This document shows positions 1 through 64,000 of a stretch of 64,000 bases of DNA, piece after piece. The stretch spans positions 1,344,001 to 1,408,000 of the forward strand of contig CAVXXK010000001.1 in assembly GCA_963765675.1 (NCBI GenBank), read 5' to 3'. The stretch is from an uncultured delta proteobacterium. GTDB taxonomy: Bacteria > Desulfobacterota > Binatia > Binatales > Binataceae. The notes below the pieces were generated by a model. That model was not told where the DNA came from and did no database searches. It saw nothing but the letters and a program-made list of their open reading frames with translations. Each line of letters starts with the position of its first letter. The stretch's first letter is position 1. A program made the position numbers and the translations under genes.

Positions 1-1
1 G

Positions 2-598
2 CATTTTAACGCCGATAAAATTCAGCTCGTGCCGAAGCCGCTTCAGAAGCCACATCCTCCTATTCGCCTTGCGGCCAACAGTCCCGATACGTTCGTGTAT
101 GCGGGAACCCACGGTTATCCGATTTTTGCCGGCGGTCCGGTGAACCCGTTCCCGGTGCTCGCCGATCGCCTGGCAATTTACGAACGAGCCCTGAAGGACG
201 GCGGACGCGCGCGTCCCGACGATTGGTTCGCCGGCCTGCTGATGGTCTTCGCAGGACGCGATCGCGCGTCGGTGCGCGCGAAGATCGAGCCGAGCCTGCG
301 CAACTACTTCAAATCGGTCGCCGAGATCGTCGAACCCGAGACGCTCGCGGCGGCGAGTTTGGCGGAATTCGAGAAGGTGCGCACGCGCCTGCTTACAATT
401 CCGTATGATCAGATCGACTCGCAGATGGGCGCGTTCGGCGACACCGAGTATATCGCCGACCGAATCGCCGAGCTGAAAGAGCGTTTCGGCTTCACCCGCC
501 TGGTCTGCTGGTTCGAGACCGGCGGCCTAACCGGGCATGAAAACATCCTCGAAGCGATGCGTCTATTCGCCGAAAAAGTAATGCCGCGATTCAGGTGA
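2..598 (+). CDS. LLM-class (luciferase-like) flavin-dependent oxidoreductase, 5'-truncated by window edge
   Basis: PKPLQKPHPPI motif and C-terminal 'MRLFAEKVMPRF' typical of LLM family; frame stays open to the window start. Confidence 0.85.
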   Translation, partial: HFNADKIQLVPKPLQKPHPPIRLAANSPDTFVYAGTHGYPIFAGGPVNPFPVLADRLAIYERALKDGGRARPDDWFAGLLMVFAGRDRASVRAKIEPSLRNYFKSVAEIVEPETLAAASLAEFEKVRTRLLTIPYDQIDSQMGAFGDTEYIADRIAELKERFGFTRLVCWFETGGLTGHENILEAMRLFAEKVMPRFR

Positions 599-628
599 GG
601 GGGGCTGGCCCATATACGAGGTGTCGCG

Positions 629-1054
629 ATGCAGGTTAAAATCCGCCCGTTCGATGAGCGCGACGTTGACGCGCTGGTTGAGATTCTCAGGCTCAATCGC
701 CAATACGATTTTCCCGACGTCGAGGGCCCCGACGCGATGCGCCGTGTGGCGCAATGCGGCGCGGCGCTGTTTCTCGTCGCGACGATCGATGAGCGTCCCT
801 GCGGCTTGGTTCGCGCGGTCTATGACGGTTCGCGTGCCTTGATTCATTTGCTGTCGGTGCATCCGAATCGGCAGAAATCTGGAGTTGGCGCCGCTCTCGT
901 CGAAGCGGCCTGGGACGAGCTTCATCGCCGCGGCGCGTCGGGAATCTCCGCCACAGTGACAGACCAGAGCTTTCCCTTCTGGAATCGTGAAGGCTTCTTC
1001 CGGCTTCCGGTGTTTCTCGTGCTCAGGACTGAGGTCCTCAGACACACAGGCTAA
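629..1054 (+). CDS. GNAT family N-acetyltransferase
   Basis: LSVHPNRQKSGVGAALV acetyl-CoA motif A; 141 aa; GAGG RBS upstream. Confidence 0.85.
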   Translation: MQVKIRPFDERDVDALVEILRLNRQYDFPDVEGPDAMRRVAQCGAALFLVATIDERPCGLVRAVYDGSRALIHLLSVHPNRQKSGVGAALVEAAWDELHRRGASGISATVTDQSFPFWNREGFFRLPVFLVLRTEVLRHTG

Positions 1055-1117
1055 AGCCTGTGCCACTTAAGAGACCGCGATCTCTCTTTCTGAGGTGGCA
1101 CAGGCTTTAGCCTGTGT
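1044..1117. repeat. Inverted pair of 23-bp REP-like palindromes
   Basis: ACACAGGCTAAAGCCTGTGCCAC (1044-1066) is the exact reverse complement of 1095-1117; each unit is itself a hairpin; lies between convergent genes. Confidence 0.85.
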
Positions 1118-1144
1118 TCTTAGGACCTCCGAGCGGCCCGCGAG

Positions 1145-2938
1145 CTACGTCAGATGTCCAACGATCGCCGGTGCGGTGGGTGCCGTGCGATGGTTCCCGA
1201 CGGCGCGCAGAATATCGGTCTTGGTGATGAGCCCGGAAATCTCGCCGGTATGATCGTGTGTGATCAGCAGCATCTGCTCGCCGTCCTCCCGCACCAGCAG
1301 CCGCAGCGCTTCGCTCAAATCGCAATCCTCGCTGACCCGGGTGATCTCACGATCCGCGAGCGAACCGACAGTTGTCTTTTCCCATTCTGATGGTGGGACG
1401 CGGCCGAGATCCGACGCCGATACCAACCCGATAATTTCCTTGTCCTTGTACACCGGGAAATGCGTGTGATCGTGATGCGCCGCGACTGACTGGGCGAAAT
1501 CCGCAACCGTCGCCGACGCCAGCACCGATACGATCTTGCGCTGCATCACGTCGCGCACCGACAGGTTTCTAAGTTCCGCAATCTTCACGGTCTCGTGCAG
1601 ATGCTGATCGCCGGAGACCGACGCCTCGCCCGAAATCGCGTATGCCACCGCCGCGCCGATCAGGCTTGGGATGATGTAGGTGTGGCCGCCGGTAGTCTCC
1701 GCGACGAACACCACCGCGGTGAGCGGAGTTTTGTAGCCCGCCGCGATGAACGACGCCATCCCGACCGCCGCAAACATATCCACCGCGGGCGAGTGCATGA
1801 TCGATTGCGCAAACGCGCTGCCGAAGCATCCCCCGACCAGCAGCAGCGGCACGAACATCGCGCTCACGCCGCCCGAGGCGAGCGAGCAGATCGTTGCTGC
1901 GAGTTTGAGAATCGCAAAGGTAATCAGCAGATGCGACGGAAACGGCGTGCTCAGCACGTAACGCACTGCCTCGTAGTTGGGGCCGATCGGAATGAGCTTG
2001 CCGGGAAACATCGAGACGAATGCCAGCCCGCAGATCGCCGTGCCGAATCCGCCCGCCAGAAGCTTCACCGTGTGTGGCACGCGGCTGTGTACGAAAAAGA
2101 CGCGCACCCGGCGAAACGTGATGTCGAATACGATCGCGATGAGTCCGATTCCCGCGCCCAAAAGCGCCGACCAGAAAACGTCCGAGGCTTTGAACACGTG
2201 GCTCGCGCGGAAACCGAACAGCGGCTCGGCGCTCACCACCGTCACCAGCGTCGCGTACGCGACCACCGACGAGATCAGCGACGGCAGCAGCGCCTCGTGC
2301 GCGAGATCGTCTTTGTACGGCATCTCGAGTGCGAACACGATTCCGGTAAGCGGCGCGCGAAACACCGCCGCCATCCCCGCCGCTGCGCCGCTGATCAGCA
2401 TGATGCGCCGGTCGCGCGACTCAAGCCGCGTGTAGTGCCGTCGCAGCTTCACCCACAACCATGATCCGATCGCGCCGCCGCCGTAAATGCTCGGTCCTTC
2501 GAGCGCGGCGCTTCCGCCCGATCCGACCGTCGTCACGGCAGCGAGCAGCTTCCACCAGAACGGTTTGAAATCGATATCGCCCTGATGGTCGTGGTAGGAG
2601 CGGATGATCTCTTCAGTCGAATGTTCGTCGGGATCCGGCGTCCGGAATTGCATGATTAATCCGGTGAGCAGAAAACCGAGCAGAAGCCCCGGCAGGATCA
2701 TCCAGTGATGTGCCAGATAAAGCGGCAGCAGCGTCGCCCAGATCTTGCCCAGGATCAGAATTGTGAGTCCCGCAATAACCAGCCCCGTGATAACTCCGAT
2801 AATTGGCGCGACCAACAGCCACTTCTGGATATCGCGGGAATATGTCGCGCTGAGATCCTCGCTGATGAGCGCGGTATATTTCTTTAGCAGCGGATGCTGG
2901 AACAACGGCGAATCAAGAATACGAGCTACAACGCCCAC
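1145..2938 (-). CDS. ClC family chloride channel/antiporter with C-terminal CBS pair
   Basis: SAALEGPS and AAGMAAVFRAPLTG motifs, many TM segments, CBS-like C-terminus. Confidence 0.9.
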   Translation of the reverse strand: MGVVARILDSPLFQHPLLKKYTALISEDLSATYSRDIQKWLLVAPIIGVITGLVIAGLTILILGKIWATLLPLYLAHHWMILPGLLLGFLLTGLIMQFRTPDPDEHSTEEIIRSYHDHQGDIDFKPFWWKLLAAVTTVGSGGSAALEGPSIYGGGAIGSWLWVKLRRHYTRLESRDRRIMLISGAAAGMAAVFRAPLTGIVFALEMPYKDDLAHEALLPSLISSVVAYATLVTVVSAEPLFGFRASHVFKASDVFWSALLGAGIGLIAIVFDITFRRVRVFFVHSRVPHTVKLLAGGFGTAICGLAFVSMFPGKLIPIGPNYEAVRYVLSTPFPSHLLITFAILKLAATICSLASGGVSAMFVPLLLVGGCFGSAFAQSIMHSPAVDMFAAVGMASFIAAGYKTPLTAVVFVAETTGGHTYIIPSLIGAAVAYAISGEASVSGDQHLHETVKIAELRNLSVRDVMQRKIVSVLASATVADFAQSVAAHHDHTHFPVYKDKEIIGLVSASDLGRVPPSEWEKTTVGSLADREITRVSEDCDLSEALRLLVREDGEQMLLITHDHTGEISGLITKTDILRAVGNHRTAPTAPAIVGHLT

Positions 2939-3385
2939 CCCGGAATACTCCCATTTCTTCCCCGAGTTCTGCTACGCCAATGCGATTCGCATCGCGTCAG
3001 TCGGTCGGGAAGCTGTGCCGACCTGACACAAACGAATCAATAATTGTAGCATTTGCGCCACATACCAAAAGCCGTCTGGTCGCATAATTTCGATGCCGTC
3101 AGGCGCAATACGCTACACGGAAGCCAGAGCCGGGCGCAAAACTCTACGTTTGCGACACTTCGTCCAACGCAAGCGTCGCAGGGACTGCTAGAGATGACAA
3201 GACTAATCAACCCGACTGTTATCACGATTATGGTGAAATATGGTGCTCATGGCACGGCAATTGGATCATCGTTCTCGTCGCCGAAAAAATGTTTCTTAAC
3301 TGGCGAGAAATTTCCGCACCGAAAAACCAAGATTTAATTCTGCCATTGAAGTAACCTTACGGCGCTGGTGTCTAAGTGGAGTAGT

Positions 3386-3853
3386 ATGGAGAACGACGAA
3401 AAAGATCTCGAAGGCGCCGGCTCCTGCGTACGAATTTTTCTGGTCGAGGATAATCCCGATCATGTTTTTATCGCGCTTACCGTGATCCGCCAGGTGCTCG
3501 GCGACGCGATCGAGATGCTGCACGCGCAAAACGCTGAAGAAGCGCTCGACATGATCACGCAGTTCACCGAGTACGATCGTCCCGATCTGTTTTTTGTCGA
3601 TTTGCGCTTGCCTGACAACGGCGGCTTCTCCGTGCTCACCGCTGTTCGCGGCAGCGAGGTCTGCTCGATGGTTCCGCTGTTCGTCGTGACCAGCTCGATG
3701 TACGACCGCGATATCGCTGAGAGCTACGAGCTCGGCGCGTCGGCCGTTCTTTCCAAACCGCTGTCGCGCGCGAAGCTGCGCGAAGAACTGACCCGGATTG
3801 GGGCACTGCCGCCGTCGAGCGAGCATCCGCCCGGCACTACTTACCGACATTGA
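3386..3853 (+). CDS. Single-domain response regulator (receiver)
   Basis: LVEDN, FVDLRLPD (phospho-Asp), VTSS and KP motifs; ATG at 3386 after GGAG. Confidence 0.88.
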   Translation: MENDEKDLEGAGSCVRIFLVEDNPDHVFIALTVIRQVLGDAIEMLHAQNAEEALDMITQFTEYDRPDLFFVDLRLPDNGGFSVLTAVRGSEVCSMVPLFVVTSSMYDRDIAESYELGASAVLSKPLSRAKLREELTRIGALPPSSEHPPGTTYRH

Positions 3854-3993
3854 ATCTCGGTAATCGATTCAGTTGGGTCGGCTCGCGCGGCGAGAACGCC
3901 GCGATATTCGCGACCTGTGCGCGCTTGACGCCCACAGTCGCGAGTAGGATTCTCGGTGCTGGCACGGCGCAACTGGCGCATCCGAGGTTCCGC

Positions 3994-5235
3994 GTGAAAC
4001 CCCATTCATTCGATAAGAGCAACGCGCTCATGGAGCGCGCGCGCAAGGTTGTTCCCGGCGGCATCTATGGGCATCAGAACCCCGCGATGCTTACCAAGGG
4101 TGCGTTCCCGTCCTTCTTCGCACGCGGCCAGGGTTCCCACATCTGGGACGTCGATGGGAACGAGTACATCGACTACATGGCGTCCTACGGACCGATCGTG
4201 CTCGGGCATCGGCATCCGCGCGTCGAGGAAGCTGTCCGCCGCCAGATGGAGCTCGGCAACTGCTTCAATGCGCCCGGCCCGCTATGGGTCGAGCTGGCGG
4301 AATACATGGTTTCGATCACGCCGTTCGCCGATTGGACGGTGTTCGCGAAAAACGGCTCCGACGTATGCACTTGGGCGACCGTGTTGGCGCGCCACGCAAC
4401 CGGACGCAAAAAAATCGCGATGTGCTCGGGCGCGTATCACGGCGCGCACGTCTGGTGCACGCCTGCGCCGGGCGGCGTGATGCCCGAGGATCGCGCCAAC
4501 GTCGTTTACTTCAACTACAACAACCTGGCGAGCCTGCGCGACGTAATCGGCGACAACGAGGGCGAGATCGCCGGCGTGATCCTCTCTCCGTTCCGGCATG
4601 ACGCCGGTCACGACCAGGAACTTCCGGTCGAAGGATTTCTCACCGGCGTGCGCGAGCTGTGCGATCGCAACGGGATCGTGTTTATTCTTGACGACGTGCG
4701 CGCTGGCTTCCGGCTCAACATGGGCGGCTCCGGCGAGCTGTTCGGCGTGCGTCCGGATCTGTCCACCTACTGCAAGGCGATGGGCAACGGCTATCCGATC
4801 TCGGCGTGCATGGGACGCGACAGCCTCAAGCAGGCCGCGCAGGAAGTGTTTTTCACCGGCTCATATTTCACCAGCGCAGTTCCGATGGCGGCGTCGCTCG
4901 CATGCCTGCAAGAGCTCGCCGCGACGAATGGAATCGAGCGGATGCGGATGCTCGGCGAAAAGCTCCGTGATGGACTGCTGGCGCAAGCGCGCTCTCACGG
5001 TTTCGAGGTGACCTACTCCGGACCCCCCGCGATACCCTACATGACGTTCAAGGACGATCACGGACGTCACGATCGGATGAAAGTGTTTGCCGGCGCCTGC
5101 TCGTTGAATGGCGTCTACCTCGCGCCGCGCCACAACTGGTTCCTAACAGCAGCCCACACCGAAGACGATATCGCCCGCACCCTCGAGGTAACCGACGCCG
5201 CCTACACCGCCGTCCGTAAGCAGTTCCCCGCGTGA
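3994..5235 (+). CDS. Class III PLP aminotransferase (glutamate-1-semialdehyde aminomutase-like)
   Basis: IWDVDGNEYID, FILDDVRAGFR, PDLSTYCKAMGNGYP; GTG start at 3994 after GAGG (ORF track begins 3850). Confidence 0.85.
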   Translation: MKPHSFDKSNALMERARKVVPGGIYGHQNPAMLTKGAFPSFFARGQGSHIWDVDGNEYIDYMASYGPIVLGHRHPRVEEAVRRQMELGNCFNAPGPLWVELAEYMVSITPFADWTVFAKNGSDVCTWATVLARHATGRKKIAMCSGAYHGAHVWCTPAPGGVMPEDRANVVYFNYNNLASLRDVIGDNEGEIAGVILSPFRHDAGHDQELPVEGFLTGVRELCDRNGIVFILDDVRAGFRLNMGGSGELFGVRPDLSTYCKAMGNGYPISACMGRDSLKQAAQEVFFTGSYFTSAVPMAASLACLQELAATNGIERMRMLGEKLRDGLLAQARSHGFEVTYSGPPAIPYMTFKDDHGRHDRMKVFAGACSLNGVYLAPRHNWFLTAAHTEDDIARTLEVTDAAYTAVRKQFPA

Positions 5236-5252
5236 GGCTTCAATGTCCTAAT

Positions 5253-5327
5253 CCCTCTCCCTGCGGGAGAGGGCCAGCGGCGCAGCGATTGCTTTTTTTA
5301 GCAATCGCTGTGACGCGCGGGTGAGAG
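5253..5327. repeat. REP-like CCCTCTCCC-N3-GGGAGAGGG palindrome plus second hairpin (possible terminator)
   Basis: Hairpins at 5253-5273 and 5283-5310; same 21-bp unit recurs at 12411-12431. Confidence 0.65.
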
Positions 5328-5497
5328 CGGCCTTCCTGAGAGCTTTGTTGATCATGTACGGACTTAGCAGGAAAGCGAAGAAATAACGAAATGATTAAAC
5401 GAACTGTATCTCCGCTGAAAAAAACCTTGAATTTACAGCAATAATTTCCTCTCCGACCGCCAGATTTACCTGAACGAACCCACCGTTCCTGGGACGC

Positions 5498-6907
5498 TCA
5501 AATCTCCGGCCACTTGTTGTTCCATGGACGCGCCTGCTCATACGCGTACGCCGCTTGCAGCACCAAATCCTCGCGCAGGCGCTCGGCGACGATCTGCAAG
5601 CCCGCGGGCAATCCCGCGTCGGTCAAGCCTGCTCGCACGTTCGCGCCCGGATGGCCGCTCATGTTGAACGGATAGGTGAATCCCGCGACGGCTTTCAGTT
5701 GGTCGGCGGGTTTGCCGTTGATCGTGTCGAACGGAGGTCCTGCGGCCGGAAACGCTTCAGTCGCGATCGTCGGAGTGAGGAGCAAGTCGTAACGCTCAAA
5801 AATCTTGCGGCACCATTCGTTGAATTGATAGCGCAGCCGATAGGCCTGCCCGTAATGCCGCCACGTGATGTGCTCGGCGGTCATCGTGCCGGCCGCAAAT
5901 GCGCGGCCGAAGTCCTCGCGATGGCTCGCCAGCAACTCGTAAAGCTGCGCGTAGGATTGCGTCGCGCCCAAGCGCTGCCATTCGCGGCCGAGATCGGTTA
6001 TCGGATCGTTGATCACCGTGATCTCGTGACCGAGATCTTTGAATACGTCCACCGCGCGCGCGACCTCGCGCGCGACGTCGCTCTGCACCGGGTTTCCGAA
6101 GTCCGGATGAAACGCGATGCGCAACTTTTTCGGTATCCGCTCGAGGATCGCGTGATACGAAATTCCCGGATGCGGCAGCGAATCGGGATCGGCCGCATGA
6201 TACCCGACCGCCGCGTCCAGATAGAGCGCGGCGTCGCGCACCGTGCGCGTGAGCGGCCCCACCACGCTGGTGTCGTTCCATCCGAGCATCCCCAAAGACG
6301 CTTCCAGCGGGATACGCCCTTTGGTCGGCTTGAGCCCGAAGCATCCGACGTAGCATGCCGGAATTCGCACCGAGCCGCCCCCGTCGGACCCTGTCGTGAG
6401 CGGGACAATTCCGCCGGAGATCGCGGCCGAGCTTCCGCCCGACGATCCACCCGGCGTGCGTTCGAGGTTCCACGGATTCCGCGTCACGCCAAAAAGCAGA
6501 TTCTTGGTGAAACCGGTATATCCAAACTCGGGCGCGTTGGTCTTGCCGAGCACGATCGCGCCGGCCGCGCGAAGCCGCCCGACCTGCACCGAGTCGCCCT
6601 CCGGCATGTGGTCCTTGTAGACTCTCGAGCCGTGAGTGGTCGGCATTCCGGCCGCGTCTTCGAGATCCTTGACCCCGAGAGGCAATCCGGCCAGAGGCCC
6701 GAGCTCTTCGCGCCGCGCGATCTTTTCGTCCATCGCGCGAGCCTCGTCCATCGCGGCCTCCGCGCGCACCGCTACGAACGCGTTGACTTTCGGATTGACC
6801 TGCTCGAGCCGCTTGAGCGTCGCCGTCATCAATTCGCTCGGCTTGAGTTCGCGCCGCCGGATCATCGCGGCCAGCTCGTGTGCGGGTTTCCAATAGAGTT
6901 CGGCCAT
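5498..6907 (-). CDS. Amidase signature family protein
   Basis: GVKD, TPGGSSGGS, GSDGGGSVRIPA (Ser-cisSer-Lys triad); ATG 6907 with GGAGG RBS. Confidence 0.92.
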   Translation of the reverse strand: MAELYWKPAHELAAMIRRRELKPSELMTATLKRLEQVNPKVNAFVAVRAEAAMDEARAMDEKIARREELGPLAGLPLGVKDLEDAAGMPTTHGSRVYKDHMPEGDSVQVGRLRAAGAIVLGKTNAPEFGYTGFTKNLLFGVTRNPWNLERTPGGSSGGSSAAISGGIVPLTTGSDGGGSVRIPACYVGCFGLKPTKGRIPLEASLGMLGWNDTSVVGPLTRTVRDAALYLDAAVGYHAADPDSLPHPGISYHAILERIPKKLRIAFHPDFGNPVQSDVAREVARAVDVFKDLGHEITVINDPITDLGREWQRLGATQSYAQLYELLASHREDFGRAFAAGTMTAEHITWRHYGQAYRLRYQFNEWCRKIFERYDLLLTPTIATEAFPAAGPPFDTINGKPADQLKAVAGFTYPFNMSGHPGANVRAGLTDAGLPAGLQIVAERLREDLVLQAAYAYEQARPWNNKWPEI

Positions 6908-7012
6908 AGCTTTCACCTCCAGCGGGCGCAGCGCTGTGCTGGCACTGATGGGAGGGTTTCTACTACGGTTTGCATGGAAGCAAAAGCGCACGGGGATGCC
7001 GCGCGCGGCGGT

Positions 7013-7041
7013 TTGACTGCCTAACAACTGTTAGATAAACT
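7013..7041 (+). promoter_or_regulatory. sigma70-type promoter with palindromic operator in the spacer
   Basis: TTGACT-N17-TAAACT; spacer contains CTAACA-AC-TGTTAG (7021-7034); directly upstream of TetR gene. Confidence 0.7.
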
Positions 7042-7067
7042 TTGAACTGCGCACGGAAGAATCAATC

Positions 7068-7745
7068 ATGCGATCTCACTCCAAATCGCCCGCCGCTCAC
7101 ACCGGAACCAAAGTCGTTCCAATCCATCGCGGAATTGACACCCGCGACCGAGTTCTGGCGGTCGCGCTGCCGCTGTTTGCCGACCGCGGCTATCGCGGCA
7201 CCAGCCTGCGCGACATCGCGCGCCGGATCGGAATCAAGGCGCCCTCGCTGCTGCATCACTTTCCTTCCAAGCAGCAGCTCTACCTCGCCGTGCTGGACAG
7301 GATTTTCGAAGGGATGGAAGCCGCGGCGCAAAGTATCGCGACCGGAAAGGGCACCCGGCAGGAGCGTCTGGTACAAACGATTCAGGACGCGATCGACTAT
7401 ATCGCGAAGCATCCCGACTCGATGAAGCTTTTGTGGAAAGAGATGGCCGACGAGAGCGGAGTCGGACGCAGCCTGCTGAAACGCCGGATGCCGCCGCTCG
7501 ACGCGATCGTCATGAACTTTATTTTCCGCGGACAGCGCGAGGGCGAATTCCGCGCCGAACTCGATCCGTTTCATTTCATCCGCAGTCTCGAGTCGATCAC
7601 GATCGGATATTTCGGCACCGCCGCGATGATCAAGCGACTGTGGAACGTGAACCTGCTCGAGCCCGCGATTATCGAGCGCCGCAAGCGCGAAGTCGTGGAC
7701 ATGGTCGAGCGCACGCTGTTCGTCACGCCCGCCGGCAAAGCCTAG
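7068..7745 (+). CDS. TetR/AcrR family transcriptional regulator
   Basis: HTH 'FADRGYRGTSLRDIARRIGIKAPSLLHHFPSKQQL'. Confidence 0.93.
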   Translation: MRSHSKSPAAHTGTKVVPIHRGIDTRDRVLAVALPLFADRGYRGTSLRDIARRIGIKAPSLLHHFPSKQQLYLAVLDRIFEGMEAAAQSIATGKGTRQERLVQTIQDAIDYIAKHPDSMKLLWKEMADESGVGRSLLKRRMPPLDAIVMNFIFRGQREGEFRAELDPFHFIRSLESITIGYFGTAAMIKRLWNVNLLEPAIIERRKREVVDMVERTLFVTPAGKA

Positions 7746-7797
7746 GCGGCCTTCCAATTTCGCGCATTACACCCGGAAGAGAGAGGGTAATAGCCAT

Positions 7798-8991
7798 ATG
7801 AAGTTCGGAACGTTTTATGAGCATCAGTTGCCGCGCCCGTGGAAAGCCGGCGCGGAGCTGAAGCTGTTTCAGGATGCGCTCGATCAGGTCGAGCTGGCCG
7901 ACAAGCTCGGCATCGACCACATGTGGGAAGTCGAGCATCATTTTCTCGAGGAGTACGCGCATTCCTCGGCGCCCGAAATTTTTCTGGCGGCATGCAGCCA
8001 GCGCACCAAGCGGATCCGGCTCGGGCACGGAATCGTCCTGCTGCCTGCCGGATACAACCATCCGGCGCGCGTCGCCGAGCGAATCGCCACACTCGATCTG
8101 GTGAGCGGCGGCCGCGTCGAGTTCGGCACCGGAGAATCCTCGGCCGAAGCGGAGCTAGGCGGCTTCCTGATTCCTCGCGCCGACAAGCGCGACATGTGGC
8201 AGGAATCACTCGGCGCGATTTGCAGGATGTTCGTCGAGGAGCCGTTCCAGGGGCACGAGGGCAAATATTTCAAGATGCCGGTGCGCAACGTCGTGCCCAA
8301 GCCGGTGCAGAAACCGCATCCTCCTCTGTGGGTCGCATGCTCGCGGCGCGAGACGATTCATCTTGCCGCCAAGCTCGGAATCGGCGCGCTGACCTTCGCG
8401 TTCGTCAGTCCCGAAGAAGCTAAGATGTGGGTGAATGACTACTACACAACGCTCGCCAACGAATGCGAACCGATCGGCTATGCGGTCAATCCCAACGTCG
8501 CAATCGTGACCGGCTTCATGTGCGATCCCAATCAGCAGCGCGCCGTGTCGATGGGCGAGGAGGGGCTCAAGTTCTTCTCCTACGCGCTTGGGCATCATTA
8601 CATCTTCGGCCAGCACGAGCCGGGCAAGACCGACATCTGGTCGAACTACAAGGGGGTCAAGATCGACATCCCCGGCGCCGGCGGAGAGAACGCCTGCATC
8701 GGCACTCCCGACCTGATCCGCGAACGCCTGCGCGCGTATGAAGAAGCGGGCGTTGACCAGGTGGTCTTCATCTCGCAGGCGGGCAACAACAAGCACGAGG
8801 ATATCTGCTCGTCGCTGAATCTGTTCGCCGAAAAGGTGATGCCGGAATTCAAGCCGCGCGAGGAAAAGCGCGCGATGGAAAAGGCCGAGCGGATGGCGCC
8901 GATCATCGAACAAGCGATGAAGCGCAAACGCGCCCCGCAACTGCCGAAGTCATCCGGCGCAACGATAATCCAGGCCGGCATGGCGCCGTAA
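7798..8991 (+). CDS. LLM-class flavin-dependent oxidoreductase
   Basis: WEVEHHF, HPARVAERIATLDLVSGGRVEFGTG, PKPVQKPHPPLW. Confidence 0.92.
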   Translation: MKFGTFYEHQLPRPWKAGAELKLFQDALDQVELADKLGIDHMWEVEHHFLEEYAHSSAPEIFLAACSQRTKRIRLGHGIVLLPAGYNHPARVAERIATLDLVSGGRVEFGTGESSAEAELGGFLIPRADKRDMWQESLGAICRMFVEEPFQGHEGKYFKMPVRNVVPKPVQKPHPPLWVACSRRETIHLAAKLGIGALTFAFVSPEEAKMWVNDYYTTLANECEPIGYAVNPNVAIVTGFMCDPNQQRAVSMGEEGLKFFSYALGHHYIFGQHEPGKTDIWSNYKGVKIDIPGAGGENACIGTPDLIRERLRAYEEAGVDQVVFISQAGNNKHEDICSSLNLFAEKVMPEFKPREEKRAMEKAERMAPIIEQAMKRKRAPQLPKSSGATIIQAGMAP

Positions 8992-9017
8992 GAGCTGTCG
9001 CAGTGTAGTTCGATCTC

Positions 9018-9046
9018 GAAGGGCCGCCGTTTGGACGGCCCTTTTC
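9018..9046 (+). terminator. Probable intrinsic terminator
   Basis: GAAGGGCCG...CGGCCCTTTT hairpin just after LLM stop. Confidence 0.5.
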
Positions 9047-9091
9047 GTGGGGCGATGATTTCGGGTGACGGCTCCGCTATTCTGATTGTCG

Positions 9092-9610
9092 ATGAAGATG
9101 AAATTGCACAAATCATTCAGCTCGGCAGTGATTGCCGCGGCGATTCTCGCGCTCGGTGCTCCGACGCTAGCCTCCGACACCTCGACCGCGGTGCAGGCGC
9201 AAAATGTTCAGGCGAAAATCGCGCTCGCGAGCGCAAAGGTCGCGGCCGGGCACGACGTCGGCGTGACCGTCGATATCGCGATCGAGCCCGGATGGCACAT
9301 CTATGGAAATCCGGTGCCCGAGGATTTCGTCGCGACCAGTGTCACGTTCGACAGCCCCGTGATCGCGAAGCAGCAAATAAAGTTTCCGCCGCCGACCCCC
9401 GTTTCATTCAAGGGACTGGGCGAGACGCTGCCGGTCTATGAAAAGTCGGTGCGCGCGGCCGGGACCGTGCTGATCGATCCGAAGTCAAAACCGGGCGATT
9501 ATCAAATCGCGGGCACGTTCAAGTTCCAGGAATGCAACGATAACATCTGCAAGATTCCGCAGGCTGTGAAGTTCGAGATTCCCGTGACCGTAGAGGCCGC
9601 GGCGAAATAA
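9092..9610 (+). CDS. Secreted DsbD N-terminal (nDsbD-like) domain protein
   Basis: Signal peptide, IEPGWHIYGN and FQECNDNICKIP (CxxxxC) motifs; exact start uncertain (9086/9092/9098). Confidence 0.75.
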   Translation: MKMKLHKSFSSAVIAAAILALGAPTLASDTSTAVQAQNVQAKIALASAKVAAGHDVGVTVDIAIEPGWHIYGNPVPEDFVATSVTFDSPVIAKQQIKFPPPTPVSFKGLGETLPVYEKSVRAAGTVLIDPKSKPGDYQIAGTFKFQECNDNICKIPQAVKFEIPVTVEAAAK

Positions 9611-9640
9611 TCAGAGCGGCCACCAAGACACTAAGACACG

Positions 9641-10095
9641 AAAGAAGCGGCGCTCGCGTATTGCGAGTGCCGCTTTCATCAGGCAGTCGATTTCGTTTCT
9701 GTCATTCCCGCGCGTGGCTGCCGCGCGAGGAATCCCGTGCTTGGCCTCTACGCGACTCGCGGATGAGTGCACGGACGCCTCGGGGATTTCTCGCCTATGG
9801 CTCGAAATGACGGTTGGGGGCTTGGCTAACGATATGCTGCTCATGCGCCACGCCCACGTACTCCTGCGCCAAATCGACATCCGTCATTTCGACCGAAGGG
9901 AGAAATCCCGAGCGCTCATGCACTCACATTCGAGTTGTGTAAAGGTCGCGGGCCGAGCACGGGATTCCTCGCGCGCGGCGGCCACGCGCGCGGGAATGAC
10001 ACCCAGTCGTGCATGCGGAGATTCAGCAGTGCACAAAAAGAAGCGGCGCTCGAGTGTTGCGAGTGCCGCTTTCGTCAGGCAGTCGATTTCGTTTC
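9641..10095. repeat. Composite repeat: 59-bp direct repeats flanking an inverted pair of ~115-bp REPIN-like elements
   Basis: Direct repeats 9641-9699 and 10037-10095 (3 mismatches); inverted elements 9700-9812 and 9881-10001 with TGTCATTCCCGCG...GAAATGACGG ends. Confidence 0.85.
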
Positions 10096-10097
10096 AG

Positions 10098-11294
10098 CTA
10101 AATTCCGTACACCTTGGCTACGCTCTCGCCGAGGATTGCGCGGCGGCCGGATTCCGTCATCGGGGCGACGAGGCCTTTTAGCTCCTCCAGATAGTTTCCC
10201 GGATGGTCGGGATGCGGATAGTCACTGGCCCAGAAGAATTTATCCTCGCCGACGATCTGCATCATCCCGGCTATCGTGCGTTCGTCGGGGTCGGCGGAAA
10301 TCCAGCATTGGCGTTTGAAATAGTACGAGGGCTTTTCTTTGAGCCGCACGGTCAGACCGAGAGTGGTGCCGGAGAAAATCGCGTCGCCGCGATCGAGGAA
10401 GTAGCCAATCCATCCGGCCTGCGATTCCAGCACGATCAGCTTGAGCTTCGGAAAGCGATCGAAAACTCCGAGCTGAAAAATCGTGCCGAACGCATGCTGC
10501 ACGCCCTGGCCCGCGAACAGATCGTAGTACCACGCGGCCCAGGCGAAGTTGTCGTAGCGGCGATGGATTCCAAACGACATCGGCTCGAAGGTCGGATGAA
10601 TCGCGAGCGGCACGCCGAGATCCTGCGCGGCCGCGAACACCGGATCGTGCGCCGGGTCGCCGTGGGGGACGCGCGTGATCGTAAACGGGCACACGAACGC
10701 GCCTTTGCATCCGTCTTTCACCGAGCGTTCGAGCTCGCGCGCCGCCGCCGCCGGATCGCCGAGCGACAGATGCGCGATCGGAATCAGCCTGCCGCCCGAG
10801 TCGCGGCAGAAATCCGCGATCCATCGGTTGTATGCGCGGCAGTATGCGTCCGAAAGTTCCGCGTCGAACAGCTCGGCCTCCCAGAGCAGTCCGATCGTCG
10901 GATAGAGGATCGATTTCGCCATTCCCTCCCGGTCGAGAAGTTGAAGGCGCTCCTTCATGTCCATCGTGCCGAAGGCTGCGCCCTTCAGATAAGTGTCCTC
11001 GGGCTTGGGCTGTATCGCGCGCAGGTCTTCGGGACGCAACCGCTCCCCGCGAGTCGAGGCTTCGCGCATGCGGTTGGTTTCCTCGACGCGTTTGCCCATC
11101 CCACCGAGCGAGCCGAGCAGGCCGGGCCGCGTCATCTCGGCGCGCTTGCGATCGATCTCGAGATACTCGAAGCCGTCGTCGCCGACGCGGATGCGCATCG
11201 CGCGGTCGCGATATTTCGGGTCGATATATTTTTCCCACAGGTCGGGCGGCTCGAGAATATGGCCGTCGCAATCGATTACCAGTGCTTCGCTCAT
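10098..11294 (-). CDS. Amidohydrolase family protein (Amidohydro_2)
   Basis: IDCDGH, LAIHP, WASDYPHPD motifs. Confidence 0.9.
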   Translation of the reverse strand: MSEALVIDCDGHILEPPDLWEKYIDPKYRDRAMRIRVGDDGFEYLEIDRKRAEMTRPGLLGSLGGMGKRVEETNRMREASTRGERLRPEDLRAIQPKPEDTYLKGAAFGTMDMKERLQLLDREGMAKSILYPTIGLLWEAELFDAELSDAYCRAYNRWIADFCRDSGGRLIPIAHLSLGDPAAAARELERSVKDGCKGAFVCPFTITRVPHGDPAHDPVFAAAQDLGVPLAIHPTFEPMSFGIHRRYDNFAWAAWYYDLFAGQGVQHAFGTIFQLGVFDRFPKLKLIVLESQAGWIGYFLDRGDAIFSGTTLGLTVRLKEKPSYYFKRQCWISADPDERTIAGMMQIVGEDKFFWASDYPHPDHPGNYLEELKGLVAPMTESGRRAILGESVAKVYGI

Positions 11295-11310
11295 AGCCAG
11301 TTCTCCGTCG

Positions 11311-12237
11311 TCACAGAATTGCGATTGGATTTATCGGCGAGGCGGTTCCACGCTCGAGGATCAACGGGCCCATCGTGAACAGGAACTCGTAACGTCCGGC
11401 CTTTGCGCAGGCGGCTGCCAGCGCGTCGAAATCGGCATTGTCGATCAGATGCACCCCCATCGCGACCAGCGTGCCGACGTGGATCGGCAGCGGCACACCC
11501 TCGTAGCCGCTGGGCACGACGTCGCTTACGCTGTCGGAGCCGAGCACCGCGATCTTGCGCTTGTGCAGCCACTCGAGGCAGGTCGCGTCGAGGCCCGGCA
11601 GTCCGACGCGATTCGGATCCCATCCGCCCTTGGCCTTGCGGCGCGCGGCGCGGCCGGTGCGGATCAGCAGGACGTCGCCTTCCTCGACGCGGACGCGATG
11701 TTCTTTTTCGGCGGCGTCGAGATCTTCGGGAAAGATCCGGTCGCCGGGTTCCATCCAGTCGATCTTTTTGATTTTCGGAATATCGAGCAGGACACCGCGG
11801 CTGATAATTCCTTCGCGCGCTACCGTGATCGCGCATTTCTTCGCGCCGTGAGAGCCGACCTCGCCGGCGCCGAAGCCGTTGTACATCTTTTTCTGCCAGA
11901 AGACATGGCACAGCGCGTCGATATGAGTATTGGCCATCCCGTGCGGCGCGATCGCAAAGTAATCGCCGGCGTACGGGAGCGGCATCTCGTGCGAATCGAG
12001 GCCGGCCTGCACCATCAGATGGGTGACCGGGGTTGGATTGTCGGCGGCGGGGATGGTCGCGAGAGGCAGCGCGAGCGAGATCGCCTGTCCGGACTTGACC
12101 AACTGGGCGGCGCCGGCGCGTTTCGCGTCGGTGATAAAGTTGAGCGCGCCGCGCTCATCGTCATTGCCCCAGCGGCTCCAATTGCTGAACGTTTCGAACA
12201 TCGCGATTACTTCTGCGGGCGTGCTTCGGGTGGCCAT
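11311..12237 (-). CDS. Cyclase family protein (kynurenine formamidase-like metal hydrolase)
   Basis: SNWSRWGNDDERGALN, HGMANTHIDALCH, GDVLLIRTG, GTASPINPIA; ATG 12237 after GGAGA. Confidence 0.9.
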   Translation of the reverse strand: MATRSTPAEVIAMFETFSNWSRWGNDDERGALNFITDAKRAGAAQLVKSGQAISLALPLATIPAADNPTPVTHLMVQAGLDSHEMPLPYAGDYFAIAPHGMANTHIDALCHVFWQKKMYNGFGAGEVGSHGAKKCAITVAREGIISRGVLLDIPKIKKIDWMEPGDRIFPEDLDAAEKEHRVRVEEGDVLLIRTGRAARRKAKGGWDPNRVGLPGLDATCLEWLHKRKIAVLGSDSVSDVVPSGYEGVPLPIHVGTLVAMGVHLIDNADFDALAAACAKAGRYEFLFTMGPLILERGTASPINPIAIL

Positions 12238-12410
12238 GATAGTTTCTCCGGCGTGGGTTCCGTTCGCTCGTCCGTATAGCATACGAGGCAGGATGCGGGG
12301 TAACTGAACGATCGGTATGTTGATGGTGGACGATTGGGGGAATGTGCATGTGTCGCCCTCGCCCGCGCGTCACGATGCTTGCGAAAGGAGCGCCAGCCTC
12401 GCGCCGCTTG

Positions 12411-12431
12411 CCCTCTCCCGGAGGGAGAGGG
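12411..12431. repeat. REP-like palindrome CCCTCTCCCGGAGGGAGAGGG
   Basis: Same family as 5253-5273. Confidence 0.6.
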
Positions 12432-12452
12432 TGTATTGGACTAAGGACATAA

Positions 12453-13964
12453 ATGGGTAACCAGTACATCGAGGCGGCTCGGGTTTATCACGAGATTACC
12501 AAGCACTCGTATACCAGCGTGCGATCGTCGGGGACGTATCGGCTGGATTGGGACAATCGCCCCGCACCCTACAAGATTTATCCTGACGCCGGGGCGCTCG
12601 CGTTGCCGCGCGAGTTGGAGCTTTCCGCGATGCCTGCGCTTGCGGCGATCGCTGCCTCGGCAGAGGGAAGTGGCGCGTTGACGCTCGAAGCGCTGACGCG
12701 GTTTCTGTTCTGCACCGGAGGACTGACCCGGTCGAAGCAGGTCGGTGACGAGGATTACCATTTCCGCGCGGCCGCTTCGGCTGGAGCGCTCTATCCGACC
12801 GAGATGTATGTTGCCGCCGGCGAAGTAGGGGGGCTGGAGACGGCGCTGTACCATTTCTCGCCCGCCGATCTGAAACTGCGCGGACTGCGGCGCGGCGACT
12901 GGCGCGCGATGCTGTCGCGAGCAGCGGCAGGTCGCCCGTCGATCGCTCAGGCGCGCGCGGTGATTATCCTGACCTCGATATTTTGGCGCAGTGCGTGGAA
13001 GTATCATGCGCGCGCGTATCGGTACTGCTTCTGGGACGCGGGTACGATGCTCGCAAATCTGCTCGCGGCCGCGAACGCGGAGCAAATCGGCGCGGAGATC
13101 GTCACCGCGTTCGAGGATCCGGAGATCGAATCGCTCCTCGGGCTCGATCCGGATCGCGAAGGCGCCGTCGCTTTGATCGCGCTCGGCGGGGGCGGAGCCG
13201 TAGCGAGCGAGTCGCCCGCGACCGAGCCTTTCCCGTTCGAGTCGATTGCGCTTTCGACGCGCGAGGTCAGCTACGAGCCGATCGTGAAGTTTCATCGCGA
13301 GTCGCGCCTGGTGAGCCGCGCAGAGGTTTCTGAAATCGCCGATGCGACGGTGACTGCGGCCGAGCCTCGGCGCGATCTGATTCGATTTGATGCGGTTGCC
13401 GCCGACGACGCGACTGGACTTGGCGAGACGATCCTTCGCCGCGGCTCGACGCGCCAATTCGCGCAGGTTCCGATCCGCGGCGAGGAGCTGCAGGCGATTC
13501 TCGCGACGGCACGCACGCATCCGCGCGCCGACTTTCCCTCGCTCGTCGATACCTATCTGATCGTCAACGCGGTCGAGGGTCTCGCGCCGGGCGCTTATTT
13601 CTATGACCAGATCGGCGGCGGGTTCGAGCTCATTAAAGCAGGCGAGTTTCGCGGCGAGGCTGGATATCTATGCCTCGAGCAGCCGCTCGGAATGGATTGC
13701 TCCGCCCTGATTGTTTACATGGCGAATTTGGAGCGTGCGCTTGCAGCGCTCGGAAATCGCGGCTACCGCGACGCGCACCTCGAAGCCGGCATCGATGGGG
13801 GTCGCGCGTACCTGGGCGCCTATGCGCTCGGACGCGGCGCTACGGGGCTTACGTTCTACGACGACGACACGACCAAATTCTTTGAATCCCACGCGGCCGG
13901 AAAGAGTCCCATCCTGATGGTCGCGATCGGCGTGCCGCGGAGCCGCGCTGCTGACCAAGCGTGA
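12453..13964 (+). CDS. SagB/ThcOx-type dehydrogenase (tandem nitroreductase domains)
   Basis: RAAASAGALYP, WKYHARAYRY, second domain RRGSTRQF...GNRGYRDAHLEAG. Confidence 0.85.
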   Translation: MGNQYIEAARVYHEITKHSYTSVRSSGTYRLDWDNRPAPYKIYPDAGALALPRELELSAMPALAAIAASAEGSGALTLEALTRFLFCTGGLTRSKQVGDEDYHFRAAASAGALYPTEMYVAAGEVGGLETALYHFSPADLKLRGLRRGDWRAMLSRAAAGRPSIAQARAVIILTSIFWRSAWKYHARAYRYCFWDAGTMLANLLAAANAEQIGAEIVTAFEDPEIESLLGLDPDREGAVALIALGGGGAVASESPATEPFPFESIALSTREVSYEPIVKFHRESRLVSRAEVSEIADATVTAAEPRRDLIRFDAVAADDATGLGETILRRGSTRQFAQVPIRGEELQAILATARTHPRADFPSLVDTYLIVNAVEGLAPGAYFYDQIGGGFELIKAGEFRGEAGYLCLEQPLGMDCSALIVYMANLERALAALGNRGYRDAHLEAGIDGGRAYLGAYALGRGATGLTFYDDDTTKFFESHAAGKSPILMVAIGVPRSRAADQA

Positions 13965-14046
13965 TGCCTGATGACCGTCCGGCGGGCCGATGCCCGTTAA
14001 GCGCGCATAAGATCACGTCACGTCGCGCCCGCCGGCCATTCTGCGG

Positions 14047-14061
14047 CGGCATCTCTCTTGC
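14047..14061 (+). promoter_or_regulatory. sigma54 (-24/-12) promoter upstream of PII gene
   Basis: CGGCAT-CTCTC-TTGC with correct GG-N10-GC spacing, 60 bp upstream of ATG. Confidence 0.6.
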
Positions 14062-14120
14062 GTCTGCCCGATACGTGAGCGAGTGACGCGCCGGGTTGCA
14101 CCGCGCAAAGGACGCACTGG

Positions 14121-14459
14121 ATGAAGAAGGTTGAAGCGATCATCAAGCCGTTTACGATCGACGCGGTGAAGGCGGAACTCGAGCTTGCCGGCGTCACCGG
14201 AATTACCACCTACGAAGTCAGAGGCTTCGGCCGCCAGAAGGGACGCACCGAATTGTACCGCGGCTCGGAGTATATCGTCGATTTCAAGCCAAAGCTGAAA
14301 CTCGAAGTGATCGTGCGTGACGAGCAGACCGACGCGGTCGTCGATGCGATCCAGCGCAAGGCTTGGACCGGCAGAATCGGTGACGGCAAAATCTACGTGT
14401 CGGAAGTGTTCGAAGTAATCCGCATCCGCACCGACGAGCGCGGCAACGTCGCGGTCTGA
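14121..14459 (+). CDS. glnB: P-II family nitrogen regulatory protein (GlnB/GlnK)
   Basis: 112 aa; GFGRQKG, T-loop [21 protein letters not shown]; glnB versus glnK naming cannot be resolved. Confidence 0.95.
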
Positions 14460-14632
14460 ATCCTCTCTCCGGCGAAACTCAATCGAACCATTTATCAAAT
14501 CTCGAACCATCGTAGGTCCGAGGCTCCATCAATAATTCCAGATTGATGACTGCGCGGCGGGCGGTTGCTCATCGCGTGAGCATCGCCCGTGCAAAGTGCA
14601 ACAGATTTCTTTGCAAATCGATTGGCAAACGA

Positions 14633-14647
14633 TGGCACTCCTCTTGC
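14633..14647 (+). promoter_or_regulatory. sigma54 (-24/-12) promoter upstream of APC permease
   Basis: TGGCAC-TCCTC-TTGC matches the TGGCAC-N5-TTGC consensus. Confidence 0.75.
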
Positions 14648-14731
14648 CCTTAGGCCGAAGCGAACCCGCATTGGAATTTGAATCAGACGGGGAGCCGGCT
14701 CGAATCGGCGGGCCAAGCAGAAGGAGGAGAG

Positions 14732-16405
14732 ATGGCAGAGTCAAACGAAGCACCCAAGATGAAGGCGACACTTGGGCTGACCGGGGTGACGGTCAACGCT
14801 ATGGCGCTAATCGCGCCGGGCGCCTTCCTGTGGATAACGTTCGTCCAGCAGGCGGGTTACGCGTTTCCGTCGGGCATGGCGATGTGGTCGGGGATTTTTG
14901 TGGCGTTAATGCTGGCCTATGCGACGGCGGTTTCGTACTCGGAGCTGGCCAAGCTCTACCCGGGCGCGGGTAGCTCGTATCTGTTCGCGGAGCGGGCATT
15001 CCTGAACACGACGCACGCCTACAAGTTCGCACGGATCGCAAAATTCGTGACCGGATGGGCCTCGCATCTGTACTACTGGATGTATCCGGGGGTCATGGTC
15101 GCGACGATGGGAATCATGATCGGATACATCGTCGGCAACATCGCGCCGAACTCGATGAATGCGGGAATTCCGGGGCCCGTCTTCATGGCGCTGATCGCGG
15201 TAATTTTCGCTTTTGCGGTCGCGTGGATAGCCTTCCAGGGCGTCAACGGCTCGACGATGGTTAATATCGCGATCAACGGAATCCAGATCGTCGCGCTGCT
15301 GTTCTTCTCGGCGTTGGCGATCGCCTACCGCATGTCGCATCCTGCCGGCGCTGCGGGCCTTGCGCTCGACGCCAATGGCAACGTCATCCATGCGACGATC
15401 AGCTATGCATTCAGCGGCGACAATCCGGCGCATATGAACGCCCTGTCGGTTATTTTGCCGCATCACTTCTCATGGGTGATGCTGCAGGCGACGGTCGCGA
15501 TTCTGCTGTTGGTCGGCTTTGAGTCGGTGACCTCACTTGGCGAGGAAGCCAAGAACCCGACCAAGGATATTCCGCGCGGCGTCCTGCTCTCGCTGACCAT
15601 CCAGGGACTGTTCTGCTACCTGATCGAATATTTCGCCGCCAACTACTTCATGAGCAGCGCATACAGCCTCGCGGCCGCGAAGGGCTCCGCAGCTCCAATC
15701 GGTGACATGATGACGCTGGTCGGCAACGCGCTACTCGGCGGACACGGACAGGCGTTCATGCTGGTCGAAGCGCTGACCGTGTTCCTTGCGCTGATCGGCA
15801 CGACGCTTAGCTGCATCAATACAGGAGCCCGAGTTACTTATGCGATGGGTCGCGATGAGGAGGTGCCGGAGCATTTCGGATTCCTGCACGGCAAGAACCT
15901 GACCCCGCATCGCGCGATCTGGGCGCTGGCGATGATCTCAGCGGTCCTCGGCGCATACGCGGCGTTGTTCTACTTCGCCGGTGGCTCCGCGCCCGACGAC
16001 AAAACCATCGCGACGCTGCCGCACAACATCTGGTACGCGATCGGGATGAGCTCGAACGCAAGCCTCTCGGCGCTGCCCAACGGGTTGTTGCTGGTGACGC
16101 TGACCTCGAACTTCGGGACCTTCCTGCTCTACGGGCTGACGAACATCATATGTATCGTGGCCTTCCGCGAGCACGAAACTTTCCATGGCTTCAAGCACGT
16201 GGTTATCCCGGTATTCGGCGCGGTCGCGAACTTCTCATGCCTTGCCTTCTACATCATCGGACCCCTGGAAGGCTTGGGCAGCGTGAAGGAGCCGTTAATC
16301 GCGGTCGCGATTTCCGCAATCTGGGGAATCTACGGAGCGATATATTTCGTCCGCAACTCGAAGAAGAAGGGGAAATCAACAATATTGGTCGCCAAGCCGG
16401 CGTAG
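14732..16405 (+). CDS. APC family amino acid/polyamine permease
   Basis: About 12 TM segments, ELAKLYPGAGSSY, VGFESVTSLGEEAKNPTKDIPR; ATG after AAGGAGGAG. Confidence 0.92.
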   Translation: MAESNEAPKMKATLGLTGVTVNAMALIAPGAFLWITFVQQAGYAFPSGMAMWSGIFVALMLAYATAVSYSELAKLYPGAGSSYLFAERAFLNTTHAYKFARIAKFVTGWASHLYYWMYPGVMVATMGIMIGYIVGNIAPNSMNAGIPGPVFMALIAVIFAFAVAWIAFQGVNGSTMVNIAINGIQIVALLFFSALAIAYRMSHPAGAAGLALDANGNVIHATISYAFSGDNPAHMNALSVILPHHFSWVMLQATVAILLLVGFESVTSLGEEAKNPTKDIPRGVLLSLTIQGLFCYLIEYFAANYFMSSAYSLAAAKGSAAPIGDMMTLVGNALLGGHGQAFMLVEALTVFLALIGTTLSCINTGARVTYAMGRDEEVPEHFGFLHGKNLTPHRAIWALAMISAVLGAYAALFYFAGGSAPDDKTIATLPHNIWYAIGMSSNASLSALPNGLLLVTLTSNFGTFLLYGLTNIICIVAFREHETFHGFKHVVIPVFGAVANFSCLAFYIIGPLEGLGSVKEPLIAVAISAIWGIYGAIYFVRNSKKKGKSTILVAKPA

Positions 16406-16428
16406 CGAGCCACGCCGGTCGTAACCCC

Positions 16429-16462
16429 GGGGGCGGATGGTGCTTCGGCGCCGTCCGCCCCC
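16429..16462 (+). other. Strong intergenic hairpin with UUCG tetraloop (no U-tract)
   Basis: GGGGGCGGATGGTGC-TTCG-GCGCCGTCCGCCCCC. Confidence 0.6.
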
Positions 16463-16496
16463 AATCCCATTTGCGAAAGTCGTATAGTATCGGTCC

Positions 16497-17345
16497 GTGA
16501 CTGAAGCCGAGCACAAGCATCCGCCTGCCGACCCCGCGCCCGAGACGGATATTTTTGATCTGGCGCTGCTGTCCGACGTCGGAACCAATCGTCCCGACAA
16601 CGAAGACTCCTGCGGCCATCTGATCGACGCGCCGGACGCCGCGGTCTTCGCGGTCGCCGACGGAATCGGCGGCTATGACGGCGGCGAAGTCGCAAGCTCT
16701 ATGGCGATCGAGCTGACCTTGCAGGCGTGGCGTGAAAGTCCCGCCTCGTGGGGCGCGGCCAAACGCCTGGCGCGCGCCGTGCAGTTCGCCAATATCGAAA
16801 TTCACAATCGTGCGCTCGCGGTGCCGGAGCTCCGCAGGATGGGCACCACGCTGACTGCGGTCGCGATCGACAAGGGGATGCTCGCGGCCGCGCACGTCGG
16901 AGATTGCCGGCTCTATCTCGCGCGCCGACATACGATTTCGCAGCTCACCAAGGATCACACGATGGTCGCGGAGAAGGTTCGGATGGGCCTGCTCACCGCT
17001 GAGCGCGCGCGCAATCATCCAGAGCGCTCGATGCTGGTGCGGAGTATCGGGCAGGAGCTGATCGTTTCGGTCGATCGAATCTCGATACCGCTGGTGCAGG
17101 GCGATCGCCTGATTCTATGCAGCGACGGATTGCACAACGTGCTGCGCGACAGCGAGCTCGAGCACATGACACGCGATCTCGATGCGGCCGCAGCGTGCCG
17201 CAACCTGGTCGAGACCGCGAACCAACGCGGAACGGCCGACAATCTGACCGTCGCGGTGTTCATGATGCTCGCCGATACGGGCCTCGCACCTACCTCACCT
17301 GGATGGCGCGCCAGGCTTGGCCGCCTGTTCGTCAGAGGCGCGTGA
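16497..17345 (+). CDS. PP2C/PPM family Ser/Thr protein phosphatase (Stp1/PrpC-like)
   Basis: DVGTNRPDNED, VADGIGG, AHVGDCR, LCSDGL, DN motifs. Confidence 0.93.
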   Translation: MTEAEHKHPPADPAPETDIFDLALLSDVGTNRPDNEDSCGHLIDAPDAAVFAVADGIGGYDGGEVASSMAIELTLQAWRESPASWGAAKRLARAVQFANIEIHNRALAVPELRRMGTTLTAVAIDKGMLAAAHVGDCRLYLARRHTISQLTKDHTMVAEKVRMGLLTAERARNHPERSMLVRSIGQELIVSVDRISIPLVQGDRLILCSDGLHNVLRDSELEHMTRDLDAAAACRNLVETANQRGTADNLTVAVFMMLADTGLAPTSPGWRARLGRLFVRGA

Positions 17346-17437
17346 GCGATTGAATCGCAGCGGACGGCGGCTGGTTTGGGACGTCATGGCATGGTAACTT
17401 CCGCGCCCAGACCCTATCTCTGCCAGGCATAGATTCC

Positions 17438-18454
17438 ATGCGCGAGGTCAGCGTCGGCGAAACCCTCGATCAGTACAAGCTTACCGAGGTGATCGCGCGC
17501 AGCGGGATGGCGTCGATCTTCAAAGGGATCGACATTACCAACGGACAGACCGTCGCGATCAAGGTTCCCTATCTTCAGTTCGAAAGCGACGTAATTTTCT
17601 ACAGCCGCTTCCAGCGCGAAGAGGAAGTAGTCCGCCGGCTTGACCATCGCAACGTCATCAAGATCATGACGCCCCGGCACAAAAGCCGGATGTATATCGC
17701 GATGGAGTTCGTGGACGGCACCTCGCTACGCGAGTTGATGCGCAACGAACGGCCGATGGCGACCGCGAAAGCTCTTGGCTACGCGATCCAGATTTGCGAA
17801 GCGCTGGTCTACATGCACGGCGAGAAAGTGGTGCATCGCGATTTGAAGCCGGAAAACATGCTCGTGACCGGCGACGGCACCGTAAAGATCATGGATTTCG
17901 GGATCGCGCTGGATGAATCAGCCCGGCGGCTCACGTGGTCGGGGTTGTCGTCGACCATCGGCACGCCCGACTATATGGCGCCGGAGCAGGTAAGCGGCCG
18001 GCGCGGCGATGCGCGCACGGATATCTACGCGTTGGGCGTGATCTTGTATGAGATGCTGACCGGGAATCTGCCGTTTTCGGGTCCGAATGTTTACAACGTG
18101 ATGCGCGCGAAGACCAACGAGGATCCGCACCCACCGTCCGAGTTCGTAAAGGATTTCGATCCCAAGCTGGAAGATATCATCCTGCACGCGATCGAGACCG
18201 CGCCCAAAAACCGTTACGCGAGCGCCGCCGAGATGCTTGCCGATTTGCGCGATCCGTCGCGGGTGGTTCCGCACGGACGCGCCGCGCATCTGAAGCCGCG
18301 CAGCCTGCGCATGCAGAAATTCCGGCGTACGGCGGGTTTCGTGCTGTTTTTCGCGTCGCTCATCGGATTCTTCGTGTTCCTGATCTGGATCGCCAACCGC
18401 TATCCCGCGTCGCAGGTCGCGCCGCGTAAATCCTTCCGAGGGGAAATGAGATGA
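17438..18454 (+). CDS. Hanks-type Ser/Thr protein kinase with C-terminal TM anchor
   Basis: VAIK, HRDLKPEN, DFG, GTPDYMAPE, DIYALG; one TM helix near C-terminus and a short tail. Confidence 0.95.
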   Translation: MREVSVGETLDQYKLTEVIARSGMASIFKGIDITNGQTVAIKVPYLQFESDVIFYSRFQREEEVVRRLDHRNVIKIMTPRHKSRMYIAMEFVDGTSLRELMRNERPMATAKALGYAIQICEALVYMHGEKVVHRDLKPENMLVTGDGTVKIMDFGIALDESARRLTWSGLSSTIGTPDYMAPEQVSGRRGDARTDIYALGVILYEMLTGNLPFSGPNVYNVMRAKTNEDPHPPSEFVKDFDPKLEDIILHAIETAPKNRYASAAEMLADLRDPSRVVPHGRAAHLKPRSLRMQKFRRTAGFVLFFASLIGFFVFLIWIANRYPASQVAPRKSFRGEMR

Positions 18455-19893
18455 CACGCCGCCGCTTAAGTTTCACTCTTTGCGCCCTCGCGATCGCCGC
18501 CGCAGCGCCGATGCTGTTAGCTGCCAGCCGCGCGCACGCCGAGTCCGTATCGCCCGCGATCCCGTTCGATCAATCGCTCAACCTTGCGTGGGTGCTGATC
18601 GCCGGGTTTCTCGTGATGTTCATGCAGGTCGGCTTTGCGATGGTCGAAACCGGTTTCACGCGATCGAAAAACGCGGTCAACACAATGGCGATGAACCTGA
18701 TCATCTATCCGATCTGCGTGATCGGATTCTGGCTCACCGGCTATGGGTTCATGATGGGCGGCGTACATGAGTGGCCCTCGCTCGGTTCGGCCCAGATTGG
18801 GCATCACGAACTCGCGCTCACGATCGGCAGCCATGCATGGGGGATCCTGGGCTTCAGCAAATTCTCTCTCGCCAGCGTCAGCCACGATCCCACGAGCCTC
18901 GCGATGTTTTTGTTCGCGGTCGTGTTCATGGACACCGCCGCGACTATCCCGACCGGCGCGATGGCCGAGCGGTGGAAGTTCTCCGCGTTTTTCATTTACG
19001 GATTTTTCATCTCGATGTTCCTGTATCCGCTATATGGCAACTGGGTGTGGGGCGGAGGATGGCTCTCGCAGCTCGGCGTCAACCTGGGCCTGGGACACGG
19101 CCACGTCGATTTCGCCGGCTCATCGGTGGTTCACATGACGGGCGGAGTAGTCGCGCTGGCCGGAGTGATCGTGCTCGGGCCGCGCATCGGAAGATTTCGG
19201 CGCGACGGCGCTATCGGCGCGCTTCCCGGACACAACCTGCCGATGGCGGTAGTGGGAACGCTGATCCTGGCCTTCGGATGGTTCGGGTTCAACGCCGGCT
19301 CAACGCTGGCCGCGACCGACTCGCGGATCGGCGTGATCGCGGTGAACACGATGCTCTCGTCGTCGTCGGGAGCGCTCGCCGCGCTCATCTACCTGTGGCA
19401 TCGCTACAAAAAGCCGGACATCGCGATGGCGTGCAACGGCCTGCTCGGCGGATTGGTCGCGATCACGGCGCCGTGCGCATTCGTTACTCCGTCGGCGGCG
19501 GTATTGATCGGGATCATCGCGGGACTCGTGGTGGTCGCGGCGGTGATCGAGCTCGAGCGGCGCTTCAGGCTCGACGATCCGGTCGGAGCGATCGCGGTGC
19601 ACGGCGCGTGCGGATTATGGGGATCGCTCGCGCTCGGAATCTTTGCCGACGGCAGCTACGGCGAGGGATGGAACGCGGTGGCGGGTCCCGTGCGGGGCCT
19701 GCTCTACGGCGACCCCGGGCAATTCGTTGCTCAGCTTATCGGTGTCACCGTGAACATCGTCGTGATATTCGGACTAGCATGGATCTTCTTCACCATAATC
19801 GAGCGAACGATGGGAAATAGGGTGTTGGCGGAAGTGGAGTGGTCGGGGCTCGATGCGCTTGAAATGGGCAGCGAAGCATATCCGCACGTCTGA
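18451..19893 (+). CDS. amt: Ammonium transporter (Amt family)
   Basis: FMQVGFAMVETG, DFAGSSVVH, FGWFGFNAGS, DDPVGAIAVH (twin His intact), GLD..E.G..AY tail; ATGA overlap with kinase. Confidence 0.95.
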   Translation: MTRRRLSFTLCALAIAAAAPMLLAASRAHAESVSPAIPFDQSLNLAWVLIAGFLVMFMQVGFAMVETGFTRSKNAVNTMAMNLIIYPICVIGFWLTGYGFMMGGVHEWPSLGSAQIGHHELALTIGSHAWGILGFSKFSLASVSHDPTSLAMFLFAVVFMDTAATIPTGAMAERWKFSAFFIYGFFISMFLYPLYGNWVWGGGWLSQLGVNLGLGHGHVDFAGSSVVHMTGGVVALAGVIVLGPRIGRFRRDGAIGALPGHNLPMAVVGTLILAFGWFGFNAGSTLAATDSRIGVIAVNTMLSSSSGALAALIYLWHRYKKPDIAMACNGLLGGLVAITAPCAFVTPSAAVLIGIIAGLVVVAAVIELERRFRLDDPVGAIAVHGACGLWGSLALGIFADGSYGEGWNAVAGPVRGLLYGDPGQFVAQLIGVTVNIVVIFGLAWIFFTIIERTMGNRVLAEVEWSGLDALEMGSEAYPHV

Positions 19894-20779
19894 GCGGACG
19901 ATCGTCCGGATCGCGGCCGGATTGGCGATCGCACTGTGGATCGTGAGTTCGGCGGCTGCCGCGCACGCACAGGTCGGTGCGCGCGACTTTCCGGACACAC
20001 TGGTCACGCAGGATCCAGATCCCTCTAACGAACTGGATCTGCTGCCTGGAATGGCGAGCAGCAATGGCCAGAACAGTTTCTCGTTCTCCTTCGAGTTCGA
20101 GAAAAAGATCAGCGAGAACACCAGCATCCAGCTCTCCGAGGCGATCAACGATCCTCTGAGACGAAGGCTGCGCTCCAGCACCGGTCTATCGAACCTCCAG
20201 ATTCTGCCGAAGTGGGCATTCTTCGCGTCCGACGAGCATGAATTGAGACTCGCGATCGGTTTGCAGATCGATGCCCCGACTGGCGAAATCTCGGCCGGCG
20301 CCGACGGCCATACGCGCGGCGGACCTCTGCTGATGCTCGCAAAAGGAATGGGCGATCTGAGCTCGAAAGGTCCGCTGTTTTATCTGCGCCCGTTCGCGAT
20401 TCAGGCCGACGCCGGATATGTGCCGACCTGGAATGGCTACGAGAGCGATCTCGGGGAGGCGGACGTGGCGCTGTCGTACTCGATGCCATACCTGGCGGCG
20501 TCGGAAGATTCCGTTTTGCGCGTACCGATCATTTCGCGGCTGGTGCCGATCGTCGAGTTCAACTATCAGCAAATCCTCGACGGACGCGCTAACAAGACGC
20601 CGCCAGAATTCCTGATCACGCCGGAGCTCGGCTACCAGTCCGATGCGTATCAGATCACGGTCGGCGGACAGTTCGGGCTAAATGGATACGGTCAAAGCCA
20701 GGAAAAGTCGGCGATAGTCGGAATGCTAAGTCTCTACCTGACCCATTTCATCCCCGAGCTGCGCTGGACCCCGTTCTGA
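19853..20779 (+). CDS. Secreted protein, putative outer-membrane beta-barrel
   Basis: Signal peptide ending AHA, alternating beta-strand pattern, terminal Phe; start uncertain (overlaps amt). Confidence 0.6.
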   Translation: MRLKWAAKHIRTSERTIVRIAAGLAIALWIVSSAAAAHAQVGARDFPDTLVTQDPDPSNELDLLPGMASSNGQNSFSFSFEFEKKISENTSIQLSEAINDPLRRRLRSSTGLSNLQILPKWAFFASDEHELRLAIGLQIDAPTGEISAGADGHTRGGPLLMLAKGMGDLSSKGPLFYLRPFAIQADAGYVPTWNGYESDLGEADVALSYSMPYLAASEDSVLRVPIISRLVPIVEFNYQQILDGRANKTPPEFLITPELGYQSDAYQITVGGQFGLNGYGQSQEKSAIVGMLSLYLTHFIPELRWTPF

Positions 20780-20870
20780 AAGCGGCGCGAGACTTGACGC
20801 CGATTTCCTGCATCTGCGATAGCAATTTCATAACAACGCATTTCGCGCGAGCGCACGGAGGGTTGGTTTC

Positions 20871-21677
20871 ATGGCCTACAGCGATATTCTTTATGAAAAG
20901 CACGACAAAATCGCGACGATAACGATCAATCGTCCGCATGCGATGAATTCCGGCACGATTCGGACCTGGGCCGAGATCGGCCAGGCGTTCGGCGAAGCCG
21001 AGCACGACGCATCGGTGCACGTGGTCGTGATCACCGGAGCGGGCCGCGCATTTTGTGCCGGCGACGACGTAAAGGAAATTTTCCTCAATCCCGAATTTCG
21101 CGACGCCAAGCCCTCCAAGCGCACCGAGGTCGAGGAGTGGCGCACGCATCAGCCGGTCGCGCTGGATTTCCTCGTCACCTACCCGAAGCCGACCATCGCG
21201 TCGGTCAACGGCGCCGCCGTCGGCTACGGATGCGATATCGCGCTGATGTGCGACATGCGTATCTGCTCGGACCAGGCGCGCTTTGGCGAGGTCTTCATCC
21301 GCCGCGGCTTGATTCCCGAAGCGGGCGGCTTGCTTGTGCTGCCGCGCCTGGTCGGTCTTGCGCGCGCGTACGAGCTGATCTTGAGCGGTGACATTATCGA
21401 CGCGAACGAAGCCGAGCGAATCGGGATGGTGAACAAGGTCGTGCCGCACGCGCAGCTCGGCGAGGCGACGGCGGCGTTCGCACAGAAGATCGCAGCGCAG
21501 GCGCCCTTGGCGCAGCGCCTTGCCAAGGAAGCGTTGCGGGTCGGCTTGAATCTTAATCTGCCATATTTTTTCGACTATCAGCGCCATGGACAGAGAATGA
21601 TGCTAACCTCGCAAGATCATTTGGAAGGCGCCAAGTCGTTCGTCGAGAAGCGCGCCGCCAATTTCAAGGGAGAATAG
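20871..21677 (+). CDS. Enoyl-CoA hydratase/isomerase (crotonase) family
   Basis: ITINRPHAMN, AFCAGDD, PKPTIASVNGAAVGYG. Confidence 0.92.
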   Translation: MAYSDILYEKHDKIATITINRPHAMNSGTIRTWAEIGQAFGEAEHDASVHVVVITGAGRAFCAGDDVKEIFLNPEFRDAKPSKRTEVEEWRTHQPVALDFLVTYPKPTIASVNGAAVGYGCDIALMCDMRICSDQARFGEVFIRRGLIPEAGGLLVLPRLVGLARAYELILSGDIIDANEAERIGMVNKVVPHAQLGEATAAFAQKIAAQAPLAQRLAKEALRVGLNLNLPYFFDYQRHGQRMMLTSQDHLEGAKSFVEKRAANFKGE

Positions 21678-21710
21678 TTAGTTCGTAGCATTTCGGGAGG
21701 ACCGGGGAAG

Positions 21711-23927
21711 ATGAAGGGTCGGGATTTGTGCGTTATCGCATTCGTATTCGTTTGTGCGGCATGTGGTGGAAGTTCAGGAGGGAGCAGCGGCGGACCGAAA
21801 CCGCAGCCGATCAACCAGACAGTTCAAGTCCCCGGCCTGATGACGACCGGCCGATTCACCAAGGCGGTAACGCTCACTTCCGGTGACGTGCTCGAGGTGG
21901 CAGGCTTCGGCTCGCTTCAGGCCGTCATTCTCGCGTCCAGCGAGATCTATCATCCGCAGACGGACACCTTTTCCGTGGTCTCGAATCAATTGCCAATCCC
22001 GGCCACTCGGCTGTGCCTCGCGGCGTTAAACGACGGCACCGCGCTTGAGATCGGCGGCCAGGGCAGCAATGGCAACGCCCTGCTGCAGACCGAGGTTTAC
22101 AATCCCGCGTCCAACAGCTTCGCGCCAACCACTGGCGCAATGAACGATGCCCGCTACGGATGCACCGCCACGACGCTTTCAGATGGAACCGTGCTGATCG
22201 CAGGAGGCAACGACAGTTCCGGCGACGGCATCGACACTGCCGAGATTTACGATCCTGCCTCGGGAACTTTCTCGTACACGGGCGATATGCTCTCGCCGCG
22301 CTCGTTCCATTCCGCGGTGCTGTTGGCCAGCGGCGAGGTTTTGCTCGCGGGCGGCCTGAATGGGACTACCCTGCTCTCCAGCGCCGAGCTTTACGATCCC
22401 ACGAGCAAAACGTTTACCGCGACCGCGGGTCCACTCAACACCGCCCGCGAAGATTTTGGGGCGGTTCTCCTGAGCGACGGGCGCGTGCTTCTGGCCGGAG
22501 GGGCGGGCGCGGCGGGAAGCCTCGACACGGCGGAGCTGTACGACCCCAACGCTTCAACCTTCAGCTTCACCGCAAACAATATGAGTGACGCGAGAAGAAC
22601 GCCGTCGGTCGCGGCGCTTTCCAATGGAAATGCGATCGTTGGGGGCGGAAGCAGCAGCTTTCCGAATCAGACCCCGATCGCCAGTTGCGATTTGTTCGAC
22701 GCAGCCAACAATACTTTCTCGCCAACCGCTCCGCTCCATATTGGGCGGATGGAGGCGGCCGCCGTGGTTTTGCCCGGCGGCTCGCCGCTAATTCTTGGCG
22801 GGATTGACTTTCAGGGAACCTCCGGCGGGAACTACGAACCTAGCGGAGAAATCTACGATCCGACCGCTGCAACTTTCACCGTGACAGGCGGCCTCAACTC
22901 GCTTCGGATCGCGTACGCGTCGGCGCGGCTCGACAATGGCGAAGTCCTCATCGCGGGCGGCGCCACCCAGAGCGGGCCGCTCGCGACGGCTGAGGTGTTT
23001 GATCCCTCGACGGGGTATTTCACACCCACCGCGAACAATCTGGACGTAGCCCGCGTATCGCTGAACGCGGTCACGCTTCCCAGCGGCAAGGTGTTGATCG
23101 ACGGAGGCAGCACGGGCACCACCGCCGAGCTCTTCGATCCGGCGACCATGAGCTTTGCGCTCACCGGCTCGATGACCGCGGCACGCTCCGTGGCGACGGC
23201 GACACTGCTTAACGATGGCACGGTTCTGATCGCTGGCGGACTCGATCTGGGCGGCGACTCGCTCGATACGGCGGAGATCTATAATCCGAAAACCGCAACC
23301 TTCACCGCGACCAGCGGGGTGATGACGACGCCGCGCGCACTCCACACTGCGACATTGCTCAAGAATGGTGAAGTGCTGCTCGCAGGCGGCAGCACCAGCT
23401 CCGATTTTTCCGACGTACTCGATACCGCGGAAATCTACAATCCCAAGACTCAGACGTTTACCGCAACTGCCGGAACGATGACCTCGCTGCGTGCGAGCGC
23501 GACCGCAAATCTGCTCAAAAACGGCCAGGTTCTGATTGCCGGCGGAGCGATCGCCAACGGCAGCTCGCTCGCCAGCGCCGAGTTGTTCGATCCGGCGACC
23601 GGCCAGTTCACGGCGACTTCGGGATCGATGAGCAATTCGCGCGTCTTCCAGTCCTCGGTCAGTTTGCCGAATGGAGAAGTAATGATCGCGGGCGGAAGTA
23701 TCGGGACATTCAGCGGAGTGATCTCATACACATCGGTGGCTACCGTGGATTTTTACGATCCATCATCGCAACAGTTCGTTCCAGCGGTACCGATGATCTC
23801 GCCACGCGATTTCTTTGTCGCCACTTTGCTGACCTCGGGAAAAGTATTGCTTCCCGCAGGCCGGGTAACCAGCCCGACGGGTGTCGGTACCGCGGCGCTC
23901 GAGACCGCCGAGATTTACACGCCGTAA
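21711..23927 (+). CDS. Kelch-repeat beta-propeller lipoprotein
   Basis: Lipobox-like CAAC followed by GS linker; 14 repeats ending E-[IL]-[YF]-[DN]-P with VLIAGG cores. Confidence 0.85.
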   Translation: MKGRDLCVIAFVFVCAACGGSSGGSSGGPKPQPINQTVQVPGLMTTGRFTKAVTLTSGDVLEVAGFGSLQAVILASSEIYHPQTDTFSVVSNQLPIPATRLCLAALNDGTALEIGGQGSNGNALLQTEVYNPASNSFAPTTGAMNDARYGCTATTLSDGTVLIAGGNDSSGDGIDTAEIYDPASGTFSYTGDMLSPRSFHSAVLLASGEVLLAGGLNGTTLLSSAELYDPTSKTFTATAGPLNTAREDFGAVLLSDGRVLLAGGAGAAGSLDTAELYDPNASTFSFTANNMSDARRTPSVAALSNGNAIVGGGSSSFPNQTPIASCDLFDAANNTFSPTAPLHIGRMEAAAVVLPGGSPLILGGIDFQGTSGGNYEPSGEIYDPTAATFTVTGGLNSLRIAYASARLDNGEVLIAGGATQSGPLATAEVFDPSTGYFTPTANNLDVARVSLNAVTLPSGKVLIDGGSTGTTAELFDPATMSFALTGSMTAARSVATATLLNDGTVLIAGGLDLGGDSLDTAEIYNPKTATFTATSGVMTTPRALHTATLLKNGEVLLAGGSTSSDFSDVLDTAEIYNPKTQTFTATAGTMTSLRASATANLLKNGQVLIAGGAIANGSSLASAELFDPATGQFTATSGSMSNSRVFQSSVSLPNGEVMIAGGSIGTFSGVISYTSVATVDFYDPSSQQFVPAVPMISPRDFFVATLLTSGKVLLPAGRVTSPTGVGTAALETAEIYTP

Positions 23928-23930
23928 CTG

Positions 23931-25158
23931 ATGAGGAACGCCATGAATCGACGGACTCTACTCGCGCTCGTACTCCCTCTGATCGTTGCGGCATCCGCAC
24001 CAGCGTATGCGGCAGAATCCGCGGCGGTCGCGAAGCGCGCGGCGATTCTGGCGCCGGCCAATCGCGCCCAGGCGTTTCGCACCATGGATCAGGTATTCCC
24101 CTATCACGTCATTGCGCGGGGCGGACCGGTCGCCGCGTTGCCGGGCGGGGGACAAAAGCTAGAAGTCGTCTACAATTTCAAGGGCAAGCGCCGGACTCTG
24201 GACGATTTACTCACGCGCTCGCGCACTCAGGGGTTCCTGGTAATCAAGGACGGCACGATCGTCGATGAGCGTTACTTCAATGGCGCTGACGGCAATACCA
24301 AGTTCACTTCGTGGTCGGTCGCCAAGTCCTTCACCTCGACGCTGGTCGGCCTTGCGCTGGCCGACGGCAAGATCAAAAGCCTCGATGATCCGGTGACCGA
24401 TTATCTTCCCGAGCTGAAAGGCTCAGGTTACGACGGGGTACCGATCAAAGATCTTCTGGAAATGTCGTCCGGAGTGAAGTTCACCGAGGACTACGGCGAC
24501 AACAAGTCCGACGTCCAGATCATGTGGAACAAGACCATGACGCAGCAGTCGGAGACTCTCGACGAGTACGCGAAGACGCTGCGGCCGCGCCGAAAAGCCC
24601 GGCACCAAGTTCGTCTATCGCAGTGTCGATACTGCTGTGCTCGGGCTACTCGTCAAGCGCGTGACTGGTATGCCGATGGCCACGATGCTGTCGGAACGTA
24701 TCTGGAAGCCACTCGGGATGGAGCAGGACGCGACCTGGCTCACCGACGGCCCGGGACCAGACGCAACCGAGGCTGGCTATTGCTGTATCAATGCGACCCT
24801 GCGCGACTACGGCCGCTTCGGATTGCTGTTTTTGCACGACGGTAAAATTGGCGACAAGCAGATTGTTCCCGCGTCGTGGATCAAGGCCGCGACCAATCCG
24901 CAAGGTCCGCAAGTCGGATGGGGCAAATTGTTCCCGGGAGATCCTGGCGCATACGGTTATCAGTGGTGGCTCATCTATCCGGGTGAAGGCCACGCCTACT
25001 CCGCTGAGGGTGTGTTCTTTCAGTTCATCTATGTGAGCCCCAAGTACAACATGGTGATCGTCAAGACCAGCGCGTACGATGATTTCTGGGATGATCAACT
25101 TGGTATTGAGCAACTCGTCGCGTTCGACGCAATCGGGCAGGTTCTGAGTAAGCACTGA
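23931..25158 (+). CDS. Serine hydrolase, beta-lactamase class C/NylB-like; frameshifted near 24585
   Basis: Signal peptide, SWSVAKS (SxxK) in the first ORF; PGTKFVYRS...YGYQWW continue in another frame (24637-25158 ORF). Confidence 0.8.
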
Positions 25159-25410
25159 GCGCGCGAGCTTCGCCGTCTGCCACTCTCAGCGCGTCGCAAA
25201 CAGCAGTGTCAATTTGCGCGTCATTGCGTCTCGTATCTCGCAACTTAATGCCATAGGTAACATGTCGGAGCAGATAGACTTCCAGCCTATCAGGCGCAAT
25301 TTGCGCAGCGATTAGTGAGGCAGAGAGGCGTCGGTGCCTCAAGGAAATCGGATCGGCGGGCTCTGTATTGCATAAAATAATGTTTTATTGATGTTCACCC
25401 TTTGTTATCC

Positions 25411-25439
25411 TTGACACAATCCTGTTTTCCCATTACCTT
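25411..25439 (+). promoter_or_regulatory. sigma70-type promoter of lrp-gltBD
   Basis: TTGACA-N17-TACCTT; AT-rich dyad ATAAAA-N5-TTTTAT at 25372-25388 upstream. Confidence 0.6.
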
Positions 25440-25465
25440 CGTCAAATCCCAGTGAGGATTGCCTT

Positions 25466-26032
25466 ATGAAATTAGGTGGCGATATTCCCGAGCTCGACGC
25501 CATCGACCTGCAGATTCTGAACATCCTGCAGAACAACGGCCGAATTGCGCATGTCAAGCTCGCCGAACAGGTTGGACTCTCCGCGCCGTCGGTGATCGAA
25601 CGCGTCAAGAAGCTCGAAGACAGCGGCGTCATCTGCGGCTATCACGCCGCGCTCGATGCGCGCCGTCTCGCCAAGGACGTGACCGCATTCATCGGCGTCT
25701 CGATCGCGCATCCGAAAACTATCAGGCTCTTCGAACAGAGCGTCGATCTGCTCGACGACGTTCTTGAGTGTCATCACGTCACGGGTCAGCACACGATTCT
25801 CCTGAAGATCAAAACCGACAACACTTCGTCGCTCGAGCGGCTCATCAGCGCGATCCGCTCGATCGAGGGAGTGGCGCGGACGGAGACGATGGTGGTGCTT
25901 TCGACCCATACCGAGCGCAGCCAGATCGCGGTGCATTCCAACGGCGAGGCGACCGAGCCGGGCAACGGCCACGGCCGCCGCAGCCGTCACGCGCCGAAGC
26001 CGGTTGCGCTCCCTGACCCGAGACGGATGTGA
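25466..26032 (+). CDS. Lrp/AsnC family transcriptional regulator
   Basis: LDAIDLQILNILQNNGR HTH, GLSAPSVIERVKKLE, ECHHVTG. Confidence 0.93.
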   Translation: MKLGGDIPELDAIDLQILNILQNNGRIAHVKLAEQVGLSAPSVIERVKKLEDSGVICGYHAALDARRLAKDVTAFIGVSIAHPKTIRLFEQSVDLLDDVLECHHVTGQHTILLKIKTDNTSSLERLISAIRSIEGVARTETMVVLSTHTERSQIAVHSNGEATEPGNGHGRRSRHAPKPVALPDPRRM

Positions 26033-26035
26033 GCC

Positions 26036-29000
26036 ATGCACAATCGGAGCAGTCTTCCCGAGCGCGAAGGCCTATATGATCCCGCACATGAGCACGACGC
26101 ATGCGGAGTCGGTTTCGTCGTCAACATAAAGGGCGAGCGTTCGCATGAGATCGTCGCGAAGGCACTGCAAGTCCTCGATAACCTGACGCATCGGGGCGCC
26201 TGCGGATGCGATCCGACCTCCGGCGACGGCGCCGGAGTGCTGGTTCAGATTCCCCACGAATTCTTGAAGCACGAAGCGATCAAATGTGGCTTCGATCTTC
26301 CGGCTCCTGGCAAATACGGAGTCGGCCAGGTTTTCCTGCCGCTCGAGGCCAACAAGCGCGCTGCGTGCGAAGCCGCCTTCGAGAAAATCGTGCGTGAGGA
26401 AGGGCAGCACGTCCTCGGATGGCGCACCGTCCCGGTAGTCCCCAGCGCGTGCGGCGAGATCGCGCGGCGCGGCCTGCCCGAGGTGCGGCAGGTGTTCATC
26501 GGACCCGGCGCCGGCGTCGCCGATCAAGAGGCGCTCGAGCGCAAGCTCTATGTAATCCGCAAGCGCGCGTTCCACGCGATCGAGTCTCTCGGGTTGGCAG
26601 GACAGGAGCTATTTTATTTCTGCTCGCTCTCCACCCTGACGATTGTTTACAAGGGCCAACTGATCTCGCATCAGATCCCGAAGTTCTATCCCGACTTGCT
26701 TGATCCTGCGTTCGCCAGCGCGCTCGCGATGGTGCATCAGCGCTTTTCGACCAACACCTTTCCGTCGTGGGATCGGGCGCATCCGTTCCGCTTCCTCTCT
26801 CACAACGGTGAGATAAATACGCTGCGTGGAAATGAAAACTGGATGCATGCGCGGCAGATGATGTTCTCGTCGCCGCTTTTCGGCGCGGATATCACCAAGC
26901 TGCCGCCGATCGTCGAGCCGACCCAGACCGACTCTGCCAAGTTCGACAACGTGCTCGAACTGCTGGTACGTACCGGGCGCCCGATCGCTCACGCTGTGAT
27001 GATGATGATCCCGGAGGCGTGGCAGAACGATCCGCTGATGAGCGCGAACAAGCGCGCGTTCTATGAATTTCACGCCTCGATGATGGAGCCGTGGGACGGC
27101 CCCGCCTCGATCGCTTTTACTGACGGCGTTCGAATCGGCGCGGTGCTCGATCGCAACGGCCTCCGTCCCTCGCGCTACCTCGTTACGAAGGACGGGCTGG
27201 TCGTAATGGCGTCGGAGACGGGCGTGCTCGATATCCCGCCCGAGCAGGTCGCGCGCAAGGGCCGCCTGCAACCCGGAAAGATGTTCCTGGTCGATACCGC
27301 TCTCGGGCGGATCGTTCAGGATGAGGAAATCAAGAACGGCTTTGCCGCGCGCCAGCCGTATCGCGCTTGGCTGGATGAAAATCTGATCAAGCTCGAAGAG
27401 CTGCCCGCGCCGCCGAGCGCACCCGCGATCGCCGGATTCGAGGGGATGGATCTGCTCAAGCAGCAGCAAGCCTTCGGCTACTCGATCGAGGATCTGAAAC
27501 TGATTCTCGCGCCGATGGCGGTGAATGCGCAGGAGCCGGTGGGCTCGATGGGCACCGACACGCCGCTTGCGGTGCTCTCGGACAAGGCGCCGCCGCTGTT
27601 CAACTACTTCAAGCAACTCTTTGCGCAGGTGACGAATCCACCGATCGATCCGATTCGCGAAGAATTGGTGACCTCGGCCGAAACGACGATCGGCTCCGAG
27701 CAGAACCTGTTCGAGGAGTCGCCGGCGCATTGCCGCCAGCTACGGCTCAAGACGCCCATCATCACCAACGAAGAACTCGAGCAGATTAAACGCCTGGCCG
27801 AGCCGGGCCTGCGCGCGATTACGCTGCCAACGCTGTTTCGGGTGTGCGACGGCGAAGCCGGCCTGCGCTCCGCGCTCGATGATTTGTGCGCCAAGGCGTC
27901 AAAAGCGATCGCGGACGGATTCACGATTATCGTGCTGTCGGATCGCGGAGTGAATTCCGAGTTCGCGGCGCTCCCGAGCCTGCTTGCGACGGCCGGCGTG
28001 CATCATCATCTGATTCGCGAGGGCACGCGCACGCGGTGCGGTATCGCGGTCGAATCCGGCGAGCCGCGCGAGGCGATGCATTGCTGCCTTCTCGCCGGAT
28101 ATGGTGCAGGCGCGATCAATCCCTACCTCGCGTACGCGACGCTTGCCGGGATGATCGAAGACGGACGCCTGCCTGATCTCGACGAGGACACCGCCGTCCA
28201 CAATTTCATCAAGGCTGCCACCAAGAGCATGATCAAGGTGGCGTCGAAGATGGGAATCTCTACGATTCAGAGCTATCGCGGCGCGCAAATCTTCGAAGCA
28301 ATCGGCCTCTGCCGCGAGGTGATCGACAAGTACTTCACCTGGACCGCCTCGCGCGTCGGCGGAGTCGGCCTCGATACGATCGCGCGCGAGACTTCTGCGC
28401 GTCATCGCCACGCATTCGAGATGCAACCGAATCTCGACGGCGAGCTCGACGCCGGCGGCTTCTACCAGTGGCGCCGCCGCGGCGAGTTCCATATGTACAA
28501 TCCCAACACGATCGCGAAGCTGCAGCATTCCGTGCGCTCCGGCAACTACCGGCTGTTCAAGGAATACTCGCGGCTGGTCGATGAGCAGAGCCGCAACCTC
28601 GCGACGCTGCGCTCGCTGCTTAAGTTCAAATTCGAGCGGCCGCCGGTTCCGATCGAGGAAGTCGAGCCGGCCACGGAGATCGTCAAGCGCTTCAAGACCG
28701 GCGCGATGTCATTTGGATCGATCGGCAAGGAAGCGCACGAAAATCTCGCGATCGCGATGAACCGGCTGGGGGGCAAGAGCAATACCGGCGAAGGCGGCGA
28801 AGATCCCGCCCGATTCGAGCCCGATCCAAATGGTGATTGGCGCCGTAGCGCGATCAAGCAGGTTGCATCGGCGCGCTTCGGAGTGACCAGCCACTATCTG
28901 GTCAACGCCGACGAGCTTCAGATTAAAATGGCTCAGGGAGCCAAGCCGGGAGAAGGCGGCCAACTGCCGGGACATAAGGTCGACGACTTCATCGCGAAGA

Positions 29001-30592
29001 TTCGTTACTCGACGCCTGGCGTCGGACTCATCTCGCCGCCTCCGCATCACGATATTTATTCGATCGAGGACCTGGCGCAGCTCATCCACGATCTGAAGAA
29101 CGCGAACAACCGCGCGCGCATCAGCGTCAAGCTCGTCGCAGAAGTCGGCGTCGGCACGATCGCCGCGGGAGTCGCCAAGGCCAAAGCCGACGTGGTACTG
29201 ATAAGCGGGTACGACGGCGGCACCGGCGCGTCTCCGCTGCAATCGATCAAGCATGCCGGCGTGCCGTGGGAGCTCGGACTTGCCGAGACCCAGCAAGTGC
29301 TCGTGATGAATGGTCTGCGCGGGCGCATCCGCGTTGAGACCGACGGCCAGTTGAAAACCGGACGCGACGTCGCGATCGCGGCGCTCTTGGGCGCAGAGGA
29401 ATTTGGCTTCGCGTCGGCGGCGCTGGTCGCCTCGGGCTGCATCATGATGCGCGTGTGTCACCTGAATACCTGTCCGGTCGGAATCGCGACCCAGGATCCG
29501 GAGCTACGCAAGAAGTTCGAAGGCAAGCCTGAGCACGTCGTCAACTTGATGATGTTTATCGCCGACGAATTGCGCGAGCACATGGCGTCGCTCGGCTTCC
29601 GCACCGTGGCCGAAATGGTCGGGCATGTTGAGTGCCTGGACACGAACGAAGCGATCGGCCATTGGAAGGCGCGCAACGTCGATCTGAGCAAGATTCTGCA
29701 CAAGCCCGATGTGGCGGCCGACGAGCCGCTACACGCGATCGAGTCGCAGGATCATGGACTCGACAAGGCGCTCGATAATCAGCTGATTGAACTGTCGCGC
29801 GACGCCCTCGAGCATCGCCGGCCGGTCGAGATTCATCTGCCGATTCGTAACGTCAATCGCACTGCGGCTGCGATGCTATCGGCTGAGGTCTCGCGTCGCT
29901 TCGGCGCGGAGGGGCTGCCTCCCTACACGATCCAGATTCACTTCAAAGGTTCCGCTGGCCAGAGTTTTGGCGGATGGCTCGCGCCGGGAATCGCGCTCTA
30001 TCTCGAAGGTGACGCGAACGATTATTGCGGCAAGGGGCTATCGGGCGGCTTCATGGCGGTGCGTCCGCCGCAGGAGGCTACCTTCAAGGCCGAGGAAAAT
30101 ATTCTGATCGGCAACACCGCACTCTACGGCGCAACCGGAGGCGAGGCATTCTTTCGCGGCGTAGCCGGCGAGCGTTTTGCGGTGCGTAACAGCGGCGCGC
30201 ACGCGGTCGTTGAAGGCGTAGGCGATCATGGATGCGAATACATGACGCGCGGACTGGTCGTCGTGCTGGGAAAGACAGGGCGCAACTTCGCGGCCGGAAT
30301 GTCGGGCGGCCTCGCCTACGTTCTGGATGAAGACGGCAGTTTCGCGCCGCGGTGCAACCTCGGGATGGTCGAGCTGGGCGCGGTCACCGACCCGGACGAT
30401 CTGAAGCAGTTGCACGCGCTCATCACGCGTCATCGCCAATACACCCAGAGCGCGGTCGCGGCGCGGATCCTGGCCGATTGGGATGCATACGCCGCCAAGT
30501 TCGTGAAGGTGCTGCCGACGGAGTATCGCATGGTGCTCGAACGCCAGCATCTGGGCCGCGGCAACGACATGGCGCGGCTCGCTGCGGTCTGA
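26036..30592 (+). CDS. gltB: Glutamate synthase large subunit
   Basis: [44 protein letters not shown]; 1518 aa. Confidence 0.98.
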
Positions 30593-30645
30593 TTTCGCGC
30601 GAGCGGTTCACAGCCGAGCGCACCAGCGCAGGAGAATCGTTTTAG

Positions 30646-32091
30646 ATGGGAAAGATCACGGGCTTCATGGAGATCAAGCGCGAGACGCCGCACAAGCGTC
30701 CCGTCGCCGAACGCCTTAAAGATTGGCGCGAGTTTGATCTCAAAATGCCCGAGGATAAGCTCGCCCGCCAGGGCGCGCGCTGCATGGATTGCGGAATCCC
30801 CTTCTGCCACAAGGGCTGTCCGCTCGGCAACATCATTCCCGACTGGAACGATCTGATTTACCGCGGCAGGTGGCGCGACGCGATCGAGCGTCTGCACTCG
30901 ACCAATAATTTTCCCGAGTTCACCGGCCGCATTTGTCCCGCGCCATGCGAAGAGGCCTGTGTCCTCAACATCAACAACGATCCGGTCACAATCAAGTTGA
31001 TCGAGAAGAACATCGTCGATCATGCGTGGGCCGAAGGCTGGATCACGCCGCTGCCCGCCGCGCGCAAAACCGGCAAGCGCGTCGCCGTGGTCGGCTCTGG
31101 ACCGTCGGGGCTTGCCTGCGCGCAGCAACTCGCGCGGGCTGGCCATTCGGTTACACTTTACGAGCGCTCGGACCGGATCGGCGGACTGCTGATGTACGGA
31201 ATTCCGGATTTCAAACTCGAAAAACGCCACGTTCTGCGCCGCGTCGAGCAGATGCGCGCGGAGGGCGTCGAGTTCGTCACCAATTGCCGCGTCGGGATTG
31301 ATCTCCACGCCGACGAGCTGCGCGCAAAGCACGACGCGATCTGCCTGACGCTCGGCGCGACCAAGCCGCGCGATCTGCCGATGCCCGGCCGCGAGCTTGG
31401 CGGGATCCATTTCGCGATGGATTTTCTTCCGCAGCAGAACAAGCGCGGCTTCGGCGATACGATCGATCCGCGCGTCTCGATCACGGCGAAGGGCAAACGC
31501 GTCGTGATCCTTGGCGGCGGCGACACCGGCTCCGACTGCCTGGGAACCTCGAATCGGCAGGGCGCTCTCAGCGTCAGCCAGTTCGAGCTTCTGCCGATGC
31601 CGCCCGAGAGCCGCACCGCCGACATGCCGTGGCCGGACTGGCCGATGATCCTGCGCACCTCGAGCTCGCACGAGGAAGGCGTGCTTCGCGACTGGAGCAT
31701 CAACACGCGCTCGTTCAGCGGAACCGGCGGCCAGGTCAAAAAGCTTCACGGTGTGCGGCTCAATTGGAAGCGCGACGGCGGCCGCAACGTGATGGAGGAA
31801 ATCGCGGGCAGCGAATTCGATCTCGATTGCGATCTGGTCTTGCTGGCGCTCGGCTTCCTCGGCCCGGAACCGGAAGGGATTATCTCAGAGCTGGGATTGA
31901 AGCTCGATGCGCGCAGCAATATCGCAACCGAGAATTACGCCTCGAGCGTCCCCGGAGTCTTCGCGGCGGGCGACGCACGGCGCGGACAGTCGCTGGTGGT
32001 ATGGGCAATCTGGGAAGGCCGCGAATGCGCTCGCGCGTGCGACGCCTACCTGATGGGCGAGACGTTCCTGCCGACCAGCCCCGAACTGTAG
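30646..32091 (+). CDS. gltD: Glutamate synthase small subunit
   Basis: [47 protein letters not shown]. Confidence 0.97.
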
Positions 32092-32123
32092 CGCGGCGCG
32101 GGCGCTCCAGGAGCCTACGCGCG

Positions 32124-32729
32124 ATGATCAAACTTTACGACTATCTGCCGTCCGGCAATGCCTACAAGGTCCGCCTTCTGCTGACTCAGCTCGGCGTCCC
32201 TTTCGAGCGAATCGAACTCGACATCGTGAAGGGCGAGACTCGAACGCCGGAGTTTCTCGCCAAGTTTCCCAACGGGCGAATTCCCGCGGTCGAGTTTGAA
32301 GACGGACGCCGCCTGTTCGAATCCAACGCGATTCTCTGGTACTTGGCCGAGGGCACGCCGATGCTGCCCGCCCATCCCTTCGCACGCGCGCGAGGGCTCC
32401 AGTGGCTATTCTTCGAGCAATACAGTCACGAACCGTTCATCGCGGTCGCGCGATTTCTCGCGATGTATCCGCAGGCCCCCGACGAGCGCCGGGCGAGCCT
32501 CGCGCGAATCATGAAGCTCGGTTACGACGCACTCGGCGTCATGGAAGCGCATCTGAATTCGCGTGAGTGGTTCACGGACGGAAAATATTCGATCGCCGAT
32601 ATCGCTCTCTACGCGTACACGCACGTGGCGGGCGAGGGCGGCTACGACTTGTCCGCGTACCCGGCTATTCGTGCATGGCTCGCGCGGGTGAGCGCTCAGC
32701 CCAAGCACATCCCGATCACACGAGCGTGA
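32124..32729 (+). CDS. Glutathione S-transferase family protein
   Basis: SGNAYKVRL, PNGRIP, FESNAIL, SIADIALYAYTH; ATG 32124 after AGGAG. Confidence 0.9.
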   Translation: MIKLYDYLPSGNAYKVRLLLTQLGVPFERIELDIVKGETRTPEFLAKFPNGRIPAVEFEDGRRLFESNAILWYLAEGTPMLPAHPFARARGLQWLFFEQYSHEPFIAVARFLAMYPQAPDERRASLARIMKLGYDALGVMEAHLNSREWFTDGKYSIADIALYAYTHVAGEGGYDLSAYPAIRAWLARVSAQPKHIPITRA

Positions 32730-33345
32730 CGGCAACTAGCGCCGAAGGCCCATTGTTGTCGAGCTTCTTCATCACCCATTCGATTCGATCCTCACCCCAG
32801 AACGGCTCGCCCTCGACAATAAATGTAGGCACGCCGAATATGCTATCGCGATCGGCTTCTGCAAAGCACGCATCGAGGTCGCTGCGCGCGCCGCTATCGG
32901 CGTAACGCGCGAACTCGCTCGTGTCGAGACCGACCTCGTTAATCACGGCGCCAATCGCGCCCCGATCCTCGACGTCCAGCTCGGCCCGCCAGAAGCGCTC
33001 GAACACGCGGTCGGAGTATTCACGGAAGCGTCCTCCGCGTTCCGCGAACAATCCGCCATAGAAGGCGATGCGGCAACTGAAAATCTTTTTCGGCGGAAAA
33101 ATGACGAGTCCGCGCTCCTTCGCGATCCTCCGCGCGTCGATATACAGATACCGAACCTTGCGCCGATCTGCGTCGGCATTGTCGAGGTTGCCGTAGGTCT
33201 TCCGGATGTTGACGCCATAGGGAATGAAGCGCACGCGCACGCGATGCGACCGCTCGAGCGCATACGCCGGCGCCATCGCGAGGTACGTGAACGGACTCGT
33301 GTACGCGAAGTAAAACTTGATTTCGAGTTCGTCCGCCGCGTCCAC
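32716..33345 (-). CDS. DsbA-like / 2-hydroxychromene-2-carboxylate isomerase (kappa-GST) family
   Basis: FYFAYTSPFTYL and FGVPTFIVEGEPFWGEDRI. Confidence 0.85.
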   Translation of the reverse strand: MDAADELEIKFYFAYTSPFTYLAMAPAYALERSHRVRVRFIPYGVNIRKTYGNLDNADADRRKVRYLYIDARRIAKERGLVIFPPKKIFSCRIAFYGGLFAERGGRFREYSDRVFERFWRAELDVEDRGAIGAVINEVGLDTSEFARYADSGARSDLDACFAEADRDSIFGVPTFIVEGEPFWGEDRIEWVMKKLDNNGPSALVAVTLV

Positions 33346-33354
33346 AGGATTTCC

Positions 33355-33744
33355 TCAGCGCGCGAGCAATGATTCGTACTCCGCCGCGCGTGCTAGTTTG
33401 CGATCGAAGGTTGCCAAAGGGCATTTCAAGCGACGCGCGAGGAACAGATAGGAAGCATCATAAATCGTCAGTTCCGCTTCGAGGGCAACGTTCAAAATCT
33501 GTTGCGTGGAGACGCGAACGAGCCGGATCGGCAGGCGCAATGCGTCGTGCAGATTGTCGCGAATCGTTTGGTTCGCCGCGCTGCTGAGATTTAGTTTGTG
33601 CAAAGCGACGCTGGCGAGTTCATATCGGAGAATATCTGGCGCGAATAACGTCTGTCCCCTAAGCAGAGTCTCTGCCTCGGCGGCCCGCGGCTCGACGAAA
33701 AAACGCGCGGCGAGGACTGACGCGTCAACGACTCGCGCGCGCAT
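33355..33744 (-). CDS. vapC: PIN-domain (VapC-type) toxin
   Basis: VVDASV, YELAS, IYDASYL, LATFDRKL acidic PIN motifs. Confidence 0.88.
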   Translation of the reverse strand: MRARVVDASVLAARFFVEPRAAEAETLLRGQTLFAPDILRYELASVALHKLNLSSAANQTIRDNLHDALRLPIRLVRVSTQQILNVALEAELTIYDASYLFLARRLKCPLATFDRKLARAAEYESLLAR

Positions 33745-33955
33745 CGCGATCGCGACGGATGATGTCAGTCGCTTCGTCGGGAGTGCGCAGGCCCCTACGA
33801 TCCACGCGCTCGAGCGCTTCTTCGAGATCGAGAGTGGCTGCTTCGGTCTCGAGAATCGAGAGCAACTCACCTTGTAGCGATCTATGATTAGCCTTGGCGC
33901 GGGCGCGCAGGCGCCGGACCAACTTGCTGGGAACTTTTTTTATCGACAGATTCAC
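33725..33955 (-). CDS. Ribbon-helix-helix antitoxin (FitA/Arc-like)
   Basis: NLSIKKVP...LRARAKANHRSLQGEL; overlaps the toxin start. Confidence 0.85.
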   Translation of the reverse strand: MNLSIKKVPSKLVRRLRARAKANHRSLQGELLSILETEAATLDLEEALERVDRRGLRTPDEATDIIRRDRDARASR

Positions 33956-33999
33956 CAGTCACGAATGCTCCAAAATGGCTCCGTTACAGAACCATCGTA

Positions 34000-35283
34000 T
34001 CATGGCCGTTTTTCAGCCGCCATCACCATCGCGAGGAAGTCCGCCAGATGCATCACGCGCGTGTTCGAGCCGCGGCGGCGGAGTTCGGCGGCGATTTGGA
34101 ACTCGCAGCCCGGGTTCGCGAGGATGACGTAATCGGCGCCGGTCGCGGCGATGTTTTCCGCCTTTCGCTGCGCGAGCGCCCGCGCCATCGCGGGCTCGGT
34201 CAGGTTGTAGCTGCCGGCGCTGCCGCAACACATGTCGGATTCGGGAAGCTCGATTAGGTCGAGACCGGGAATCGAGCGCAACAGTCTACGGGGCGCTTCG
34301 CGCACGCCCATCCCGTGCGCCAGATGACATGCGTCGTGATAGGTGACGGTGCATCGGAACTCAGGCATCACGAATCGCTCACTCGCCAGCAGCAACGCGC
34401 TCAGGTCAGTGATTTTTTCTGCGATCGCGCGCGCCTCGCTGGCCAGTTCCGCATCATCCCTCAGCAGAAGTCCATACTCGGCGAGCGCGGTTGAGCATCC
34501 CGACGCGGCAGACACGATCGAATCCGCGGCGCTGCGGATGATCGCGCGCACGTTGGCGCGCGCGAATTCGAGAGCGCGCTCGCGATTGCCCGAATGAAGG
34601 TCCAGCGCGCCGCAGCATGCAGTATGTTCGAGATGTGCGACGCGATAACCCGCGGCCATCAGCAACCGCTCGGTGTTGATGTTCTCTGAATCAGCAAGTA
34701 CCTGCGTTACGCATCCCCGATGCACGAGCACCGTCGCCGCATCTGGCGGCGGCTCTGTGAGCGGTTGCGCCAGGATGGCGCCGGCCTGAGACTGCGTCGG
34801 GAGCAACTCCAGCCATCCGCGAATCGAGCGCGGCAGGATCGCTTCGAGCGCGGGGCGAAGCCCCAGAAATTCGAGTAGCCGGAGCGGCGCGAGAATCGTC
34901 CGGAGCCGCGTCGGGTAGGGAAAGATCGCGCCGATCATGCGGCGCTTGAATGCGTCGAGCGGGCTGCGGGAATAATTTGCTTCGACAAATGTTCGTGAGT
35001 CTTCGATTAGGCGGCCGTAATGCACTCCTGACGGGCACGCGGTTTCGCACCCGCGGCACCCGAGGCACAAGTCGAGATGCCGTGCCACGTCGGCGTCGAG
35101 TTCGAGGCGTCCTTCGGCCAGCGCCTTCATCAAGTAAATTCGTCCGCGTGGCGAGTCCATTTCCGAGCGCGAGATCGCGTAAGTTGGACACGCTTCCAGG
35201 CAGAGCCCGCAGTGGACGCAATCAAAGAGCAATTCGTAATCCACCACGTTGCGGACCGGTTGCGAGGGCGAATCGGATGCCAT
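34000..35283 (-). CDS. glcF: Glycolate oxidase iron-sulfur subunit
   Basis: CVHCGLCLEACP, CLGCRGCETACP, two CCG domains; third gene of operon. Confidence 0.9.
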   Translation of the reverse strand: MASDSPSQPVRNVVDYELLFDCVHCGLCLEACPTYAISRSEMDSPRGRIYLMKALAEGRLELDADVARHLDLCLGCRGCETACPSGVHYGRLIEDSRTFVEANYSRSPLDAFKRRMIGAIFPYPTRLRTILAPLRLLEFLGLRPALEAILPRSIRGWLELLPTQSQAGAILAQPLTEPPPDAATVLVHRGCVTQVLADSENINTERLLMAAGYRVAHLEHTACCGALDLHSGNRERALEFARANVRAIIRSAADSIVSAASGCSTALAEYGLLLRDDAELASEARAIAEKITDLSALLLASERFVMPEFRCTVTYHDACHLAHGMGVREAPRRLLRSIPGLDLIELPESDMCCGSAGSYNLTEPAMARALAQRKAENIAATGADYVILANPGCEFQIAAELRRRGSNTRVMHLADFLAMVMAAEKRP

Positions 35284-36542
35284 CAGATTCCCCCGACGAA
35301 GCATCCCGGGTTGAAAATTCCGGAAGTATCGAACGCAGCCTTCATCGCGCGCATCAGTTTGAGCGCGCCGTTGTTGGGAGAATCGAAATACTGGATTGCG
35401 GTGCGAATCTCCCGTGCCGCATGCAATACGCGGAGATGACCACGCGCGCCGCGTGCAAGCTCGCGCCATCGGAGAATCGTGGCGGATGCCGCATCCGCCG
35501 AGAGCGAGTTGCCCGGCATGATTTGCGCGATTCCCGAACCTGCATGTGCGCGAAACTCCGCGCCACAGTCGTCGAGCACTTGCGCCAATTCGGCCGGTGG
35601 CACCGCGATCTGTGCCGCCAGGTCGGCCGAGCCGAAATCGAAATCACGCAGCGCGCAGTACTTGCTCATAGCCTCGGCTCCGGCGAGAAGTTCGATCGAG
35701 CCGGCAAGGCTGCGCGCAGTAGTATCGCGCAGGTAATCCACTTCGGCGCGCGTTCCGGAAAATCCCACCCAAAGGAAACACCCCGGTGCCAAGCCGAGCG
35801 CCGCGCTGACTTGCGGGCTCGTGATTTCAAGATGTGCGAAGGGTGCCGCGTCGAGGAGTGCGCGTGCGGCGGCAAACGCGTTTGTGGCGTCTGGCAGCGG
35901 CGCGATTGCGAGAGTGTAGTTGCCCGCAATCGGCCGCACCTTGAATGCTACTTCCGTGATTATTCCCAGCGTGCCGAACGAGCCATTCATCAGCTTCATC
36001 AAATCATAGCCGGCGACGTTCTTGACCACCCGCCCGCCGCTGCGAATCGTATGGCCGCCGTGGCCGACGTATTGAATTCCGATCAACAAATCGCGCGCGG
36101 TCCCTTCCGACAGCCGAAGCGGACCGGCGTGATGCGCCGCGATCATCGCGCCGAGCGTCGTCGCCTCCGGATTTCGAGGATCGACGGGCAGGCGCTGTGC
36201 TGAGGGCGCGATCGCCGAGTTCAGAGAGGCGACGGATATTCCCGGCTCCGCTACGATCGTCATGTCGTGAGGCTCGTAGGCGATGATTCGCGCCATCCGT
36301 TCGAGCGAAAGTCCGATCGCGACGGGAGTGCGCCGAATCTCCGACAGCGTGCGCCCTGCGCCGATCGCCGCAACCGAAATCCGGTCGGCTTCGCACTTGC
36401 GGACGATCTCCGCGATCTCGGAGGTGTCGATTGGCTCTGCGATCACCGTCGCGGCGCCGGTCTCGATTCCGCGCGGTGCGCGAATACGATCGCTGCCGAC
36501 AAATGAGGCGAACTGGTTTGCGATCTTGGCGGTGTCCGTCAC
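35283..36542 (-). CDS. glcE: Glycolate oxidase FAD-binding subunit
   Basis: GGRVVKNVAGYDLMKL, GSFGTLG. Confidence 0.85.
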   Translation of the reverse strand: MTDTAKIANQFASFVGSDRIRAPRGIETGAATVIAEPIDTSEIAEIVRKCEADRISVAAIGAGRTLSEIRRTPVAIGLSLERMARIIAYEPHDMTIVAEPGISVASLNSAIAPSAQRLPVDPRNPEATTLGAMIAAHHAGPLRLSEGTARDLLIGIQYVGHGGHTIRSGGRVVKNVAGYDLMKLMNGSFGTLGIITEVAFKVRPIAGNYTLAIAPLPDATNAFAAARALLDAAPFAHLEITSPQVSAALGLAPGCFLWVGFSGTRAEVDYLRDTTARSLAGSIELLAGAEAMSKYCALRDFDFGSADLAAQIAVPPAELAQVLDDCGAEFRAHAGSGIAQIMPGNSLSADAASATILRWRELARGARGHLRVLHAAREIRTAIQYFDSPNNGALKLMRAMKAAFDTSGIFNPGCFVGGI

Positions 36543-36551
36543 GAGCGAGCG

Positions 36552-38006
36552 TCAGATCGGCACTTGGCGATGCGGCGCCGAGACCTCGACGCATGCGCCT
36601 GGACGCGGAATTACTTTGTTGGGGTTCGAACGCTCCTGCGGATCGAACACGTGACGCAGTTCCGTCATCGCGATCAGATCGTCGGGTGAAAAGAGCAGCG
36701 GCATCTCGCCCTGTTTCTCGACGCCGATTCCATGCTCGCCGGTCAGGCTTCCGCCCATCGCGACGCATGCGGCCAGAATCTCGCGGCCGGCGTCGATCGC
36801 GGCGCGCACCTGCGCGGGCTCGCGCTCGTCATAAAGAACTATCGGATGAATATTGCCGTCGCCGGCGTGGAATACGTTTCCGATCGCCAGGCCGTACTTT
36901 TTGCTCACGCCGCTTATTACTCGCAGGATTTCAGGCAACCGCGTGCGCGGCACGACGCCGTCTTGCGTGGCGTAGTTCGGCGCCAGGCGTCCGACTGCAC
37001 CGAACGCGCGCTTGCGCGCCTTCCACAGAGCTGCGCGCTCAGCGTCATCGCGCGCAAGGCGGACCTCGCTCGCACCCGCGTCACGCGCGATCGACGTTAC
37101 GGCCGCTGCGTGTTCGTCGAGGGCCGCCGCAAGACCGTCAAGCTCGATGATCAGCACGGCGCCCGCGTCGACCGGGAGCCCTATGTTAAACGCTTCCTCG
37201 ACCGCCCGAATGATGAGTTGATCCATCATCTCGATCGCGCCGGGCACGATTCCCGCCGCGATAATCGCGGAGACCGCGCGCGTTGCCGCGTCGGCGTCGG
37301 CGAAGGTTGCGAGGAACGTGCGATGCGCCTGGGGCTCGCGCATGATTCTAAGCGTCGCCCGCGTCACGATTCCTGCGGTGCCCTCGGCGCCCACCACCGC
37401 GCCGACCAAGTCGTAGCCGCATCCTTCTTCGCACGCTCCGCCCAACTCGACGATCTCTCCCGACGCGAGCACCAGCGTCAGGCCCAGCACGTGATTGGTG
37501 GTGACGCCATACTTGAGCGTATGCGGTCCGCCGGAGTTCTCTGCGATATTGCCGCCGATCGTGCACGCCTGCTGCGAGGAAGGGTCCGGCGCGTAGAAAA
37601 ATCCCGCGCTCTTGACCGCGTTAGTAACGTGCAGATTGACGACGCCGCTTTCGACTTCGACGCGGCGGCTCGCGAGATCGATCGCGAGGATCCGATTCAT
37701 CCGCGAGGTGCAGATCATCACCGGCGCTTCGACCGGCAGCGCTCCGCCTGAGAGCCCGGTCCCTGCTCCCCGCGGGACGAAAGCGATCTTGCGCCGCCAC
37801 AGCGAGGCCAGGATCGCGCTGGTTTCCTCGGTCGTGCGCGGCATCACGAGCAAATCCGGCGCGCTCTTTTCGATCGTCCATCCGTCGCACTCGTAAACCT
37901 TGAGCTCCGACGGGTGCGACACGATCGCGCGCTCGCCGACGATTGCGCGCAACTCGTCGATCACGTTCGGGGCCAGCGCCGGCGCGATTTTGCCGTTGTC
38001 GCTCAC
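36552..38006 (-). CDS. glcD: Glycolate oxidase subunit (FAD-linked oxidase)
   Basis: RGAGTGLSGGA, APDPSSQ, FHAGDGNIHP, GEHGIG. Confidence 0.92.
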   Translation of the reverse strand: MSDNGKIAPALAPNVIDELRAIVGERAIVSHPSELKVYECDGWTIEKSAPDLLVMPRTTEETSAILASLWRRKIAFVPRGAGTGLSGGALPVEAPVMICTSRMNRILAIDLASRRVEVESGVVNLHVTNAVKSAGFFYAPDPSSQQACTIGGNIAENSGGPHTLKYGVTTNHVLGLTLVLASGEIVELGGACEEGCGYDLVGAVVGAEGTAGIVTRATLRIMREPQAHRTFLATFADADAATRAVSAIIAAGIVPGAIEMMDQLIIRAVEEAFNIGLPVDAGAVLIIELDGLAAALDEHAAAVTSIARDAGASEVRLARDDAERAALWKARKRAFGAVGRLAPNYATQDGVVPRTRLPEILRVISGVSKKYGLAIGNVFHAGDGNIHPIVLYDEREPAQVRAAIDAGREILAACVAMGGSLTGEHGIGVEKQGEMPLLFSPDDLIAMTELRHVFDPQERSNPNKVIPRPGACVEVSAPHRQVPI

Positions 38007-38139
38007 GAGCGGAACTCTACCATATGATGATGAATCGCGTCGCCGGCGCCATTTTCCCGGCGTGCGCGCCGCGCGATAATGTTACGGCACAATATTGATC
38101 ATCGATGCGCCTCGCGCGCTTCACAACGGGGAAACCAAT

Positions 38140-39321
38140 TTGGCTGATTCATTCTCTGAACTGAAACCGTCTGCGCGGATCCTGCTCGGTCCCGGTCCGT
38201 CCAACGTGCATCCGCGCGTGATGAAGGCGATGATGTCGCCGGTCGTCGGCCATCTCGATCCGGATTTCATCGCGGTGATGGAAGACCTGAAGAAGCTCCT
38301 GCGCGCCGTGTTCCGCACCGCCAACGAGCTGACTTTTCCCGCCTCGGGCACGGGCTCGGCCGGAATGGAAATGATCATGGCCAACCTGATCGAGGACGGC
38401 GACGAGGTGATCGTCGGCGTCAACGGCGCCTTCGGCGGGCGGCTCGCTGATTCGGCCGAGCGCCTGGGCGCGAAGGTTATCAAGGCGGAAGCGGAATGGG
38501 GGCGTATCGTTGAGGCCGACGCGGTCGAGCGCGCACTCAAGAGCGCGAAGAAGCCCAAGCTGGTCGCGATCGTTCACGCGGAAACCTCGACCGGAGTGCA
38601 TCAGCCGCTCGAAGAAATTTCGGCGCTGGCGCATCGCCACGGCGCTCTGATGGTCGCCGACGCGGTGACCTCGCTCGCGTGCGTGCCGGTCGAGATCGAT
38701 AAATGGAAAATTGACGCCTGCTATAGCTGCACGCAAAAAGGGCTGAGCGCGCCGCCGGGCCTCGCGCCGGTTACCTTCAGCGCGACTGCGATGGACGCGA
38801 TCAAGGCGCGCAAGACAAAATGCAGATCGTGGTATCTGGATCTCGGGATGATCGCGAACTACTGGGGCGAAAGCCGCGTCTACCATCACACCGCGCCGAT
38901 CACGATGAACTACGCGCTGTACGAGGCGCTGCGCGTCGTCGTCGAAGAGGGACTCGAGGCGCGATGGCAGCGGCATCGCACGAACGCCGCTGCGCTGCAC
39001 GCCGGATTTGCCGCGATGGGCCTCGCGCTGGTCGCGCAGGAGGGACGCCGCCTGCCGCAACTCTCGACCGTCGCGGTGCCGGAAGGAATCGACGAGGCGA
39101 AAGTGCGCACCACTCTGCTCAAGCATTACAATATCGAGATCGCGGCCGGGCTCGGACCGTTTCGCGGCAAGGTCTGGCGGGTCGGGTTGATGGGCGAAAG
39201 CTGCAGGCGCGAGAATGTGACGCTGCTGCTGGGCGCGCTCGAGCAGGTGCTCACCGGGATGGGTGCCGAAGTTCCGCGCGGCCGCGCGCTCGAGGCGGCG
39301 GACGCGGTGTACGGAAAATAG
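38140..39321 (+). CDS. Alanine/serine--glyoxylate aminotransferase (class V)
   Basis: LLGPGPS, HAETSTG, SCTQKGL, YHHTAP; start probably TTG 38140 (track 38095). Confidence 0.9.
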   Translation: MADSFSELKPSARILLGPGPSNVHPRVMKAMMSPVVGHLDPDFIAVMEDLKKLLRAVFRTANELTFPASGTGSAGMEMIMANLIEDGDEVIVGVNGAFGGRLADSAERLGAKVIKAEAEWGRIVEADAVERALKSAKKPKLVAIVHAETSTGVHQPLEEISALAHRHGALMVADAVTSLACVPVEIDKWKIDACYSCTQKGLSAPPGLAPVTFSATAMDAIKARKTKCRSWYLDLGMIANYWGESRVYHHTAPITMNYALYEALRVVVEEGLEARWQRHRTNAAALHAGFAAMGLALVAQEGRRLPQLSTVAVPEGIDEAKVRTTLLKHYNIEIAAGLGPFRGKVWRVGLMGESCRRENVTLLLGALEQVLTGMGAEVPRGRALEAADAVYGK

Positions 39322-39360
39322 AATTCCAATTCCGATGAAAAACCGCACAGGAGACGTATC

Positions 39361-39969
39361 ATGAAGATCTACGATTTCAAGCTTGCGCCGAATCCGCGCC
39401 GGGTGCGGATTTTTCTCGCCGAAAAAGGCCTCAAGGTTCCGCTCGAGGAAATCGACATCATGAAGGGCGTCAACCGGCAGGCGCAGTTTCTCCGCATCAA
39501 CCCGCTCGGCGGAATTCCGGTCCTTGAACTCGACGACGGCCGCTACCTGGCGGAGAGCGTCGCGATCTGCCGCTACTTCGAGGAGCTGCATCCGGAGCCC
39601 GCGCTGTTCGGCAAGGAGGCGTTCGAGCGCGCGACGATCGAGATGTGGAATCGGCGGATGGAATTCGCGCTGTTCGTCCCGGTCGGGATGGTTTGGATTC
39701 ATCTGCATGAGCTGACCCGCGGACGCGTCAAGCAGATTCCGGAGGTCGGCCAGCAGCAGAAGGAAGTTGTCGAGATGCGCTACCGGTGGCTCGACGAGGA
39801 ATTCGGCCAGCGGCAGTTCATCGCCGGCGACAAGTTTACGATCGCCGACATCACTGCGATGGTCGCGATCGACTTTGCCAAGTTCAACAATATCTCGATC
39901 GCGCCCGAGTATAAGCATTTGCAGCGCTGGCACCAGGCGGTATCGGCGCGCCCGAGCGCGGCCGCATAG
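39361..39969 (+). CDS. Glutathione S-transferase family protein
   Basis: APNPRRVRIFLAEKG, ESVAICRY, TIADI. Confidence 0.92.
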   Translation: MKIYDFKLAPNPRRVRIFLAEKGLKVPLEEIDIMKGVNRQAQFLRINPLGGIPVLELDDGRYLAESVAICRYFEELHPEPALFGKEAFERATIEMWNRRMEFALFVPVGMVWIHLHELTRGRVKQIPEVGQQQKEVVEMRYRWLDEEFGQRQFIAGDKFTIADITAMVAIDFAKFNNISIAPEYKHLQRWHQAVSARPSAAA

Positions 39970-39971
39970 CG

Positions 39972-40580
39972 ATGAAGCTGTACGATTTCACGCTCGCGCC
40001 GAGTCCGCGGCGGGTGCGGATTTTCCTGGCCGAGAAAGGAATCACGATTGCGCTCGAGCAGGTCGATATCATGCGCAACGCGAACCGCACGCCAAAGTTC
40101 TACCGGATGAACCCGCTCGGCTCGCTGCCGATCCTCGAGCTCGACGACGGATCGTACCTGAGCGAGAGCGTCGCGGTCTGCCGCTACTTCGAGGAACTGC
40201 ATCCAGAGCCCGCTCTGTTCGGCGTCGGCGCAAAGGAACAGGCGATCGTGGAGATGTGGAACCGGCGGGTCGAGCTATCGATCTTCGCGCCGGTCGGCCA
40301 CGTCTGGTCGCATCTGAGTCCCGTGTCGGAAGGACGTTCGAAACGGATAAGAGAGTTCGGATTGATCCAGCGCGATGCCGCGGCTGCTGGATTCGCGATG
40401 CTGGATCGCGCGCTCGGCGATAGTCAGTTTATCGCGGGCGCGCGATTCTCAATCGCGGATATCACCACGCTCTGTATGATCGATTTCGCGCGGACCGTCG
40501 ATATCACTATTCAGCCCGAGCAAAAGAATCTAGCGCGATGGTACACCGCCGTTTCGGCGCGCCCGAGCGCTGCGGCATAG
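39972..40580 (+). CDS. Glutathione S-transferase family protein (tandem paralogue)
   Basis: Same length (202 aa) and same motifs as the preceding gene. Confidence 0.92.
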   Translation: MKLYDFTLAPSPRRVRIFLAEKGITIALEQVDIMRNANRTPKFYRMNPLGSLPILELDDGSYLSESVAVCRYFEELHPEPALFGVGAKEQAIVEMWNRRVELSIFAPVGHVWSHLSPVSEGRSKRIREFGLIQRDAAAAGFAMLDRALGDSQFIAGARFSIADITTLCMIDFARTVDITIQPEQKNLARWYTAVSARPSAAA

Positions 40581-40588
40581 AATACCGT

Positions 40589-41818
40589 TCAGGGTATGAG
40601 CTGGTGGTAGTTGCGCTTGAAAGGCGGAGGGTTTTGGCGGAAAAATTCCTTGGATTCTGGTGAAGGCGGGCCGTTGCGTAGGCAGAGGTCATATGACCTC
40701 CCTTGCCCCAGCGGTCCCGTTGCGATGCCTAGGACAACGGTCGCATTGAATTCTACCTGCGTTGCTTCAACGAGGTACGGAAGATGATGCACCCGTCGCT
40801 CTCGGGGCTCATCGGAGACAAGAAACAAAAATGCCACGCCGAGCGCCCGTCGGAAGTAGGGTATCCAATGAACCTGCTTATCATGAGCTGCGGCTTCGCA
40901 GGTCTCCACTAATAACTTTCCCGCTGCGATCCTTCGGTTCCTGTCGAGCCAAGCCAACGGAGTCGCGATCTGTGCCAACTCAGAGGGAGACACCCGCGAA
41001 TTCCAAGGTAACGAAAAATCGCCATCATGGATGTGGGCGATAATGTCGTCTATAGCCTGACTGTATCGCCAGTCGGGAAGGGTTTTTATAACGCCGAAAG
41101 CAGTCGACCGAAAAAGCCTAACAGTTCGTTCCAACACCTCATCGGTGATCTCCGGCTTGTACAGCTTCATGAGGTCACCAATTCGATCCGCAACCTTTTC
41201 AATAGTGACGTTTTCGGCGTGAACCTTGCGATCCAGGTATGAGCGCATGTCGTAGCGGAACTCTAAGTACGGGATGAAATCGCCAGCCGTATCGAACCGG
41301 TCCATCAACATAAGGAAATCGATCAGCGAAAGCACATGGACTGGGAAATCGAATCTGCTTAGCTCGGGAACTATCTCCTCAGCGGCGAAAGGTTTCGTGT
41401 CAGTAGGTTGGGCTAAAATGATTAGGCCTATTCTGCTTTGATACTGACCAGCGTTGAACGGCACTTTTCCAAAAAGAGGGTTCTCAAGCTCACGTATGCT
41501 TCCGCCGAACATCATGCGATTGGTGTGCTGGAGTTGCTTTGCCGCTTTCTTTAGTTCCTTTCTGGCCCAAAGAAGCGGATCACGAGAAGAAAACTGCGCC
41601 TTGATCTGCACCATCATCGCTACGTCATCAAACAGCACGACGGCGTCCCCTAGCTCGCCCTTACCTCCGCGCTCAGGCGGATTTCGATACACAAAATCAA
41701 GGAAAAAGGTACGCTCCAGAACCCACTGAGCAATTGCTTCTTGATATTTACCCGGATCACCGCCGCCTTCAGGCGGTGGTGTCATTGCGAAGCGACCATG
41801 CGGAACGATTATCGCCAT
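40589..41818 (-). CDS. Hypothetical protein, putative PD-(D/E)xK/NERD-like nuclease
   Basis: 409-aa ORF, visibly lower GC; E...ELGD-x10-QIK motif followed by 'AAKQL'. Confidence 0.6.
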   Translation of the reverse strand: MAIIVPHGRFAMTPPPEGGGDPGKYQEAIAQWVLERTFFLDFVYRNPPERGGKGELGDAVVLFDDVAMMVQIKAQFSSRDPLLWARKELKKAAKQLQHTNRMMFGGSIRELENPLFGKVPFNAGQYQSRIGLIILAQPTDTKPFAAEEIVPELSRFDFPVHVLSLIDFLMLMDRFDTAGDFIPYLEFRYDMRSYLDRKVHAENVTIEKVADRIGDLMKLYKPEITDEVLERTVRLFRSTAFGVIKTLPDWRYSQAIDDIIAHIHDGDFSLPWNSRVSPSELAQIATPLAWLDRNRRIAAGKLLVETCEAAAHDKQVHWIPYFRRALGVAFLFLVSDEPRERRVHHLPYLVEATQVEFNATVVLGIATGPLGQGRSYDLCLRNGPPSPESKEFFRQNPPPFKRNYHQLIP

Positions 41819-41898
41819 TTGCTTAAGGTCGGCGGAGATCGCCGGAAATCTCGATCCGATTTCTTGACCGCACCTTCTACGTGCGGAATGGTCCTCGA

Positions 41899-44433
41899 CT
41901 ACTCATCATCCGAGCTATTTCCGTTAGTGCCGTTGCCGTTCGTGTCGTCGTCTTCGCCTTCAGCCAGGTTCGCGACCGCGCGCACGCGTTCCGTCTCTTC
42001 TTGCCTGACAAGGCGCACGCCCTGCGCGTTGCGGCCGGTGATTCGGACGTCCTTCACCTTCAGCCGGATGATCTTTCCGCCGTCGGTGATGAGCATCAAC
42101 TGGTCGTCGGTGCCGACTTGCCGCACCGCGATTACTTTGCCGGTCTTCTCGGTCACGTTCATCGTGATGACGCCCTTGCCGCCGCGATGCGTCAGCCGAT
42201 ACTCGTCGGCCGGGGTGCGCTTGCCGAAACCCAACTCGCTCACGGTCAGCAGGGTTTCGTCATCACGCACCGTGGACATCGAGACGACTTCGTCCTGTAC
42301 CAGCGTTACGGTTTTGCCTTCCTTGACGGTCTCTGATTCGAGTTCCATGCCGGTGACGCCGCCGGTTGCGCGGCCCATCGGGCGCACTTCTTCTTCCTTG
42401 AAGCGAATCGCCTGGCCGGCGCGGGTCGAGAGCACGATCTGCTGGTTGCCGTCGGTGATGCGCACGTCGACCAGCGAGTCGCCGTCCTCGAGGTTGATCG
42501 CGATGATGCCTGTGGAGCGGATGTTGTCGTATTCTTCGAGCGGAGTTTTCTTGACCCGTCCGCGGCGGGTCGAAAAGAAGACAAACTTGCCCGCCATCTC
42601 GCGCGGCACCGGCATGAACGCTTGCAGCGTTTCGTCAGTGCCGAGGCTCAGCAGGTTTGCGACCGAGCGTCCCTTCGCGGCGCGTCCGCCCTCAGGCATC
42701 TCGTACGCCTTTAGCTGATAAACCTTGCCCATGCTGGTGAAGAACATCAGGCGGTCGTGCGTCGATACGCGTTCGAGATGCTCGACGAAATCCTCGTCGC
42801 TGGTGGTCGCGCCGATCTTGCCGCGGCCTCCGCGCTTCTGCGTGCGATAGAGCGATAGCGGAGTGCGCTTGATATAGCCGCCGTGAGTGACGGTGACGAG
42901 CACGTCTTCCTCGACGATCAGATCCTCGATCGAGAACTCGCCCTCGGCCTCGACGATCTGCGTGCGCCGCGCGTCGCCAAATTCCTCCTTGATCGAACGC
43001 AGGTCGTTCGCGACCAGCTTCATCAGCTCTTTCTCGTCGGCGAGGATCTTCTTGAGCCGTTTGATCGTGTCTTCGACTTCCTTGTGCTCGGTCTCGATCT
43101 TCTCGCGCTCGAGCGAGGTCAGGCGGCGCAGCGTCAAATCCAAAATCGCCTGCGCCTGGATCTGCGTCAGGCTGAACTGGCGCATCAATCCCGAGCGCGC
43201 GGCCTCGGCGTCCTTGGAAGCCCTGATGAGCTTGATCACCGCGTCGAGGTTCTTCAGCGCGATGAGCAGTCCATCGAGGATATGCAGGCGCGCCTCGGCC
43301 TCGCGCAGCTCGAATTGCGTGCGGCGCGTGAGGACGATTTTGCGATGCTCGATGAAGGCGAGCAGGATCTCGCGCAGATTGAGCTCGCGCGGACGTCCCT
43401 CGTGAATGCCGAGCAGTATGATTCCGTAACTCTGCTGCATCTGCGTGAGCTTGTAGAGCTGATTGAGTACGATGCGCGGTTCGGCGTCGCGCTTGAGCTC
43501 GATCACGATCCGCATCCCGTCGCGATCCGACTCGTCGCGCAGATCGCTGATTCCGTCGATCCGCTTGTCGTTGACCAGCTCGGCCATCCGCTCGATCAGG
43601 CGCGCCTTGTTCACTTGGTAGGGAATCTCGCGCACGATAATCGACGCGCGGCCCGAGCGCTTGTCGGTCTCGATCGCGGCCAGAGCACGCATCAGCAGCG
43701 AGCCGCGTCCTGTCAGGTAGGCCTGCCGGATCGCCTGGCGCCCGAGCAACTGTCCGCCGGTCGGAAAGTCGGGGCCGGGAATGATGTCGAGAATCTTCTC
43801 CATTGTCAGCGCCGGATTTTCGATCAGCGCGAGCAACGCGTCGCAGATCTCGGTCAGATTGTGCGGCGGGATATTGGTCGCCATCCCGACCGCGATTCCG
43901 TCCGAGCCGTTCATCAGCAGGTTCGGAATCTCAGCGGGCAGGACTTCGGGTTCTTCCTGCGAGCCGTCGTAGTTGGGAATGAAATCGACCGTGTCCTTGT
44001 CGATATCGAGCAGCAGGCGCTCGGCCAGGCGCGTGAGCTTGCACTCCGTGTAACGCATCGCGGCCGGCGGGTCGCCGTCAACCGAGCCGAAGTTGCCCTG
44101 TCCGTCGATCAACGGGTAGCGCATGCTGAACGGCTGCGCCATCCGGGCCAGCGCGTCGTACACCGACATATCGCCGTGCGGATGATATTTTCCGAGCACA
44201 TCGCCGACCACGGCCGCGCACTTGATATAGCGGCGATTCGAGAGCAGGCCCGCGCGGAACATCGCGTACAGGATCCGGCGATGAACCGGCTTCAGCCCGT
44301 CGCGGATAACCGGCAGCGCGCGCCCGACATTTACCGACATCGCGTAGTCCAAATAGGACTGCTTCATGTCGTCTTCGATATTGAGCAGCGATGGTTCGTT
44401 GCGGATGGGTTCGTTGCCGTTGGTCTCAGCCAT
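41899..44433 (-). CDS. gyrA: DNA gyrase subunit A
   Basis: YHPHGD, AAMRYTE catalytic Tyr, GyrA-box QKRGGRG, pinwheel CTD. Confidence 0.98.
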
Positions 44434-44477
44434 TTATTCCGGTTCTCCCGCGCGGAACTTGCGAAATTGAAAATCTG

Positions 44478-44717
44478 TCAGCAGCATGATTGGCGCAGCG
44501 ACGCCCACAGCGCGATATTCTGGCGCAGCTTCTCGCGATGACGCTGCCGCTGATGCGGTACCAGGTCGTAATCGAACGCGTCCTCCGGATGCGCGATCGC
44601 TTCGAGGTCGAGTGCGATTCCCAGCTCCTGCTCGGCGTCGCGCGCGTCGCGTTCGCACACCGCGCAATTCGTCACCATCGCGCGTATCTCGTCCTGCAGG
44701 AATTCTCTTGGTCCCAT
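44478..44717 (-). CDS. Small hypothetical protein (79 aa, CxxC and terminal CC)
   Basis: Fills the gyrB-gyrA gap on the same strand; protein-like composition. Confidence 0.55.
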   Translation of the reverse strand: MGPREFLQDEIRAMVTNCAVCERDARDAEQELGIALDLEAIAHPEDAFDYDLVPHQRQRHREKLRQNIALWASLRQSCC

Positions 44718-44766
44718 CAGACGGATCCGCCCATAACCGACGCGGCGCCGCACCGCGCCTGCGCGC

Positions 44767-47314
<2,548 letters not shown>

Positions 47315-47444
47315 TCAGAAGTTGGGTTTACTGAGCAATTATGCCGAAAAACTATCCACAGGCCGACTTGGTTTTCGGACCGTGGGTTCGTTTGGGTTCG
47401 TAGCGTAAATAGAATCTCGTTTCCAGTCGGTTATCGCGACCGAT

Positions 47445-48131
47445 TTAGGCGGCAGCGCGCTCGATTCCATCAAAGAATTGCCACCATAGGTCGAGCGAGC
47501 GTTCCGCAGCCGCGCGGATGCGCGCGCGCTCCGCGTCGCCGAGCGTCATCGTGGCGAGAATATTGTCGCCGACATCGCTGTGGTCGCGGTCGGCGATTTC
47601 ATGCACGTCGAAGAATGCGACCTGCTCGGGCGAGAGTGCGTAGTGCTTTTCCAAAGCGCGAGCGAACGGACCGAAGTTGCCGACGACCTGTCCTTCCGCG
47701 GCGACATTGATCGCGGCAATTCCCTCGGCGAAGGAGCGGTCCTTGGTCGACAGCTCGAACCAATCGATCAGCGCCGCCGTCGAGGCGAGCGGGCGCGCTT
47801 CGACCAGATCCGCGCGCGACATCCCGAGCGCGACGCCCAGCCGGATGAAGAGCTCGGGATGCGGCGCGCTGCCAGAGATCAGACCGGTCTCTTCTTCGTA
47901 CAGGCTCTCGGCGAGCTTCACGCGCTCCTGCGGATCGTGGCAGCGCGAGTGCAGCGCGCTGACTGCGCGCGGGAACTCGCGCACCTGCAGAAAGAACTGC
48001 GCCGCGAACACGCGCATCCCTGCCGCGGAGACCTTGCCGTCAGCGATTTTGAGCCACAGCGGATGCCGCCCGAACGAGCGCCGCTCTTTTACGACCGCGA
48101 ACAATTCGCGCACGAATGTTTCACTGGCCAT
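47445..48131 (-). CDS. PqqC/TenA/CADD-like haem-oxygenase-fold iron-binding protein
   Basis: EEETG...HPELF, AAEGQ, FFDVHEIADRDH putative di-iron ligands. Confidence 0.75.
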   Translation of the reverse strand: MASETFVRELFAVVKERRSFGRHPLWLKIADGKVSAAGMRVFAAQFFLQVREFPRAVSALHSRCHDPQERVKLAESLYEEETGLISGSAPHPELFIRLGVALGMSRADLVEARPLASTAALIDWFELSTKDRSFAEGIAAINVAAEGQVVGNFGPFARALEKHYALSPEQVAFFDVHEIADRDHSDVGDNILATMTLGDAERARIRAAAERSLDLWWQFFDGIERAAA

Positions 48132-48141
48132 GGCTAACCTC

Positions 48142-49431
48142 TCAGTCGATATGCTTCAGGTCGTCGAGCATTTCGTCCGGCCCGATATAGCCGGACTTGC
48201 GCACTTTTATTGCTCCGGTCGAATCAATAATCAACGTGGTCGGCACGCCTTCGACCCCGTACTTTCCGCGCAACTGGTCGGTCGCATGGTCGCTCTTGGT
48301 CAGGTCCGCGCGCATCACCACGAATCGCTGCGCCTCTTTGACCACTGCGGGATTGACGAAGGTTGAATGCTCCATCTCGCGGCAGGGTATACACCAATCA
48401 GCCGAGAAATCGATCAGCACCGGCCGGCGCTCGGACGCGGCGCTTTGGAGCGCCGTCGCATCGAACGGGGCGAACGCGATTTCTTTGAGCGCAGGCCGCG
48501 GAATCAGCAGATAGATCATCGCGGCCACCGCGATGACGCCGACCGCCATGCGGATTACCAGGAACGCGCGCAGCCTGCGTCCCGCGCCGGTTATGAATCC
48601 GAGCCAGATTCCCGCTGCCGCGGCATAGTAGGGCAGGATGCGCGAGATCAAGTGATGCGGAACCACCGGATCAAGGAAGTAGAGCGCGAGCCCGATCAGA
48701 ACGAAGCCAAATAACTGCTCAACCCACGCCAGCCACTCGCCGGAGCGTGGCAGCTTGCGGATACTACCGGCGGCCAGCGCAAGGAAGATGTACGGAAAGC
48801 CGAGCCCGATCGCGAGTGTGAAGAACAGCGCGAAGCCGAACAGCGGGCTGCCGTTGCGCTCGACCATCAGGAGCAGCCCCAGCACGAACGGCCCGATGCA
48901 CGGCGCGGCAACGACACCCATCCCGAGGCCCATCAGCGCCGCGCCCGCGTAACCCGGCCGCGCGATGCCCGCGCGCTGGAGCATCCACTGCGGAGGCTGC
49001 AGCGAGAACATCCCGAAGCTCGACAGCGCGAGCACGATCAGCATCGCGGCGAGAAGCGAGAGCACGTAAGGATTCTGCATCGCCGCGCCGAAGAGGCCGC
49101 CCGACATCGCCACCGCGACCCCGACCGCCGAGAACATCACCGCGATTCCCAACACGAACAGTATCGCCAGTGTCAGCACTCGGCGCGTTCCGCCGCCCTG
49201 GTTGCCAAAGTACGCGACCGTGACACCGATCAGCGGATAGACGCACGGCGTCAGATTCAGCGCGATTCCGCCGAGGAACACGAAAACGAAGCCAAGGAAC
49301 CATCCGTGATGCGCAAATACGTCGGCGGGCGCGTTTTCCGTGGCCGCGCAGGCAAGCTCCGCGCTGAAGGCCACGATGCACACGGCCAGCGCGGCGATTC
49401 CAGCCACACGTGATGTGGATCTGTGATTCAT
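48142..49431 (-). CDS. DsbD/CcdA-type thiol:disulfide interchange protein (TM + thioredoxin domains)
   Basis: LTPCVYP, AAPCIGP, DFSADWCIPC, GVPT; no nDsbD domain. Confidence 0.9.
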   Translation of the reverse strand: MNHRSTSRVAGIAALAVCIVAFSAELACAATENAPADVFAHHGWFLGFVFVFLGGIALNLTPCVYPLIGVTVAYFGNQGGGTRRVLTLAILFVLGIAVMFSAVGVAVAMSGGLFGAAMQNPYVLSLLAAMLIVLALSSFGMFSLQPPQWMLQRAGIARPGYAGAALMGLGMGVVAAPCIGPFVLGLLLMVERNGSPLFGFALFFTLAIGLGFPYIFLALAAGSIRKLPRSGEWLAWVEQLFGFVLIGLALYFLDPVVPHHLISRILPYYAAAAGIWLGFITGAGRRLRAFLVIRMAVGVIAVAAMIYLLIPRPALKEIAFAPFDATALQSAASERRPVLIDFSADWCIPCREMEHSTFVNPAVVKEAQRFVVMRADLTKSDHATDQLRGKYGVEGVPTTLIIDSTGAIKVRKSGYIGPDEMLDDLKHID

Positions 49432-49488
49432 CAACTCGATCAACCCGGCGCCGCGCGCGAGTCCACAGGCCCGATGGCACGAGCGGCT

Positions 49489-50679
49489 CTAGCCGTTTGC
49501 GGCCGAGGTTCGTTTGCCATTGGTGCTGGAGAGTGGGACCGAATCGACAATCTCGAGTCCGTAGCCGGGCAGGTTAGCCAGCCGCGGCGTCGCGTCGGAC
49601 ATGATGATCATTTTGCGCACGCCGATATCGCGCAGGATTTGCGCGCCGATACCGTAGTCGCGGAAGTCCGACTCGGTGGTGCCGTAGCGCGTGCTAGGCC
49701 GCTTGGACTTGGACTGCTGGCCGCCAAATCCCTCGAGCTCGGATGCGATCGCGTTGGACTCGCGCTTCAAATAGAGCAGCACGCCTTCGCCCGCCTGCGC
49801 GATTCGCTCCATCGCCGAGCGCAGCAGCTCGCGTGTGTTGCGTCCGGTGAAGCCGAACACGTCGCCGGGCAGGTACTCGCGATGCGCGCGGACCAGGATC
49901 GGACGCTGCGGATCGACGTTGCCCATCACCAGCACCAGGTGCTCGGTGTAGTCGACCAGGTTGCGGTATACGATCGCTTTGAAGTTCCCGTAACGGGTCG
50001 GCAGCCGCGCCTCCGCGATCTTCTGGACCATCGTCTCGGTGCGCAGCCGGTATTCGATAATGTCGGCGACGGTGACAATCTTGAGCCCGTGCACGCGCGC
50101 GAATTCAACCAGGTCGTCGCGCCGCGCCATATTGCCGTCGTCTTTCAAGATCTCGCAAATCACGCCCGCGGGCTTGAGCCCCGCAAGCCGCGCCAAATCC
50201 ACCGCGCCTTCTGTTTGCCCGGTCCGCACCAGCACTCCGCCTTCGCGCGCGCGCAGGGGATAGACGTAGCCTGGCGTAATGAACTCGCTGCCACTCGCGT
50301 CTTCGCGCACGGCCTGCAACACGGTGGTCGCGCGATCCTGCGCCGAGATTCCCTTGCCCGCACAGCGCCGCGCCGTGATCGCGGTGGTGAACGCGGTGCC
50401 CAGCGGAGCCTGGTTGTCGCCGACCATCATGCTGAGCCCGAGCCGATCGATCCGGTCCGCCGCCATCGGCAGGCAGATCAGTCCGCGCGCGAACTTGGCC
50501 ATGAAGTTTATCGCCTCGGGCGTGACCTTCTCCGCCGCCATCGAGAGGTCGCCTTCGTTTTCGCGCTGCTCGTCGTCCATCAGGATAATCATGTGGCCGC
50601 GGCGGGTTTCTTCCAGCGCCTCTTCGATCGTGATGAAAGGTGCGCGGGCTTTGGTGCGGGGATTGATTTCGCCAAACAT
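49489..50679 (-). CDS. ribB: 3,4-dihydroxy-2-butanone-4-phosphate synthase fused to degenerate GTP cyclohydrolase II (RibBX-type)
   Basis: RENEGDL, GLICL, GTAFT, RTGQTEG; C-domain RAHREYLPGD and RDYGIGAQIL lacks Zn cysteines. Confidence 0.88.
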   Translation of the reverse strand: MFGEINPRTKARAPFITIEEALEETRRGHMIILMDDEQRENEGDLSMAAEKVTPEAINFMAKFARGLICLPMAADRIDRLGLSMMVGDNQAPLGTAFTTAITARRCAGKGISAQDRATTVLQAVREDASGSEFITPGYVYPLRAREGGVLVRTGQTEGAVDLARLAGLKPAGVICEILKDDGNMARRDDLVEFARVHGLKIVTVADIIEYRLRTETMVQKIAEARLPTRYGNFKAIVYRNLVDYTEHLVLVMGNVDPQRPILVRAHREYLPGDVFGFTGRNTRELLRSAMERIAQAGEGVLLYLKRESNAIASELEGFGGQQSKSKRPSTRYGTTESDFRDYGIGAQILRDIGVRKMIIMSDATPRLANLPGYGLEIVDSVPLSSTNGKRTSAANG

Positions 50680-50814
50680 CGAATCTCTCAGGCGGACGGA
50701 CTAGGCTGCGCTCCGTATCCTAGGAAAATTCTACACTGGCGGCAAAGCGCATTCGATGGGCCGTCGGCTCGTTCGCGGGAGCATTGTCGGGCGCAGCGAT
50801 GCTATCGTGAGGCG

Positions 50815-51588
50815 ATGGATCGTTCGGCCTATACTGCGGTGCTGCTGGCCGCAGGACGCGGCACCCGCCTTGGCGCGCTTACCGCGGATACTCCCAAGCC
50901 TCTGCTCGAGGTCGTTGGCGCTCCGCTTATCGAGCATATCGTCCGCGCATTCGTCGACGCGGGAGTGTGGCGATTCATTGTCGTGACCGGATACTTGGGC
51001 GAGCAGGTTACCGCATGGTGCGCCAAATTTGCTGAGGACAATCCGGGGATCGAGATCGATCCCGTCGCACAAGCCGAGCTGAACGGTACCGCCGGCGCGA
51101 TTCTCGCCGCGCACGAGAAGGTTGCCGACCAGCCGAGTTTCATCTTCGGATGGGGCGACGTGCTGATGGATCGCGCGAACTATCGCCGCTTCGTCGCGCG
51201 CGCCGCGGAAAATGACTTCGACCTGTTGCTCGCCGCCAACCGGATGAAGGATCCATGGCGCGGCGCAGCGGTCTATCTGAGCGCCGACATGCACGTGGAA
51301 CGCCTGGTCGAGAAGCCTGCTCAGGGCGAATCCGATACCGAATGGAACAACGCCGGGCTGTTCGCCGCCAGGCAGATACTCTTCGATTATGTCACGCAGC
51401 TTACCCCGTCGCCGCGCGGAGAGCTCGAGTTGCCGCTGGCGATTGCCGCGATGATCAACGACGGTCGCGACGTTCGCGCGATCGATATGCGCGGCTTCTG
51501 GAGCGACGTCGGCACTCCGGCCGATCTGGAGGTCGCGCGCAAGCGCTTTCATCCGAAACCCGGAACGCGAAAGCCGAAAGCCAAGTGA
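50815..51588 (+). CDS. Sugar-phosphate nucleotidyltransferase (NTP_transferase family)
   Basis: LLAAGRGTRL...PKPL, VEKP, SPRGELEL, WSDVGT. Confidence 0.88.
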   Translation: MDRSAYTAVLLAAGRGTRLGALTADTPKPLLEVVGAPLIEHIVRAFVDAGVWRFIVVTGYLGEQVTAWCAKFAEDNPGIEIDPVAQAELNGTAGAILAAHEKVADQPSFIFGWGDVLMDRANYRRFVARAAENDFDLLLAANRMKDPWRGAAVYLSADMHVERLVEKPAQGESDTEWNNAGLFAARQILFDYVTQLTPSPRGELELPLAIAAMINDGRDVRAIDMRGFWSDVGTPADLEVARKRFHPKPGTRKPKAK

Positions 51589-52982
51589 ACCTCAGGCCGG
51601 AAGACGGATGGAATTCCGCCGAACTCGAACGCGCTGGTGCCCAGGTCCGCGAGCTGCGCGCGCTGGGTGGTGCGGACTCGCGTATCGTCGCGGTGCGCGC
51701 GCCCGGCCGCGTCAATCTTATCGGTGAGCACACAGACTATAGCGGCTTGCCGGTCCTGCCGGCCGCGATCGATCGCTCGACGATAATCGTTGCGATCGCG
51801 TCGCTCGAACATGAGATGGTCCTGCGCAACACCGACCGAGCATTCGGATCGCGCAGGTTTCAGATCGAAAAAGCAATTCCCGCCTATCCAGTCGGCGACT
51901 GGGCCAACTACGTCAAGGCCGGTATCCAGGGCGTGATCGATCACTTCGGCGCGCGCGGCTTATCGGACGCGAAGCTGCGCGGCGCGACGATGATCGTCGA
52001 TGGCCGCGTGCCCGTTGCGGCTGGCTTGTCATCGTCGTCGGCGCTGACCGTCGCCGCGGCGCTCGCGTTCATGGCTCTCAACGGACTCGAGCTTGCGCCG
52101 CTCGAGTGCGCCGCGATGCTCGCGCGAAGCGAATGGTATGTCGGCACGCGCGGCGGCGGAATGGATCAGGCCGCGTCGCTGTTGGGCCAGCGCGATCATG
52201 CTCTCTTCATCGAATTTAATCCGCTGCGTGTGCGCGCGATCAAAATGCCCTCCGGCGCGGCGCTGGTCGTGGCCGACAGTTGCGAGGTCGCAGACAAATC
52301 CGGCAGCGTGCGTAACGAGTACAATCGCCGCGTCGTCGAATGCTCGCTGGCGGCGCGAATTATCGCGCGCCAGATGAAGCTCGACGGAGTCCGGACACTC
52401 GGCGACGTCGCGAAGGCAATCGCGAACTGGAGTGCGGCGGATTTGATCTCGATTCTGGAAGCGGCTGCGCCCCTGCGGCTCGCTCCCGACCTTGCCGACG
52501 CCGCGCATATCCTCGGAGCCTCGCGCGACGCACTTGCCGATGATCTTCTCGGCGGCGGCGCTCTTGGCGTCAAGCTAGATCCGTCAGCGCCGCTCGAGAT
52601 TCTCCGGCGCGCGAGGCACGTGCTGACCGAGACTGAGCGCGTGATCCGCGCGGCCGCGATTCTCGAAGAGGGGGATTTGGACGCGATGGGTGCGCTGATG
52701 AACGCCTCGCACGCGAGCCTGGCCGAAGACTTTGATTGCTCGACGCCGCGCCTGGACCTTCTCGTCGGCGCCGCGCGCAAGGGCGGGGCGCTCGGCGCAC
52801 GTCTGACCGGCGCGGGATTTGGCGGTTCGATCATCGCGCTCAGCCGCGCCGCCGACGTCGAGCGAATATTCGATTCGATCGATCGCGAGTACTACACGCC
52901 CCTCGGAATCGAACCTTACGGCAAACGCGCAGTCCTGCACGCCGGCGCAGGCGCGAGCACAATCGACATAGCGGCGGCGTGA
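51585..52982 (+). CDS. galK: Galactokinase (GHMP kinase)
   Basis: PGRVNLIGEHTDY, GLSSSSA, GGMDQ, GARLTGAGFGG; GTGA overlap with upstream gene. Confidence 0.9.
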   Translation: MNLRPEDGWNSAELERAGAQVRELRALGGADSRIVAVRAPGRVNLIGEHTDYSGLPVLPAAIDRSTIIVAIASLEHEMVLRNTDRAFGSRRFQIEKAIPAYPVGDWANYVKAGIQGVIDHFGARGLSDAKLRGATMIVDGRVPVAAGLSSSSALTVAAALAFMALNGLELAPLECAAMLARSEWYVGTRGGGMDQAASLLGQRDHALFIEFNPLRVRAIKMPSGAALVVADSCEVADKSGSVRNEYNRRVVECSLAARIIARQMKLDGVRTLGDVAKAIANWSAADLISILEAAAPLRLAPDLADAAHILGASRDALADDLLGGGALGVKLDPSAPLEILRRARHVLTETERVIRAAAILEEGDLDAMGALMNASHASLAEDFDCSTPRLDLLVGAARKGGALGARLTGAGFGGSIIALSRAADVERIFDSIDREYYTPLGIEPYGKRAVLHAGAGASTIDIAAA

Positions 52983-52989
52983 GGCGCGC

Positions 52990-54876
52990 TCAGCGGACAA
53001 AGCGCACGATCCGCGCGGAGTGCGGCGCGAGATCGATATGATCCGGAGCGGGCTCTTCGGCGCCCGTGATACCACGGATCGTGGCCGCGGCTCCCGCAAT
53101 TCCGAGCGTCGCGAGAATTACGCTCGCCGCTTCGTCCCCGCGATTTACGATGATCGCGATTGCGCCCGTCGCCATCTCCTTGACCATGGCCCTGATCGGT
53201 GCGGTGGTCATCAGATCGGCGGCCAGAACCGGCGCATCGGCGCTTCCCGAATCGATCTCCGCGCCCAGTGCCGCGGCCGCGCGATAGATCTGCCGCTCGC
53301 CGTCGCCCACCAGCGCCATGTCGTCCGAGACCAGCAGCATCCCGCCCGAGCCCGCAATAGTCGCGGCCAGCGCGCCGCGCTCGTCCGCGGTGAGCTTGGT
53401 CTCTCTGGCGCGGAGCATCAGGCAATCGGGGTCGTTGAGCCACAACCGCCGATGCATAAAGCTGCGCGCGACGATCGCGTCGAGCGCGTACACCGTGGAC
53501 GGATCACCTGAACCCTCGCTGCCCCAATACGGCGCGACGTCGGGTCCGATCCGCATCCCGTCCACGATTCCAACCGCCGCACCGAGCGGGCAGCCGCATC
53601 CGAGAATGAACGCGCTCTCGCCCGCACCGCGGCGGATCGCTTCGAGGCCGCGCCTAAGCGTCTCGGCCCGGGTGAGGTTCTGATCGTGGCGCGCGCCCTG
53701 CGCGGCGCCCGCGTAAAGAAAATCGAGTTTCAGATATGAGTATCCGAATTCGACGGTGAGCTTGCGGAATAGCCGCTCAAGATGACCAGTGAATGCGGGA
53801 TTGCTTGGGTCCAGGGCGTAGGCAAACTTGTCGTCGTTGACGGTCCAGTTCGGATTGTAGCCCGCGCGCAGCGGCCCGCCGCTTTCGTGGCGGATAAACC
53901 AATCCGGATGCTCACGCATGATACGCGCGTCGCGCGCGGCCAGAAACGGCGCGGTCCAGATTCCCGGCTCGAATCCGGCCGAACGAATCTCGCCGGCCAG
54001 GCGCGCAAGCCCGCCTGGAAATTTCGCGTTAGTCGTGTCCCAATCGCCTAACGCGCTCTGGAAGCCGTCGTCGAGCTGCACGACCTCGATCGGAAACTCG
54101 GCGCGCATCGCGGCCAGCGCGCGCAGATTCGCGCGCATATTTTCTTCGCTGATAGCATGAAAATAGTGGTACCAGGAGCACCATCCGCGCTGGTAGGCTG
54201 CGCCGATACGCGCGTTCATCGCGGCGCCTAGCCTCGCGGCCCATCGCGCGGCCATCCGCGCCGCGCTGTCCTGCGAGCGCGTGACATAGAGCGGCTCGAT
54301 CTCGCACGTTTCGCCCGGGCCTAGCTCCACGCCATCGAAAATCGCTCGCGCCACAATCCGGTCCGGCGCCGGAACGGTCAAAGTTGTGAGCTGATGCGCG
54401 GCGCCGACAAATCCCGCCAGCACGCGTTCCGGATGCCCGTCGCATTCGACGATCGTGAACAACTCAGAGGTTGACGCCTCGGGCGAATCGGCGGGACGCG
54501 TGGTTTCGCTTTGATGATTTATCCGGACGATCGAGTTGGCGCTGTCGTGGCGATGTGCCTTTGTGCCGCCGACGACCTGTGCGCCTGAACTGCTCCATGA
54601 CTGGTAGCCATGCTTGAAGAAGCGCGCAGGTGCCGAGGAATCAAAGCCGGTCGCGAGGGTGAAGCAGACCTCGTCGAGTCGAACCGGCCGTTCGCCGCGG
54701 TTGGTGATCCGCGCGTGGGCGATGCTCGTGGGGTCGGAATAGTCAAAGGAAGCGGCGATCTCCACTCCCGCGACGGTCGCCGCGCATTGTAAGGCTCGCG
54801 CAGGATGCGCCGCCGTGATCGATTGCGCGATACCGCCAGCGTCGTGCAGGCGAGCTTCGATGCTCGTAATTTCCAC
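52990..54876 (-). CDS. Alpha-galactosidase (GH36-like)
   Basis: GWCSWYHY, QLDDGFQ, YLKLDFL, MRIGPD, WLNDPDCL. Confidence 0.88.
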   Translation of the reverse strand: MEITSIEARLHDAGGIAQSITAAHPARALQCAATVAGVEIAASFDYSDPTSIAHARITNRGERPVRLDEVCFTLATGFDSSAPARFFKHGYQSWSSSGAQVVGGTKAHRHDSANSIVRINHQSETTRPADSPEASTSELFTIVECDGHPERVLAGFVGAAHQLTTLTVPAPDRIVARAIFDGVELGPGETCEIEPLYVTRSQDSAARMAARWAARLGAAMNARIGAAYQRGWCSWYHYFHAISEENMRANLRALAAMRAEFPIEVVQLDDGFQSALGDWDTTNAKFPGGLARLAGEIRSAGFEPGIWTAPFLAARDARIMREHPDWFIRHESGGPLRAGYNPNWTVNDDKFAYALDPSNPAFTGHLERLFRKLTVEFGYSYLKLDFLYAGAAQGARHDQNLTRAETLRRGLEAIRRGAGESAFILGCGCPLGAAVGIVDGMRIGPDVAPYWGSEGSGDPSTVYALDAIVARSFMHRRLWLNDPDCLMLRARETKLTADERGALAATIAGSGGMLLVSDDMALVGDGERQIYRAAAALGAEIDSGSADAPVLAADLMTTAPIRAMVKEMATGAIAIIVNRGDEAASVILATLGIAGAAATIRGITGAEEPAPDHIDLAPHSARIVRFVR

Positions 54877-54994
54877 GCGGCCAGCGTCGCAAACGACGCG
54901 CTGCGCGGCAACCCCGGGACAATCGCGAAAAGCGCTCGATTGCGCTGCATTAGTTTGGCAGACTGACGCTTGCTTTCACCTCCGGGGAGAGACG

Positions 54995-56323
54995 CTTATC
55001 GATACCGTACCAGAGATAGAAGCCGTCGAAGCCGGAGAACCCGGCGACGCGGCCGCGCTTCACGACAACCTGTGGGAAACGCGGCTGGCCGCGTTCCGCG
55101 CACTACGGCATCGCAACTTTCGCCTGTTTTTCGTCGGACAACTCACCTCGCTTATCGGCACCTGGATGCAGTCGGTCGCGCAGGCGTGGCTGGTGCTGCG
55201 GCTGAGCAACTCCTCGATGATGCTGGGGTTGGTCGCATTCGCCGGCTACATGCCGATCGTGCTGGTGGGTTTGTTTGCCGGCGTGGTGGTCGATCACGTC
55301 GATCGGCGCCGCCTGATTATCGCGACGCAGATACTGCTGATGCTGAGCGCGTTCGTGCTCGCCGCTCTCACCTGGGCCGGAGTGGTGCGAGTCGAGCACG
55401 TGATGATCCTGGCAGCGCTCAACGGGCTGGTGAGTTCGTTCGACATGCCCGGGCGGCAGGCGTTCGTGGTCGAGATGGTGGGCAAAGAAGATTTGCCCAA
55501 CGCGATCTCGATGAACTCGATGATCTTCAACGGCGCGCGGATGGTCGGCCCGGCTATCGCGGGAATCCTGATCGCGATCACCGGCGTGGCCGGATGTTTC
55601 TTCTTAAACGGCGTCAGCTACCTTGCCGTTATCTGGAGCCTGCTCGAGATGGACACGCCCCGGCGCGAGCGCCGCCAGTTCGGCGCCGTGATGCTGCGCC
55701 AGGTGCTCGCGGGCTTGACCTATGTCTGGGAGCATCGTCCGAGCTTCTACCTGATGCTGTTGGTCGCGATTAACAGCGGCTTCGCGCTGCAGTACACGGT
55801 GCTGATTCCGATGTTCGCGCGCGACCTGCTGCACAGCGGCGCCAAAGGCTATGGCTTTTTGATGGCGGCGCAGGGCGTCGGCGCAGTGGCCGCCGCGATC
55901 GTGATGAACGTCCGTTCCGACGCGCCGAGGGCCTTGCGCCAGAACCTGGTATTCGGATTGTTTTGCACCGCCGCCGCGATCCTCGTGTTCGGAATTTCCA
56001 AGTGGATGTGGCTCTCGATAGTCGCGCAGATGTTTATCGGCGCGGGCTTGATGAACCACATGGTAACGACCAACACGATGCTGCAACTGTTCGTTGCCGA
56101 CGAGCTGCGCGGCCGCGTCATGAGCATCTACACGCTGTCGTTCATCGGCACCGCGCCGATTGGAAGCCTCGCCGTCGGTTACGTCGGCGAGCGTCTGACC
56201 CCGCAGACCGCGGTGATGATCTGTTCGGGCTTTGCACTGGCTTGTGCGCTCTTGCTGTTGACGCGGCTCAGGATGTTCGCGCAAGCGCAGGAAGCGATCC
56301 TCGAGATGGCGCCGCAGCCGTGA
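54995..56323 (+). CDS. MFS transporter; start uncertain
   Basis: ALRHRNFRLFFVGQLTSLIGTWMQ, about 12 TM, LRGRVMS; no canonical in-frame start between 54876 and the conserved region. Confidence 0.85.
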   Translation, partial: LIDTVPEIEAVEAGEPGDAAALHDNLWETRLAAFRALRHRNFRLFFVGQLTSLIGTWMQSVAQAWLVLRLSNSSMMLGLVAFAGYMPIVLVGLFAGVVVDHVDRRRLIIATQILLMLSAFVLAALTWAGVVRVEHVMILAALNGLVSSFDMPGRQAFVVEMVGKEDLPNAISMNSMIFNGARMVGPAIAGILIAITGVAGCFFLNGVSYLAVIWSLLEMDTPRRERRQFGAVMLRQVLAGLTYVWEHRPSFYLMLLVAINSGFALQYTVLIPMFARDLLHSGAKGYGFLMAAQGVGAVAAAIVMNVRSDAPRALRQNLVFGLFCTAAAILVFGISKWMWLSIVAQMFIGAGLMNHMVTTNTMLQLFVADELRGRVMSIYTLSFIGTAPIGSLAVGYVGERLTPQTAVMICSGFALACALLLLTRLRMFAQAQEAILEMAPQP

Positions 56324-56351
56324 ATCGTTTGCAGGAGATTTTACGAATTCG

Positions 56352-57626
56352 CTACCACTCGATCAGGACGCGCTGCGGTCCTCGAAACGAGATGTTCGGC
56401 GAATAGGTGAAAGCCTGGTTCGGCGCTAACCGGATCTGGGGAATCCGCCGCGTCAACTCTTCGAGAATAACTTTCAGCTCCAGGCGCGCCAGCGGAGCAC
56501 CGAAGCAGTAGTGAATTCCAAAGCCGAACGCGAGATGCTCCTTCGCGTTGACTCGATGGATATCGAACTCGCCGGAACGTGGAAATTCGGTTTCGTCGCG
56601 ATTGGCGGAACCGATCGCGAGCAGCAGATTGGCGTTCTCGGGAATCCTGACCCCGCCGATTTCAACCGCCCGCGCCGCCCGCCGTCGCCAGGTGATGACC
56701 GAGGTGTCATAGCGCAGAATTTCCTCGATCGCGTTCGGAATCAGAGCAGGATTGGCGCACAGATCGTCCCACGCCGCGCGATGCTCGAGCAGGTTCACAA
56801 CGGCGCTCGCCGTCAGGCTGGTGGTGGTTTCGTGTCCCGCGATGAGGAGTCCGTAAACAACCGTCGCAATCTCCGCGATCGATAAAATCCGGTCGTCGCC
56901 GTTGCGCGCGCGAATCAGATCGCCGACAAAATTATCCGGCGGATTTTCGATCAGGCGCTCGACGTGGCGCAGGCTGTAGCGCCAATACTCGAGCAGGCCC
57001 TTCGCCTCCGTGATTTGCTGAGCCTCGGACAAATGCCCCCACGTGAGCATCAGCCGGTTCTTAGCCCAGCTCTTCACGCGCGGCACGTCGGCCGCAGGCA
57101 TCCCCAAAAAGATGAACAGCACCAGCACCGGCAGCTCATAAACCATGTCGCGTACCAGGTCGGCGCTGCGGCGCGGTTCGATCTCGTCGAGAAATCTGGT
57201 GACGATCGCGCGAATATCGGTCTCGAGCTTCGCGACGCGGCGCGGCGTGAACGCCTGGCCGGTGAACTTGCGGATGCGCGTGTGCGCGGGAGGATCGGCG
57301 TTCGACATCGCCGGCACCGCGCCGAAGCCGCCCTCGCGAAGTATCGCGACGACTTTCGGCGAGAGCGGGGCGATCGGGTTCTGGACGTTCGACGCGGAGA
57401 ACGTTTTTGGATCGGCAAAGATTGCCTTCACGTCCGCGTAACGGGTGACGACCCAGTAATCGATCTCCGGACTGTAAAAGACCGGTTCTTCGGTGCGCGC
57501 GCGCAGCCAGAACGGATAAGGACTCGCGAGATATGGATCAACGAATGGATTGAATTCCGCGCCCAATCCTGTGACCGGGCATTTGCTCGCCGCGCGATCG
57601 GGTGAATCCTCGGAAGGTAGTCGCAT
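56352..57626 (-). CDS. Cytochrome P450 (CYP116-like haem domain, no fused reductase)
   Basis: [24 protein letters not shown]; start 57626 or 57650. Confidence 0.93.
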
Positions 57627-57743
57627 CGCGATACACCCCTTGGCGCTCATGCCGCGCCGAGACTCGACCATAGCCGAACCCACGCGGCATCGAAAACCCC
57701 GCGGGCTTGCGTCCGCGGCGCACGCTCTCCGATAATCGCGCTT

Positions 57744-59160
57744 GTGGCATCGGGACCGGCAAAACACGTAAGCGCGGCGAGCAAGTCGCGCACGCAGGCG
57801 CTCAGCGCGATGCCTCCGATCGACGAATGCCTGCGCGCCGCCGAAAACGAACCCAAGTTGGCCGCGCTTGGCGGTGCGTATTTGAAGATGCTCCTGCGCC
57901 GCGCGCAAGCTGACCTGCGCGAGGAACTTCGAGCCGGACGCGGCGGCGACCGCGCCGCGCTGCTTGCCGAGATTATCCGCCGCGCCGCGAACGCCGCTGC
58001 CGCCGATGAACCTCATCTGCGGCCTGTCGTGAACGCGACCGGAGTGGTGCTCCACACCAACTTGGGCCGCGCGATCCTGGCCGAGTCAGCGATCGAGGCG
58101 ATCGAGATGGCGGCGCGATCGGCGGTGAACCTCGAGTACGATCTCGAATCGGGCGAGCGCGGCGATCGTGACGCGATCGTCGAGGAAGTACTCTGCGCGC
58201 TGACCGGCGCCGAGGCCGCCACCGTCGTCAACAACAACGCCGCGGCGGTGCTGCTGGTGCTGGGTACGCTCGCGCTCGGACGCGAGGTGGTCGTGTCGCG
58301 CGGCGAGCTGATCGAGATCGGCGGCGCGTTCCGGATTCCGGACGTGATGACTCGCGCCGGCGCGCGTCTGCGAGAGGTCGGCACGACGAACCGGACGCAT
58401 CCGCGCGACTTCGCCGACGCGATCGGTCCGGATACCGCGCTCCTGATGAAGGTGCATCCGTCGAACTACCGGATCGTCGGTTTTACGAGCGACGTCCCTC
58501 TCGAAGAGCTGGTGCGGATCGGGCGCGAGCAGGGCATCGACGTGGTCGAGGACCTCGGCGCGGGCGCGTTGGTCGATCTCTCGCGCTACGGATTGCCGCC
58601 GCGAGCCGATTATCGCCGATCGGATTGCGGCGGGTGCCGCGATTGTGACTTTTTCAGGCGACAAGCTGCTCGGTGGTCCGCAATCCGGACTCGTCGTCGG
58701 GCGGCGGAGTCTGATCGCGAAGCTCAAAGCGAATCCCCTTCGCCGCGCGCTCCGATGCGACAAGCTCACGCTCGCGGCGCTCGAAGCGACGCTCAGAATC
58801 TATCTGCGCTCGGCGGACGTTGCCGATGAAATTCCGACGCTGCGCCTGATGCGGCGAAAGCCGGCGGAGTTGCGCACGATTGCGGAGCGCGCTCGCGCGA
58901 TAATCTCCGAACGGATCGGCGCGGAATTCACGGTCGAAGTAACGGACGCCGCGTCGCGCGCCGGCTCGGGCTCGCTGCCCGACGCGGCGCTCGAGTCGGC
59001 GGGCGTCAGGATCACGCACGCACGAATCTCTCCCAGCGCGATTGCCGCGCGCTTCCGCCGCGCGAGAATTATCGGGCGCGTCGCCGATGATTCGTTTATT
59101 CTCGATATGCGGACGATCGAAGATCCTGCGGTGTTCGCAGTCGATCTAAAACACGAATGA
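57744..59160 (+). CDS. selA: L-seryl-tRNA(Sec) selenium transferase; frameshift near 58600
   Basis: [33 protein letters not shown], then [11 protein letters not shown] in the second frame. Confidence 0.93.
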
Positions 59161-59198
59161 CCGGGCGTGTCCGCCGTCCGCGCCAGGGAGAAATCATC

Positions 59199-59420
59199 AT
59201 GCCGGACAACAGTTACAAGATTATTGATATCGTGGGCGTATCCGACGACAGTATCCAGCAGGCTGTGCGCAACGCGATCTCCAAGGCGCAGAAGACGATC
59301 AGAAGTATTCAGTGGTTCGAGGTTGAAAATGTCCGCGGCTCGATCCAGAAAGACGGCAAACCCGAATTCCAGGTGCAGGTCCGAATCGGTTTCCGTCTCG
59401 AAGGCGCAGCCGCCGACTGA
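59199..59420 (+). CDS. Dodecin (flavin-binding protein)
   Basis: YKIIDIVGVS...WFEVENVRG...FQVQVRIGFRLE. Confidence 0.92.
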   Translation: MPDNSYKIIDIVGVSDDSIQQAVRNAISKAQKTIRSIQWFEVENVRGSIQKDGKPEFQVQVRIGFRLEGAAAD

Positions 59421-59435
59421 ACGCTGGAGGCAGCG

Positions 59436-60290
59436 ATGAAATTCGGCACCTTCCTGATGCAGACGAATCCCTCGAGTCTCGGCGCGGTCGCGCGCAAGGC
59501 CGAGGAGCTCGGCTACGAGTCGCTCTGGATTCCCGAACACATCATCCTGCCGCTCCAGTACAAATCGCCCTATCCATATTCGTCGAGCGGGCGGATGCCG
59601 GCGCCGCCGGAAACGCCGCTGCACGATCCGATGCTCGCGCTCGCGTTTATCGCGGGAATCACCACGCGGATTCGGCTCGCGACGGGAATCTACGTGCTGC
59701 CGATCAGAAATCCCTTTACCACCGCGAAAGCCGTCGCCAGCCTGGACGTGCTCTCGGGCGGGCGCTTCATCTTTGGCGTCGGAATCGGATGGCTCGAAGA
59801 AGAGTTCACCGCCGTCGGAATGGATTTCAAGAATCGCGCGCTGCGCTCCCGCGAATACGTCGAGCTGCTGAAGGAGCTATGGGCGAGCAACGATCCGGTC
59901 TACGAGGGCAAGACCGTCAAGATCAAAGGCTTCCGCATGATGCCCAAGCCGGTACAGAAACCGCATCCGCCGTTCGTGTTCGGAGGGCATACGGAACCCT
60001 CGCTGAAACGGGCCGCGCGCCTTGGTGACGGATGGTACGGAATCGCCGAGAGCCTGCCCGATATTCGCGGCGTGATCACGCGTCTGCGCGGGCACGAGGC
60101 GGCGCTCGGCCGCACCACGCCGCTCGAACTGACGGTCAGCCCCCGCCTGGGGGGCCCGGTGACGATCGAGCAGGTTCACCAGCTCGCCGAGATGGGCGTC
60201 TCGCGAATAATCCTCGGGACCACGCCCACGACCCGCGAGCAGCTAGCCGAGATGGAGCGGCTGCGCGACGAGGTGATGGCCAAGGTCTGA
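59436..60290 (+). CDS. LLM-class, probably F420-dependent oxidoreductase
   Basis: WIPEH, SLDVLSGGRFIFGVGIGWLEEEF, PKPVQKPHPP. Confidence 0.88.
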   Translation: MKFGTFLMQTNPSSLGAVARKAEELGYESLWIPEHIILPLQYKSPYPYSSSGRMPAPPETPLHDPMLALAFIAGITTRIRLATGIYVLPIRNPFTTAKAVASLDVLSGGRFIFGVGIGWLEEEFTAVGMDFKNRALRSREYVELLKELWASNDPVYEGKTVKIKGFRMMPKPVQKPHPPFVFGGHTEPSLKRAARLGDGWYGIAESLPDIRGVITRLRGHEAALGRTTPLELTVSPRLGGPVTIEQVHQLAEMGVSRIILGTTPTTREQLAEMERLRDEVMAKV

Positions 60291-60344
60291 GTCGCCAACG
60301 AAGCGCTTTGCGTAGCTCATTCCAATCGACTGCTTTCGCGACTG

Positions 60345-60521
60345 GCGAGATTCCTCGCGATGAGTGCAACGGGAGACGATCTGCATAATGCTGGATTGGC
60401 AGTTGATCCGCGCTCGGAATGACAATTTTTGCTGCCTTGGTGTCATTCCGAGCGCGCTCAGGCAGCCAGCATCATATCGTACGCATTACTGTGAGTGGCA
60501 GGCGTCGCGAGGAATCTCGCC
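60345..60521. repeat. Inverted pair of REP-like elements (TGTCATTCC...GAGGAATC family)
   Basis: 60345-60424 and 60441-60521 have complementary ends resembling those of the 9700-10001 elements. Confidence 0.7.
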
Positions 60522-60668
60522 CTCGGCATTTGCGCAATCTATAAAGAGGTTTATGCAAAGGGCGCCGGAATTTTTCCGCGCCGGGCAGTCGATAATGCTT
60601 GGCGTGACGCGGTCGGCGCAGATATCATCACTGCGGCTTCACGCCCCCGATGGAGGCGCGCGCACTCG

Positions 60669-62171
60669 ATGAAAAGATGCCCGTCCTGCGACAAAACCTA
60701 TCCTGACAGTGAAACCTTTTGCGAGACCGACGGCACCGCGCTCGTGGGTGCCGATCCTGCCTTCGTGCAGGGCGCGGCCGGCGGAGTCGAGTGTCCGGTC
60801 TGCGGCGGCAAAGCCGAGCCGGGCGAAGTAATCTGCAATTTTTGTGGCGCGCGGCTTTCCGGCGAAGGCGCGCCATCCGCGCCGCCGAGCGCGCCTGCGC
60901 CTCCTGTCACGCCAGCGCGTCCCGGTAGCAGCAAGACCGAAATTTCTTCGCAGCCGCTGTCGGGACAATTCACCGGCAGGACGAGCGAGCCGCCGCCGCC
61001 CGAGTATGAAGACGAGACCGGGGGAGCGAGCGGATTCCTGCGCCTGATTGCCTATATCGTCGCGGCGCTGATCGCTCTTATCGGCGGCGCATGGCTCGCG
61101 ATTCATCTGACGGCGCATCATCCGAGTGTTGGCGTGCAAGCTTCGCCCTCGCCGATCGCGTCGCCTTCTCCGATCGTTGCGGCCGCGCCGATGGTCGCGC
61201 TCGCGAGCAGTATTCCAATCCAGGTGACGGGCGAGTCGGCGAGCGCGCCGGAACGCAGCGCGTCGGTTACCCGCAACGCCTTCGAAAACGGCAAGCCCGC
61301 CTTGCTCGACGCCTATCGGCACGCGCTCGGCGCCGACCCGAATTGCAAGGACGGGATGATGGTGCGGATCCGGGTTTTGCCCGACGGCACGATCTCGCAG
61401 GCCTCTGTCCTGACTTCGACAGCGCCAAACCCGGGCCTCGACGCCGAGGTTGCTGGAGACGTGACGGCTTGGAGCTTCGCGCCGTTCAGTGGCGGGCAGG
61501 TGGAAGTCAGCTATCCGATAATTTTCGCGCAGACCGCTGCCGATCAGGCTGCCGTCGAGTCCGCGCTCAGCGCAAAGCTCGCCAGCCTGAGTCCGACGGA
61601 GACACCCGAATACACGTCCGCGACGCCTTCGCCGGTCGCATCTGCAGCCGCGTCTCCGGCTGCCGCGCCCGCCGCGGCGCCCTCAGTGGTAGCTGCGCCG
61701 CCGCCGGTGGTTCGCAAGCGTCGTCCGGCGACGCCGCGTCCGCGCCCGACTCCTTCGCTCTACGATCGAGTCAACAGCGCTCTCAGGTCCAGCCGCAAAC
61801 TCGGCAGGGTCCAGGCCTACACCACAGCCGGCGGCACGGTGACGCTTACCGGCAGAGTATTCGACGACAAGGACAAGGCGTTCGCTGAAAGCACGATCCG
61901 CTCAGTGCCGGGAGTCGTCCAAGTCATCAACACGGTGACGACCGACACAGGAGTATGGGCGCAAGAACAGGCGACGATTCAGCAGCAGCTCGCCAACGCG
62001 GGACTGCCGAATGTGACGGTCAAAGTGATCGGCAAGGATGCCTACTTGAACGGCACGGTGAAAACCGATCTCGAGAAGCAGCGCGCGGTGACGATCACCG
62101 AAGGCGCGGCGCCGGTCACGGTGCGCGGCAACGTGATCACCGTCGTGCCGGGCAGTATGTTCGGGTTCTGA
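60669..62171 (+). CDS. Membrane protein: zinc ribbons + TM + TonB-C-like domain + Pro-rich linker + two BON domains
   Basis: CPSC/FCETDG, CPVC/CNFC, TM helix, VTLTGRV...VPGVVQVIN and AYLNGTV BON motifs. Confidence 0.75.
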   Translation: MKRCPSCDKTYPDSETFCETDGTALVGADPAFVQGAAGGVECPVCGGKAEPGEVICNFCGARLSGEGAPSAPPSAPAPPVTPARPGSSKTEISSQPLSGQFTGRTSEPPPPEYEDETGGASGFLRLIAYIVAALIALIGGAWLAIHLTAHHPSVGVQASPSPIASPSPIVAAAPMVALASSIPIQVTGESASAPERSASVTRNAFENGKPALLDAYRHALGADPNCKDGMMVRIRVLPDGTISQASVLTSTAPNPGLDAEVAGDVTAWSFAPFSGGQVEVSYPIIFAQTAADQAAVESALSAKLASLSPTETPEYTSATPSPVASAAASPAAAPAAAPSVVAAPPPVVRKRRPATPRPRPTPSLYDRVNSALRSSRKLGRVQAYTTAGGTVTLTGRVFDDKDKAFAESTIRSVPGVVQVINTVTTDTGVWAQEQATIQQQLANAGLPNVTVKVIGKDAYLNGTVKTDLEKQRAVTITEGAAPVTVRGNVITVVPGSMFGF

Positions 62172-62325
62172 TTTCGCAAGAGCGAACGCATGCGCGGCCG
62201 AACTGACGCAAACCAAACTTGCACTATGAGGCCTCGCTTGCGCTATTGACAACGAATCGACCCGGCGATTAGATGATTTCCAGAAAGCGGCGCCTGCCGC
62301 TCCCCCCAGGAGGTTCTGGTTTCCA

Positions 62326-62658
62326 ATGCCCGACGCAGCACCAACGTCAGCAAAGCAAGTTTTTGCCGAAATGCCGAATCGCTTCAACAAGGAAGCCGCA
62401 AAAGGTCTGAACGCGGTTTACCAGTTCGACCTCTCGGGCGACGGCGGCGGCAAATGGCATGTAATTATCAAAGACGAAAACTGTGAGGTCAAAGAAGGAC
62501 CTGCGGCGTCCCCGAGCATCACCATCTCGATGACCGCGCAGGACTACCTCGACATGATCAGCGGCAAGCTGAACGGCCAGATGGCCTTCATGACCGGCAA
62601 ACTCCGGATCGCGGGCGATATGGGACTCGCGCTCCGCATGCAGAGCCTGTTCCAATAG
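62326..62658 (+). CDS. SCP2 sterol/lipid-binding domain protein
   Basis: YQFDLSGDGGGKW, AFMTGKLRIAGDMGLA. Confidence 0.92.
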   Translation: MPDAAPTSAKQVFAEMPNRFNKEAAKGLNAVYQFDLSGDGGGKWHVIIKDENCEVKEGPAASPSITISMTAQDYLDMISGKLNGQMAFMTGKLRIAGDMGLALRMQSLFQ

Positions 62659-62695
62659 GCGCAGCGGGATAAACCGCCTGATTCAGCTATCGATA

Positions 62696-62724
62696 GCGCC
62701 GGGTCCGAACCCCGGGCCCGGCGC
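62696..62724 (+). terminator. GC-rich hairpin after SCP2 gene
   Basis: GCGCCGGGTCCG...CGGGCCCGGCGC; no clear U-tract. Confidence 0.4.
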
Positions 62725-62975
62725 GACTCTACTGCAAGCCATTCTTCCAGCAATTCAATTTCAGATCGATTTTACCGGTGCGAGCTTAAGATTCGGCCGT
62801 AATCGCGAATACTCTCTGACCTATCGCACAGATCGCTGAGGCTCACTTCCACGCGGACATCCGCGCCACTTCACCGAGCATTCCCGTATCCACTTCAACT
62901 CAACTCAAGTCAAATTGTTTGCAAACGTCACTATCGACAGGAGGACGGATCCACGTCACAGGAGATTGAAACCGT

Positions 62976-63224
62976 ATGAGTGAACCCGAAATGAACGACG
63001 AACCCGAGAAGACGAACCGCGGCGACGGTGCCGATAACGACTCGGTTGCCTCGAAGCTCTCGCAGGAGCTGAGCAACTGGCGTCGCAAGCGAACCTCGTC
63101 ACGGCCCGCGCGCCCCGAAATGATGGGGTCGAACCATTCCGAGCCCGCCCGCACTATCAAGGTGCGCGGCCATGAAACGCTGGTCGTACGCAAGGCCAAG
63201 CTCAAGCCGCCGTCGAATCCCTGA
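62976..63224 (+). CDS. Small hypothetical protein
   Basis: 82 aa, AGGAG upstream, acidic N-terminus and basic C-terminus. Confidence 0.55.
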   Translation: MSEPEMNDEPEKTNRGDGADNDSVASKLSQELSNWRRKRTSSRPARPEMMGSNHSEPARTIKVRGHETLVVRKAKLKPPSNP

Positions 63225-63317
63225 ACAGAAATTCCGGCTGCGGTTCAAGGTGAACCATGATGAGGTGTGCGGCGGTGTGAGGTGAGGTGCGGAAGCAGGG
63301 TGCGGAGCGGGTGAGGG

Positions 63318-64000
63318 TTAGGAGCGAAAGACCTCGACCGGCATTTCACGTGACGCCTGGCGCGCCGGATAGAGCGTCGCGATGAAGCACAGAAACATCG
63401 AGGCGACCGCGACCCACACGAAATTTATCGGACTGACGGAAATCGGCACGGTCGCGATTCCGTAAATTTCCTTCGAGATATGAATGAAATGGTAACGCGC
63501 GAGCGCGAAGCATCCGATTGCGCCCAGTAACTCGCCCGCGCTGGTCCCCGCGGCACCGACGATCAATCCTTTCAGCACAAAGATTCGGCGCACGTCGCTC
63601 CGCGTCGCTCCCATCGAGATCAGCACCGCGATATCCTTGCGCTTCTCCATCACCACCATGATCAGCGTCGCCACCAGGTTGAACGCCGCCACCCCGATCA
63701 GCAGCACCAGCACGATCGAGTAGATCTCTTTCAGCATCTGGAATCCCGCCGCCGCTGATTCGTTGTAGTCGATCCAATTGCGAATCACATAGGGCCGCCC
63801 ATAAATCTCGCGCAGCGCCGCCGTCACCGCGATCGTCTGGTCGAGGTTCGACAGGTGGATGTCGATACCGTCGGCCTTGCTCGGCCGTCCGAAGAAATTC
63901 TGCGCGTGCGTCAGATCCATGAAGACCATCTGTGTGTCGAGGAAACTCAGCCCGGAGTCGAAAATCGCGGTCACGGTAAAATCGCCGGTCCGGGTCGAAA
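63318..64000 (-). CDS. LolC/E-family lipoprotein-releasing ABC permease, 5'-truncated
   Basis: VAAFNLVATLIMVVMEKRKDIAVLISMGA, ATLYPARQAS; runs off the window end. Confidence 0.9.
   Translation of the reverse strand, partial: STRTGDFTVTAIFDSGLSFLDTQMVFMDLTHAQNFFGRPSKADGIDIHLSNLDQTIAVTAALREIYGRPYVIRNWIDYNESAAAGFQMLKEIYSIVLVLLIGVAAFNLVATLIMVVMEKRKDIAVLISMGATRSDVRRIFVLKGLIVGAAGTSAGELLGAIGCFALARYHFIHISKEIYGIATVPISVSPINFVWVAVASMFLCFIATLYPARQASREMPVEVFRS

Follow-up and report, generated by a model that had tools for sequence, protein, structure and literature searches.

A conserved permease-phosphatase-kinase-Amt gene cluster in Binataceae and a candidate phosphorylation switch in the ammonium transporter tail

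In a 64 kb stretch of Binataceae DNA (the window), genes for a PP2C phosphatase and a Hanks-type Ser/Thr kinase lie between an APC permease gene and an ammonium transporter (Amt) gene, and this core is conserved in the family. It is tentatively proposed from sequence comparison, with slightly less than even confidence, that the membrane-anchored kinase and the PP2C, rather than GlnK, would switch Amt by way of its C-terminal region. A kinase and matching phosphatase tied to amt in this soil bacterium of an uncultured family, together with Ser/Thr in the Amt tail where other residues are fixed in relatives, suggest that ammonium uptake in bacteria can be switched by phosphorylation which, if true, would parallel plants and yeast. 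The first-pass annotation knew of no characterised system with this layout, and the literature search agreed: no paper describing it in bacteria was found, the review PMC10433425 being covered in excerpt.

Locus anatomy and gene products

Six co-oriented genes (PII, APC permease, PP2C, Hanks kinase, Amt and putative outer-membrane protein) were located where the first-pass annotation had placed them, as were two sigma54-type sites and the overlap of kinase stop and amt start (ATGA, 18451-18454). The features are:

14048..14061, + strand: sigma54-type site GGCAT-N5-TTGC (GGCA-N6-TTGC), 5' of the PII gene
14121..14459, + strand: PII, GlnK-like paralog, accessory of the cluster (Pfam P-II, 101 bits)
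14633..14647, + strand: match to the sigma54 promoter consensus TGGCAC-N5-TTGC, 5' of the permease gene
14732..16405, + strand: APC-superfamily permease, 557 aa (AA_permease, 42 bits, a weak match)
16429..16462, + strand: GC-rich hairpin of 15 bp, just 3' of the permease stop (folding)
16497..17345, + strand: PP2C/PPM Ser/Thr phosphatase, 282 aa, no extra domain (PP2C_2, 66.5 bits)
17438..18454, + strand: Hanks-type Ser/Thr kinase, 338 aa (Pkinase, 174 bits)
18451..19893, + strand: Amt of the AMT1/receptor-related clade (Ammonium_transp, 378 bits; TIGR00836, 389 bits, cut-off 343)
19843-19845, + strand: codon of candidate phosphosite Ser465 of Amt, inside ExxGxD (Ser/Thr pattern)
19870-19872, + strand: codon of candidate phosphosite Ser474 of Amt (Ser/Thr pattern)
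19853..20779, + strand: putative outer-membrane channel, 308 aa, variable accessory (weak profile and sequence cues)

The PP2C scored 224.5 bits against NCBIfam Stp1/IreP, below the cut-off of 230, and its best solved relatives were 5iti and 2j82 (125 bits) and Stp1 (121 bits). The VAIK, HRD, DFG and APE motifs of the kinase are invariant in 28 orthologs, and one C-terminal hydrophobic span was read from its sequence at about residues 300-322. No sensor domain was found in either protein by Pfam search and sequence reading. Elsewhere in the genome, one other PP2C match and few other kinase matches were obtained, the latter being a three-hit cluster on C1 beside the second PP2C and one hit on C6. 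These sparse matches, and a fusion of the two proteins in G286 (see below), were counted in favour of a dedicated pair. The permease fell below every NCBIfam cut-off; its best solved relatives were cationic amino-acid transporters (E 2e-6). The 308-aa ORF overlaps the end of amt by 41 nt and gave no Pfam match at E<=0.001. Three weak points suggest an outer-membrane channel: a signal-peptide-like N-terminus with a C-terminal Phe, a weak Phenol_MetA_deg (PF13557) match (E 0.0097, 16.4 bits, cut-off 22), and language-model (Atlas) neighbours named 'Transporter family protein'.

Conservation of the cluster

A synteny search was the first-pass annotation's own test of its proposal, and the cluster proved conserved. 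PP2C, kinase and Amt genes follow the permease gene in 48 of 69 evaluable Binataceae loci, and the arrangement recurs in a second lineage. Across 80 Binataceae loci, permease orthologs share 77-97% identity. Both flanks were readable in 29 loci; 13 of these share neither flank with the window and still keep the core. In 36 of 46 loci the kinase gene runs into amt, sharing 4 nt with it in 32 and 1 nt in 4, over a range of 66-96% kinase identity. The outer genes, presented earlier as members of the system, are variable: PII lies 5' of the core in only 9 of 47 loci, and a homolog of the outer-membrane gene follows Amt in 11 of 48.

It is very unlikely that the kinase and phosphatase regulate the permease, with the Amt linkage reflecting shared nitrogen regulation only. 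Such a role would suit the position of the permease as upstream neighbour of PP2C-kinase in both lineages, and an additional amino-acid permease gene inserted between PP2C and kinase in L040. However, a comparison of 57 linked permeases with 18 lone paralogs gave no position with Ser/Thr in 85% or more of the former and 25% or less of the latter, and the cytoplasmic tails of the permease are very short. Its gene is separated from PP2C by the hairpin and, in about 10 loci, by 2.3-2.6 kb (holding a BBP2 porin gene in L035, the one such locus examined), and its reading frame is broken in G286.

Ser/Thr signature in the Amt tail

Among 480 Amt positions, just four are Ser/Thr in 85% or more of the 28 kinase-linked Amts but in no more than 25% of the 18 unlinked orthologs; two of the four, 465 and 474, are in the cytoplasmic tail. 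Residue 465 of 48 Binataceae Amts is always Ser (36) or Thr (12), encoded by seven codons that include both serine families; 19 of the 23 other tail positions between 455 and 478 are invariant or nearly so. The unlinked orthologs have Glu at 465 in 17 of 18 cases. Position 465 lies in E463-x-x-G466-x-D468, the ExxGxD hinge, just before the conserved Gly. Mutation of this Gly inactivates AmtB and AtAMT1;1 (PMC4852598), and plant phosphosites are close to the same element (PMC4852598, PMC7279009).

The Ser/Thr pattern is confined to one clade and so represents one evolutionary event; the stem of this clade is long (1.08 changes per site), with many residues changed. WSGL of the Amt tail is also found in the kinase activation segment. 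A 4-mer was shared with that segment by 272 of 20000 tail shuffles, and over whole proteins the match was not significant (1726 of 2000 shuffles). This match was taken as weak, post hoc support.

Unlinked orthologs and a second lineage

The Amt clade is present in 36 of 401 genomes of the phylum, and only 6 of those 36 have a kinase ortholog. No kinase ortholog, PP2C or APC gene was found in 18 regions around unlinked orthologous Amts; a kinase-like match in one of them (L119) has 29% identity and lies about 4.4 kb from Amt. Most of the 18 have a PII gene beside Amt, the usual amt-glnK pair. Among core-bearing Binataceae, G174, G204 and G317 gave a single PII match each. Neither Amt of G000 has an adjoining PII.

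The second lineage (G286 and G229) has the same cassette, flanked by a BBP2 porin on one side and the resident Amt on the other, with glnK and glnD genes adjoining. In G286 the PP2C and kinase are fused into one 600-aa protein. The Amt of this lineage shares 74% identity with an unlinked Amt from its own genus and 58% with the window Amt. In the tree, second-lineage Amts were placed apart from those of Binataceae (support 100/99 within a 99/99 clade), and an AU test of both kinase-linked sets as one joint clade gave p 0.044. Glu465, Val474 and a GlnK adjoining Amt are kept here, so the proposed Amt site is not general to the cassette. The reading frames of the G286 permease and the G229 kinase are broken, which may reflect decay or assembly error.

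The kinase and PP2C are generic family members with no specific equivalog above cut-off, as expected of a general housekeeping eSTK/PP2C pair that sits beside amt without any functional reason. Close relatives share the SagB and ECH flanks as well, so the synteny is partly simple shared ancestry. Against such a pair stand the retained stop/start overlap, the core retained where flanks differ, the cassette beside the same Amt clade in the second lineage, and the separate kinase/PP2C cluster elsewhere in the genome. A housekeeping pair was accordingly given little probability.

The linked PII

The T-loop of the window PII (11 residues, letters not shown) has Ser49 plus Tyr51. Ser49 (RGSEY), Arg42 and Lys56 are present in 11 of 11 cluster-linked PIIs, whereas position 49 is Ala in the housekeeping PIIs encoded by those genomes. 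This difference would suit a kinase and phosphatase acting on Ser49 of the upstream PII, as in cyanobacterial PII-P/PphA. So would the sigma54-type site of every such PII gene (11 of 11) and the best solved relatives of the PP2C, 5iti and 2j82, which are the cyanobacterial tPphA. The kinase that modifies PII in cyanobacteria is still to be identified (PMC4285133, PMC11863333). The PII reading is nevertheless quite unlikely. PII is upstream in a minority of core loci, and G174, G204 and G317 have the core with PII of the Ala49 type alone. The genome encodes GlnD, and the linked PII retains Tyr51. Ser49 is also conserved in PIIs without phosphorylation (PMC4285133), and the PP2C match exceeds that to Stp1 by only 4 bits.

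An alternative, unlikely reading: Amt as a receptor

The nearest solved structures of the window Amt are the receptors Ks-Amt5 (232 bits) and Sd-Amt1 (219 bits); transporters scored lower (Af-Amt1 167 bits, AmtB about 150 bits). Amt could be an ammonium transceptor that steers the tethered kinase, as a split Ks-Amt5-like receptor, with the kinase acting on other targets and the PP2C resetting them. Most of 120 longer homologs, among the matches listed, are fusions to signalling domains, including an Amt-Pkinase (P0070) and two Amt-PAS-SpoIIE proteins (P0073, P0082). The kinase itself lacks a sensor domain, and Amt has the receptor-type Phe62/Glu66 pair and Asn329 exit constriction. However, the published receptor signature is absent: where Sd-Amt1 has Lys44 and Asp48, each of the 28 linked and 18 unlinked Amts of the clade has Met and Ile/Val, and 10 of 10 fused receptors checked have Lys and Asp. 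Orthologs elsewhere are ordinary amt-glnK pairs, the cluster encodes no conserved downstream target, and the C-terminal part of P0070, past the kinase-domain start, looks frameshifted. A receptor role was considered unlikely, though less so than action on PII or on the permease.

Promoter motifs and hairpin

TGGCAC-N5-TTGC at 14633-14647 is the sole exact match in the window. Three sigma54-type matches were observed in the window against 2.4 expected, which by count alone is chance level. Their position and conservation are not chance-like: GGCA[CT]-N5-TTGC occurs within 400 nt 5' of the permease in 39 of 79 related loci, and a sigma54-type motif within 250 nt 5' of PII in all 11 loci having PII. 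RpoN is encoded in the genome. No sigma54 motif was found 5' of the kinase in 52 loci.

The hairpin region (16403-16499, 97 nt) folds with an MFE of -45.7 kcal/mol (z -3.5), and none of 200 shuffles folded as well. Over 44 loci, the permease-PP2C intergenic region is a median 127 nt long and folds with a median MFE of -49.7; the main stem sequences differ among 7 loci compared. The hairpin is possibly a terminator, attenuator or mRNA stabiliser. Because of this hairpin, and with no sigma54 motif before the kinase, nitrogen regulation of the PP2C-kinase-Amt genes, the kinase-amt unit included, can be inferred only.

Proposed mechanism

The first-pass annotation had proposed a dedicated kinase/phosphatase switch acting on PII, Amt or the permease. 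The comparative evidence points to the C-terminal region of Amt, and the permease gave no signal. The cluster would be a nitrogen-scavenging uptake cluster of Binataceae, in which a dedicated membrane-anchored Hanks kinase and PP2C, rather than a GlnK encoded alongside, would exert post-translational control over Amt. Translational coupling of the kinase gene to amt would mean that both proteins are made together at the membrane. The kinase would phosphorylate the cytoplasmic C-terminal region of Amt at Ser/Thr465, possibly also at Ser474, and the PP2C would reverse the modification. Through the ExxGxD hinge the tail is docked to the intracellular loops by which Amt/Mep/AMT channels open or close, and charge at position 465 would thus switch transport. 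Phospho-Ser/Thr would restore the charge of the Glu found in GlnK-linked orthologs; a guess is that phosphorylation activates rather than closes the channel. The permease, the porin-like gene and, in some genera, the Ser49-type PII would be co-located accessories.

A switch on Amt is favoured by the core being conserved also where flanks differ, by the kinase-amt overlap (the tightest link of the cluster), by recurrence of the cassette in a second lineage, and by the Ser/Thr signature at 465/474 within a known element. It is also favoured by the lack of a GlnK beside kinase-linked Binataceae Amts, against a PII beside most unlinked ones, as if GlnK had been displaced. Counted against it were the one-clade pattern on a long stem, the Glu465, Val474, GlnK and frame breaks of G286/G229, and the lack of a sensor domain in kinase and PP2C, which leaves the source of the signal unexplained.

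Comparison with known systems

Ks-Amt5 is coupled to a histidine kinase and Sd-Amt1 to a diguanylate cyclase. As in these receptors, an Amt module is paired with a signalling enzyme, and the window Amt has Gln59, Phe62, Glu66, Asn82, Thr165, Thr168 and Asn329. Unlike them, it has Met/Ile for the receptor-site Lys/Asp pair, the kinase is a separate protein of Hanks type, and its orthologs are ordinary amt-glnK genes.

The cluster resembles cyanobacterial PII/PphA in the RGSEY Ser49 of PII and in the PP2C and Ser/Thr kinase encoded alongside. It differs in that PII is an accessory of the minority of loci that have it, the genome encodes GlnD, the PII keeps Tyr51, and PII modification is only conjectural.

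In the amtB-glnK pair, the GlnK T-loop plugs the channel and GlnD uridylylates Tyr51. The likeness lies in the Amt orthologs of other families, most with adjoining PII in the 18 regions, and in a genome with GlnD and a linked PII with Arg47 and Tyr51. In Binataceae, by contrast, no PII gene follows Amt, PII, if any, is 5' of the permease and has Ser49, and the place next to amt is held by kinase and phosphatase.

The control exerted by yeast Npr1 extends to an amino-acid permease of the APC superfamily, to which the APC permease gene of the cluster is a parallel. A further likeness to Npr1-Mep2 is the proposed switching of an Amt/Mep channel by a kinase that acts on the cytoplasmic tail of the channel when nitrogen is limiting. 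Npr1 activates Mep2 via Ser457, with effects on the ExxGxD region, and this site sits in an autoinhibitory extension absent from bacterial proteins (PMC4852598). In contrast, the window Amt tail is of normal bacterial length and the candidate site is inside ExxGxD.

The window system differs from plant AMT1 in being bacterial, in having a membrane-anchored Hanks kinase in the same cluster, its gene overlapping amt, and in a co-encoded, dedicated PP2C. The candidate residue is one position before the Gly, and plant Thr460 is four after it. Plant AMT1 is phosphorylated at C-terminal Thr460 by CBL1-CIPK23 and also by ACTPK1 (PMC7279009). The window Amt is in the AMT1/receptor-related group, its candidate site adjoins the ExxGxD Gly (G456 of AtAMT1;1; PMC4852598) within the conserved tail, and, as in plants (PMC7279009), a Ser/Thr kinase is proposed to act on the transporter itself.

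Cluster anatomy and predicted promoters

The source genome (4.5 Mb, 16 contigs, 95.6% complete) has as its closest public relatives metagenome-assembled genomes named Candidatus Binataceae. The six genes are co-oriented on the plus strand, and profile matches assigned the first five to the families given in the first-pass annotation. The two sigma54-type sites and the overlap of the kinase stop with the amt start that it described were also seen in the window.

Features of the cluster (window coordinates)
14048-14061: weaker sigma54-type site, GGCAT-N5-TTGC, 5' of the PII gene
14121-14459, plus strand: PII gene, four genes 5' of amt
14633-14647: exact sigma54 consensus, TGGCAC-N5-TTGC, 85 nt 5' of the permease start, the sole exact match in 64 kb
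14732-16405, plus strand: APC-superfamily permease gene
3' of the permease stop: GC-rich hairpin, 15-bp
16497-17345, plus strand: PP2C phosphatase gene, 282 aa
17438-18454, plus strand: Hanks-type Ser/Thr kinase gene
18451-19893, plus strand: amt, its start sharing ATGA with the kinase stop
19853-20779, plus strand: 308-aa ORF, its N-terminus resembling a signal peptide and its last residue Phe

The number of sigma54-type matches in the window corresponded to chance expectation; despite this, the sites are credible because of their position and conservation, the motif being kept 5' of the permease gene in 39/79 loci and 5' of PII in 11 of the 11 loci with PII. RpoN is encoded in the source genome (DNA-binding domain, 214 bits), and consensus, spacing and position agree with a predicted sigma54 promoter. 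A strict scan of the whole genome gave 14 sites with a pattern that left out the window's own site, where a C follows TTGC. A sequence 5' of the kinase gene (TGGCATGGTAACTTCC, ~17388) was considered as a third sigma54 site and rejected, the sigma54 motif being conserved in 0/52 cases. The element TG[GT]TAAC[TG]T at ~17388-17403, ~45-50 nt 5' of the kinase start, was conserved across several genera (loci L001-L014) and might serve kinase-amt as an extended -10 promoter. The permease-PP2C intergenic region folds strongly in 44 loci, and the main hairpin stem sequences differ among the seven loci printed. PP2C, kinase and Amt may be expressed by read-through from the sigma54 promoter or from a promoter of their own.

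Directly 5' of the cluster lies a co-oriented gene for a SagB-family (nitroreductase-fold) dehydrogenase (503 aa, 12453-13964, plus strand). Its homologs were located within 3 kb 5' of the permease in 17/42 loci carrying the core (APC permease-PP2C-kinase-Amt). A Kelch-repeat protein of 738 aa with many repeats is encoded just 3' of the enoyl-CoA hydratase gene (21711-23927, plus strand) and is retained in the closest relatives.

Conservation of the cluster

Permease relatives were scanned using one genome per species, yielding 132 relatives; the best 80 of these were kept, all labelled as Binataceae or as unclassified delta-/proteobacterial MAGs. The core was counted over those 69 permease copies whose downstream sequence extended for at least 5 kb. 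PP2C, kinase and Amt, in this order, came after the permease in 48 of the 69 evaluable copies; a lack of such conservation had been named as a refuting outcome in the first-pass annotation. Eighteen copies were lone paralogs in unrelated contexts and three were partial.

Other genes were associated with the core less regularly. A second Amt was located 5' in 8/44 loci, and the 308-aa ORF had a homolog 3' in 11/48. PII had been counted as a cluster member; it is present in the window but does not belong to the core, being 5' of it in 9/47 loci. A stretch of 2.3-2.6 kb separates the permease and PP2C genes in about ten loci, and the one examined (L035) holds a gene for a BBP2 (OmpL-like) porin. 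Another locus (L040) has an extra amino-acid permease between PP2C and kinase.

Flanks were compared in the 29 core loci where 3 kb could be read on each side, scoring the SagB-like gene 5' and enoyl-CoA hydratase 3'. Neither was found in 13 loci, both in 8, SagB only in 5 and hydratase only in 3; the core is retained despite change in its flanks. Within the cluster, the kinase-amt junction varies least: among 46 loci in which both ORFs are present, stop and start overlap by 4 nt in 32 and by 1 nt in 4, and in 9 the genes are separated by 32-117 nt, the starts being uncertain. One ORF fusing kinase and Amt (L016:10878-13328, 816 aa) was rejected. Relative to L013, a short run at the junction holds one C more, and a fused protein would have a faulty topology, with the Amt signal peptide placed after the kinase anchor; a one-base assembly error is the most likely cause. 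The initial observation is real, and these genes form a conserved functional unit whose neighbours are nitrogen-related.

Kinase, phosphatase and 308-aa ORF

The kinase matched PF00069 at 174.4 bits (cut-off 31.7), placing it among Hanks-type kinases. K42 (VAIK), H133-R-D135, D153-F-G155 and A181-P-E183 were invariant in 28 orthologs, and the Gly-rich loop (ARSGMAS) is degenerate yet conserved. One C-terminal hydrophobic span is followed by ~16 residues to the end of the protein, and domain search and sequence reading found no sensor domain. Assignment to the Stk1/PknB PASTA kinases (NF033483) was rejected, with 292 bits against a cut-off of 450 and a match limited to model positions 7-268. 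A search with the kinase family returned only near-identical Binataceae proteins. The C-terminal residues S-[FY]-R-G-[EQ] are conserved and coincide with a purine-rich stretch before the overlapping amt start. We read this stretch as a putative amt ribosome-binding site, so conservation of the kinase C-terminus may be at the nucleotide level.

The PP2C is a plain PPM enzyme, matching PF13672 at 66.5 bits (cut-off 24) and PF00481 at 49.9 bits (cut-off 20.3), and scoring 224.5 bits, just below the cut-off of 230, against the Stp1/IreP equivalog NF033484. The source genome has one other PP2C match only; its other kinase matches are three beside that PP2C (C1:972963-977531), presumably a housekeeping pair, and one on contig C6. 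The 308-aa ORF, a putative outer-membrane beta-barrel channel, scored 16.4 bits against Phenol_MetA_deg (PF13557), below the cut-off of 22; among its Atlas neighbours, 39% of the members of one cluster carry PF13557.

Identity of the Amt

The Amt is a member of the Amt/Mep/Rh family (PF00909, 378 bits; TIGR00836, 389 bits, cut-off 343). Among proteins of solved structure the nearest to it are two ammonium receptors, Ks-Amt5 and Sd-Amt1, with Af-Amt1 and AmtB behind them. In the HMMER alignment it is identical to Sd-Amt1 at the pore residues (Trp/Ser site, Phe gate, twin His) Trp139, Ser225, Phe98, Phe221, His169 and His323. The five tail residues conserved in the family (Arg, ExxGxD and Tyr), here R457, E463, G466, D468 and Y477, are invariant.

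In the available part of PMC11152129, the receptor signature N1/N2 is given as Q-x6-E-x15-N-x2-D-[F/T]-x54-60-T-x2-[S/T] with a switching Lys before the Asn. Q59, E66, N82, T165 and T168 of this signature are present in the window Amt, and the Gln, Phe, Glu, Asn, Thr, Thr and exit Asn are all present in it and in the 45 other members of its clade examined. The receptor Lys is replaced by Met81 and the N2-ligand Asp by Ile/Val85 in 28/28 Amts from kinase-bearing clusters (linked) and in 18/18 orthologs lacking a kinase ortholog nearby (unlinked), while both Lys and Asp are present in 10/10 fused receptors checked. A canonical ammonium receptor was rejected on this basis: by the published signature the window Amt is a relative of the receptor Amts and would fall outside the class, because Met and Ile/Val replace the switching Lys and the N2 Asp.

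Most of the 120 longer Amt homologs listed were fusions to signalling domains (histidine kinase, GGDEF/EAL, chemoreceptor). One of them (P0070, 955 aa) combines an Amt of receptor signature with a Ser/Thr protein-kinase domain at the C-terminus, the part past the start of that domain looking frameshifted, and in two (P0073, P0082) such an Amt is joined to PAS-SpoIIE phosphatase domains. Neither transducer type is among those mentioned in the portion of PMC11152129 available.

Pairing with PII and second lineage

Orthologs of the Amt (50-80% identity) were found in 36 of 401 genomes assigned to the same phylum, and only 6 of these 36 had a kinase ortholog. In 18 regions from genomes lacking the kinase ortholog, no kinase ortholog, PP2C or permease was found near the Amt; one (L119) had a kinase-like match, 29% identical, ~4.4 kb away. 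The amt-glnK pair is the common state of this Amt, because a PII gene adjoins it in most of these 18 regions. No PII was found 3' of the Amt in any Binataceae locus compared, and in Binataceae the cassette, the kinase/PP2C-bearing unit beside the Amt, is present instead of an adjacent PII. The window cluster was likewise rejected as an amtB-glnK operon, its PII lying four genes 5' of amt. Elsewhere, the source genome encodes GlnD (744 bits), a GlnB-like PII that stands alone and has Ala49, and a second Amt, of AmtB type, which also stands alone and which no PII adjoins; it gave a weak PII-like match as well.

Within the 401-genome sample, kinase matches of at least 70% identity were confined to the window's family (3 of its 4 other genomes). 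Matches of 47-49% occurred in two genomes of another family, G286 and G229, and all others were at or below ~41%. The order in G286 is BBP2 porin, permease (frame broken), PP2C-kinase fusion, YnfA-like gene, Amt, PII, Amt, PII, Amt, amidotransferase, PII and GlnD. The fusion is a single 600-aa protein with the same C-terminal anchor; G229 is similar, with the fused gene split by a frame break. The Amt beside the cassette in this lineage shares 74% identity with its unlinked counterpart in the congeneric G199, in which a porin directly precedes the Amt, and 58% with the window Amt. The PII beside the receptor-related Amt in G286 (L091:11586-11924) and G229 (L100-L102) has an unusual T-loop, FYRAAKND, without Tyr51, so uridylylation at the usual site is impossible.

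In a maximum-likelihood tree of 49 Amts, 27 Binataceae proteins formed one clade (100/100, stem 1.08), and the G286 and G229 Amts were nested in the unlinked-ortholog clade (100/99, within 99/99). A constraint uniting every kinase-linked Amt cost 23 log-likelihood units (p-AU 0.044), a marginal value for a group named after a quick tree had been seen. From the tree position and this joint-clade test we read the cassette as having probably been placed twice, separately, beside the same kind of Amt.

The window PII is canonical (PF00543, 101 bits; T-loop YRGSEY), scoring 141.7 bits, below the cut-off of 202, against the E. coli equivalog models. R47 was invariant in the nine sequences of the PII alignment (A1), and Tyr51 is present in the window and other cluster-linked PIIs. 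The 11 cluster-linked PIIs share a Ser49-type T-loop sequence closing with [IV]DFKP; housekeeping Binataceae PIIs read GHTELYRGAEYVVDFLP (Ala49). Ser49 is the phosphosite of cyanobacterial PII, and the parts available of PMC4285133 and PMC11863333 describe its kinase as still unidentified. PII was rejected as an obligatory partner of the kinase, since most core loci lack a Ser49-type PII and three core-bearing genomes have an Ala49 PII only; it would be at most an added kinase substrate in some genera. A remnant of a Ser49-type PII with an internal stop lies 5' of the permease in one locus (L009:2147-2287), which suggests that this genome lost its accessory PII recently.

Candidate phosphorylation sites

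Every Amt position was scanned for Ser/Thr in at least 85% of the 28 linked and at most 25% of the 18 unlinked proteins. Four passed: 96 and 149, which by our topology reading are toward the periplasmic side, and 465 and 474 in the cytoplasmic C-terminal region. Among 48 Binataceae Amts, position 465 is Ser in 36 and Thr in 12, with no other residue, encoded by TCG, TCC, TCA, AGC, ACC, ACG and ACT; position 474 is Ser in 47 and Thr in 1. Of the other 22 tail positions (455-478), 19 are invariant or nearly so and 459, 460 and 469 vary. Unlinked orthologs have Glu at 465 and Val at 474, each in 17/18. The same scan on the permease (57 linked versus 18 lone copies) gave no position.

Position 465 directly precedes Gly466 in E463-W-S-G-L-D468, the ExxGxD motif. 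In the sections available of PMC4852598 and PMC7279009, this motif is one of the universally conserved elements of the Amt tail, mutation of its Gly inactivates AmtB and AtAMT1;1, its region rearranges when phosphorylation of Mep2 is mimicked, and phosphosites of plant AMTs are located close by. The hydroxyl at 465, which persists through switches between Ser and Thr and between codon families where relatives hold an acidic residue, matches what one would expect of a phospho-switch. Weak points of this reading are that the site signature reflects the history of a single clade, that the second lineage carries the cassette without the signature, and that the kinase has no sensor domain. WSGL of the Amt tail is found again in the activation segment of the kinase, a post hoc observation; a 4-mer was shared between the two 30-residue segments in 272 of 20000 shuffles, and over the whole proteins the match is unremarkable.

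Proposed mechanism and comparison with known systems

In the model we favour, the coupled kinase would phosphorylate the Amt tail hinge and the PP2C would remove the phosphate, the switch taking over the gating role of GlnK. Such reversible phosphorylation in place of GlnK gating is the likeliest mechanism and a serious possibility, which we put forward tentatively. The more extended version, in which a membrane-tethered kinase and PP2C displaced GlnK and write and erase the ExxGxD phosphate and the kinase also modifies Ser49 of PII where present, is improbable as a whole. If true, no kinase family would have been linked to PII Ser49 before this one, and the cluster offers a candidate enzyme family for that long-sought kinase.

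The regulation known for ammonium transporters in bacteria is exerted through GlnK, and phosphorylation of transporter tails is known only from plants and fungi. The cluster, whose components are all small, is a concrete, cheap test case for tail phosphorylation in bacteria: kinase and phosphatase occupy the usual place of glnK and the hinge Glu is replaced by Ser/Thr. It also shows the wiring of a receptor-related Amt clade in an abundant, uncultured soil lineage. The first-pass annotation knew of no characterised system with this layout, and in agreement a full-text literature search found no bacterial amt-linked Ser/Thr kinase. The sole kinase discussed in the main text of a 2023 review of prokaryotic Amts, as far as available, is the Ks-Amt5 histidine kinase (PMC10433425), and the text available of the Binatota genome paper (PMC8262859) has no mention of ammonium transporter, amt, kinase, nitrogen, P-II or permease.

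In the cyanobacterial PII-P/PphA system, Ser49 is phosphorylated under nitrogen limitation and the modification is reversed by a PP2C; the likeness here, Ser49 and a neighbouring PP2C, is one of genes only. With respect to the Amt, the Binataceae cluster would, if the extended version of the model is true, be the bacterial equivalent, encoded in an operon, of plant CIPK23-AMT1 and yeast Npr1-Mep2.
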